Source: Girardia tigrina
Taxonomy: Eukaryota
NCBI GenBank assembly: GCA_001938485.1
Contig: MQRK01181505.1
Span: 1-55,626, forward strand
Reading direction: 5' to 3'
DNA length: 55,626 bases
The position numbers were made by a program, and so were the translations under genes. A model generated the notes under the pieces. It was not told the DNA's origin. It worked only from the letters and a program-made list of their open reading frames with translations, and did not search any database. Numbering within the stretch: the stretch's first letter is position 1; each line of letters starts with the position of its first letter. Positions 1-55,626 of the stretch are shown piece by piece.

Positions 1-145
1 ATAATACTTATATAATATTATAATAATACTTATTATTTTCCGCTGTTTAAATTGTTGATTTAAAAATTGTAATTTGAAAAAAAAAATTAAAAATCCAGAT
101 ATATATATTATATATATATATTATATTACAGTAATTGATTTTTAA

Positions 146-514
146 TTATAAAATCAATAAATCGATGAAAATACTTTCGATGATAATAATGATGATAAAA
201 CCGACCAAAGTGAAGATCAAGAAGCGGCATTTGAAATAAAAAAAAGAACTCTCCGATGATTTTAATAACGATTTAATCTCCACGCCGAGTGATGGCATTT
301 TCGAGGTCATTCCGTTCATGGCCAAATTGNNNNNNNNNNNNNNNNNNNNNNNNNNNNNNNNNNNNNNNNNNNNNNNNNNCGCCTGAGTCGAATTTGCGAG
401 CGTGGTCGATCTGATCGACCGATTGATAAAAAGTAAAATCACCCCGTGTAAGGTGACATGCGGTCTCGACACTTCGTTCACGTTACCAAGTGACCCGATG
501 GGAACTGTAACCAT
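146..514 (-). CDS. Possible 3' part of a gene with a C-terminal hydrophobic segment (spans an N gap)
   Basis: GC-richer than the flanks; the ORF ends in RFLIFTLVGFIIIIIIESIFIDLLIL; it shares the GSLGN motif with the adjacent 21-bp repeat; no family recognised. Confidence 0.25.
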   Translation of the reverse strand: MVTVPIGSLGNVNEVSRPHVTLHGVILLFINRSIRSTTLANSTQAXXXXXXXXXXXXXXXXXNLAMNGMTSKMPSLGVEIKSLLKSSESSFFYFKCRFLIFTLVGFIIIIIIESIFIDLLIL

Positions 515-570
515 GGTTACAACCGCCTTGGATCACTGTATCCGTTGCTAATGATAAACGTCCCTTGGTT

Positions 571-741
571 ACCGTTACCCAGTGACCCGGAACCGTTACC
601 AAGTGACCCGGAACCGTTGCTAGGGTGATCGCGACCGTTGCTAGGGTGTTCGGAACCGTTGCTAAGGTTATCGGAACCGTTGCTAGGGTGATCGCGACCG
701 TTGCTAGGGTGATCGCGACTGTTGCTAGGGTGATCGCGACC
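571..741. repeat. 21-bp tandem repeat, about 8 copies, running into an assembly gap
   Basis: Units ACCGTTGCTAGGGTGATCGCG / ACCGTTACCAAGTGACCCGGA; the minus strand reads GRDHPSN/GSGSLGN repeats. Confidence 0.9.
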
Positions 742-791
742 NNNNNNNNNNNNNNNNNNNNNNNNNNNNNNNNNNNNNNNNNNNNNNNNNN

Positions 792-1305
792 GGGGGGTAG
801 TGAGGGAGAATGCCCATTTTTACACTACTTACGAAGCCCACGACTACAGCCAAAGGTATGCTGAACCATTGCTTTACAATCCATAGGCCGTCGTTCTTCA
901 CAGGAAGGCGAAAAGATCTCGGAGACTGAAACCGTCCAACCCCGTTGGAGGCCCATCAGGGGCTGCTAGTGATTCTTTAGTTTGGGTGGACCCTCTAAAG
1001 AGCCTAGAGGCTCAATACCATTCGAAAGAGATGGGAATTCCCATTGGAGATGGGAACGTGTAACTTTGGTAAATTGTGTTAAGCCAGTTGGACATACCTC
1101 TATGTAGTTTCACTGGGATGGTAGGGTAGGACTTACAATCCACTATCGTAAAGGCAATGTTATTCTGAGCAGGATTGCGGAAAACACGTAATGTGATGGC
1201 CATACAATCTGATCGAATGCTTCGACAGGATACACCGACTCAGCTCCTGAAAAGCTCTAATAGCTATTAGTCTCGGTGGTAAAAGCTCGAGAGGGAGGAG
1301 GCCTA
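792..1305 (+). mobile_element. GC-rich interspersed repeat fragment (possibly a retroelement UTR)
   Basis: 935-1045 matches the reverse complement of 51950-52070 (CTGCTAGTG..TTTAGTT.GGGTGGAC.CTCT.AAGAG.CTA..GGCTCAATACCATT.GAAAGAGATGGGA). Confidence 0.5.
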
Positions 1306-1306
1306 G

Positions 1307-1551
1307 ATTGGAGATACAAATTGTCATTTCAAAACCTGGATTACTGACCATTCCCAATCAAGTCGATCAAGTAAGGTAAAAATAGAATCTATTCTGTTTC
1401 AAAGGATGAGTTGTCTGTTTTATATTTGGGCTTTGATACATACTATGAGCTGCAGTTCTGTGAATCATTATTGATAAGACATTAAAACCCCTTAATTAAT
1501 GTTCAAAATGAGCAAAGTAATGCTGTCTCAATTTTTAAAATCTTTAATTAA
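1307..1551 (+). mobile_element. Penelope-like element, decayed GIY-YIG endonuclease 3' fragment
   Basis: Translates IGDTNCHFKTWITDHSQSSRSSKV ... CESLLI ... NVQNEQS ... KIFN*; colinear with 25555-25866 and 6369-6460. Confidence 0.7.
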
Positions 1552-1635
1552 ATAACTAATTTTTTTATTAATATCGAAATATTAAAAAATGAAATACCTA
1601 CTGATAAAATTTCCCATTAATTAACATTAAATTAT

Positions 1636-1676
1636 AATTACTGGTGATAGAAAATGTGTTCCGAAACATATGCAAT
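1636..1676 (+). ncRNA. Degenerate minimal hammerhead ribozyme (Penelope-associated)
   Basis: CTGGTGA-t-AGAA..TTCC-GAAA-CATA-TG-CAATA; aligns with the intact motif at 6181-6225 but the core is mutated. Confidence 0.5.
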
Positions 1677-3098
1677 AGAACTTGTTAAATAAAAGACAAA
1701 TGTATAAAAACAATAAATCCTTAATTAAGTTTGATTATTTTTGTCACAAAGTTCTGTTTCGAAAATTGTAGATATGTTAAATATCTTCTTCATTTTTATT
1801 TTATTTACTGAACAACCTTGTTAATCATTTTAGCAAGCTTCAGAGAATCAACCTCAGGGTTAATTGAAACGAAATTTAGTTATTAGTGGAAATCGGTTGG
1901 ATATTTTTATTGAGGGTTAATATGGTTTGCTACTAATTATTTCAAATATTTTTTTTAATTCGTAATATTGATTTTTTTATTTTAAATCATATAGCGATAT
2001 TTTAATTATAATTTCATTGTTATATTTTTATTTGATCATAATTTAATGTAAGTGCTGATTATGGTATTCTTATTTTTCTTTATTACTAAGGTCGTAAAAG
2101 AGGATGTATTACGCTTTCGATTATTAGAAAACTATATATATTTAATTAGACATTCTAATCTAAAATTTGTCCTAAAAAAGAAAGTCAGAAATTGGTAATT
2201 TTACTTCTCTTGAGTATAAACTCTTGAGTATAAACCAAGTTTTCATTTTATTTGCATTAAAACTTTTATTTTTCCTTACTTATCAAAATTATCTAGAACG
2301 AAAAAAATGACTTCTTAACTAAGATAGAAAAGGCGGCCATTTCTCATTACATATTTAGATAATACAAACCGGTTTTACCTTTACGACATTACTTCAAAAA
2401 TTATTACATAATACGTTTCAAAAATCATGCTTTAAAATTCTTTCATATGATTGGATGAATCCCCTTAAACATTTAAACACCAATCCTATCATAATTTAAA
2501 TAAAAATTGTTTAAAATCATTTAATAATGTCTAATCGTATTATCAATAAATTAACTCAAAAACAGCCTTCCTTTGCTTTACATACAAAAATATCTCATTA
2601 CTTTAATATAATGAAATACACAAATTTATCATAGTTGTTGTTATAACAAAGGAATATTATTTTAATATTGAAAAATATTCTAAATATTTTCCAGTAAATA
2701 CTTCTACCCCTCAGTCATAAAATGGAACTAAAGATTTCAGTTTGATAATATTATAATTTCATGCTTAAGATTAATTTTAAGTAATTATTTTATAATTTTT
2801 CTAAAGGAATTATATATTATTCTTTTAATTACAATACCTATTGTTACCAGGTTAAAGAGCTTTGTAAAGTTAGGAAAAATTTTTATTATTAATTTCTTCA
2901 TAAGAGAAAAGAATAAAAAGTCCGTCTATTATGGTATCTAAAATTATTAAAAACGGTTCATGGACAAAACTTGGCTAGAAATAATATAGCCAAATTGGCT
3001 AGAAAGAATATGAAAAAGATAAATAAATATTTTAAAATATTCTCTTAATTTTTAATTTTCAAAACGTTTTTTATTTAAAATACAATAATAAAGTTTTG

Positions 3099-4018
3099 TG
3101 TGAGGAATATTTTCAAATGGTGTTTATTTTATGTTGCTGGTATGCTGCTTTAGAATTGTGTTTCTTCCACCCAGATGGAAGATTGCTATTTTAAATGTTT
3201 AACACATCTGATCATTTAATCAATTTAAAAATGTAAATAATGATTTTAAAATTAAATTAATAAATCATAAATTAAAAAAAAGTTTTAAAACTTTATTAAA
3301 ATAAATCATAATTAAAATTATTTTGTAATTTAAATAGTAAATTAATTTGAATTCGATAAACGTAATTTAAATATGTTTCAATAATAAGACGCTTAGAAAT
3401 AGAATTAAAAAATTATCAATCAAGAACGATGACGAGCTACAAAAGTTTTGTTAAGAATTGTCCTGGTGGCGATATGAGTTGCGATATCAATAAATGTCTT
3501 GAAAGACCAATTAGTTTTCTTAATATTTAAAAAATATTAATTTTCTTTTATTTGTTGCTAAAATTATAATTTATTATTGAATTTATTAAGAACACCAATT
3601 TGACTTTTCATATTTTTATTAACACAACATGTTTGATTGTCCTTAAGACAATCTTTGTCAAAGCTTTTGTACGAGTGCATTCTAAACTAAATTGATTAAT
3701 TAATTAATTCTTATTATTTTTTATCAAATGGAAAAATAAATAATTGTTAAAATATTTATTCAAAATTTTATTTGTTAAAATTTAAATGATTTTTAATTAT
3801 TTAAAAAAAATATTACTTCAATTTAATTACTTAAAATTGTAAATAAAATTAATTAACTTATTTAAAATCATACCATTATTTTAAATTAGAAATAAATTTA
3901 AACACTACATATTTTTAAACAATCAGAATTAAAATATTAATCATCCATCTGGGTAGGAGAGATACAATTCCAAATCAACATAAAACATTCAAACACAGAA
4001 CATCAAATATTCCTCACA
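3099..4018. mobile_element. Non-autonomous TIR element (MITE) with TGT...ACA termini
   Basis: Left end TGTGAGGAATATTT...CCCAGATGGA and right end TCCATCTGGG...AAATATTCCTCACA are inverted; no TSD seen; internal pieces recur near 5810-5890 and 9320-9400. Confidence 0.65.
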
Positions 4019-6066
4019 GAATTATTTCTAATTAACTTTACCAAAGTAAACCGATGTAAATAAATACAATTTAGAAGATCTTTGGAACGCAAATCAGATC
4101 AACAAAAATCAAAACTTGAATCTTTTATTAAATATGAACGCCATGAGATCAAAACTAAGTAATGGTCAATTCATATTTGTCTACCGAAAAAAAGTGGTAA
4201 CAGATTGAGGTAAAATACTATGGCGTTCATTTTGTAGAGTTTCCTCTAATTAAAAAGTGGTAAATTAAGTAAATAAATAAAATCATAAAACAATTTTAAA
4301 GCAATTAAAAGTAAAATTAAATAAAATAATTAAATAAAGAAAATTAATGAAAATTATCAAACATTTTCAAATATATGCGCGAATATGTATGAAAATTATT
4401 GAATATTTTTAAAGACATTGAATTGTTATCAATCGAAAATTCAAATTGTGGTTTGTTTAAATAAAGTAATTTAATCAAGGTTGTTTTCGCGATTGTGCAC
4501 AGTTTTCAAAAAAAATGTAATGTCCAAGAAAAATAAAAGTTTACGAGTCGATTTTCATTTCCAGCTGTTTGATTTTCCTTTCCAATAAAAATTAATAATA
4601 AAAATTTGAATTCTCTTAAACTTTCATGACTTTCGCTTTCTTATCTCTGCGCATTTAAAAAAGTAGAACACCGCTCAATCGATCTCCAATTATTTGACTT
4701 GATCATTAACAAAATGACCCCAACCAAACGACAGAAAATCGATCTGGTTGTCAGTGAAGAAGACTGTCAAACTTTCGTTAATGAACTCGAATTACTCAAT
4801 AAAACGAAATTTTTTTTCGAAGTTAAAAGTTTTATAATTTTCGGTCACTCACATTATCCGAAACGACTCCTAACAAAGAAATTTTCGATTTTCTCTGAGT
4901 TTAGATTTAATGTGGAGGCACGGTTTCCGTCTATTATCTCTAAACGTGTTCTTGGAATCGTCTACATAGGTGACGGAAAGTCTCCCTTTTGTATTTGACA
5001 TCATACCAATTATTTATACACAGATAAACAGCTGTCGAACACAGCAGATGATTTATAACAAAACATATTCTCATATTCATTGAATTTTAATATTATGGAA
5101 AAATTATAATAACAATCAGGATTTATTAATAACTAAACGTGTATATTGAAATTATCGTTAGAGAAGTAAATAAGTAAAAAAAATCCAATTTATTTTCGTG
5201 ACCTGCTTCCTTCCGACCTCTTAGTTTCGTTTGCTTACATTACGTCTCACTGTCGTTTGTGTACTAGGAGTCTAAATATACATTACTTGATGCATGGGTA
5301 AATGTATATTCCTTCTTTGTAATTAAATATATCAATACATGCGACATAATATTTAAAAAATTTTTATAAAAAAATCAATGATTCCTTAAAGAATACAAAA
5401 AGATTTGATTGTAGATTAGACAGAAAAAAAGCAGTTTCAGTGAAACGAAGATAACAGAATCAATAAAAAATTAACAATTAAAAGCAAAAAGAAAAGAAAT
5501 CAATAGAAAGAAGAAAAAGACACTGCTTCAAGACGCTTGTCCCTAATTCTATATTTACCCTTAAATCTTCTAATTTAAAAAGGTACTAAGATACAATTTT
5601 AATCTTAAAATTTTAAAACTGTTTAATTAATTAATCTAGGATTAAATGTTTAAATTTTTTTATTATCAAGTTTATCTAATTTTTTATTTCGTTATTATTT
5701 AAATAAATTAAATTTAAATAAAATGAATTTAAAATATTTTACTATGGAATTTTAATTTAAATTTGTTTGAATGATTTGTGGTTTAGAAATATAAATTTAA
5801 TTTATCAATCAAAAACGATTTCTAACTACGAAAGTTTTGTGGTGGCAATTCGAGTTGTAATGTCAATAAAAGTATTGTAAATCATAATTGATAAAGATTA
5901 ATAATAATTTCCAAATAATTTCCTTCAATAATTTCCAAATTAATCCCATTTATTAAAAATCATTGGTCAATCCTACCAAATACTGAAAAAAAAGTGCAAT
6001 AATATTAAAATTTTCTATGTTTTCTCTGGTAACGCCGGTAATTCATCTCGTATTTATTTATATAAA

Positions 6067-6067
<1 letters not shown>

Positions 6068-6113
<46 letters not shown>
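6068..6113. repeat. (TA)n microsatellite
   Basis: Uninterrupted TA run. Confidence 0.95.
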
Positions 6114-6117
<4 letters not shown>

Positions 6118-6180
6118 AGCCTTGAAAACGCAAGTTTAATATTTTGAAAATATAATTTGATTAAAGCTTTTTTACAAAAT

Positions 6181-6225
6181 TATTGGACATGTTTCGATGC
6201 TTACATACATCATCATCAGCAATTT
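6181..6225 (-). ncRNA. Minimal type I hammerhead ribozyme with an intact core
   Basis: attg-CTGATGA-t-GATGT atgtaa GCATC-GAAA-CATG-TC-caat: stem I ATTG/CAAT, a 5-bp stem II, palindromic ACATGT stem III and a GUC cleavage triplet. Confidence 0.8.
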
Positions 6226-6779
6226 TTGAAAATTTAGTATTTAAATATTTGAGTAAGTACAATATTTTAATTGTTCTTAATAATATTATTTTAAAAGTTA
6301 TATTAAGTTTAAATAGAATATTTTTTAATATATTTTAAGTATTATTGTGTAATAATGGCAAAAATATTTTAAGTAAAAATTTTCAGTATTGAAATAACCT
6401 TACTTTGCCCATTCTGAATGTTAATTAATGGGTTGTAGTCTTATTAGTAGAGATTCAAAAAACTGTTTTCCATTTATTTGAGAGGAAACTTTGAACTTTG
6501 GATGTGACAGAGACTACCTTGGCACTACTTATTTTTCTAAAAATACTCTTCTTAAACGCTCTAAATCCTTCAGAATATGGGATTTTAATGATTTGTTTGT
6601 ATTCTTCAGTATTTTCTTTTTTTAATTGTTTTTTAATTCATGTATCTGTATAAAATCTGTCTAATGTTATCCTAATGTTGTGTTCTATTTGCCTGTTTGT
6701 ATACATATTGTCCCTCAAGCGCCCTCTAAGAATATTTAAGCCCTGATTTGCAATTTCAAAACTGGATGACAAATTCCAT
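6181..6779 (-). mobile_element. Penelope-like element 3' fragment with an internal deletion
   Basis: Minus strand reads WNLSSSFEIANQGLNILRGRLRDNMY...IKIPYSEGFRAFKKSIF...KVQSFLSNK (RT-EN linker), then ESLLIR...IQNGQSKVISILKIFT* (stop at 6369-6371), then a hammerhead motif. Confidence 0.75.
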
Positions 6780-7433
6780 GTATATATATAATTTTAAGAT
6801 TAATAAAAACGGAAAATATATTGATTTTAAAAATATATTCTTGTTTTTTTAAAAAATCTTTTCGAAAACCATATTTAAAGAAAGATTTGCTATAATTTTA
6901 GGTAGAAAATCATTTAGGAAGAATTTATATTTTTAATAAATGGTCCTTCAAATTTTAAATCACAATTTTCCCTAACACTATTTCATGGGAGTCTCCCACT
7001 AATCCTAAACATAAGTTGACGATTTTTTTTAAAGAGACAATTAATAATTTCTAAAAATCTCAACGATTCCAAGATTTATTTACCTGGTTATTTAAAAACC
7101 ATTAGGTACATTTTAAAAAATAAATAAATATTTTTCAACGATTAAAAATATTTTGAAATCGTTTTAGTATAATGAAAAATAAAATCTAAATGTTTGTTGC
7201 TTGACCTAAAATATTTTTAAAATAAATCACAACTATCACATTATAAAAGTCTTTTATGATATTATTAAAATTATATGGTTTTCTAGTAATAACACATTTC
7301 TATTTGACTTCGAGACAATTCTGAATATATTTTCCACTATTTGTCATCGTTCCTATTTTGCAGTTTACTTTGTTCTTGATTATTCGAACAAAATTGCGAA
7401 AATCAGAAACAAGTGTAAATATTTGCGAATATC

Positions 7434-7833
7434 GGTTTTCTTATTTCTGGTTTTAATAATGATTATTTGAACAATTTTTTCTAAATTATTTTTTAAAATA
7501 TTTAACCTCTACAAAATATTAAATAAAAATATTAATTTTTACCATTTTTCAATATACCCCAAAATAATAAAAATGACATCAAATTATTAAAAATGCATTT
7601 AATTTAAATTTTACTAAAAATTATTAAACTTAATTTTAATTCTGAAATTAAATATATGAACTTATAAAATGATTATTTTAATTATGTTCGAATAGTCAAT
7701 CACTTTAAATTTAAATAAAAAAATACCAATTTCCATCTGGGTGGGAGAATCACCATTCTAAATTCAACATACTTAAATCAACATACAGCATCCATACATT
7801 TACACATTCAAACAATTTAAAATATTCCTCACA
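7434..7833 (-). mobile_element. Terminal ~400 bp of the TGTGAGGAATATTT family
   Basis: Near-identical inverted copy of 11757-12145; sharp end at ...AATATTCCTCACA. Confidence 0.8.
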
Positions 7834-9563
7834 ATAGTAATATGAAATATATTTAAAATTCCACACAACCAAGAATCAGTCATTCCCCATGTAACAAAAA
7901 TAATTTTCCTTTAATACACATCGTATGCAAGGTTTCCTGAAATACAAATCTTGGAGCAATTAAAAGATTGTTGGTATTTCTATCTTTGTACTGAACTCGA
8001 CCAATATAACAGTTCTCTAATATGTCAGCGTTTCAAACGATGAATGGTAATTAAGTCACCAGGCTAAGTCAAACAACATTCACACGAATTTTATCCTTTA
8101 ATGTCCTGCTTCTGAAACATTTAGGACTGGTAGGAGTTCGATGGAAACTCAAATTCACATATTCTTTCATATGATAGAAATAGTTTCTTCATCAATACCA
8201 GGGGCAGCGCCGCCATTCAATTAATTTATGATTATATTTTTTAAGAGAATTATCGATCTTAACAATTATTATGGACTGGGAATGCCAATGATCTTAAACG
8301 AAGTTGTACATTGACCTTTAGATCTTCGATGAGGACATAAAGTAGATATGATACTGGCTGTAAACTTCTTATAACCCAGCAGTGCTTCTTTTAGCTAACG
8401 AAAAGGAAAATTAAATACTAGAAACAGAAACCAAGAATCATCACAAATGTTAAATTGAACGCTCCGGAACTGTTGTTGTAGGATGTCTCGGATAGAGGCA
8501 ACCGAAGACCAACTTTGTGCTTAGTTCTCTGAGGCTCTCAGAAATAATACTCACCAATATGTGAAGAATGAGTGAAACCTAAGCATCATGTTATCCTACA
8601 CAACATGATATACGAACAATACCGGATAAGAGAGTTCGCTTCAGCTGGTTGCAAATGACACGACTAAATGAGATTTTGATAGTCAATGAGCGCTTCTGGC
8701 TTGGTTGCCACTCAAAAGAACTTGTTCCTATATATACTTCGAATTTTGAATATTTTATAAGCGAAAATTATTTCATTTTTATTAAAAGTTTAATAAATAT
8801 ATCAAAATTTCAATTTACTTATTTTTACATTAATATTTGATATTTATATATTTATCATTTGCTAGAAAATTCTACGAGCTATTTTCACAGAGAGTTTTTA
8901 AAACATTCAATTAACGGAAATTAACTTTCTGTGGTCCTTGAAATATAAATTCTAGAAAATTAATAAATTTGTAAATTAATAAATTAATAAAAATAACAGC
9001 GTTAGGGAAACGTTAGATAAAATTATTTTTTAACAAACTCATTAGGTTAAAAACCCTTTTTAGATTAATTAATCAACTATAAATATTTACTTTAAAATTC
9101 AAAATCATCATATTAATTAATAAATTTTATTCTTGACATTTTATTTTGTTTATTAATTAATTTATTAATATTTTATTTGTCAATTTTTTACTATTGATTT
9201 TAAGAACCCATTTTTATTTAATACTTTGTTTAGTCAATTTAAACTATCACAATCATTTATATAAATACTTATAAAATATATTAATAATTTTAAGAATATC
9301 AATATGATTTTCTACACTTTTATTATTATCACAGTTTGAATGTCTTTGGGACAATTCTCAGTAAAACTTTTGTAATTCTACATCTAACTAAATTGCTAAG
9401 ATTGTTGATAATAAATCGTTTTACACCATAATTCGAAAAAACTTTCATTTTATAAATTTAAATTATTTTTAATTATTTTATTTGTGATATTTTTACTTTA
9501 AACATTGTGCAATTTAATTTTAAAATTTAATTTTTTTTAATTGTAAACAATTTAATTGACGAA

Positions 9564-10130
9564 ATGGTTCAAAAGGTAATCAAAGGTAGTTCGACGGTTA
9601 TGGCGTGTGAAATGAAAAAGTTCATAAACAATCAATTGATGAGTGAAGTGCAATTTGAAATCGGTCCTGAGCGGAAATTGTTTTACGGTCACAAATGCAT
9701 TTTAACTGCGCGCTGTGAAATATTCAAATCGATGTTTGTCGATCAAATGAGTTGCAAAGACTCCGCAAGTCCGTTAATGTTACAAGAAATGAAGCCGAAT
9801 ATCTTCAAATATTTACTCGAATATCTCTAGACAAATCAAATTAAATTAGAAAAATCTTCCGTTAATGAAACAATTGAATTACTCGCCATTACGATGGAAT
9901 TTGGATTCGAGAACGGGAAAATAGTCGAGAATGTTCGTGTTTCTACGACAATCGTACGATCAATCAAAATTGTCGATTGGCTCGAAAATCGATCGAATGA
10001 AATCCGTGACTGACAGAAGAGATTGGAAGTGTCAGTTGTGTGTTAGTCGATCGATTGTGAGAGACGGGGACAATGGTCGCTACTGTTGCCAATATCACAC
10101 AATGTTGCCGGATGATGTGATCGATCGGTC
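9564..10130 (+). pseudogene. BTBD19: BTB/POZ domain protein (BTBD19-like) pseudogene
   Basis: KFINNQLMSEVQFEIGPERKLFYGHKCILTARCEIFKSMF...LLEYL*TNQIKL...IELLAITMEFG resembles BTBD19 (SLVNNPRYSDVCFVVG...FAHRCLLACRC...LEFLYTNSVKL...EYG); TAG replaces the Tyr of YLYTN; the BACK region is deleted or frameshifted. Confidence 0.75.
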
Positions 10131-11354
10131 TCATGAGCCATTCGAGGGCTCGATTAGTGTGTGGCAATCTCGTTTTTCTAGACCGAATCGAGTGCTTCTT
10201 GTTGATCGAGCGTCGCTGTTTACTTGTCAGCCGTGATGTAAGAAAACGCTTCTTTCCGATATCGGCGCTTATTATCGGAGTCAGGTTCTTTACAAGCTGG
10301 AATCAGAAAACTCAAGAAATGTTACTACTGAATTTGACCCAGTTCATGAAGAAATATATTGGTCATCTAATGTCGATGACAATAAATGCTATCAATGGTT
10401 TCCAAATCCTATTGGAGTTTCAACGATGGCTTTAATTTCCGAAGAATTGGTTATTTATAAAAAAACGAACTGATAATTCAATATCTGCGGCGACAATAGA
10501 GCGAAAAGGAAAAATTCTCAAACCGATTATCAAAATCGAAGGCAACTATAAGATAATGATGAAAACCAATCCGAAAAAGGAGCTCCATCGTCCCCAAAGC
10601 CGACAAGATCGCCATATGATAAATTATTTTTCCTCCCCCGACCCAAATACTGCCACTCAGCACCAGAGTACCGAAGCCTTTATATCGCTGCACTCGCTCT
10701 CGCACCAACATCTTTTATTTAAACTAATTTTAAATCTAAAAAATAATAATTTCATCAAATCGTTTAAAAATTATTCCGATTTCCTATAAAAACCCATTCG
10801 ATATTGTTGAAAAATTATTACTATATCCATAAAAAAATTTACTTTTCAAAACAAATTAATTTTCTACATAAATATTTATTAATATTATTAATTTAAAAAA
10901 GAAAATAAATTATTAAATAACTAATTTCTGAGATCTGTCCGGATATTTGGAATCGTGTTGCAAGTTGAAGAAAACAACAGATTTCCTCAAATAGAAATTC
11001 CCAAAAAAATTATTAATTATTTTTAATTATTATACAGAGGGTTTCTGTAACAGAAACAGATTTATGCGTGAAGAGTTCTCGGTATCTATGGCAACGAATT
11101 TAGAATAATTATCTTTGGCTGACGTGACCATGCCAATTTCTACTGAGTTTACAGAATGGTTAGACTTTTACTATCCGTATTTCACATATAGATTCATCAA
11201 AATAATTATTAATAAATAAGTTTTAATGGATTCCTTTAATTAAATATTTTGTCAGAATTATAATAAAAAGGTATATAAAAAGTTTTTTCAGAGAAAGTGA
11301 TTTTTTTTCAAATGTTATTATCATTTCGGTTTAAAAACAAACATTAATATTTAT

Positions 11355-11395
11355 TACGATTAATTTCGACGGATCAACCGTCAACATCAGGCGAA
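11355..11395 (-). ncRNA. Degenerate minimal hammerhead ribozyme
   Basis: ttcgc-CTGATGT-t-GACGG ttgat CCGTC-GAAA-TTAA-TC; perfect stem II, palindromic ATTAAT stem III, A9 changed to U. Confidence 0.6.
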
Positions 11396-11463
11396 AAAAG
11401 ATCAATACTGATAAACTGACCTTTATATATCGAAGGATTTTGTTTGCGTAACAATAATATTTA

Positions 11464-11516
11464 CTAGTAAAACCGTCATTTATGAAGGGTGAGCTGAATT
11501 TTTGTCCTTACAAGTT
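11464..11516 (-). mobile_element. Helitron 3' end fragment
   Basis: Reverse complement GACAAAAATTCAGCTCACCCTTCATAAATGACGGTTTTACTAG|T matches 18684-18730. Confidence 0.65.
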
Positions 11517-11533
11517 TATATTTACAAGTATTT

Positions 11534-11756
11534 TGAATGATTAAAATTCAATTTTGAATTTTATCTAAAAAATCATGGAATCAATTCCGTGAAATCATTC
11601 AAATTCATTCAATTTTGATTTTTTACAATTCAATTTTGAAATTTTATCATTCCATTTTTAAAATATATTTTTAATATTGAATTGTAAGAAATCAAAATTG
11701 AATGATAAATTTCGTGATTTTTTAATTAAAATTAAAAATTGGATTTTAATCATTCA
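11534..11756. repeat. AT-rich foldback (palindromic) element
   Basis: TGAATGATTAAAATTCAATTTT... and ...AAAATTGGATTTTAATCATTCA are inverted, with inner arms TCATTCAATTTTGATTT / AAATCAAAATTGAATGA. Confidence 0.7.
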
Positions 11757-12145
11757 TGTGAGGAATATTTTAAATTGTTTGAATGTGTAAATGTAGTGAT
11801 GCTGTATGTTGATTTAAGTATGTTGAATTTAGAATGGTGATTCTCCCAACCAGATGGAAATTGGTATTTTTTATTTAAATTTAAAGTGATTGACTATTCG
11901 AACATAATTAAAATAATCATTTGATAAGTTCATATTTTAATTTCTCAATTAAAATTAAGTTTAATAATTTTTAGTAAAATTTAAATTAAATGTATTTTTA
12001 ATAATTTGATGACATTTTTATTATTTTTGGATTTATTGAGAAATGGTAAAATTTATTATTTTTAATTAATATTAATTAATATATTTAAAAAAATGACTTA
12101 GAAAAATTATTCGAATAATCATGGTTAAAAAAATAAGAAAACCAA
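11757..12145 (+). mobile_element. Terminal ~400 bp of the TGTGAGGAATATTT family
   Basis: Inverted near-identical copy of 7434-7833. Confidence 0.8.
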
Positions 12146-15100
12146 TTAGAATGATGACAAACGATGAAAGACTTTCTGAGAGTCATATTGACTCCAAATG
12201 TGATTGTAATAAAAGTTCAAAAGCGACTTGTCTAAATGTTCCTAATAATTCAAAATACATAATATAATTTTTCTTTTTGGAATAAATATATATATATATA
12301 TATATATATACGTATTGCGTATATATACATGTTATTAAAAAAATTAAATATTAAATAATTTAAATTTAAAAATTAATTAAATTACTTTGGGTTAAAAACC
12401 CGAAAAAAAGATGTCTTCATTTGAATTGTTCATGTTTGAATCGATGAGTTGTTTTCGACTCAATAGGGGTTGATCAAACATGGTCGAGAATGGATGTATG
12501 TTCTTGGTGTGAGAGAAATTACCAGATCTCAAATTACTCGCTATGATTGGTCAATCAATTAGAGAGAGTGGTCGATTTTTTTGCTGCCATTATATTATTT
12601 TTGTCAGTAAAATTTTGAATGACGTTAAATTTTGAATATTGTTAAAAATTTCCGTCGAGTGAAAATTGAAATTTTTGTAAACAATTTTTTGAGGAACATA
12701 ATCAAAATTTACTGTTTAAATGATAACAGAATTTTTGTCGAACATATTCGAATTTAGTGTTTCTGTGTAAACGAAATTTTGTGAGCAATACAACATTTTT
12801 CGATACGATTTTAATATATTTTGTGAAATAGTTATTAGTCAATTATATCGAAATTTGATAAAATACATTTCTACTCAAATTGAGCCAAAATAATATCAAC
12901 ATATATATCATTTGTAGTGATATTATTAAATTAAAAAGGGCCCAGCACGAAAAGAAGCCACTCGAAATCCACTGCCATGTCTCTGTTACCACCATTCAGT
13001 CTCTATGGAGACCTGGCGACTTTGCCGAACAACCAGTTTGTTCAGTTTTTGGAAACATAATTATTTGTGCGTTGTGGTCACACAGATTCCACGGTACCGA
13101 AGCGGTTTTTTTCATTTTCCCACATCAGGTTTAATATAATTATTGTTTTATTAAATTTAAAAAATCAAAACAATCGTTAATAAAAATCAATTTTTTTAAT
13201 TTTTAAAATTTAACATTAGAGTAGAAAATTTTTTTTTCTTTTCTTAAAATTTTCTTTTTGTATTTGTAAATTAATTTTTATATTTGTCTAAAAAATTACT
13301 AAACATTTCGTCCCTTTAATCATTTGCTCTAAATGGATGGATTTAAAATAATTAATTAGTTAGAAAAAAAGAACAATTAATTTTTGAAACAATTAACTTT
13401 TTTATAATGATTTAATTTAAGATTAAAACTTAAATATTTTTAAAAAAAATTTTTCCGCGTTAATGCACAAATAAATTAATAATTAATTGAATTCCGACTT
13501 GATCATTTGTTTTATTTTTTATAATATTTTAAAAGTTATTATTTATTTTCATATTTTATTTAATTACAATAAAATTTTTAATTAAATTGTCAATCTCGAA
13601 TTTTAGGTTTTTTTCAAGAAAAGGGAAATAATTCATGCAAAAATATTTTAAAATAAAAAAACGTTACAATTCCATATACAAAAATTTTTCTTTTTTGAAT
13701 ATTATTATTAAAATAATTATTTATAATTCATTATTATTTAAATGATAAAAATTGTAGAATAATACTTTTAATATTAAACTTGCTAAGAAAAATCTATATT
13801 ATAATATTATAATATTTACAATAATTTAATATGATAATTTAATAATTATATAAATTTATTGTGATAGTAAGTTGTTCAAAACTTTGTGATGACTAAAAAG
13901 GACAACTTAAAGAAACTTTAAAGTTAAAGGTACGTTTATTTTGAAGCTCGAAAATTGATCTTTAGATGAAAAATATAAAGTATAAATGATTTATCAGGAA
14001 AATATTTTAAAACTTTTTAAAGAGCATTAGAGATTAATAATTAAAATAAATAATTAAAAACTCGGAGAAATTAAAACTGGAGGCAAGTTTTAAATTACAA
14101 AACAATTATTGAAAAATCGAAAATTGGTGAATTTTTGGTTAAGTAATGGAAATATTAACAAAGCTAGAAAAATGAATTCAATTGAAGAAAACGCATGGTA
14201 TTAAATCTATTTATTATATCTTTTCACTATTGACTCCATAGCTGTCCATATCATCCAATGAAAAATTTTATTTTATCAGTTATTCCTAGAGGTCTTATGA
14301 AGCTTTTTCAAATACTTGTATTAATTGCCAAGTGGTCCTTCAGATCGAAATGTGACTGAAGTGTGATAATTGGGTTTATTAATAAAAAATTTAAAAAAAA
14401 TGAATTGTATAACTTTTATACCAATAGCGGACACCGATGAACTACATACTCTAGAATACGTTAATGGGTTGTGGAAGCATGAGCGGAAGTAAAAAATTTA
14501 ACATGGATTAAACGATTTAATCTATGAATAGTAAAAAAAAGATTACGAGGTTTTTTTAATGCAAATGTAAAATTTATAATACATTTTTACAAGTGTTTGT
14601 GGATATACAAAGCAATTACAGTACTCATTGAGTTATTTAAACTCTCGGTTATTTGAAGAAAATAGTAAAATTTTAATTTAATAAAAAATGATTTAATGGC
14701 ATTTATTATTAATTATTTATTATTAAATTTTAGACATAATTTTAATAATTGAGTCATTTGAACCTTTTACAAATCCTCAAGGATTCAAATAAATCAGCGG
14801 CTACTGTAAATAAAAATATTTAATCGTCAGTTATCGCATTGTTGGGATGTGCCTTGTCGATCGGATAATCGATTATCCAATAAAATATCAACAGCTGATG
14901 CAACCAATAGTAACAGTATTATATCGATAATTTTTGTTGCGCATACAAGCAGATATTATTTTAATTCATGTCGCCATTTTGGTAAAATTATAACTTTAAC
15001 TCAATGTCCTGAATTATGAATAAAATGATATCGTTACTTTTTTATTAGTATCTAAATATGAAAATATTTGAAATTAGATAAAAAGAAAAAATATTATTTT

Positions 15101-16107
15101 AGTAATAGGTATTTTATTTTAACATCAAAAATCAAGTTTTGAAGTTTCGTCACGAAAATAAAAGATTGTTTCTATACACTTTGAACTTTGAAGTCTCTCC
15201 CGTTCATGAAGGGTTAAACCATTTTTTTTGAAAAATATTTATTGATTCATAATCTTCATCAGCAAAATTTTTTTCAAATAAATAAAATCATTTTGTAATA
15301 AAATTCAAAATTATGTTTATAATTTAATATTTGCAAATATATAAATTAAAAAATGCTTTAAATTGAAAATGGGGAACTTGTATGTCATATTTATTTTCAA
15401 ATAAATAATTAATAAATTCTTTTTTTTTCGTTATTAAAGAAATTATTTATATTTTTTACACAATTTTTATCTTGATAAAAAATATTTGAAAATTAATCAT
15501 AGATTTTCCGTCTTTTTCTAAATCATAAATCAAAATTTATTTTTCATTTAAAGAATTTAATGATAAATAATCCAGTTAATAATAATTTGCAAATGACAGA
15601 TTCATGAACCAATTAGTGTCAATTTCAGAGCAAATAAATTTGGACAATAAAATAATTTCAAAGTTTTAAAATTTTTATAAATTTTTATATATATTTATAT
15701 AAATATCCTCAGGTAAAAATTGAAATAAACAAAACTTTTTTTATAAATGATTTTTTAAATAGAAATTTGGGAATTGAAAATTATTAAATTACATAATTAA
15801 ATCGCCGGAAGAAAAATGTTAGTTTTGATTTATGACTGTGACAAAAATTTGTTTTTAAGTTTTGTTTTTTTTCCCCAAAAAAAGATTTATCAATTAATTT
15901 GTTTTGTCTTACACAAATAATTTGATAAATATAATTAAGAAAATTACAAAATTTAATCAAGTGTTGGGGTATTGGTGTAAATAAAATATGCATTAAAATA
16001 AAAAAAGAAAACAAAATAATTAATTAAAAATATTTAATCGTTTTTAACAAATTTATAGGTTTTTAAATCAAACTTCCAGAAATAATCTAAACCTTAGCAC
16101 GTAATAA

Positions 16108-16936
16108 CCTTCTACTTCTCGCGTGGCATTTGTCAGACGCCAATCAGGTTTATTAATCTGTATTTTCTGTCTCCTGTTGAATATAATCCCCTGCTTTTGT
16201 GTATCTGCTCGACTATTATTGTTTTAACGGTCAATCTATTTATAGATTTTATTGTGGTAATTCAAAGAAATAATTTTGTATATAAGTGTCAAACGTATAT
16301 GTACTTTCGTTTTAGTGTTTACAAAAGTTATCTAATTACTGAAATTTTGAAATTTTAATATGTATTATTTTGAAAATTTTATATTTATAGTTTAATATGG
16401 ATAAAAAAATCGTTCAATCCTACCGATCAAAAAGACGCAGAATATTTACGGGAAATCATATTTCAATTCTTTTCTAATATATTGAATTCAGGTGCTATAA
16501 TAAAAACCTAATACTAAAAAAATAGAAGAAACTTTATAAAAACACTGTCCTTTGAATTAGTCGCTGATCAACGAAGAGAAAGATCAAAAGATCTACTTAA
16601 AGAACTAGAAGAAATAATTTCAGATTTATAAACAAAATAAGCAAGCTGAAGCATGTTTTAGTTCAAGAAAAAGAAAGGTAGAACTAAAATGGAAGTCTAA
16701 TATAAAAAAGAGATGTTTTATTTGTGAGTTAAAAAAAGCGCACTACAAAAAATACATATAGGCAATGTGATATATGTTTAAAACATACTGATTGTGTTTG
16801 TGATATTTGTGAAATTGTTAATAAATAGTTTAATTTTAAATAAAGTTTATAATAAAAATATTTATGTAGTATTTTTATAATATAAATTCTAAAAATATAT
16901 GTGGTCTCTATCAGACACCACGCGAGCAGTGGAAGG
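16108..16936 (+). mobile_element. Internally deleted piggyBac element
   Basis: TIRs CCTTCTACTTCTCGCGTGG / CCACGCGAGCAGTGGAAGG; flanks ATAA and TTAA; remnants FSNILNSGAI, RRNFIKTLSFELV and a Cys-rich tail RCFIC...CDICLKH..CVCDICE. Confidence 0.8.
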
Positions 16937-18129
16937 TTAAGCATAAGGAGTGTGACCTAACATCCTCACAACTTGTGATTTTAAAATAAAATGTTGAATA
17001 AATTAAATTATTTCAAATTAAATTTCGTGCCTACAATTTTATTATTACTATTATTATTACGTTTTATTTTTTATTTCAATAATTTTCAGAAGTTATTTAT
17101 ATAATTTTGAGTTATCATTCAAATCGCTATTTTTAATGGAAGTGACTCAAAGGTTACAAATAATTAATAAATTGGTTATAACTTTTGTTCTTTTCTTTCT
17201 CTTTCGACTTCTTTTTGTATCTTTGGGTTTTCTGTTCGTTTTTTTTTCACATAATTCTTCTAATTTCTTTTTTTCACATATTTACACTTTCTATACTGAA
17301 TTCATTATATTTTTAAAATATTTTTTATAGTTATGATGAATGGTTATCATATGGTTATCTATATGATGAAATAAAAGTCATGCCCCTGAATTGACTAAAT
17401 ACATTTGGCGCTAGAGAAATTAAACTATTAAATAGCTCATATTCTATAGCTTTGAGTAAGTTAATACATTCAAAAGTATATTTTAGAGATAATACATTTG
17501 CTAATTGTCTCATGTTTCTTATACAACACGACTTGTTATGTGTGAATTAGGACTGGGACCGTGAGCGAAATTTCTATGTTTTGTTAATTTGTATAATGAT
17601 ATGTTTGCTATATTTACTATTGTTAGGAATTTTTAGAAAATATTTAAGAACTTTTTGAAATAATAGTTGAAATAAAAGTATAGTTTCAAATTTAAAATTT
17701 CAGAAAATTATTAAATAAAATGAAATTATTTAATTGTGGGGAATTAAAAAAAAGTAAAATGAATTATCAATACTATATTTATTTTTATTATACCGGTTTG
17801 AGATTTATGAAAGAAATAGTTTCTCAAAATTAGAAAAAGTTTAATTTCGGTTAAATTTGTTTAAAGAGTTTTAGTACATTTTTTTGATTAATAAACACTT
17901 GAAAATCGATATCATCTTTTAATAATGATAATTTAAGATGTTCCAAACATATCTAACAACTATATAAAGTGATATTATTTTATGAGATTACTTTCATTTT
18001 CAATTTAGCGAATTTTTATATCATTTAAGACGTCAAAAACCTTAAGAAACAATCTATAACTTCTATAGATAATATAGTTTGTATGTTTTAGTACCTCTTA
18101 TAAAATTCTTTATTAATAAATAATATTTG

Positions 18130-18300
18130 TCTAAAAAGTGTATGTTTGTGGGTCACACTTTTAAATGTGAAATTGCGGAGGAACCTGAGTGAATTCATTT
18201 AAAGATGTGGTTAATATGAATAGCCCGCATCAATACAATTCTGTCGTTCAGCACCTTGGCCGAAAGACGCCCGGGAGCGGACGAAATCGATCGAAAACAG
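18130..18300 (+). mobile_element. Partial non-autonomous Helitron-like copy
   Basis: Diverged direct copy of 18500-18670 (GGTCAC...AAATGTGAAATTGCGGAGGAACC...GCCGAAAGACGC). Confidence 0.6.
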
Positions 18301-18499
18301 TACAAGTAATTAAACAGATAAATTAACACTGATTTCGACTAATGACTATTTGGATGATTCCTACAAGAAATTTCGCGAAGATTTTTATGAAAATACTAAC
18401 AAAATACTAATTTATTTGATAAATGATGATTTCTATCACTAATTTATTAATTATTTTGCTAAAAATTAATTAAGTATTAATATAAAAATTTTCGTTTTA

Positions 18500-18729
18500 T
18501 ATAATCTGTCTAAAATGTGTGTTTATTTGTTTATCGGTCACGCTATGATCAAAATGTGAAATTGCGGAGGAACCCTAGGGAATCCACCTAAAAACGTGGT
18601 CAATCTGGGTAGCCCACATCAAGATGCTTCTGTCTGTGCAGCGCCGTCGCCGAAAGACGCTGAGAGCCGACTTAACTTTCAAAGACAAAAATTCAGCTCA
18701 CCCGTTATATATGACGGGTCCTTTTCTAG
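18500..18729 (+). mobile_element. Short non-autonomous Helitron
   Basis: Subterminal hairpin ACCCGTTA-TATA-TGACGGGT (18700-18719) followed by CTAG|T, the diagnostic Helitron 3' end. Confidence 0.7.
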
Positions 18730-19388
18730 TAATGTCATATCCACAAAATATTTATTTATTTTTTTCAAATATTTGTACCAAATATTAAAGTGTGTTTATA
18801 GCTCCCAAGGAATACGAATGTTTCAAGACAGTTCCGATAAAAATAATTAAATGAATGAAGAAAATATTATTCAATATGAAATGAAATAAAATATCATTTC
18901 ATAAAAAGACTTAAATATTTTATTTAATAAAAAAGTGAATAATAATATCAATTAATTAAAGATAAAAAATTCTGATCTTGTCTATGGAAATTGTGCATTC
19001 AAATTTTCTATTCGTGTTTTATGTTAATCTTGTATATAAAATATTACAGAAAAAATATCCAAACACACATTTTTGAATTTTTAATAAAATATATAATTCT
19101 GTTTTTGTCCATAGTGTAAATATGCCTTACATGAAAATACTTCAACATGATTGGATGAATAATTTTACACGTTTAAACAAAGATATTAAAAGAAATAAAT
19201 AACTAACTAAAACTTAATAACCAAAACTTAATAAATAAATAATAAATACACTTAATTTTATAAATAAATTTTAAAAATATGATTAATATAATAATGAAAA
19301 AGAAAGTTATTTGACGAACCTTAATGACTGAAGATATTATCGGACATACTTTGACATATAAAAACCCCAATATGTGGATTTAAATGTA

Positions 19389-19508
19389 CAGTTAAAACTA
19401 TCTATAAGGCGTTATCTGGGACCGAGAAAATTACCTCTCTATAGGCAACTTTTCTTATAGAGGTAGTTTCCTCGGTTCCGAATAACTCCTTATAGAGATG
19501 TTTTACTG
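19389..19508. mobile_element. 120-bp palindromic Tc1/pogo-type MITE
   Basis: TA|CAGTTAAAAC...GTTTTACTG|TA; the two halves are imperfect inverted repeats. Confidence 0.8.
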
Positions 19509-19509
19509 T

Positions 19510-19681
19510 AAATGGATGGCGCTGTAGCGTGGGACCTATACCGGATCGGTATTGTAAGTTTGTGCTTTGGGGCACTGAACGAGTAAACGATACCGTGTAG
19601 GAAGGTGCTGTGATTGCTAAGAAGCATTAGCGTGAGTTGGTGTGGAGCGGTCACGGGTACAGATCTTGGTAGTAGTAGCAA
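19510..19681 (+). rRNA. Dispersed 28S rRNA fragment (pseudogenic)
   Basis: Conserved LSU tracts AAATGGATGGCGCTG.AGCGT..GACCTATACC and GTGGAGC.G.C.C.GGT.CAGATCTTGGT.GTAGTAGCAA flank an expansion segment. Confidence 0.88.
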
Positions 19682-19787
19682 TAAGGCGTTATCTGGGACC
19701 GAGAAAATTACCTTTCTATAAGCAACTTTTCTTATAGAGAGGTAGTTTCCTCGGTTCGGAATAACTCCTTATAGATATGTTTTACTG
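19681..19787. mobile_element. Duplicated, 5'-truncated copy of the 19389-19508 MITE
   Basis: Direct repeat of 19404-19508 with few differences. Confidence 0.85.
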
Positions 19788-20576
19788 TGTATGAGTTAAA
19801 TGCATGTATTTAATAAAACTTTTCATTATTAATGAATCATTATTAATTAACACAGAAAATAAATATTAATTGATTTTCAATAGAAAAACATTTGATAAAT
19901 ATTTATATAATTTTCTGTTTGAAAATGCGACTGATTGTCACAAGTTCTTTTTTAATTAGAGTTGTCACAAATTTATCCACACATAAAAAAATCAATTAAT
20001 TTTTGGATTTTACTGTTTTCTTTCTTTCAATTTTCAAATTTCATACTTTTCTTTGTTTTACTTATCCATTTTTTTAAAAAAAAAGTTTTAGGATAAAAAA
20101 AGCTCAATTGAGAATTAGTGTCAGCAGAGACATATTTACTTAAAAGCACTTCAAGTCATTGTTTAGGGCCACAGAAATTGAAGAATAATCATTGAATCAA
20201 TATTACTTTTAAAGTATTAATGAAAGCTTAAGTTTTTACTGATGATATTCCCTGAGGAATGATTTTTGAGTTCTTCCTCATAAAAGTTATTTCGGAAATA
20301 AGTTTATTTTAAAAGATAACTTTTTAAAAGGAAAAGGAAAAGTATTTGACTTTTTCAAAAAGAAGTGTAAGTGGTATAGTATAAAAAAGATTTATCCTTT
20401 GATGGTGGGCGTGGCATACATAAACCACATTGCTAACTGAATATTCTTAACGGGTCAATTCACATTTACGAACAGTTTAATTTTATAAAAATGATTTTTT
20501 ATTTTCTTTAATTATTTATAGAAAAGTAAACTGTTAAATACAAAATTTATATTTTTTCTGATTTTATTATTGATGG

Positions 20577-20639
20577 TTGTAGAAGTGCGCTAAAGGACAG
20601 AATTTAATTTTACAGTGTCCCTTAGCGCACTTTCTGCGA
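20577..20639. other. Isolated stem-loop, about 23-bp stem and 16-nt loop
   Basis: TTGTAGAAGTGCGCTAAAGGACA pairs with TGTCCCTTAGCGCACTTTCTGCGA. Confidence 0.7.
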
Positions 20640-20880
20640 TAGATAGGTTATTATGAGTTATTATGAATTAAATATATTAATCAACGACGAAATTTTACCA
20701 GGACGGTAAAAAATCATACAATATCACGATAACCAGAAACTCGAAAATGGAAGACGATTAGTGCAATAATAAATGAATTAATTGTCATTAAATCGAGAAC
20801 AAATAAAATCAGAGTTCGTTGTAGTGTCCGGTCGAATTTTACTGAGATCTAAAAATAGTCTGAATTGTTTGAATGAATTT

Positions 20881-21115
20881 TTAATGGGCAACCTTTTTCG
20901 AGTTGCGGCACACTAAGCTTAAAACATTTTTTACGGCGCACCTGTAGGACTTACTATAAATTTATTCGTAGGTAATTACAATTACTGTGTGTTTTACAAC
21001 GATGCAAAAATACCACTAATATTGCTACAGCAATATTTTAATAACTTGTTCAATAATTTTAACGATTTTAAATATTTTACAAAAATGTTCGCGGTGCACC
21101 GGTTGCCCGACACTG
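20881..21115. mobile_element. hAT (Charlie-like) non-autonomous element
   Basis: Right end GGTTGCCCGACACTG and decayed left end ..GGGCAACC; the CAGTG..GGGCAACC TIR type is typical of hAT. Confidence 0.55.
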
Positions 21116-21233
21116 GGCTATAGTAATATTAATCGTTCGAGTTTGATTGAATAGTGGATGTACAATTGATTTGAGAGTAATTATATTAGGTAATCTGATA
21201 ATTTTATTCGAAATGTTTGTTGGGGATAGTCTA

Positions 21234-22514
21234 TTAGGGTGAAACAAGTCTTTTCGTATTTTCTACGTCTTTTTGTTCAATTGTTTCTTATTACCAAATA
21301 AAGATATTTTATATACATATGTTATATATTTTTAAAGCTCTTGAACTACTCTATCACAATATATATTAAAACTTCTAATTAGTCGTTAATATAATTTTTA
21401 TGGTCTTTTAGAAAAATCATAGAAAATTTTGAAATTCGTTTTCTTTTACTCCATTACTGGAAACAGGGCTTAAACGCAACTGCAGCAACAAAGAAGATAT
21501 GCGAAGTTGAAGGCGATAATGTGGTCTCAAATCGTACTGCACAAAATTGGTTCAAAAGGTTCAACGAAGGCGACATTGATCTCGAAGACAATGCACGTTC
21601 AGACAGACCTATCCCCGTAGATTCCGGAGCAATTCGTGAAGCCGTCGAGACAAATCCATCACTCAGTACTCGCAGATTGTCGGCCGAACTCGATATTCCT
21701 CAAACATTCATTGTACGACACCTTCAAGCTCTTGGCAAGGTCAACAGACGATGTCGAGAAGTACCTCATGAATTAACACAATTTTAAACCGAAAAGCGTT
21801 TCGAAACTTGTTAAAAATTGCTTGAAAATCCGCGCGATGACCGTTTCATCCGTCGAATTGTAACTTGCGATGAAAAGTGAGTTTACTTCAGTAATCCAGA
21901 CAAACAAAATCAATGGTTGGACCCCGGACAAATGGCGAAACCGGTATCGAAACGAGATCGTTTCTCAAAGAAGGCACTTTTGTGTGTTTGGTGGAATTTC
22001 GAATGCGTGATTCACTTCGAGCTGGTTCCAAATGGTCGTACCATCGACGCTGACCTTTACTGCGTCCAACTTGATCGAATGTATGCGGCACTTGGCGAGA
22101 AATATCCCGCTTTGATCAATCGAAAGCGAGTTATTCTACATCAGGACAATGCAAAACCGCACACCGTCAAACAAACAAAGGAAAAAATCAAAAATCTCAA
22201 CGCCTTTTAACTTTTTCCACACCCAGCGTATAGTCCGGATCTTGTGCCATCCTACTATCATCTTTTCCGCTCTATGGCACACTTTCTTCGTGGTCGCAGC
22301 TTCAATAATCTGGCCGAGGTCGAAAACAGGTGTCACCAGTTCTTCACTTCTAAGAACAAGGATTGGTATCGCAGCGGGATCGCACAACTTGCCCATAGAT
22401 GGGTTCAAGCTATATATTTAAATGGCCTTTACTTTGAAACTTAAATGTTTTTTTATTTGTTTTAAATTGTTTATATTTTTAATAAAAGATACGAAGACTT
22501 TTGGTTCACCCTAA
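21234..22514 (+). mobile_element. Full-length (1281 bp) inactive mariner transposon
   Basis: TA|TTAGGGTGAAAC...GGTTCACCCTAA|TA; motifs VPHELT, VTCDEK*, LCVWWN, HQDNAKPH, YSPDLVPSYYHLF; has stops and frameshifts, and the third catalytic Asp is Tyr. Confidence 0.95.
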
Positions 22515-25217
22515 TAGTAACATTTGTTCTTCTTTCAGATCCGGATTTAGGAAAGAATTGATGATTATGAAGATTGATTACTTGTTCTTAATTAGAAATT
22601 GTCCTATCTGATATACTGAATGTTATATTTTGGCAATTACCGAATAAGATGAGTCATAAAAACACGACTCTTTTTCAGATACATGGAGAGTCTTGATAAA
22701 GGTTCAACGATATAAAAATGAGCGGTTGTTGGTTCCAATAACCAAGCAATAATTATAATTCCGAATTTGAATTTTTATGCATCAATAATTGCTAAGCGAT
22801 TTTATTGATTCGTAAATTTTAATTTTGAATTATTATAATTAAATATTAACATTTAACTTATTATAAATATTTATATTTTGACACTAAAATGGTTGTAGAG
22901 CCATCATTTCCAAAAAAATTATTATTTTTTTTCTTTTATTATTTTGCACTTTATTCTTTGATAAAAATTCTTGTATAAACTTATTTAAACTCAATTCTTT
23001 AAAACAAAAAAAGGATAATTGAAACGGATGAAGGACAATGTAGGCTGAGCCCCACTAAAATTCCACTGACTCTGGATCTTTTAATTAAGTTTCTATAAAT
23101 AAACGAAATTTTTTTCTTTACAAACGTTTTAAGAAATAAAAGACAATTTTTGTGAAATAATCTCTTTTAATTACAATGATTAAAACAAAAAAATAAGTTG
23201 GATTTGATTTATTTTATGTTTATTTTTATAAATTTATTTTGGGAAATTTTGTTAAAATATGAAAAAAAATTTTTTATTTAAAATAAATGTTTGACAATTA
23301 AAAATAATTAACAAAAACAATTTCTGATTTTTAATTTTCAGTTGTATATTTGTTTGGAAATAAAAAAAGAATGAAGTAACTAAAAGAATCTTTTTCCGGC
23401 ATCAATTTCCATTGACCGATAAATTGGATAATTACCACTCTGAAATGGGGATAATTTTGTTTGTAGAATAATGGCAAAAGAAGGAAAACGTAATTTTAAT
23501 TATTGTTTTGATTTATTTCTCTTATAAAAACTTTTAAAATGTTTTGATAAGAATTATTTTTTCAAGAATAAAATGAAAGGAATTTCGAGAAATGAAACTT
23601 GAGTTGCTTAACAGACGATAAAAGAGTTTTTTTGTCGGGTGAGAAAAAGAAAAAAAAGAAAAAAAGTAAGGATAATTTTGAATTCATTGCTAAGTAAGAA
23701 ATATTTTTAGCTAGAAAAAATAACATATGTTTAGTTCCTTAAATCGTATTTCACGCTTCTTGGTTCACTGAACATTCCATGGACCAAGAAAGCTTTTAAA
23801 AATAAATTAAAATCGATATTTCAAATTTATTATACTTAATATTTTGATGTGTTTTTAATAACAAAATTTGTTTATATTGATTAAATTTTTAATATTATTT
23901 TTATTCATTTTTTAACTATATATTGTCGTTATTTGTGAATGAATAAATACATTAATATTCATATTATCTTTTATTGTTTTAAAACTTGGGAAAAAAATAA
24001 TTATAAAAATTATTTATATAATATAAACTAAACAAAAAATATGTTTATATGCCAAAGTTTGTCAAGAAGGATACGTTCACCCGAAAGAAGACCATGCCAT
24101 ATCCCTATTTACAACATTCATTACCCGTCAATCATATCGTTATTTCTTTCAAATTTTTATTTTGCTTCCTTCATTATTTATGCAAAAGCGACAGAATATT
24201 TTATATTTTTATCTGTTTTTTATATATCCCACAAGTTTTCAATAGTTCTTGTTAAATCACTAATAAATGTCTTCGTTGTTTTCCAAATTTTAAGAAATTT
24301 TATTATTTTATTACTCTTCATTTGAGTTGAAAGTTGGCTTTGATAACTTATATCGACAATAAAATAAAGTATAAAAAGTATAAACTGCCAAGAATTTAGA
24401 AAAGAGGACATATGGATACAGAAGTAACAGTAAGAGGATCCATCCTCATCAATTTTGAATCTACTTTTTAATATTTAAAAATTCCAAAAGTTGATTTCAA
24501 AAATTTATTGATAACAAATTGTAAATATTTAAAGAACTCCATAATAATTATTTTCACTTTTGAATGATATATCTTTATAATTACATATTTATTTACCTAG
24601 TTATTGTCTTTCATTCCTCACTTTCCACATAAGTAATATTTTATTTCCTTCCTTAAACTTTCTCCTTGCAGAAACCATACTTTCCTTTTTGCTAAAGCTA
24701 TTATTATGTCCTGTAGAGCTCAATTTTATGTAGCAAATTTTTTGCTACAGACGATTTGGGCTTGACTTCTTTGTTTTGTTTTATTGTAAGATATAAATTA
24801 AAATGAACTCAATTTCTGGAAGGATTTTCAGCCAAATCGGTACGTTTTCTATCTTACAATCTTACGTTTATCAGGTACCTCATAATCCGGAATAAATCTG
24901 TCCTTTAGAGTTGTAATGATATGGACTTGAAAAACATAGCTGTACATTTAGACTCATTGTATCTTTAAATTAATGTCTTTCAGCAATACTTGTTCATTCT
25001 CCTTTTCTTTCTAAACTGGTGAACTATAGCAAGGATATAATATATCTTTCCAACCATTTCTTTCATCGGATCACATACGTCAATATAAATATCAAATAAG
25101 GGGACAAAAAACCGCGTTTTTTCTTACGTCATAAAATTTTTAAACATATTTTCGAAAGATTCAAAATTCAAAGTAGAAATGAAAACTACAATGAAATCAG
25201 TGATATAATTGATATAA

Positions 25218-25550
25218 CTACAAATAGTCACCACCAGATGATATAAAACTTCTTAAGTCCTCCGCAATTTGTTGATGCCACAAACTAGTTTATTACGGAT
25301 TTGCTTACCAAAGTACTATTCCAAAATAAATTTTCAATTCCTCGGTCATGTTGAAGGTTTGCTGTCGTCTTGACGTCTCCATATTCCTAAATATGAAGTG
25401 ATCCATCAAATTCATATCAGGAGAGTATGGAGGCTGTTGAATTCGCAGAATGGGATTTCTTTCCAAGGAAGTTTCTGTCATTTTTACTGTATGAAGATGA
25501 GTATTATCATGCATAATCGTCAAAGTACCCTGTTGATGAATTAGTACAAA
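25218..25550 (-). mobile_element. Mariner transposase C-terminal fragment
   Basis: MHDNTHLH...QPPYSPDMNLMDHFIF...GGDYL*. Confidence 0.8.
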
Positions 25551-25554
25551 TTTT

Positions 25555-25866
25555 GTAGGAAAGGATTATATACTCGTGCATTGACTGTTAAACTACGATC
25601 TTGGAGAGACAAATCGTCATCTCAAAACCCGGATTAATGAGCATTCTTAATCGAGTCGCTCGAGTAAGGTTCTTGATCATTGGTTACATTACAAAAATAG
25701 AATCTCTTCTATTTTAAAAGATGAGTTTTCTGTTTCACAGAAGGTTTTTCTATCACATTATGAACGACAGATTTGTGAATCCTTATTAATAAAACACTAC
25801 AACACATTAACAAATATTCAAAATGGACAAAATGAAACCGTTTCAGATCTTAAAATCGTTAATTAA
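25555..25866 (+). mobile_element. Penelope-like GIY-YIG 3' fragment
   Basis: YSCIDC*TT/LGETNRHLKTRINEHS...VLDHW...ERQICESLLIKHYN..NIQNGQ...LKIVN*. Confidence 0.8.
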
Positions 25867-26307
25867 AATTTTTAAAACATTGTGCCATAATTATCCAATA
25901 AAATCTAAAATTAAATAAATAAATCAATATTTTTCCTTATAAAATAACTTTAAAGAAAGTAACTAACAAATATAATTGGTGACAATGGAAAAATAATTTA
26001 TTTTTCAAATTATCTTTCAAAAATAATAAATAAACTTTCACAAGACTCAATAATATATATAAAAATCGGATTGTTTTAAAAAACCTACAGAAAAGTTAGA
26101 CTCAAATCAGAACAGTTTACGAAGCAACATCGAAAGACTTCTTACATTTATCTCAGGAAGAAACATTAAATGTTACTCTTACTCATTTGATCTTTGAGAC
26201 AACAATTATACAATTGCTTACATTTGTCAATTCAAAGTAATGTACTAATAGAGTAAAAGTAATGTTGTAATAGAGTACAACATTAATATTTTGATTTAAA
26301 TGTGGTT

Positions 26308-26356
<49 letters not shown>

Positions 26357-26879
26357 TTATTTATACTTATGCAATTTATGATGTTTGATTGTGTGGCTTT
26401 AATGTTTTGACTTCTTTAAAAATAGAGAGATATTTATATTTATCAAAGGTATTTTGTATTATACTATTTTAATTTATAATATTTAATAATTGTAATTGAT
26501 TGCCTTTCGAAAGGAATTTCTGATTTTCGATTTGAAAATTTTCGTAAGTCAAGGAAACATGAAAGGAAAACAGTTTTCCATCACGGCGACTGCGTCTTCT
26601 TTATTAAAAGGAAATGTAATTTTAATTAGCTTTTACATTTCCATTTCGAGAGATTCGTTTCTGATTTTTAAGAATTTAATTACGAAAAAGAAATAAAACT
26701 AATTTTTACTTAGAACTATTTTATTTAAAAAAATTTTTGTTTTAGAAATGCATTGATTTTTTTTAATTTTTGTTTATTATTTTTATTATTTTTTTAGTAT
26801 TCTCAAACTAACTCTGAAATTAATATATANNNNNNNNNNNNNNNNNNNNNNNNNNNNNNNNNNNNNNNNNNNNNNNNNN

Positions 26880-26908
<29 letters not shown>

Positions 26909-26911
<3 letters not shown>

Positions 26912-27121
26912 GGTGAGTCAGAAGTCACCGGGCAGTCAAAACGACACAGGTTTTAAAAATTCAATTTATTATTACATTAAAATATGTACATAATCTAACG
27001 GAGTAAATGCTCAAAATGTTGGCTGTCTTCTTCAATACATTTTGCAGTCCTTCGAACAACACTTCGGCATAAATCATCACTAATTTCTGTGCAAGAATTC
27101 ATTATCATTGTCACAAGTTGC
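26909..27121 (-). mobile_element. Tc1/mariner-superfamily (rosa/DD41D-like) 3' end
   Basis: TA|CAGGGTG TIR; the minus strand ends RRTAKCIEEDSQHFEHLLR*. Confidence 0.7.
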
Positions 27122-27839
27122 AATAAATAATATTGCAATATTAAATTTTCTTCATCTCTTTACTACTGCTTAGGGTTAGTTTTAGGGGTTATGGTACGGC
27201 TGCTTAAAACTTGTCAATGAATTTTTACACAAATACTTCATTTTCAAATACAAGATACTGATTTGTTTGTTTCTATTGAAGTGTTTTCAAAATCCTCAAA
27301 ATGAATGTCTTACTTCCAAAGTTTGGGTTTTAGTTACATTTTGAATGTGAATAATACTTTTTGCGACAATTGATAGATCATCCTTCGCACAGTATGGCTT
27401 TTGTTGACCTTCCTCGCGAACTTCCCCTAGCCGAATCAGGTGATGGAGACTACCATAGCGTCAGACTTGCGATATCAAAATCAATAGCTAACTGTGATTA
27501 TTACTTTACCCTGACGAAAAACTAGTCGTCAAGTAAGATAAAAATTGAACTTCACGCATCGCGTCTTTCTAATAACATCATTGCAATGGACTTAGAACAT
27601 TTGTTATAGTAAATGGAATTTTATCCATTTTGGTGTTCTGTTTCATGTTTTTCCATTTCCCTATTATCCTTCCTATCAGTATTATTAATGCTGCATTATT
27701 AATAACATCAAAATTCCGATATCATCAAATTCCGAAGTATATTGTTATCGTAAAGAGACGACGTTTTTCATAGTTTTTTTATAAAAGTAGGATATTTTTT
27801 AATTTTTCTACGAAAGTCTACAATTGAATTGATCAATTA

Positions 27840-28260
27840 TTTGGCGCCGAGAGACTCAGAAGACCAGTGGAAATTTCTGAGTTTCAAGAATGCCAGGGAA
27901 CGCATTGGTTGGCAGTATGAATATTTATAATGAAGTAACCAGTCAAGTGTTGCAATCCATAAGTATATGAAAGCAGTCATTCATATTGTGCCAAATCTTT
28001 GTCCGGAAAAGTATGCGACTTCTATTTGAAACAAATAGAATATATTGGATTTGTGGCTAGAATATAGATAAGGTTTTCTATTCACCATAAGCCCTATCTA
28101 ATTATCTATCTACCCGAAAGCAAGAGATAATCATGAGAATGGCAGCTTCATTATGAGAAACTATCACTGAATGTGTCTCACGTCTTCAAAAATGTGTTTG
28201 CAGAATAACTAATATGTTGTCAGAATTTTGTAGCCAAAAGCGGCTCTTTTATTGGGAAGA
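27840..28260 (-). mobile_element. Possible highly decayed Merlin/ISXO2-like transposase
   Basis: Weak remnants ANTF, QIEVAYFSG and GLQHLTGY in the expected order; many stops. Confidence 0.3.
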
Positions 28261-28441
28261 AAACGTTTGTCGGTTTGCTGTTTCCAGTAGAAATATATTA
28301 ATATCTCCATACTTTATCGTTAATAACTGTTCTAAGAATTTGAAGTTCAGCAAACTTTAATTAGAAATCACACTTGAAAAACAACTAATATTAATATACA
28401 ACTAATAGTATTCAAATATTTCAAATAATCACGTAAAATAC

Positions 28442-28796
28442 CTTTTTAATTCTGTCTCCAACCTTTAACCGTCCGTCATATTTGGCAGGGCTGAAATCAA
28501 GAATCATTTTCACGAAAATATCATTTTCATCTTTCACTTTGGACTCGACAGTACCTAAAGTAAATCCGAGACCGATCGGAGCTAAACAATTATTAAAACA
28601 AACAATTAATTAAAAATCGATTGATTTGAGTGGAAAAAATTGTCAAATTACACCAACAAGACATTAATAATCAATTACATTTTCTCAAAGAGATATGGCA
28701 AATTTTGTAATTAATTTCCAAAGATTTCGATGATTTATCAGCGACATTTTTCAATGCTATATATTGAATACTTTTGCGTTTTTCTTTCACAAACAT
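28442..28796 (-). CDS. Two spliced exons of a PDZ-domain protein (PAR-3 PDZ2-like); remaining exons not found
   Basis: Exons 28796-28679 and 28581-28442, joined across a 97-nt GT-AG intron, read MFVKEKR...ICHISLRKSPIGLGFTLGTVESKVKDENDIFVKMILDFSPAKYDGRLKVGDRIKK, followed by a GT donor. Confidence 0.8.
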
Positions 28797-30052
28797 ATCA
28801 TATTATATTATTACGAGAATTCGGCAACGAAATTGTGAGAAAAAAATTAGTGAAAAGTGAAAAATCAATTGATTAAAAGTATTTCAATGAAACTTTTAAT
28901 TTCATAAAAATTATTAAATTATTAAATAAACTTTAATTATTTTAAACAAACTCAAGGTCAAATGACTGAGATATTAATAATGTTTTTTGATTTGCTTTAT
29001 GAATTAGTTTGATTCCTCATTTTGATTGATTACGAACTTTTATGATAAAATTCTTTAAAAATTGGTTAAATTTTATCATAAAATTGATTTAATTAATATG
29101 AAAAATGTAATTTAACATATTAAAATTTCAAATGTAATTTAATAATTTAATTAACCTGATTCAGAACTGAGTTACTATTTATTTATTTTATTGTTATTTT
29201 AATAAAAATTTAGGATGTTTAATTAAAAAATATGGAATTTTGATTGTTGAATTCGATTTTTTAAACACTATAAGGATTTTAAAATAAGCGAAATTAAACA
29301 CACTTTCGATCTTTTTCTCTACTTTAACAATCATTTCGCAGATCTCCGATGTTTCAAAATTATTTCAAAATTCAAAAATTACTATGCTTTACTATTTTAT
29401 GCATTTATTGAAGTGCAATTATAAAAATTTATTTTAAAATTCAATCTAAAAATTTTTATTACGTGATTTATAATTTACAAATTATTTTATAATTTAGAAA
29501 TTCTTATTTTTAAAAAGGATGTTTTAGTCTGAATGATCTTTTCAGTTTTAAAATTTATTTATGTTAAGCATCTCACTTTCATCGTAGCGCCAGGACCTTC
29601 GGTGTCGACATAAAATTTCAACCACAACACATGCCTGAATTATAGCCTTCGTCTGGAAACACGTTTCAACAAACGAATCCAAACACTCAGCATTTATGGT
29701 CCAAACGAAGGCCTTTATCCATTCTCGGACCAAAGAAATTCATAGCCTTTGTTTCTGATACAAAGAACGAGGAAATTCTCAACAGCTTTTGGAACGTATA
29801 ATTTGAATATTATTAAACCAAATTTCTTTTCGTAGGCTAAAATGACAAAATACATTTTCGCAATCATTTTTTGCTATTTTCCTTTAAAAAAAGATATACT
29901 TCGAAAATCGTTTTAAAAGTCTTTATTTGCTGTTTCAATTTTTGAAAAGTACAACTTCATCTCCAAGTCACACTTGACTTAAACAACCATAAAAAAACTT
30001 CAAACTTATTTTAATTTATTTTATGAACAATATATATTTAATTTTATACATA

Positions 30053-30550
30053 CAGTTGCGAGCAAAAGTCTGTGGTGAGTAAAAAAATCACAATTTTCTC
30101 AATTAAGCGATGAGTTTGATAAGGTGGCAAGCTTAAATTTTGACCATATATGTAATTTTTATAAGCTTTTACGCAAAAAAATATTTTTTTTAATTTTGTT
30201 AATATTTTTTATGATGAACAAAAATTCTCAAGGATAAAGAAAAGATTTTGAATCGGCATTGCACAAATCAAAGGTGCAATGGAAGATGTCAATATAGCTG
30301 TTGTAGACTCTACAGTGTACAGTATTGTGAGACGACGCTTAAAATTATGCTTAGAAAGTATGAAGAAAGATATATTTGTAATCTATTAAAGGAGCTACTT
30401 TTTATGTATCATACAAAGATGCCGCACTTTAAAGAATAATCCTTATTAGAGAAAAAAATGATATTGAAATGAAAGTACAAAAACGATAAATTATCCTTGC
30501 AATGACCATCGCCAATCTACCGAATGTAAAATCAAACATTTGTAATAGTT
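30053..30550 (+). mobile_element. Decayed Tc1-like element, left end
   Basis: TA|CAGTTGCGAGCAAAAGT TIR; weak remnant of the WP..SPDLN region near 30500. Confidence 0.5.
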
Positions 30551-31398
30551 GGTATTTGGAAAACAATTCCTCGAACTCGGTGTTAGAGTTACGGTTAAGA
30601 TAAAATACCTGGTAGTGGTGCGATTCTATTTAACTCTTTTTTTGAACCCATTTTAAAAAAAATAAAAGTTAAATAAATATTTTAAATAATTAAATTATAA
30701 TAATTAATTAAAGAAAATTAAAATAATTATTAAATAATTAAATTATATAAAAAATTTAATTTAATTTAATTAAATTAAATAATTAAATTAAATATATATA
30801 AGTATTTTTATAAATAAGTATATGTGAGATCATCACGTTCATATGGTTTTCTAATGATTACCGCTTCAATTAATTATTCACTTTGTTCGCAGTTAATCGA
30901 TTCTCTTTGCCGGTTTTCCGCACAAATTTAGTCTCAATTCAACGCTAATTACCAAAATAAAACCAATCGTAAAACATATAAATCCGAATTTGAATTTAAT
31001 TCATTTTGATTTAATCGAATTCAAATTTGAATGATACTCTTTGGGTTTGAATTATTCAAACAAATTAATTTTCGTTTTGTCCAATTAAATGAATCCATTT
31101 GAATAAACCAATGGAAAATCATTTTGGACCATTTTACCAACATAGTATGTTTGCAAGCGTGTGTGTGTCATTGAAGCAGTGTTGAGCGAGTATGTGTGTT
31201 AATCAATTGGAGCAAAAATGAAAAATATCTTTGTGACGTGTTAATGAAAATGGATTGGGTGTGTGTGGAGCAGAGTTTTTTGTCAGAATGATTTAATCAC
31301 AATTAATGTTATAAAAAAAATTAAACAATTTTTTTCTGAAAAAATGTCAATTCAAATGTAAAATTGTTTTTCAATAAGATAAAAATTAATTAAAATAG

Positions 31399-31779
31399 AA
31401 ACGAGCACAAAATGCGATTTGAAGTCGGCAATCGAACAATATGTGGCGACGAAATTTTCATCTCACGCAGAAAAATGCATTTTAGCGGTTGAGGCGTACA
31501 AGAGCGTCAATTGGAAGAGCTTGCTTCGAATTGTCGCTTTGATTCGCAGACGGAGAAATTATGCAATTGTGATATTCAGTGCTAAGAAACTCGCCAACAG
31601 TTCTCCACACAATATTCATGTGATAGATGTGATTCCAGTTGATAATAAAACTAAAATCAGTGACGATCTAACTCGATCTAGTAGCGGCGCGATACAACCA
31701 GCAGTCATAACCGATGAACAATTTAATATCATTAAGTTATTCGAAGTTCAGTCGGAGAAATGTTATGATGTATTGTTAG
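31399..31779 (+). CDS. Exon encoding an INPP5B/OCRL-type N-terminal PH domain
   Basis: EKCILAVEAYKSVNWKSLLRIVALIRRRRNYAIVIFSAKK...VIDVIPVD resembles INPP5B EYCVIAVQG...SRLLGLVR...HALFLY...LDQIVPVS; AG acceptor at 31397-98 and GCAAGT donor at 31780; no phosphatase exons found downstream. Confidence 0.6.
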
Positions 31780-32384
31780 GCAAGTCAATTACAACCCTTT
31801 TCACTACAGAAAAAAACACCCAAAACAAACGAGAATTGTAGATCATACCCACCAATTTAAAAATTTTAAATTCTCAACAAAAACCCAAACTTTCTTTAAT
31901 TCTACAAATTTTTTTAAACAAACCAAACCATTTCAAAAAACTTTCACACCACCCCCCACCTAACCCCCAATTTACCAAAACACATCCAAAAATCCAAACA
32001 AATAATAAATTAATTAAAACTTAAAATACTAATTTCTTTTGGTTAACAGCCAAATATTTTTTTAAACACATAATACTTTACTCCTATAAAAGCAAATTTT
32101 CCACTCCAAAAACCAAACATTTAAATTGTCTTTAGTTGTGGGGAGAAAAACTCTACAAACCTTTTTCCCCACTTCAAAAAAAGACCTCTGACTCCCAAAA
32201 CCAAAATTCTTTAAAATTCTTAAACTACTTGTAGAAAAAATCATATAATTCAACAAAATAAACAACACCAAACACTCAAAACTTTTCTACACAACCTTTT
32301 AAAACTCACAAAGCAAAAAACAAAAGAAATTCAATCTCTCAAAGAAAAAAAATATAAAAAAACTAACAAACACATTACAAAAGA

Positions 32385-33699
32385 CAAAATAGACTGACTT
32401 TGTGTCTGCGCGAGGCAGAATTGTCCAGACAGTTGAACCGTTTCCGCAACCATCGGCCAGCGGCCATGGTAACGCTCCTCCATGACTCGTATATCTTGAT
32501 GGAACCTCTCTCCTTGCTCCTCACTGTAATCTTCGCAGTTGTCTGGAAAGTAGTCCAGATGAGAGCTAAGAAAGTGAAGCTTGATAGACGTGCGCGCACC
32601 GAGTGCTTGAAAACGCTTTAACAGATCAGTAACAACTCTCTGTTAGTCTTCGCTGCGGTGGTTGCACATGAAATTTTGAATAATCGACTTCAGAACAGTT
32701 CATGCACGTATCTCCTTTGGCGTAAGTGATTTGTCGAAATTGGGATCTTTCATGATCTCTCTTATCTGCGGTCCATCGAAGATTCCCGCAAGTATTTTTG
32801 CCTCTGAGACTCTTGGGAATTTCTTCTTCAAGAAAACGACAGCTTTGCCATTTTTCTGAAGTACCTTCACAAAATTTTTCATCAGCCCAAGCTTGATATG
32901 AAAAGGCGAGAGAATAATTTTTCGTCGATCCACAAGGGGTTGTGATAGCACTTTGTGAGAACCGGGTACAAGCTCATCTCTGGCTAGCCAGGCACTCTTA
33001 ATGAAATGATTCTGATCACCCCTACTGTCCACATACACAAGAAGCAAGGTTCTTTTATGTATCCGCCTTGCGGACCAAGAATAAGTGCCACAACCTACAA
33101 TAAATGTCAAAAAAAATTATAAATTCAATGAAATGCTAAATATATCAAATACTTACCTTCATGTCTCCACAAATGAGCCACCCGTGACTCTTGTAATTCA
33201 AAGAGTTTAGTACAAGATCCATGTTGTTATACGTTTCGCTCATATGAACTGAGTGGCCAACAGGAACACTGGCCATCTTGTTGCTATTATGGATGAGGAC
33301 TGCTTTCAAGCTGCGACTTTAGGTGTCTATAAAGAGAACCCATTCTTTATGTTGATACACTACACCCAATGCTGTGATTAGATCACCAACATTATTGCAG
33401 TACACCAAAGATGCTTCTTCGTTCATTTTGAAGAACTGACGAAACTCCTTCTAACGATCTAGATACCAGTAGTAGGTCACATCTGTCGACAGCAAATAAT
33501 GTTCATTGAGTCACGATGCCAGTAGCTCTACCTACTCATTGAGCTCTTCCTACGTTAATGGCCTGGGCTACTTGGAGTCCATGTGTGATTCTTTTGAAGC
33601 ATCGCTTTCACTGCATACATCAGTGGTTGATGATAATGAAGTGGAAGAAGAGTCAGGAGGTTTAGGAATTGGCAACCCAGGACCATGCGGAATGGGTCT
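32385..33699 (-). mobile_element. Chapaev3-type (CMC) transposase pseudogene with a spliceosomal intron
   Basis: RPIPHG...WVLFIDT*SRSLKAVLIHN...WLICGDMK|VVALILG.QGGYIK.PCFLC.W...FHIKLGLMKNFVK...GIFDGPQIR...SHLDYFPDNC..SEEQGERFHQDI; intron 33156-33095; stops and frameshifts. Confidence 0.78.
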
Positions 33700-34705
33700 C
33701 TAAAATCATAATGTTTTATTTAAAATTAAAATTGTATCAATTTGTATTAAAAGCATAGTTATAATTAAACGTATTTTTAAAAAAAAACTACGTTGTAAAA
33801 TAAAAAATCATTATGCTTTGTTTACAATTAAAGTTGTATTAAAAATAATTATAATTGAATGTTTTAACCCATTAAAGAAAAATAAAAATATTAAGAAATT
33901 TAATGTTAACAGTAGATGTGCCATTACATTATAAAGTATTACATTTTTATTACATTACATTTTTATAAAGTATTTTAAAGATTTTTATAAAATTATAAAA
34001 TATTAATATATAAATTAACGTAATAAAAAAATAAATTCAATTTTAATTAACGTTTTAATAAATAAGATATCAGTATTATAATCCAGTATTTTTATTTACA
34101 ATTAATCTGGTCAAAAAAAAGAAAACAAAAGAAATGTTCCTCGAAGAAAATTGTTTAAATAATTTTTATTGTTATAGGAATGAACTTTGGTGTTAATGAA
34201 TTATAATCTTGATCAAGAACCCAACGAATATCAATAAGTAAAATAATTATAATAAAAATATGTAAAATTCCAAAAAAAATAATATTTCCATCTTTTCTTT
34301 CGACAGCTTTCAAAAACTTTAATATTTAGAGTGTAAAAGTAGCACGAGATGTTTTAAAAAAATATTTTTTTCTTTTTAATATGTATTTGATCAACTCGGA
34401 TTTTCATTATTTCAAAAATTTTTATGATTATTATTTTTAATTAAAACCTTTTAGAAACTTGAAAAAAAATTGTAAGAAAAACATTTGCAAAAAGTATTAA
34501 AACATATTGGACTGATAAAAAAATATTAACAAAATAATATGCAAAAATATTACGTAAAAATATTAATGATCAATTAAAAATAGTGAAAAATGTAACAATA
34601 AAATAGGTTAAGTGATTCGTTTATCTTGTGACTGGTTTTGGTATTCATTTCCGGTTTTCCATGATGTTTTCGTCCTTAATTAGTTTATGTTAACGAAATC
34701 AAGTG

Positions 34706-34734
34706 TATATAAATGTTAGATTTAAACATTCATT
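34706..34734 (+). promoter_or_regulatory. Candidate TATA box plus Inr for the SH3-SH2 gene
   Basis: TATATAAA at 34706 and TCATT about 25 nt downstream, shortly before the ATG at 34759; motif chance is high in AT-rich DNA. Confidence 0.35.
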
Positions 34735-34758
34735 ACTGATTAATTATTTCTCATTGCA

Positions 34759-36630
34759 ATGAATTATTCTTCAATTTCAGGTAAAAAAAACTCTTTCATC
34801 CTTTATTTTTTATTATTTATCTATTTATTTATTTCTAGAACAGGAAGACAGCTCAACAAGATCGAGTTGCAAAAGGTTAAAAAGAACTTTTCCTAGGAAA
34901 AAACTCTGCAAACAAACAGATGAATTGTTGGGTCTACAATACGATTGTCAAACTGTTAGAGAGGGAGGGAATTATACTTCCCAAGGGCCATTAGATTTAT
35001 CTTTTGAAAGAAATGACACCATAAAGGTCATTCAAAGGTTTAATGATAACTGGCTGGAAGTTGTTAGAACTAAAGACAATACTCAAGGTTTAGTACCGCT
35101 TTCTAATTTTATCAAAGTGAATGGAAGTCCACAAAGTTCTGACGCTTGGATGGACGTTAACAGAAATCAAGCCAAACAGCTCTTAATGAATCCAAAGTTA
35201 AAAAAAGGAACGTATATTGTGAGACCATCAAGTAGTAAGTAAATTACTATAATATTTTTATGACCGTTTGGTTGCAGGAAACAATTCATTAATAATACAA
35301 TTAAACAGTTAACTATTTTTAAATAACTGATTTATCTACATAAATAATCGCGGAACAATAGACAAATATTTATTTTCTAGCAAATCATTTTAATAGGTTT
35401 ACCGTTATTATGTCTCCTATGCCACGTTTTATTCGTATTGTGTTATACAAGTTCTAAAATGCTTTTTATGGAAACAAGGCTACAAAGATCACGAAGATTA
35501 ATTCTTTTTCGACAGATGAAAACTGCGTTCTAGGAAACTTCGGATTTGGCGAAAACGTATTTTAGGATTCTTAAATTCTATTCTAGTACTATATTTGAAA
35601 CGCACATTAGATGCTTCAAATAATCATCTTCTTTAAATGCTTTATTCAAGCCTTTTTATTTCAAATTTTAAAAATATTTTATACAAAATGGCTCGAGTTC
35701 GAACTTCTGCATGAGAATGACTTTTCGTTGAATCTTCATCCTAACCCTTAAATTTTAGATACTTACACTTAATTGTATCTGAAAATAAATATCAATCTGA
35801 GAAATTTAAATGGAATCTCAAAAATAAATAAATTTTAAACTAGTAAATCAAAAAGTGAAATTTTTTATATTCATTCTTTATGTAGACAGAACTCTACTTT
35901 GCCAACAAAGATTTTAATTAAAAAAAATATTTAAAAAAGAAACACAATAAAAAATTAATATAAACTATTTATAATTTATAAGAAATTTAAAAAATAATGG
36001 CAAATTTTTATTAAAATCAAATTTTATTTTCGCAATATATTTCTATGGATTTTCCACCATCTTCAGGATGAATTAACAACAATTTCGCTGTCTCATATAC
36101 AGCAAATTGATGATTTGTTTGAGACTTGTTTGGACATTAATGAACGGATTAAGTGATTTAATCAATAATGCTTCACAAGTAACTCTTTCCCAATAAGTTT
36201 TAAAATCATTACATAATATTTTAAAATTAGTTGTTTTCACCTCCGATCTACAAACCATCATGTGTCCAGTAATATTACTCCCATTACCCAATCGTCCATG
36301 CTCCTGAATCCGTTTACAGAGATGACGAGACGTCTCTCCAATGTATGTAGCGTTGCACCCATTACACGAAAATTGATAAACCAGATTGGAGCATAAACTC
36401 AAAGGAGTACGAGATTTATTGTTCAACATACTTTAAATTTTGTAAGATTTAGAAAGTATTGTTAAATTCAAATTTTTACTATCGATTGATTTTTAAATAA
36501 ACGATTTAATTTTTTTTAACCTTCTGAAAAAGGAACGATTAGCGTATATCCAATTGTTTATTGATATATAAATAAAATGAATTATAATTATAAAATTTAG
36601 AATATAATAATGATAATAATTAACACACAT

Positions 36631-36701
<71 letters not shown>

Positions 36702-39700
36702 AGGATGAACAAAATATATCCGAATCAATTCTTTAGTTTCTTTACATAACTTTCATTTAAAGTGCTTGAAATTGTAAATTGTCATATTTGAAAATTAGTT
36801 ACATTGTAATTACCATCAGCATAAATCTGGTTTGTGATATGACTTCGGATCACTTAACTAATCATACAAGCTTACTACTGAAGACATTTATCTTGACGTT
36901 TTTAACCTATCAACATTCGATGGTAAGATCGAAAAGGACTTCTATAATAATTGGTTACGGGGTATAAGAATTCAATTCCGAAAAGTGACTTTTAGGAACT
37001 ACTAACCACATCCATAGTGGAGATAAAGCGCTAATATTACACTATACAGGTTTGATGAGATAATAACTAAAAATAACAATATGAGCTCTAGCGATTTCAT
37101 AATTTTAGGACGAGCATTTGTATTACTTTCTCATATTTAATTGCGAGGACAAGCAACAACTCTAATTTCAGCTTTAAAAACATATATTTAAATTATTACT
37201 ATTGGGTTCTTGATCAAGAGAGGAAGTCCTTAACGCAAAACGTTATTTCTATAACAATTTATATCAAACCATTATAAATAAAAATAGATATAAATATTGA
37301 TATTGTTATGACATTTATTAAGAATTTAAATTTTATTTTTTTTGTTAACATTAAAGAGTTATTTTAATAAAATTTTGCCACAATGATTTTGTTGCATCCT
37401 TCATTATATTGCCATTTTATTATACATTTTAATTTACCCGTTTCTCAATTACATTTCCCCATTCTATAAAATAAAATTTTCATTTCGTTTTCATAATCGT
37501 TTAAAAATTATTTTTAGATTTGGTAAAATAACGTTTTAAAAAATAAAATTAAAATCGCAATTTTTGTTTAATTTAACAACTTTTCAATTACCCTGTTTTT
37601 ATATAAAAAAAATATATTTTAGATGTTTTCATTTAATCCATTTTTTAATGAAAGTTATATTTTCATTTTGTCTTAAAGCAATTATATTTTAATTTAAAAT
37701 TTATGAATTAATATCATTTTTGATTTGTTTCATATTGACATAAACGTTTTACAAAATAATTTTCTAGTTTATTTATTAGTTTTCACATTAAATTTTACGT
37801 TTCATATAAAATTATAATTTACTTTATTAATAAATCTATTTATTGGTTATATGTTAAACATTAAAAATTAGTTTTATATGAATTCCTTTTTTATACTATT
37901 TTATAAAAATCTCATTTTAACATGATCTATAAATCTACTTTCCGAAATGTAATTATTGAATTAATAAATGGATAACATTTCAAATTCAAATATTTTGTGA
38001 ACTCAAAAAGGCTTCAAATAATTACAGTTAAAAAGCTCATTTTTTAAATTTAAAAAAGATCTTTGAAAGCTTTGACTGGTAGATCTTTTCCTTCTACGTC
38101 GAGTATATCTTGAATGCTTTTTGGGAGTTGAATGATGAAAAAAATCGAGTTCTCAAGGAGGTTATGTTTGCAGTAAGTACAGAAAGATGACTTAGCTGAC
38201 AATAAGAAAATTATAAAATATCAATCAATCGTCAGAGTATGAAAGCTACAAAATTCAAGGAAAGGTTTAATAATATTTTTATTACTTTTAGGTCCATAAA
38301 ATCCACTTACTGATATTTGAAATTATAATTAAAACTTGAATATCAGTTTATTAAATTATATATTAACATAAAAAATATTTAATCTTCTTATATGTTCGCT
38401 TTGAGATTATTTTTCGAATCTTGGTTTATAGAAGAATCAGAAATTGTCATTATTCAAAATTTTATTTATGCAACACAATAACATATTTATCGAACAAATT
38501 TTCGAGGACCAATGTTCCTTTTGTACAAATACATAAAGATAATGTAATATAAATACGAATACTTAAATTATTATTTCTTTTAATAAAATTTTATCCTTTA
38601 AAAATTTCGTTAAAATTCTTTTATTTTAATTAATTTTATAAAATCTTCACATCAAATTTATTTAAATTATAAAGTTGCTATTTAATCGTTAAATATATTT
38701 TTAAGTGAAAATTTAAACTAAACTCTTCTATTGTTTATTATTATAAAATTATCATTTTTTTAAAAATGTTAAACCAAACGTTTCATTTTGATTTTATATT
38801 CTTATATAAATGTCTAAAATATTTTAAAATATTTTGAAAAATCCTTTGAAGTATACTAAATACTTAAATTCAAAAATTTATGCGAACTCTCTAAAGTTTT
38901 CACGTTATATATTTAGTCTTATTTTAAAAAACGTAATTTTTTTAAAAACATGCTACTTAATGGAGCTTCCTTTTCAATAAATCCTAAAAGAAGGATAAGC
39001 TACACAGAAGCTGGAATTATTAATCATCAATTAAAAACATACACCCCCTTATATTAACTTATTTATATTTATATGTATTACTGTAATGATAGATAATGTC
39101 AGTTTCATATCTGAATAATACATTATAAAACATGATTAACCAGTTTTGTTGAGCCTAACCGGAATTTCAATCAATCTATTCCATCGCTTGATGAACATTC
39201 AAAATAAAAACTTTATCAACGTACTTCTGTCCATGTAACGGTCAATGTCAATAGCGGGTCTATCAAATCAAACCACCCACTGAAAGTCGAGTTTAAAGGG
39301 TTAAACCATAAAGTTATACATGATAAACAAATCAATGTTTATCTTAACAACGTTTTATTACAAAAATTAATCTAACATTTTAAATGATAATACTATGTAA
39401 TTTAATGATTGAAAACTGCAAATGATTTAGTTAGAAATAAGACTGATAAAATTTACAGTCTTCCTTAAAGTAAACGTCATTGAGTGCGAAAAGAAGTATA
39501 ACGATCTTTAAATAATGTGTAATCGCTGGAAGTCGAACTCATATCGTATTCATGTAAGGCATAAATGCTGACTATTACAACTGTATGTGGTCATCTGTAC
39601 AAGCCAGTCAGACATACTTCTTCGTAGTGTAGATTGGATTCGATTTCGTCTCTTGGCTAAAGTGTCTGAAAGTTTGCCGATTTCTGTGTCAACTGAGTAT

Positions 39701-40481
39701 TGTTGTGTCAAGTGACTTGCAATTAATTTACAAGACTCTAGCTTCCTCTGGTTGTGAAGCCTGTAAAATGGGATTCGTGAACCTGCAGTTCATTGCAATG
39801 ATATCCTATTGAATTGAATTTTTTGTCATCATTTGAGTTGAATTCTTTTGCAATGAAGCCTGTTTATACAAGTGGAGCAGTATCGTATCGATTCTTAGTT
39901 GGGGGAGGGGTATGAAGGCCTCATCAGCGTCCTAAGCCTGCAAAAAAGCCTCGGGGGGATTCATTACTATTATTAAATTTATATATTATAATTTAGGGAA
40001 GCTCTGCTACGCTCTATCGGTCCGGGTATGGGACAAAAGAAAAAGGAAATTTGTTGTAAAAAACTTCTTAATCAAAACTAACAAAAGCCTCCAAGGGGAA
40101 GAATATGCCACGAATATTCGATATTATGCAAACATTGAATCGATGATCAGCTATTTTAAAAGTAAGAATGATATAAAAAATAATTTTTGCAAATATTATT
40201 TTTTATCATTAGAATATGGAATCGGAACTATTAGAACAAGATTAACCGATCCAATTCCACTTGATCTACCATACCCTTCTCAACACACTGATACCTTTAA
40301 ACCTTGTGAAGCAAAAGAAAAACAGATTAATTTTTGGTATGGGAACGCAAATGATGAAACAAATACGAAAATTAAGAAGAAAAAGAATATTTTTAAAATC
40401 GGAAAACGTGCAGTCTTAGAGAAGTTTAAAACTTACTATAAGAAAATCTGGAAAACATTCAATAACAATTCTTTGAATTAA
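34759..40481 (+). CDS. Src-family-derived SH3-SH2 protein, 4 exons, 283 aa, apparently lacking the kinase domain
   Basis: Exons 34759-34780, 34839-35234, 39997-40161 and 40213-40481 are all GT-AG and phase 1, with no stops. SH3: DLSF..NDNWL..GLVPLSNF. SH2: AWMDVNRNQAKQLL..GTYIVRPSS|RKLCYALSVRVWD..VKNFLI..IESMISYF|K..RLTDP. Confidence 0.85.
36030..36070 (-). ncRNA. Degenerate minimal hammerhead ribozyme
   Basis: CTGAAGA-t-gGTGGA aaa TCCATa-GAAA-TATA-TT-gcgaa; a second stem II+GAAA remnant (GCTGT..ACAGC-GAAA) lies at 36083-36103. Confidence 0.55.
36030..36555 (-). mobile_element. Penelope-like element 3' fragment (GIY-YIG endonuclease) inside intron 2 of the SH3-SH2 gene
   Basis: ORF 36073-36429: NLVYQFSCNGCNATYIGETSRHLCKRIQEH...H...C...ERVTCEALLIKSLNPFIN. 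Confidence 0.9.
36632..36699. repeat. Compound (CA)n(TA)n microsatellite
   Basis: Seen directly in the sequence. Confidence 0.95.
39518..39590 (-). pseudogene. Decayed tRNA-like sequence (tRNA-Val(TAC) pseudogene or SINE head)
   Basis: A-box-like TGTAATAGTCAGC, loop CTTACAT and B-box GAGTTCGACTTCC at tRNA spacing; the stems pair poorly. Confidence 0.35.
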
Positions 40482-41252
40482 AATATAAAAAACCTTTTTA
40501 TTCGAACACATTTCTTTAACGTTTTTCCAAAACCATTTTCTCAGTTTATTTATTCATAAAAATTTTTTTTAAACAGATTTGTTTGGTATTATCACAACGT
40601 TTTCTTTTCGTTTTTTGAACTAATTCTTTATTAAAATGTTTTAGTTGTGATAAAAAAACTGTTGGTGTTGTATATTTAATGGGTTTGAAACTTTTATTTT
40701 AGAGTTCTTCCCATTGTATTATATTCAGAAAAAATAATTTAATAAATATTAAATAAAAAGGAATCTTATTTTCAATTAATGAAATATTTGCATAAAGTTT
40801 TCAAAAATATAAAACATTGAAAAATTGATTTTATCATCATTTAGAAGAAGACATGTAATAGGATAAAGATTAAGATTAAGAAAAGAGAAGGTCAGTTATT
40901 GTTCGAACTCTCTCCTAAAGAAAGAAAATTAAAAAAAACTATTTCCCATAATTATTTTAATTTGGTTATAATAAAATTATTTAAAAACATTATCATTATT
41001 AACAAAATCAACATGATTTTTCGAACATTTATTAATATCACAAGGGGAATTGCCATTACAATATTATTCAAACTACTTTGGCCATTCGACATTCTTTCTT
41101 GATTAATATATTTCTGAAATTTAAATATTACATTTGAAAAAATATAAAATAAGTATAATATTTAAATAATTATACTTTAAAATTAAATTAAAATAATTTT
41201 CAATTAGTAGGAATCAAAGAAAATACCAATCTATATTATAGGGATAAAAATA

Positions 41253-41297
41253 AGACGACACTTTTCGAGATAATTAATAATTTCATCATCAGGTAAC
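41253..41297 (-). ncRNA. Degenerate minimal hammerhead ribozyme
   Basis: CTGATGA-t-GAAATTATTAATTATCTC-GAAA-AGTG-TC; core boxes intact, stems decayed. Confidence 0.5.
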
Positions 41298-41324
41298 AAA
41301 ATGCACCAGGCAAGTACACTATAT

Positions 41325-42278
41325 GGAAACTTGCCAAAAATAAACAAAATTTATCCAATAAATTATTGGATAAAAATAATTTTATTTCATTTTTCCTTTA
41401 ATATGAAGCAAAATGCACTAAATGCAATCAATTTCATTCTCGCAAACCAACCATTGGCAGCTATCAATTGCCATTTGAGAAAACGATATGTTTTCTCTAT
41501 CATTGCGTACTTTACAAGGTAACGGAGACATATGATAAAGATGACAACTAACAGCACACCAAAAGCTAATCTTTGAGATGAAACTTCTCACACTCCCTGC
41601 AATCAACTCAATTTTAGCCTTCCCACTAAGCCCAAAACAATCTGAAATCTCATCGATGCAATTTGACTGAAATTTCTGACCAAATGAAAATCTGAGAGAA
41701 CGTTGTGTTCTCTCAACTGTACCAGGATTGAGACTGGTGACACTCAGTGGATTTGAAGTTATCCGAAACCGCAATCAATAGTCTCAGGAGAAGATGTGTA
41801 ATCTCCAACATCAAACACTGCGCATCAACTTGGGCGAAGCACAACACTCTCTGCTACAATCCCTNNNNNNNNNNNNNNNNNNNNNNNNNNNNNNNNNNNN
41901 NNNNNNNNNNNNNNNNNGTTTAAAAGACGCTGTAGTCTAAAACGGCCCTTTCTCTGTGGTCCTCTGTGACCCTAATTTTCTAATTGTTTTATGATAATAA
42001 AATTTTGTAAACACATTTGGTCAATGCAAAACAATCACACACCGAAAAAATACATTTTGTTTAGAATTCTTTCAAAAAGTATTCCTTGTAATGTAGGAAA
42101 CGATAGAGAAAACATATCGTTTTCTAAAATGGCAATTGATAGCTGCCAATGGTTGGTTTGCAAGAATGGCATTGATTAAATGTAGTGTATTTTGCTTCAT
42201 TTTAAAGGAAAAGTGAAATAAAATTTTTTTCATCCAATAATTTATTGAATAAATTTTATTTATTTTTGACAAGTTTCC
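41325..42278. mobile_element. Element with ~195-bp inverted arms (MULE-like or foldback), spanning a gap
   Basis: 41325-41519 and 42084-42278 are highly similar inverted copies; no TSD found. Confidence 0.6.
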
Positions 42279-42571
42279 CCACGACTTCCGACATTTAAAT
42301 AAAGAAAAAAATACGACTGGATAAAAATAATTTATTAATTTACAAATTTTGAATTTTCCAACAAATTTCTAATTATTAAAGCAACTGTTTTTTAAATATT
42401 TTTTGTAATTCTATTTTTAACCGTTACTTATAAATATAGATATTTAATAACACTAATTGTTAGTATTAGAGCGGGCGCAGCGCAGTGGCAACGTTCCGAG
42501 GTTTGGGGTGGACTGCGGGACGCAGGGGAAAACAGATCGAAGCTCATCCTGCTCTTTCTCCGTCATTTTAC

Positions 42572-43770
42572 GATCAACTTCATTAATCTCTTGACAATGT
42601 CTTGAATACGGTGTTCCGATACAGATTTTTCAAAATGCTTCTTCACATTGATTAGATCGTCTAATCTTAAATGAGCATTCTGCGCTTTTGAACAGGCTTT
42701 GGCTATTAATTTATAATCAGCCTGATTTTCACGTCCGACTTCAAAGATTTTATTACACACTGATGTGGACAAGGCCACCGATCGATCGCATGCTAAAATG
42801 CGACAGCGCAATATTTGCTCGTCGATCAATAAAGTTTACCATATTTCGGTGGCGTTCATACTTTCGAAGGGTCGCCACCATACNNNNNNNNNNNNNNNNN
42901 NNNNNNNNNNNNNNNNNNNNNNNNNNNNNNNNNNNNNNNNNNNNNNNNNNNNNNNNNNNNNNNNNNNNNNCGACCGATGTCGACGATTTACAATCGATAA
43001 ACGCGACAATCGCTCCACGGGAGTTGTTGTTCTGATGGATTCGGATTGTTTGGATTTTGCCATGACTTTGAGACGTTTGTCTAATGTCGGTTTATTCGCA
43101 ATTTTTCGGTAAATTATTAATCCATAAATAACGAGTGATTCTCATAATTTGGAACAAACAGAAAGTAAATCTTTCGACAATTTATTCCCTTGTTGTTGTT
43201 GACTTGGATTTCCAGTAAATCATAAAATACGAGAGAAAATACGTTCTCGATTTGCAATTATTGGAATCGTTTTATTTACGGTATTATCCACAAAAAATTA
43301 AATATACACGGAAAAAATTGTGAAAGCAAAATTTTTTATTTATTCATACCAGAAAATTTTTAAAAGTTCATACACTTGGTATTATTAAAACACCAACAGT
43401 TTTTTTTAAATAAAAATATTTTAAATTGTTTTTGAAAATTTTCTTTAAATGCTCATCTAAATTTTTCAGTTTTAAAAATTTCAGGGGTCGCAAATCCAAT
43501 TAAGAAGGTTTTTTTTAAATTAAAAATCAAAAAAATTAAATTAAATATCACTTAAAAAACTCTTAATTGGTTGCTACTGTTGATGCGATTTAGTGAACAC
43601 TACACACACCATAATATATTGCGCATATTCTCCTCTTTCAAAACGCACAGCACCAACACCAGCATAACACGTGCAATTCTTTGGATCAAGTTTAATAATT
43701 TCATTAAAATAATGAAGAGTGACTGAAAAACTCTTCGGCTTTTCCACCACCAATGCCATCTCCGAGAAAT
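42572..43770 (-). pseudogene. STIP1: STIP1/Hop TPR2A fragment split by an insertion
   Basis: 43770-43604 reads TLHYFNEIIKLDPKNCTCYAGVGAVRFERGEYAQYIMVC and 42760-42572 reads VCNKIFEVGRENQADYKLIAKA...FEKSVSEHRIQDIVKRL; compare STIP1 [52 protein letters not shown]. Confidence 0.82.
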
Positions 43771-44229
43771 TCGCCATACAAAACATAAAATCAAAATTAT
43801 CTCCTCGCCAAATGTTATTGATTTCCAACATAAATTTCTCAAAAGAATTTTATTTCACAAACGTTTCAACAATGGCGACTTTATTTCAAAAAATAACACA
43901 AAATTTCGCGCCGATTTTTTTTCAAAATAATCGATTAAAACAAATCAAAAATTACAGCTTTTTCTATAAATTCAATCAATAATATTGTGATAAAATAACT
44001 GGTCAATCATAAACGGCCTTTACGTTCGAGATATTCTTGAAGCTCAAAATTATTTTTTTTTATTTTGCCCTTTTGGCGTCCATTTTTTTGTTTATTTAAT
44101 TTTTTTTGCTTTATTATTTTTTAAATCTTTTTTTAACAAAAGAATATATTCAGAATTTATAGATAATAATCCGCAGACAAATGAAGATTTTGTCAATTAA
44201 AATCCATTTCCACATCTTCGATTTTTTTG

Positions 44230-45000
44230 TTTTTGAACATTGATACGATGTAAAATTGTTTCTTATTATTTATCGACATAGAAAGTCACAGGCGTCCATA
44301 ACACAACTGCATTTGAAATTTCTGGTTTCATTGTGCTCGTTAAAATCGGCTTTGGTAGAATTTCTCCAATTAATAACGGATTCTTATTAAATTCGAGATC
44401 ATTAAACTCAAATTTTTCATCAATTTCCTTCAATTCAGAAATATGTGATTTAACTACATTGTCTTTTACAGAGGAATTTCCATTGAACTGTAGAATTTCG
44501 AGTTAACTTCGATATTGGCCCCCCATGTGAATCGAACACTAATAATTATTTAAATATTGCGAATTAAAAATATCTTATAAATTATACTTATAAAGCTTAC
44601 AATCTTAATACCTTTGTTATAAAATTCTAGTGATTTAGGCAGCAGTCTATTAGGAAATTTATTTTCCAGTTTTTCTTTCATTTGAGCTGGCTTTTGAAAG
44701 TCCACAAATATGACCTCAATCGCTTATTTTATCTCGTGCGGTATTCCACGATTGTTTAGCTTCACATGATAGATACACTGACATGCCTTCTTTGTCGTGG
44801 TGAAAAATCATGATAATTTTGGCTGGGCATCCACAAGAAGCTTTGAATTTACTTTTGTAGAATTGCTTCATTCCTTCAGTTTGGCAGTCCCGTAGATCTG
44901 ATTTCACCCATAAATTGTCTTGCATACATAGTCTTTAGCATCGTCTTTATCACTAAATGTTTTCATCTTTTCGTGCGTTTTATTTTCTCTACGCTTATTG
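44230..45000 (-). mobile_element. Decayed MULE-like transposase fragments
   Basis: KTFSDKDDAKDYV/QDNLWVK..TEGMKQFYK...CPAKIIMIFH..MSVY N-terminal domain, and a CSC....LC SWIM-like remnant near 44290. Confidence 0.5.
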
Positions 45001-45357
45001 TTTGATCTTGCACTACTTTTATCTACTTGCTGAGATGTTTTTGGTTGTTTTGGGATTTCGATGAATTCTTCTTCACTGGAATCCTCTTGGTCCAGTAATT
45101 TGAAATTTTTTAAGTTTATGGATTTTTGATTAAAATTCTATTTAAAAATAATAGTAATACAATTTATTTTACATTTTTAAATTAAATTTTTACCTTTTTT
45201 AATTTTAAAATTTAAAACAAACATTTATCTTCTGTTTTAATTTATTTATCTGCTGGTATAATTCAAAAAAATATCTTCTACTTTAATTCATTTATATTCT
45301 AGAATAATTTTTTTATCTTCTAGAATAAAACATTTATCTTCAAAAATAATTTATTCC

Positions 45358-45740
45358 CCTTTAAAATTCCACCAAATACACAACATAACCTTTTTCGCAC
45401 GCAAGTCAGGCTTTGGCGTGGGTTTCGTCACTTCGCTTATGATTAATATGAAGCATCCAATTTTTTTCATCTCAGGTAACAATTGGTTCTAAAAATGGCA
45501 ATTGGTCTTGACGAGAGTGCAGCAAACTGCAGATTGTAGCTCTTTGTTTGCGGTTGTTTTCGGTTAAATCATGTGGTACCCACTTTCCAAACTTTTGGAC
45601 CTTATCAAGTGACAGCAATTGGTTGAAAATAGTTTGTAGCGAACAGTTTAAAGCTGTCGCAAGGTCGTGTTGCGTTATTTCAGGATTTGTAACCATAAGA
45701 GTCTCAAGTGCTTTCTGGTCAAAATCAGACACGGCCTCAA
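45358..45740 (-). mobile_element. Mariner transposase internal fragment
   Basis: GKWVPHDLTENNRKQR..IC..L...FLEPIVT*DEK...TPKPDLRAKKVMLCIWWNFKG. Confidence 0.9.
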
Positions 45741-46164
45741 TAATTCTCGTCATTCAACGAAAAATTTTCATCCCGAAATTTCTTAAACAAATGCTGGCAT
45801 TTTCTGACACAAACTGTACCTTGACCAAAAACACTGCAAATATTTTTAGCAGCCTCATTTGCTTTTCTTTCAAAGTAAAACTCGTAAAGCATGCAATGCC
45901 TTATATTCTCTTCATCTACGATCCTTTGCCATCTACTCTGAAAAAAAATTCAACAGTTAAAACGCAAAATATTTGCAACAAACCTTGTTAATTAAGCTTT
46001 ACACTTTTAGTAAAGACCAAACATTTTGTATACAAAAAAGCAGGTTTGAAGGTTATATTGATGCATTTAAACGAAGATCAAATAAATTACATTAATTATT
46101 ATTAGACCTATTATTCGGTTTTCGATCGGTTTTCGTTTTTGACTAAGGATTCTAAAAAGAAAAA

Positions 46165-47040
46165 TAGAGCAGGTCTACCAAAATTTCAAGGAAAATTTTG
46201 CCATAGGTGAAGTTCAATCATTTGCATCAACAAATCTTCTTGCTCAAAAATGGAAAGACAAACGCGATGTTCATATCCTTACATCAATTCATAAACCCAG
46301 TATGCAAGATAGTGATAAAATTGACTATACAACTGGTCAGTTTAAACGTAAGCCAACGAGTGTTCTTGGTTACACTACGTATATGAGTGCTGTCGATGAT
46401 ACTGATATGCAAATGTCATTTACAAGCTGTGATAGAAAAACAACAAAGTGGTACAAAAAGTTTTTCTTTCATCTAATGGATATTGCTATGTTATATTCAT
46501 ATCAAGCATACAAATTATAAAGAAGCGTGGATATTTAATTATTTGATTTCAAGTATAAACTCATAACTAAACTTATTCAAAAGTACCATTCAGGAGAAGC
46601 ATGTAGAATTGGTAGAAAATCAATGGACAACCGTCTGAGACTGATTTTTCGCCACTTTTCATCATTTATACCTCAACTTCCTGGAGAAAAGGTAGAGACT
46701 AAAAGACATTGCAAAGTGTGCTCGTCAAACGGAAATCACCAAAAAACAATTTTTATGTGTAATCACTGTAAAATTGTTCTATGTGCTGCACCTTGCTTCA
46801 ATGATTTTTACACGAAAGTGCATATCAACTTATAAACATTCTTCTGTTTATCAAAACCTTTATTATGCTTTTTTTTAGTAATTTTAAATTCTTTTGATCA
46901 AAAAATTTGAAACTTTCGAAATTATGTAGTACTTACGTGATTTGTAATGATATCAATATTTTTCTTTGATTTACAAATTCAGAATTGCTTCTTTTATAAC
47001 AAACAAATTTAAACAACAAAAAAATTCGGTAGTGAAAGGG
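46165..47040 (+). mobile_element. piggyBac (PGBD4-like) 3' half
   Basis: KWKDKRDVHILTSIH...KP..VLGY...MSAVD..D...RKTTKWYKKFFFHLMDIA; Cys-rich tail CKVC...CNHCKIVLCAAPCFNDFYT; right end AAAGGG|TTAA. Confidence 0.9.
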
Positions 47041-48080
47041 TTAAAATGATTATACTTAGCTTCGATCATAAAAAATAGCACTTCAATTGGATTAAATTGT
47101 GGTGAATATGGTGAGGTAAAACGAATTTTTATCCTATAAAGAGGGAGCATCTCAAGATCTGTTTCTGTCTAATCAACTTTTGAATTGTCTATAATTAAAA
47201 ATGAAAACCTATGAATACTAGGAGAATTGGATCCTAGAAAATATTAACATTTTCAAAGTTGGAATTGTTGTTTATTGTTGTATACCAACTATTTTATGCA
47301 AAAATTATAACATCAAATGCGAGTCTTTACCTTTCTTTCACCAAAACATTACGTTTTCCAAAATACAGTACTATTATGGCCAGCGTGGCATATTTAATAA
47401 CCACACAAAACAGTTTTTTTATCTGTGATTAATCGAATTCTTTATTTTTATTTATTTTATCGTTGTTGATACATATAGTTATATCTATTATACTAAAGTT
47501 TATTTTACTATAATCCTTTAGGTAGATTATGTCTCATTTTATTTGCGCCGAGTTAAGGAAGTTCATTGACGTACTGTTTTTAGTCAGTTAGCTTCTTCGT
47601 TGGGAATATAGATAAATAAATAGACATCGTACTTCTTTAGTACTATGGATTTTATTTATTTACAGAAAGAATTATATTTCTATTTCGAATACGTTTTTTT
47701 ATATTTTTAATTAAACAATTCAAAATATTTGCCTTCTTGGTATTTGCAAATGAATCTGCTAACTGCATATGTTTCGAAACCTGTGTCTCTGCTATTCTAT
47801 CAATAGTCTTCTAATGATCATTCGATATTCAAATTACAATATTATAACGTTTTATGCTTACATTCGTCATTTGCTTCATTTTTTTACTGATATTTGATAC
47901 GGTCTTCATGTAGAAAGAAAACTTATTATTTTTATTAATGTAAAAAACTAATAATTTACTGAAATAATTTATTGTTGTACAGTAACGAGGTTTTCATTTT
48001 GTAGACAATTTTTGTATAATTTTGCAATGACACTTGTATAGACATGCAAAACATTGTAATTAGTTATTTTTTATTGTTAA

Positions 48081-48317
48081 CCCTTCGTAACTCAATATCT
48101 TAAAGGTAATTGAGAAAATGTAATAGAGAGAGGACTGTCAAATTCGTCATCCTACCACCAACGCCACCTGTAGACACTAATAACTCACCGATGTTGTATA
48201 GATCGGTGTGTAACAGATATGCAACAGTCATTTAAAATGTGATATGTTAATATAGTTAGAGATCATGTATGAGTTACAACGGTTTGTTACATAAGTGTCA
48301 CACCACGTTACGAAGGG
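48081..48317. mobile_element. 237-bp piggyBac-type MITE
   Basis: TTAA|CCCTTCGTAAC...GTTACGAAGGG|TTAA: a perfect 11-bp TIR and a TTAA TSD. Confidence 0.88.
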
Positions 48318-49799
48318 TTAAACATGAATGAGTTTTTCTAAAAATATATCTTCTTTGATTTCTTTTTTTTCATTCCAGAATCCAAAGCTCATATGGTGTA
48401 GTAAATGAGATCTAAACGTTAAGGAATTTTCGTTAATGCAATTATTATTAATTTAATGATCCTTTGATCTACAAAATATTTAATTGACACAAGTCGTGTA
48501 GTTTATTATTAAAATATGATTCTGTCACTTATGAATTGTTCTATTTATTATTTAATAAAGATACATTTAATTTCACTGATTATTAATATTTTCTAATTTT
48601 ATAAATAATAACATCAGTTACGTTAAAATGTGTTTAATGTCACAAGATTTAATATAAAGTTAGTCTAAGAAGACTAATATCCAATGTCGAGGTTTTAAGG
48701 TTTAACCTTTATATCATGCTTTGGTTTAGTACACCTCCATATTCATATTTGCTAAATCCAATGGAACATGCAAATAACTTACTCTCAATATATGATCTGA
48801 GGATGCTACTTATCTTATATATTTTCATAATTAATCAAGGATATTTAAAAACATCAAGCACCATATAAACTTCTTCAGAATATATAATAAAATTTAGAAT
48901 AAAATGTGACATAATAGAAAGAAAAAATTTTAAAAATGTCTCATAAAATATTTATTGAATCATTTATCTTTCAAAAATTCAATGATAAAATGAAAAAAAA
49001 ATAATGAATATTTACACTAATATTTGTTTAATTGAAAAGAAATATAAATATAAATAAGAATTTTTGAAAATTAAAAACAAAAGAAAATAATTAACATAAA
49101 TCATTTAATATTTTTTTATACATTAGAAAATAATTTTGAATAAAATATTTTAAAAAATATAATTTTTACAAATTAAAAATATTATTCTTTTAATTATTAA
49201 AAAAATGCTGTTGATGGAAATTAAATTCATTTAATTCGCATTTTTCGTTGTTTATTTATCAATTTTAATAACGTGTGAAATTAAAATAGACACAAAATAA
49301 ACCGGAAAAAACACTCGCCACTCTGTTTAAAATATAAATAATTATTTCAATTGATTTTGGTAACTTTCGCTATGGAATTATTAGATTTTCTCAACACTTA
49401 CTGAAACGGATGGAATTCCCACTAATCGACTACTATTAAATATAAATATATAAACAATATAAACATTATACTTAATATTTTGATATGCCTCTCCGCAAAG
49501 TGTCTCTTACCGACACTTATCAGAGATTATACCCGATTACCCTCATCTGTCCCCATAATTCTAACCAGTGAGGACAATCAGGCAGCTCTCGGGTTCTTAC
49601 GACTCTTATATTCAATTATTTATCATTTCTCTACTATTTAATTTTAAATTTGAATTTAATATGCTTACTGAAAGAACATGAACAAAATTTCACATATTAA
49701 TGATTTATTAAAAAATAAACATGACTAAATCAGTTAAAAAATCCATTCATTCACTCCTCATCATCAAGTTTTTGAATCGGATAAAGCAATAAACTCCTC

Positions 49800-51008
49800 T
49801 CCCTATCCAGTCGTTATGGATCGGAGGCAAAGACGAGCTCGTTGCTCTTTTAAAATTTGTTTCTTCGGCTTTACCTCGAACAATTTTTGCATTTCATTGA
49901 ATACACCGCCAAGGATTGTAGTCACAAGTCATACATTCATATTAAAGTAAGGAGTCTCTTCTAATCCACAGCCGCCTTGCTGGATATTTTTCTGGTTTTT
50001 TGGGTAAGAATCTGAAGGGCCTGAACCTTTAATCTTTTTCAATTCATGTAGTTATTTCAAAATTAAATTTTTTAAATATTTACAAAAATATTTACCTATA
50101 TAATAAAAATCTTATATTATTATTTTTTATAATTAATTAATTAAAAAAAATTAAAAAATGGAATCAAAAAACAATTTTTTTTAATGAACACAATTTGGAT
50201 GTAAATAATAACGATGTAAATAATCAATCATGTCTTTTCTTCCATTTTTCTCGGTGTATATATTTTATTGATCGCATGCAATCGATCCATCAGGTTATTT
50301 GAACGAATCGATGACTTTGACCTTTGCAGATATCAAGATCCATGCGGTATTTTTGGAGACCTTGGAACATTTTGGGGATTTAGTTTTCCAGCAGACTCGA
50401 TCGGTTTTTGATCACTTCGGACCCGGTGGCGGCCTCGATACAGATGTCAAAACGCTACTCAATGCCGGCAGATTGATTGTTTTAACAGAATCTCTTCCGA
50501 ATCTCATCACACAGGCTCACAATCTCCCTAAAACTCATTTTCAGCTTGTCGGAATAATTGTGCCTTTCGTTTTCTTTGCTCGCACCTTTTCCGTGTTCGG
50601 CTCATTTTGCCCGTCATTGATGTCACCATATCTTCCTTAGTGATAGATGCATGAATTGTTGAAGATGGAGCAAGGTTTCTATTTCCTGCTTCCATGGGTT
50701 TCTTTGCTGCAATTCTAGAAGCAGTTTCCAAGATCATTGCGGGATCTTCTTGGGAAATTTTCTTTATGATATTCTTGTGATATTCTGAAATATTTATCGA
50801 TAATTTCTGCCTGTAAGGCATTTATTTTTTGCTGCCCTTGCATATACGTATCTAATATTGCTTTATGTACTGATAGAAGAACTGAGAGTTTTCTATAATT
50901 CTCAAGTTGCGTTGTTTTTTCGGACAACTCCTTTGTAAGTTTATCAATTTCCTCCATTCTTATCTAGAGCTCAGGAAGCAACCCTCTATACTGATCTTCT
51001 TTTTTCAT
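49800..51008 (-). pseudogene. Decayed coding-like region with a coiled-coil N-terminus, family unknown
   Basis: Overlapping minus-strand ORFs 50715-50957 and 50528-50821 continue in a stop-interrupted frame; GC is higher than in the flanks. Confidence 0.35.
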
Positions 51009-51013
51009 ATATT

Positions 51014-51331
51014 TGTCAATTAATTAAATAAACGAGGATGAGACGTGGTTTTATTGATATAATAAAAACAGAAAGAAATAAATAATTGATGAAGATAAGC
51101 ATAGACAAGTCATCAGTTAAGAATACCAATAACTTCACAACCGGACCGTCAACAGGCTGGGCAAGTCCTAAAAGCACCTGCCGTCTCTTATTGACTGATC
51201 GATAGCCTTCAAATATCTTCGAGAAATACTTACTGTCTGATCATCAACAGTCTCAACAGGCACTATCAGCACCTGTCATTATCCATCTACGGATTGGCAA
51301 CCATGAGGACATCTCCAAACCTCCATCAACA
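51014..51331 (-). mobile_element. Possible solo LTR
   Basis: 318 bp, TGTTG...TGACA ends, AATAAA about 40 nt before the 3' end; no TSD or PBS. Confidence 0.3.
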
Positions 51332-51949
51332 AAAAAACAAAAAAGCTAAAAATCATTTAAGACAAATTCATTTTAAAGATATATTTGATAATAAAAGTTC
51401 TGGTAGAATGTACTAAAGTCGTACTAAAAGTCTTAATAAAATTTGTGATAGTAATAAAAGTGCCGAAATCATATTAGTTTTTTTTATTAAGTATTAAAAG
51501 GAAATTAATAATAATACTGATCAACATAGAAAATTATATTCGAATAACGAAGTAAATATAAATTTACAGAAGTCACAAAAATCAAAAAATATAATTTTCT
51601 TTATATATTTGATATTTTTTAGTTTACTTAAATTAATTAATTTATTGTTGAATTATAAATTTATTTATTTATATACTTAAAAATAGAAATTTGTATTTGC
51701 GTGGCTTTATGTATCAACAAATAATTTTCTACATTATAAACAAAATTTGATTCACAATTTAGAACAATAATAATGATACATTACTAATAAATATTATAAT
51801 TACTAATTATTAACACAAATATTCATGCAATATTTTTTTTGTTTATAAATTATGAAAAATAATATTGGAAAATAATTATTAACAGAAAAATAAAAAAAAT
51901 AAAAATCAAAAAAACTAAATAAAAAAATAAAACCATGTATAACATTGCA

Positions 51950-52070
51950 GTGGGCCTCCCATCTCTTTCAATGGTATTGAGCCGTAGACTCTTCAGAGTG
52001 TCCACCCCAACTAAATAGCACTAGCAGTACCCCTTCCCTCCGATAGGCCTCCTACGAGGTTGTCACCTTT
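51950..52070 (-). repeat. Second copy of the GC-rich repeat at 935-1045
   Basis: Colinear similarity on the reverse strand. Confidence 0.7.
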
Positions 52071-52136
52071 CCGCTTACGATGTCTCTTCGGACACCCAGT
52101 AAAAAACAACCAACCATGTTCGGATGTTCCATGACT

Positions 52137-52398
52137 TAGCACTGGAGTATCCTCTTTCCATAGGAAAAAGATGATGGCACGCTGAGAACGTACTGCGTCT
52201 TCCATGTGTTAAACAAAAATGAAAACACTGCCTATGGCAGTTTCCTCTATGCTGCTCACAGGATGCATGGACAAATGCCACTTTTGCTCGATTTCTATTG
52301 ACTGGTAAGTACATCCCGCCATCTGTCCCTCTGTAAGATGCACACACTCGCGCACACCCGCATATAAGTATTTCCACTTACTTTCGGAACGCCCCTCG
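52137..52398 (-). mobile_element. Mariner 5' end (TIR plus transposase start)
   Basis: TA|CGAGGGGCGTTCCGAAAGTAAG TIR; MEDAVRSQRAIIFFLWKED. Confidence 0.8.
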
Positions 52399-53776
52399 TA
52401 GTTAATAATGACCGGGGTTTATGTCTGACGGTACCAACTATTAGTCTTCACTGTTATGATTTGCTTGATTGAGGGAAAAAGAAGAAATACATGAATATAT
52501 AAATTTTTATAAATTCGGAAATATAAGTGACTTATGTTTCTACAATTTTTGTTACTAAAATTTATAAGTTTAGGGTCTTCATATTGCTAGAAAAGAAGAT
52601 TACGGTACAATCTCAAATTTATTATAATTTTCAAATTTTCATTCAACTTTAATGCCCAACTTGCCAAACCCAACGACAATTAACAACTTTTTTTGATTAT
52701 AAAAATATAAAAAAAAATAGAAATATATATAAATTTTTATAAAAATTTGTTAAAACGGATATTTTCAACGGACAATAAACTTGTCGATCTATTTAGAACA
52801 AATTATGTAGTGCAGGTAATAAATGATTTTTGCGGAGACATATTTATTTCTCGGAGTATAATAATGTTAAAACACGATTAAATTTTATGAATCTCATTAA
52901 AAAATAAACGAAAACTGGAACTCATACATTTAAAAAAAATAAAAGATTTCGAACTAACTCGTTTTATAATGTTACTATTTGAAGGTTAAAGTAAAAGAGA
53001 AAGCGTTTGGAATTTAGTAGTGGGAGAGAAGAATATATTTAGTCTCCATGTTAACAATATCAACCTTTTAACTCTAGTCTTCTATTTTCTTGTTCAAAGT
53101 GATTATTATATATGTGATAAATATTTTACATTGTATGTGAATGCTGTATTCATTTTTTTCTTATTATTTTTAATAATCGATGTATTTTATCATTTGAAAC
53201 AACGATTACTGTAAAAATGTACGAGAACTTGAAAACTGATAACAAATTGCAATGGGTGGTTCGAACCATTGATGCCATGTCGAATCACAAGAGATTCTCG
53301 TAGTTTCCTCACAATCGGTCTTTCGTAGGACCCCACATGCAATTCCGCACCGGTCCTTGTAGATTGAATTCACTGACCAGGTCCCAGCAGTGTCCAAAGA
53401 GCTGAGACCTATGACTGCCACCAATCCGGCCGCCTTCTAAGACAGAGACTCCATGGCGGTACGATGATGTTGTTTAACAGCCGGGGCGAGCTCCAGGACT
53501 ACCTCAGGCTAACGAGGCTTCACGCAATCCAGTGTTTAAGCACACTGCTAATGGGAGCAGTTAACCGGACTATATTTACTATCATTGACTAGTTGAACAT
53601 CATTAAGATAAAATAACAAAATGATAATAATCTAATAAGTTTAAAATTTAGAATTAAACATTAAAATGAATTTTAACAACTTTTTTTAAAAAAAGTATTC
53701 AAATTGATATAAATGTTTTTTTGCGGAAGATTTGTAAACACCTTTCTTAATTTAACCGTCTTATAAATATAAATAT

Positions 53777-53781
<5 letters not shown>

Positions 53782-53807
<26 letters not shown>

Positions 53808-53857
53808 NNNNNNNNNNNNNNNNNNNNNNNNNNNNNNNNNNNNNNNNNNNNNNNNNN

Positions 53858-53905
<48 letters not shown>
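53782..53905. repeat. (TA)n microsatellite around a gap
   Basis: Seen directly; similar tracts lie at 12287-12310, 26313-26354, 26824-26908 and 55594-55626. Confidence 0.9.
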
Positions 53906-53908
<3 letters not shown>

Positions 53909-55589
53909 ATTTTAATAATCCTTTTTTAATTCATATTTATTATTTTTATATCAACAAAAATTAAAATATCTTAAATTGATATAATATTCCTTACATATTA
54001 TTATTATATTTTTTGAAGATACTCTTAATGATTATCGGGCATCAATTACAATTAATTATCAAATAATCATTAAGACAATTCTTGATTTTTATTATAATAT
54101 TATTATTAATTCTTAATAAAAAAACATTCCAGATCTTTTTTAATATGTAAGAAAAAGATTTTTTACAATAAATTTAATACCAAATATTATATACATAAAA
54201 CATGCTAAAATAAGAACGCTTTTCATAAAAAAGGAATAATGATACCCATTCTTGTCGAAGCACCATTAAAAGATTTTTTCTATCGATAGAAGATTAATCT
54301 ATCTAATCTAACTATTTTATTTCACACAAAATAAATGTAAAAAGTTCTATTTAATTTTTCCAATGTTTTAAATTATTAAAATAATTAAAAAATTTTTTAT
54401 TAATAATAATAAGTTTTATTAGTTTAATTAAAGTTCTAATAAAATAATAATGAAAAATAAAAGTAAGTTAATAATTGATTAATTAAAATAATAATTAAAG
54501 GAATATTAAAGTATAAACTTTTATATTATTATTGTTTTTTATCATATAATGCAATTAAAAAAAAATTAAGTATTATTTTGTTTAAATGAAGCATACCAAT
54601 GTCGTCTGGAGAGTCATTGGTATTCGGAGAATGTTGTCCTTTGGATAAGGTCGATGTTAAAATCAAATTTTCAACAAGATTTTGCTTCCATTTTTTGTTA
54701 CGAAACATTTTTATTTAATTTAATATTTTTCGGTAAAATATTATTTTTTATTATAAATCATATTGTAATTTGATTGGATATTTTTTTACATTATTTTTTT
54801 ATAAATAAAATTTATTGAAAATTTAAAATAAATTAATAAATATGAATTATTATTAAATATATTTACTAAATCTAAATATTATTATCAAAATGTTATAAAT
54901 ATTTTGTTTTATATTCTTCCCTTTGTTTTATCCACAGTTGGACAAAACGTTGAGTCCATCTTATCATGGCCGAATTACTCACTCAAAAGGATCAGACGAA
55001 AACGACAGTAAAATGCGAATGTATTTATGCAAAATATTGAATACTATTTCAATAGAAATGAAAACAATATTTTGTTTTAAATAAATGAATATTATTTAAA
55101 CAATTTATTAAAAACAATTTTTAATTTATGAGGAGATAGTTAAAATTTGTAAATAGCCAAAATAATTTATTAATGTTTTTAAATTTGCAAATTTTAAAAT
55201 ATTAAAAATATACAAAAAGTTTTAAAATTAAAAAGGATCTTTAAAGAAATACAAACAAAAATAAATAATTATATGAAAAACAAAAAAAATGTTTATATTC
55301 ATAACAATTGATATATTAAGAATATTTACACCAGTCTCGTTTGTTCGCGGTGTAATTGTGAAAATTGTAATAAGATGTTTGTTAAAATTGAAGTTGATGC
55401 TGTTGATTCTTCAAAAGTTGAAGCCTGGTTGGTTCAAGGAGGTGGAATTGTTCGCGCTGTGATTGTCTTTGACCCTTACTTGAGCCCAATTTAAATTAAA
55501 ATTAAACAAAGTAAAAAATTTAAATTAAATATAAAATAAGTAAATTAAATCAAACAAATTTTTAAACAAGTAAATTAAATAAATAATTA

Positions 55590-55626
<37 letters not shown>

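Follow-up and report, generated by a model that had tools for sequence, protein, structure and literature searches.

An expressed Spk-1-type Src paralogue in the planarian Girardia tigrina that encodes SH3, SH2 and a basic tail and no kinase domain

The window analysed here is the whole contig MQRK01181505.1 of the planarian Girardia tigrina (assembly GCA_001938485.1; 55,626 nt), and the gene described below lies on its forward strand. It has four exons separated by GT-AG introns of 58, 4762 and 51 nt, with 852 nt of coding sequence for 283 amino acids and a stop. A preliminary description made from the letters of the window had proposed this structure, and both the gene model and spliced transcript contigs bear it out. 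Coding exon 1 (34759..34780; seven codons plus one base) supplies a new start without Gly2 and is followed by intron 1 (34781..34838), at a position where the first exons of two intact paralogues have no intron. Exon 2 (34839..35234) encodes a basic N-terminal region, the SH3 domain and the first part of SH2, and is followed by intron 2 (35235..39996, phase 1), whose boundary was fixed by the GT..AG joint in the transcript contigs. Repeats lie inside this intron, including a GIY-YIG fragment at 36076-36432 on the reverse strand (Pfam). Exon 3 (39997..40161) encodes the SH2 core. Intron 3 (40162..40212, phase 1) is in frame and free of stops, yet it is spliced out. The coding part of exon 4 (40213..40481) carries the end of SH2, a leftover of the SH2-kinase linker with homology that is clear as far as 40259, a basic tail of 73 residues and TAA.

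None of the listed runs is recorded as RNA; we took them to be RNA because they contain spliced joints and poly(A). Introns 2 and 3 were skipped in three of the four runs examined (X1, X2 and X11); X1 and X2 are one sample, so this splicing rests on two studies. For intron 1 the bridging evidence is a single contig from the fourth run, X6, which comes from a third study; together the three studies show splicing of all three introns. The X6 contig starts at 34738 with a loose end that resembles adapter and which we take to be such. This is the furthest 5′ transcript end among those listed (15 of 25 joints and 20 of 517 loose ends) and defines a 5′ untranslated region of 34738..34758; the genomic sequence between 34738 and 34759 contains no ATG. 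At the other end, a proximal ATTAAA signal (40477-40482) is followed by cleavage at 40506, where X1 carries 20 non-templated A residues and beyond which the genome is not A-rich. Within the 3′ untranslated region (40482..40763), AATAAA occurs at 40741 and again at 40752; X2 and X11 have poly(A) loose ends that mark a distal site at about 40759-40763. The preliminary description had named a GTATGG donor near 40337 from which transcripts might reach kinase exons. No such splice was present in the main transcript contigs, and three contigs read straight through 40337, unbroken to poly(A). We conclude that the message ends without a kinase, the check proposed earlier on the three junctions and the 3′ end having returned a spliced, polyadenylated message that lacks kinase exons.

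Pfam and a predicted model place the SH3 domain at 34952..35122 (residues 46-102; SH3_1, E 9e-10). The exon 2 part of SH2 (35144..35234), which carries Arg116 and the FLVR-motif Arg136, matched with E 4e-4 and 20.9 bits against a cut-off of 21, and the exon 3 piece alone gave no SH2 match in Pfam; SH2 could be aligned to the planarian kinase Spk-1 across 86 codons at 43-44% identity. The best solved-structure matches, by sequence and by fold, were c-Src, in keeping with a Src-type SH3-SH2 order. The SH3 and SH2 domains and the retained SH2 arginine had been predicted correctly, as had the absence of Gly2: the protein starts with Met-Asn and has no N-terminal Met-Gly myristoylation site, its 5′ end being based on one contig. 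A DNA trace of an ancestral Met-Gly start was not found (score reached by 143 and 277 of 300 shuffles). Basic residues outnumber acidic ones by 54 to 27, with basic clusters at 19, 27, 153, 249 and 271.

The same genome contains two intact kinase paralogues, A and B, both with Gly2, HRD and DFG, and paralogue B is 98% identical to G. tigrina Spk-1 (SPK1_GIRTI, P0170); A and Spk-1 form a tandem pair. In a tree of 30 rows the window gene was sister to Spk-1 plus paralogue A with support of 100/100, on a branch of 1.0 compared with 0.38 plus 0.02-0.05, approximately 2.5 times that of its sister. Spk-1 is its nearest relative (43-44% identity over SH3, SH2 and linker), and introns 2 and 3 occupy the same positions with the same phases, 1 and 1, in the window gene and the Spk-1-type paralogues. 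Unlike Spk-1, which has Gly2, a canonical SH3 surface, the SH2 histidine and a whole kinase, the window gene lacks all four and has instead a new first exon and a tail of remnant and intron sequence. The assembly yielded a single copy; the weak similarity of C13724 and C228008 to exons 3-4 looks like chance. Neither exon 2 (longer proteins) nor the frame of exons 3-4 found a match in word-index protein searches. HMMER on cluster representatives gave 158 matches; of the 150 listed, no identity exceeded 47%, and no orthologue emerged. The shares of runs X9 (organism C) and X10 (organism D) were 0.17 and 0.11; shares this small are no evidence on truncation in relatives. The window gene is an expressed paralogue of Spk-1, the planarian Src-type kinase, and encodes an SH3 domain, an SH2 domain and a basic tail but no kinase.

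The absence of HRD and DFG exons downstream, noted in the preliminary description, was confirmed by a scan for kinase motifs and by tblastn, neither of which detected a kinase exon on either strand of the whole contig. Instead of a tyrosine kinase domain with glycine loop, HRD and DFG, the gene retains a remnant only. The motif FKIGKRAV had been placed at the glycine-rich loop; this assignment fails, as its Gly lies 53 residues past the LTDP linker motif compared with 31 for the loop of the paralogue. The tail DNA matches, in frame, the end of the activation-loop exon of a paralogue and the start of the next intron (47 of 71 nt; null 0 of 407 tiles). In the kinase reading frame, 40347..40425 shares 6-7 of 26 residues with the paralogues, with KKK at the DFG position, and is likely, from this comparison, a decayed remnant of the exon for DFG and the start of the activation loop. 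Beyond it the window gene has TT where paralogue A carries the GT donor, so the splice donor is lost, and 40426..40481 (29 of 45 nt identical to the intron start of paralogue A) would likely be a tail made by read-through into the ancestral intron. The intron part has no match to paralogue B, and its 64% match to paralogue A exceeds the 41% at four-fold sites (Fisher p 0.06); later sequence exchange may explain a match to paralogue A only.

The remnant is visible only by DNA comparison and on a fixed diagonal. Local alignment of the tail protein to the paralogue kinase in three frames was no better than shuffles, and the tail gave no match in Pfam and three chance matches among solved structures (E about 0.3). 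In the 128 nt upstream of the DNA match, identity was not above chance (31 and 33 of 128; null means 37.6 and 38.6), homology there being carried solely by the ANDET segment. A frameshifted catalytic-loop remnant suspected by eye was not among the top ungapped segments. The kinase was likely lost via internal deletion, decay and intronic polyadenylation.

Codon-position identities to paralogue A were 0.61/0.68/0.41. Both omega = 1 (2ΔL 62.5) and omega = 0.2 (2ΔL 11.5) were rejected in an estimate that spans the whole path to the paralogues and so mixes time before and after kinase loss. A dN/dS near 1, which the preliminary description had given as a sign against a maintained gene, was not seen, the ratio being far below 1 against the paralogues. 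The codon data thus indicate that SH3-SH2 is under purifying selection, with neutrality rejected. Among simulated neutral copies at the same 44-45% protein identity, 0 of 1000 kept an open frame. Around DFG 3 of 15 residues are kept; paralogue A, set against six intact kinases, shares 8-10 of 15. The kinase remnant is far more decayed than SH3-SH2, and selection on SH3-SH2 therefore likely continued after kinase loss. The gene had also been described as kept intact amid decaying neighbours. A frame kept by selection stands, but the neighbours make a poor comparison; copy number was checked for one of them, and its family has at least 150 matches in this genome.

The binding surfaces have changed in both domains, with 4 of 13 conserved columns altered in SH2 and 4 of 8 in SH3. 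In SH2, Asn162 occupies a column that is His in 26 of 26 other rows; we take that His to be the strand D histidine of Src-type SH2 domains. Two arginines with roles in phosphate binding (PMC9783222) are kept, the FLVR-motif Arg136 (Arg in 29 of 29 other rows) and the helix A Arg116 (24 of 29). The first hydrophobic pocket of SH3 is described for Src as Tyr90, Asn135 and Tyr136 with Trp118 (PMC10361714). The window SH3 has Gly51 at the Tyr90 equivalent (Tyr, Phe or His in 28 of 29 others), Ser96/Asn97 for Asn-Tyr (Asn in 26 of 29, Tyr or Phe in 28 of 29) and Glu49 for Ala, and keeps Trp79 and Pro94. The HMMER alignment offers an alternative in which 95-98 is a one-residue insertion that keeps Ser-Asn-Phe; the loss at Gly51 stands regardless. 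The SH3 domain is predicted, on the model, to have an intact fold and a degenerate ligand pocket.

We propose that the product is an unanchored SH2 decoy, derived from a Spk-1 paralogue without its kinase, that sits on phosphotyrosine sites which Spk-1-type kinases would otherwise read (probability roughly 0.5). A Spk-1-type gene would have been duplicated, the kinase N-lobe sequence after the linker deleted, and the DFG exon left to decay; loss of the following splice donor would then have carried the frame into the intron, so that the message ends at intronic poly(A) signals, and a new first exon would have been gained. The SH2 domain would bind phosphotyrosine, probably with shifted specificity because of the change from His to Asn at 162, and SH3, now likely a poor PxxP binder, would be retained mainly as a folded module. 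As myristate is absent, the protein, with its several basic clusters, probably resides in the cytosol or the nucleus. A product that binds but does not catalyse would dampen or redirect signalling of the Src type, and kinase-less forms are described as often dominant negative (PMC3189609).

It is possible, if unlikely, that the protein is kept for a new job apart from canonical phosphotyrosine binding; it might, for instance, be a basic scaffold in the nucleus or at the membrane surface, with altered SH3-SH2 surfaces. Ligand residues are altered in both domains with the fold kept, the protein is rich in clustered basic residues, and non-myristoylated SLAP isoforms are reported as nuclear (PMC4539169); however, neither phosphate-binding arginine has been lost along a branch with about one change per column, and a basic bias is expected from AT-rich sequence. 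We doubt somewhat more strongly that the gene is a transcribed relic, an old and fast-evolving kinase gene that lost its kinase exons recently and whose open frame is still unbroken. The dN/dS estimate cannot date kinase loss, conserved ligand residues are gone, and there is one copy in the assembly with no orthologue elsewhere in the protein searches, all of which would fit a relic. Yet the in-frame kinase remnant is almost unrecognisable, whereas SH3-SH2 stands at 44% with neither stop nor frameshift, and runs from several studies show splicing of all three introns as well as use of the poly(A) sites.

The SLAP adaptors invite a third comparison. They are defined by Src-type SH3 and SH2 domains, the absence of a kinase domain and a unique C-terminal tail, a layout that the window protein has in common with them (PMC4539169). 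A true SLAP equivalent would be a two-handed adaptor that holds receptors via SH2/SH3 and a ubiquitin ligase such as Cbl via the new tail, and the layout speaks for it. We regard this as improbable: SLAPs are described as myristoylated, as needing SH3 and SH2 (both, for the inhibitory effect of SLAP-1) and as recruiting c-Cbl (PMC4539169), whereas the protein described here derives from a planarian kinase, is without Gly2, shows a degenerate SH3 pocket and ends in a tail of kinase and intron debris with no family match. In place of SLA/SLA2 orthology, the gene nests with planarian Spk-1 in a tree with no named SLAP sequence among its rows, and there was no SLAP chain among 21 solved-structure sequence matches. 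With SH3 ligand pocket and Gly2 lost, we do not count it as a SLAP member. The earlier proposal of an independent kinase loss holds in that this is an expressed Src-family paralogue separate from vertebrate SLA/SLA2, but its label 'SLAP-like' is weakened by the degenerate SH3 surface, the replaced SH2 His and the absent myristoylation site. That a minor isoform splices to kinase exons past the contig end, 15 kb downstream, so that the gene still encodes a kinase, is very improbable: paralogue A has an equivalent intron of about 8.9 kb and rare forms drop out of assembled contigs, with joints and loose ends listed in part, but the three contigs are unbroken through 40337, and the N-lobe sequence, which directly adjoins the linker in the paralogues, is missing and the DFG position destroyed in place, so that downstream exons could not make a working kinase.

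Returning to the SH2 decoy, another likeness is offered by protein-kinase isoforms that lack the catalytic domain through splicing or polyadenylation, short A-Raf and TrkB-T1 among them: they keep their binding modules and are often dominant negative (PMC3189609), and the end of the window message also resembles an intronic termination. Those are isoforms of an intact gene, whereas the window gene is a separate paralogue in which the truncation has become fixed and silent sites are saturated. In the literature searched, vertebrate SLAPs were the only kinase-free Src adaptors, and the kinase-less SH3-SH2 design was likely reached separately by vertebrates with SLAP. A tentative further step, to which we give somewhat less than even odds, is that this lineage acquired, independently of vertebrate SLAP, a dedicated kinase-free Src inhibitor, a soluble SH2-only brake with the steps of its origin still in the sequence.

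Planarians readily take RNAi. In Schmidtea mediterranea the Src-family gene src-1, which has SH3 and SH2 but also a kinase domain, acts in Src signalling that sets head and trunk pattern and is testable by RNAi (10.1101/2021.08.18.456902). A natural Src decoy would therefore be directly testable. Its value is limited in that the gene is known from one lineage and its function is read from sequence. If true, our reading would mean a second, separate origin in a flatworm of the kinase-free Src adaptor design, which would then have been reached repeatedly, with the steps from kinase to adaptor still readable in the DNA, and an SH2-only brake on Src signalling in a regenerating animal.

The preliminary description had proposed that four exons on the forward strand (34759-34780, 34839-35234, 39997-40161 and 40213-40481) splice in frame. 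We recovered the same model, in which introns of 58, 4762 and 51 nt, all GT-AG, are removed to give a protein of 283 residues. Pfam recognized SH3_1 (E 9e-10) and, slightly below the cut-off, the first part of SH2 (E 4e-4), and the best solved-structure match was c-Src. As had also been claimed, the kinase is absent: neither a six-frame motif scan nor tblastn with an intact paralogue kinase found a kinase exon in the window, which is the entire contig G000:C181505 (G+C 27%) of a 1.43 Gb assembly. The protein lacks Gly2, and DNA comparison revealed no trace of the old start. The gene is a Src-family kinase no longer.

The gene is expressed. Its sequence was present in 11 sequencing runs from five studies, none on record as RNA, and four of these runs (X1, X2, X6 and X11) were aligned as assembled contigs, from which rare forms are dropped; the following holds among 15 of the 25 joints and 20 of the 517 loose ends. 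Introns 2 and 3 were spliced out at GT..AG in contigs of X1, X2 and X11 (two studies). Intron 1 was bridged by one X6 contig (a third study), which starts at 34738 with an adapter-like loose end; X6 had zero cover across exons 3 and 4. Non-templated A runs followed 40506 (X1), 40763 (X2) and 40759 (X11), each with ATTAAA or AATAAA upstream and adjoining genomic sequence that is not A-rich.

Exon 2 as query gave 21 genome matches, the closest being two intact Spk-1-type kinase genes, A (loci L021, L024, L037 and L040) and B (L025 and L023). Both carry Met-Gly, SH3, SH2, HRD and DFG; the C-lobe exons of A were located, and those of B were not. B was 98% identical to Spk-1 of Girardia tigrina over 129 residues, which points to this planarian or a near relative as the source. 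Introns 2 and 3 of the window gene share position and phase with those of A. In an SH3-SH2 tree of 30 rows (matches spanning both domains plus exons from the same genome, with exon L034b left out by the filter) the gene was sister to A and Spk-1 with support 100/100, its branch measuring 1.0 versus 0.38 plus 0.02-0.05. These results show Spk-1-type ancestry. Because the gene nests with a planarian kinase in this tree, which was built without named SLA, SLA2 and Frk sequences, its origin was probably independent of the vertebrate SLAP adaptors.

DNA identity between A and B is 99% over SH3 and 84% over SH2, which suggests sequence exchange (gene conversion) within the family. On the minus strand of G000:C205844, a kinase C-lobe exon (L040 9409-9588) lies ~11 kb upstream of the first exon of Spk-1 (L025 1986-2372), so that a Spk-1-type kinase and Spk-1 stand in tandem; the partner is likely paralogue A. 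Elsewhere, L034 (G000:C191208) holds two SH3-SH2 exons that point away from each other, ~1.9 kb apart, at 4143-4415 (+) and 2029-2265 (-). The minus-strand exon has kinase exons downstream (L087), and none were found for the plus-strand exon in the remaining 12 kb of the contig, which may end before them. An intronless Src-family kinase frame of 537 codons at L026:2045-3655 (-), 74-89% identical to exons of L033 and L029, is likely a retrocopy whose frame has stayed intact.

At the protein level the gene resembles its paralogues as far as LTDPIP, a motif of the linker (residue 210); beyond it, local alignment of the tail protein with the paralogue kinase gave no match. In DNA, however, window positions 40400-40470 matched L021 964-894 at 47 of 71 nt, divided between the end of the activation-loop exon of A (18/26 nt) and the following intron (29/45 nt). 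The match scored 33.5 bits. Among 407 tiles taken at other loci the mean was 16.0 and the maximum 24.8 (P ~5e-6 by fit), and neither 100 shuffles nor 137 stretches elsewhere in the window came up to the score. In the kinase frame the match reads GKRAVLEK versus GNLGEQEK, and the GT donor of A is replaced by TT. Along the diagonal of this match, ANDET faces ANDLT of Spk-1 at a distance of 18 codons upstream (rank 8 of 746, 15 of 728 and 3 of 253 versus other offsets), and the DFG position reads KKK. The stretch FKIGKRAV had been assigned to the kinase glycine loop; because of the in-frame match to the A exon end and ANDET on its diagonal, we place it in the activation loop instead, the glycine loop being expected 22 residues earlier.

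Some observations count against this reading. The intron of B did not match the tail (41 of 140 null stretches scored at least as high), and identity to the intron of A (64%) exceeded that at 29 four-fold sites (41%, p 0.06). Overall identity in the 128 nt upstream of the match was not above chance. Sequence exchange in the family could also have caused an intron match confined to A. In A, too, the intron that follows the activation-loop exon stays open in frame for ~20 codons (L021:877-938, minus strand). The likely history is that a Spk-1-type gene was duplicated, N-lobe sequence was deleted in the copy, the DFG exon decayed, loss of the splice donor led to read-through into the intron, and intronic poly(A) signals were taken up as the message end, with no order of steps implied.

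The window gene shares 43-44% protein identity with A and B (165 codons), with identities to A of 0.61/0.68/0.41 by codon position, saturated silent sites and dN of 0.46-0.47. A codon model, whose estimate spans the entire path between the window gene and its paralogues, rejected omega = 1 (2dL 62.5), omega = 0.2 (11.5) and, marginally, 0.1 (4.1). None of 1000 simulated neutral copies at the same protein identity (substitutions only) retained the open frame. These comparisons show selection on SH3-SH2. The surroundings of DFG are normally the best-kept part of a kinase: A shares 8-10 of 15 residues there with six intact kinases, and 3 of 15 are left in the remnant of the window gene. Because this remnant decayed while SH3-SH2 stayed free of stops and frameshifts, selection on SH3-SH2 probably continued past the loss of the kinase.

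The model of exon 2 gave a confident SH3 (pLDDT 86-93 in core blocks), which fits onto SH3 domains of the Src family to ~1.3 A. Its ligand face is changed: Trp79 and Pro94 are retained, Gly51 stands where 28 of 29 other rows have Tyr, Phe or His, Glu49 replaces Ala, and Ser96 and Asn97 replace Asn-Tyr. HMMER instead aligned residues 95-98 as a one-residue insertion, under which Ser-Asn-Phe would be kept. The first ligand pocket of Src comprises Tyr90, Asn135 and Tyr136 (PMC10361714). SH2 retains Arg116 and Arg136, the counterparts of two phosphate-binding arginines of Src-like SH2 domains (PMC9783222). Asn162 replaces a His found in 26/26 other rows, and three further changes at conserved columns are all conservative.

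The window also holds a frame with an INPP5B/OCRL-type PH domain (31383-31838, plus strand; Pfam E 8e-7) with at least 150 genome matches at 74-100% identity (150 of 353 candidates scored). Three copies were compared (L089:2-1657, L091:55-1377 and L090:69-1475). In two, PH belongs to one long frame and is preceded by fragments of cullin, tesmin-type CXC and ThiF (E1-like); in the other, a ThiF fragment precedes it; the family looks like an amplified element with captured host gene pieces. A BTB-domain frame (9531-9830, plus strand; Pfam E 1.5e-10), with an in-frame TAG inside the domain and further open pieces to ~10470, is by its sequence a broken gene copy. Transposon debris on the minus strand comprises a mariner-like transposase with breaks, recognized by eye (21395-22441), and Pfam-detected fragments of GIY-YIG inside intron 2 (36076-36432) and DDE_Tnp_1_7 (46143-46832).

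The gene is real, expressed and under selection, and we give roughly even odds (about 0.5) to its product being a soluble SH2 decoy. A repurposed scaffold is a tentative second choice. Somewhat more doubtful is a transcribed relic. A true SLAP equivalent recruiting a ligase is unlikely: the domain layout is alike, but the window protein differs from SLAP in myristoylation and ancestry (PMC4539169). A hidden kinase isoform is very improbable, as three exon 4 contigs ran unbroken and with zero differing letters across the suspected donor at 40337, and no splicing from there to kinase exons was seen in these contigs. In the literature searched, which leaves out most subscription papers, no Src paralogue lacking the kinase came up for planarians or for invertebrates at large. 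For the decoy, we infer binding, localization and inhibition: its SH2 would bind phosphotyrosine sites and phosphorylate nothing, and it would damp or redirect Spk-1-type signalling.
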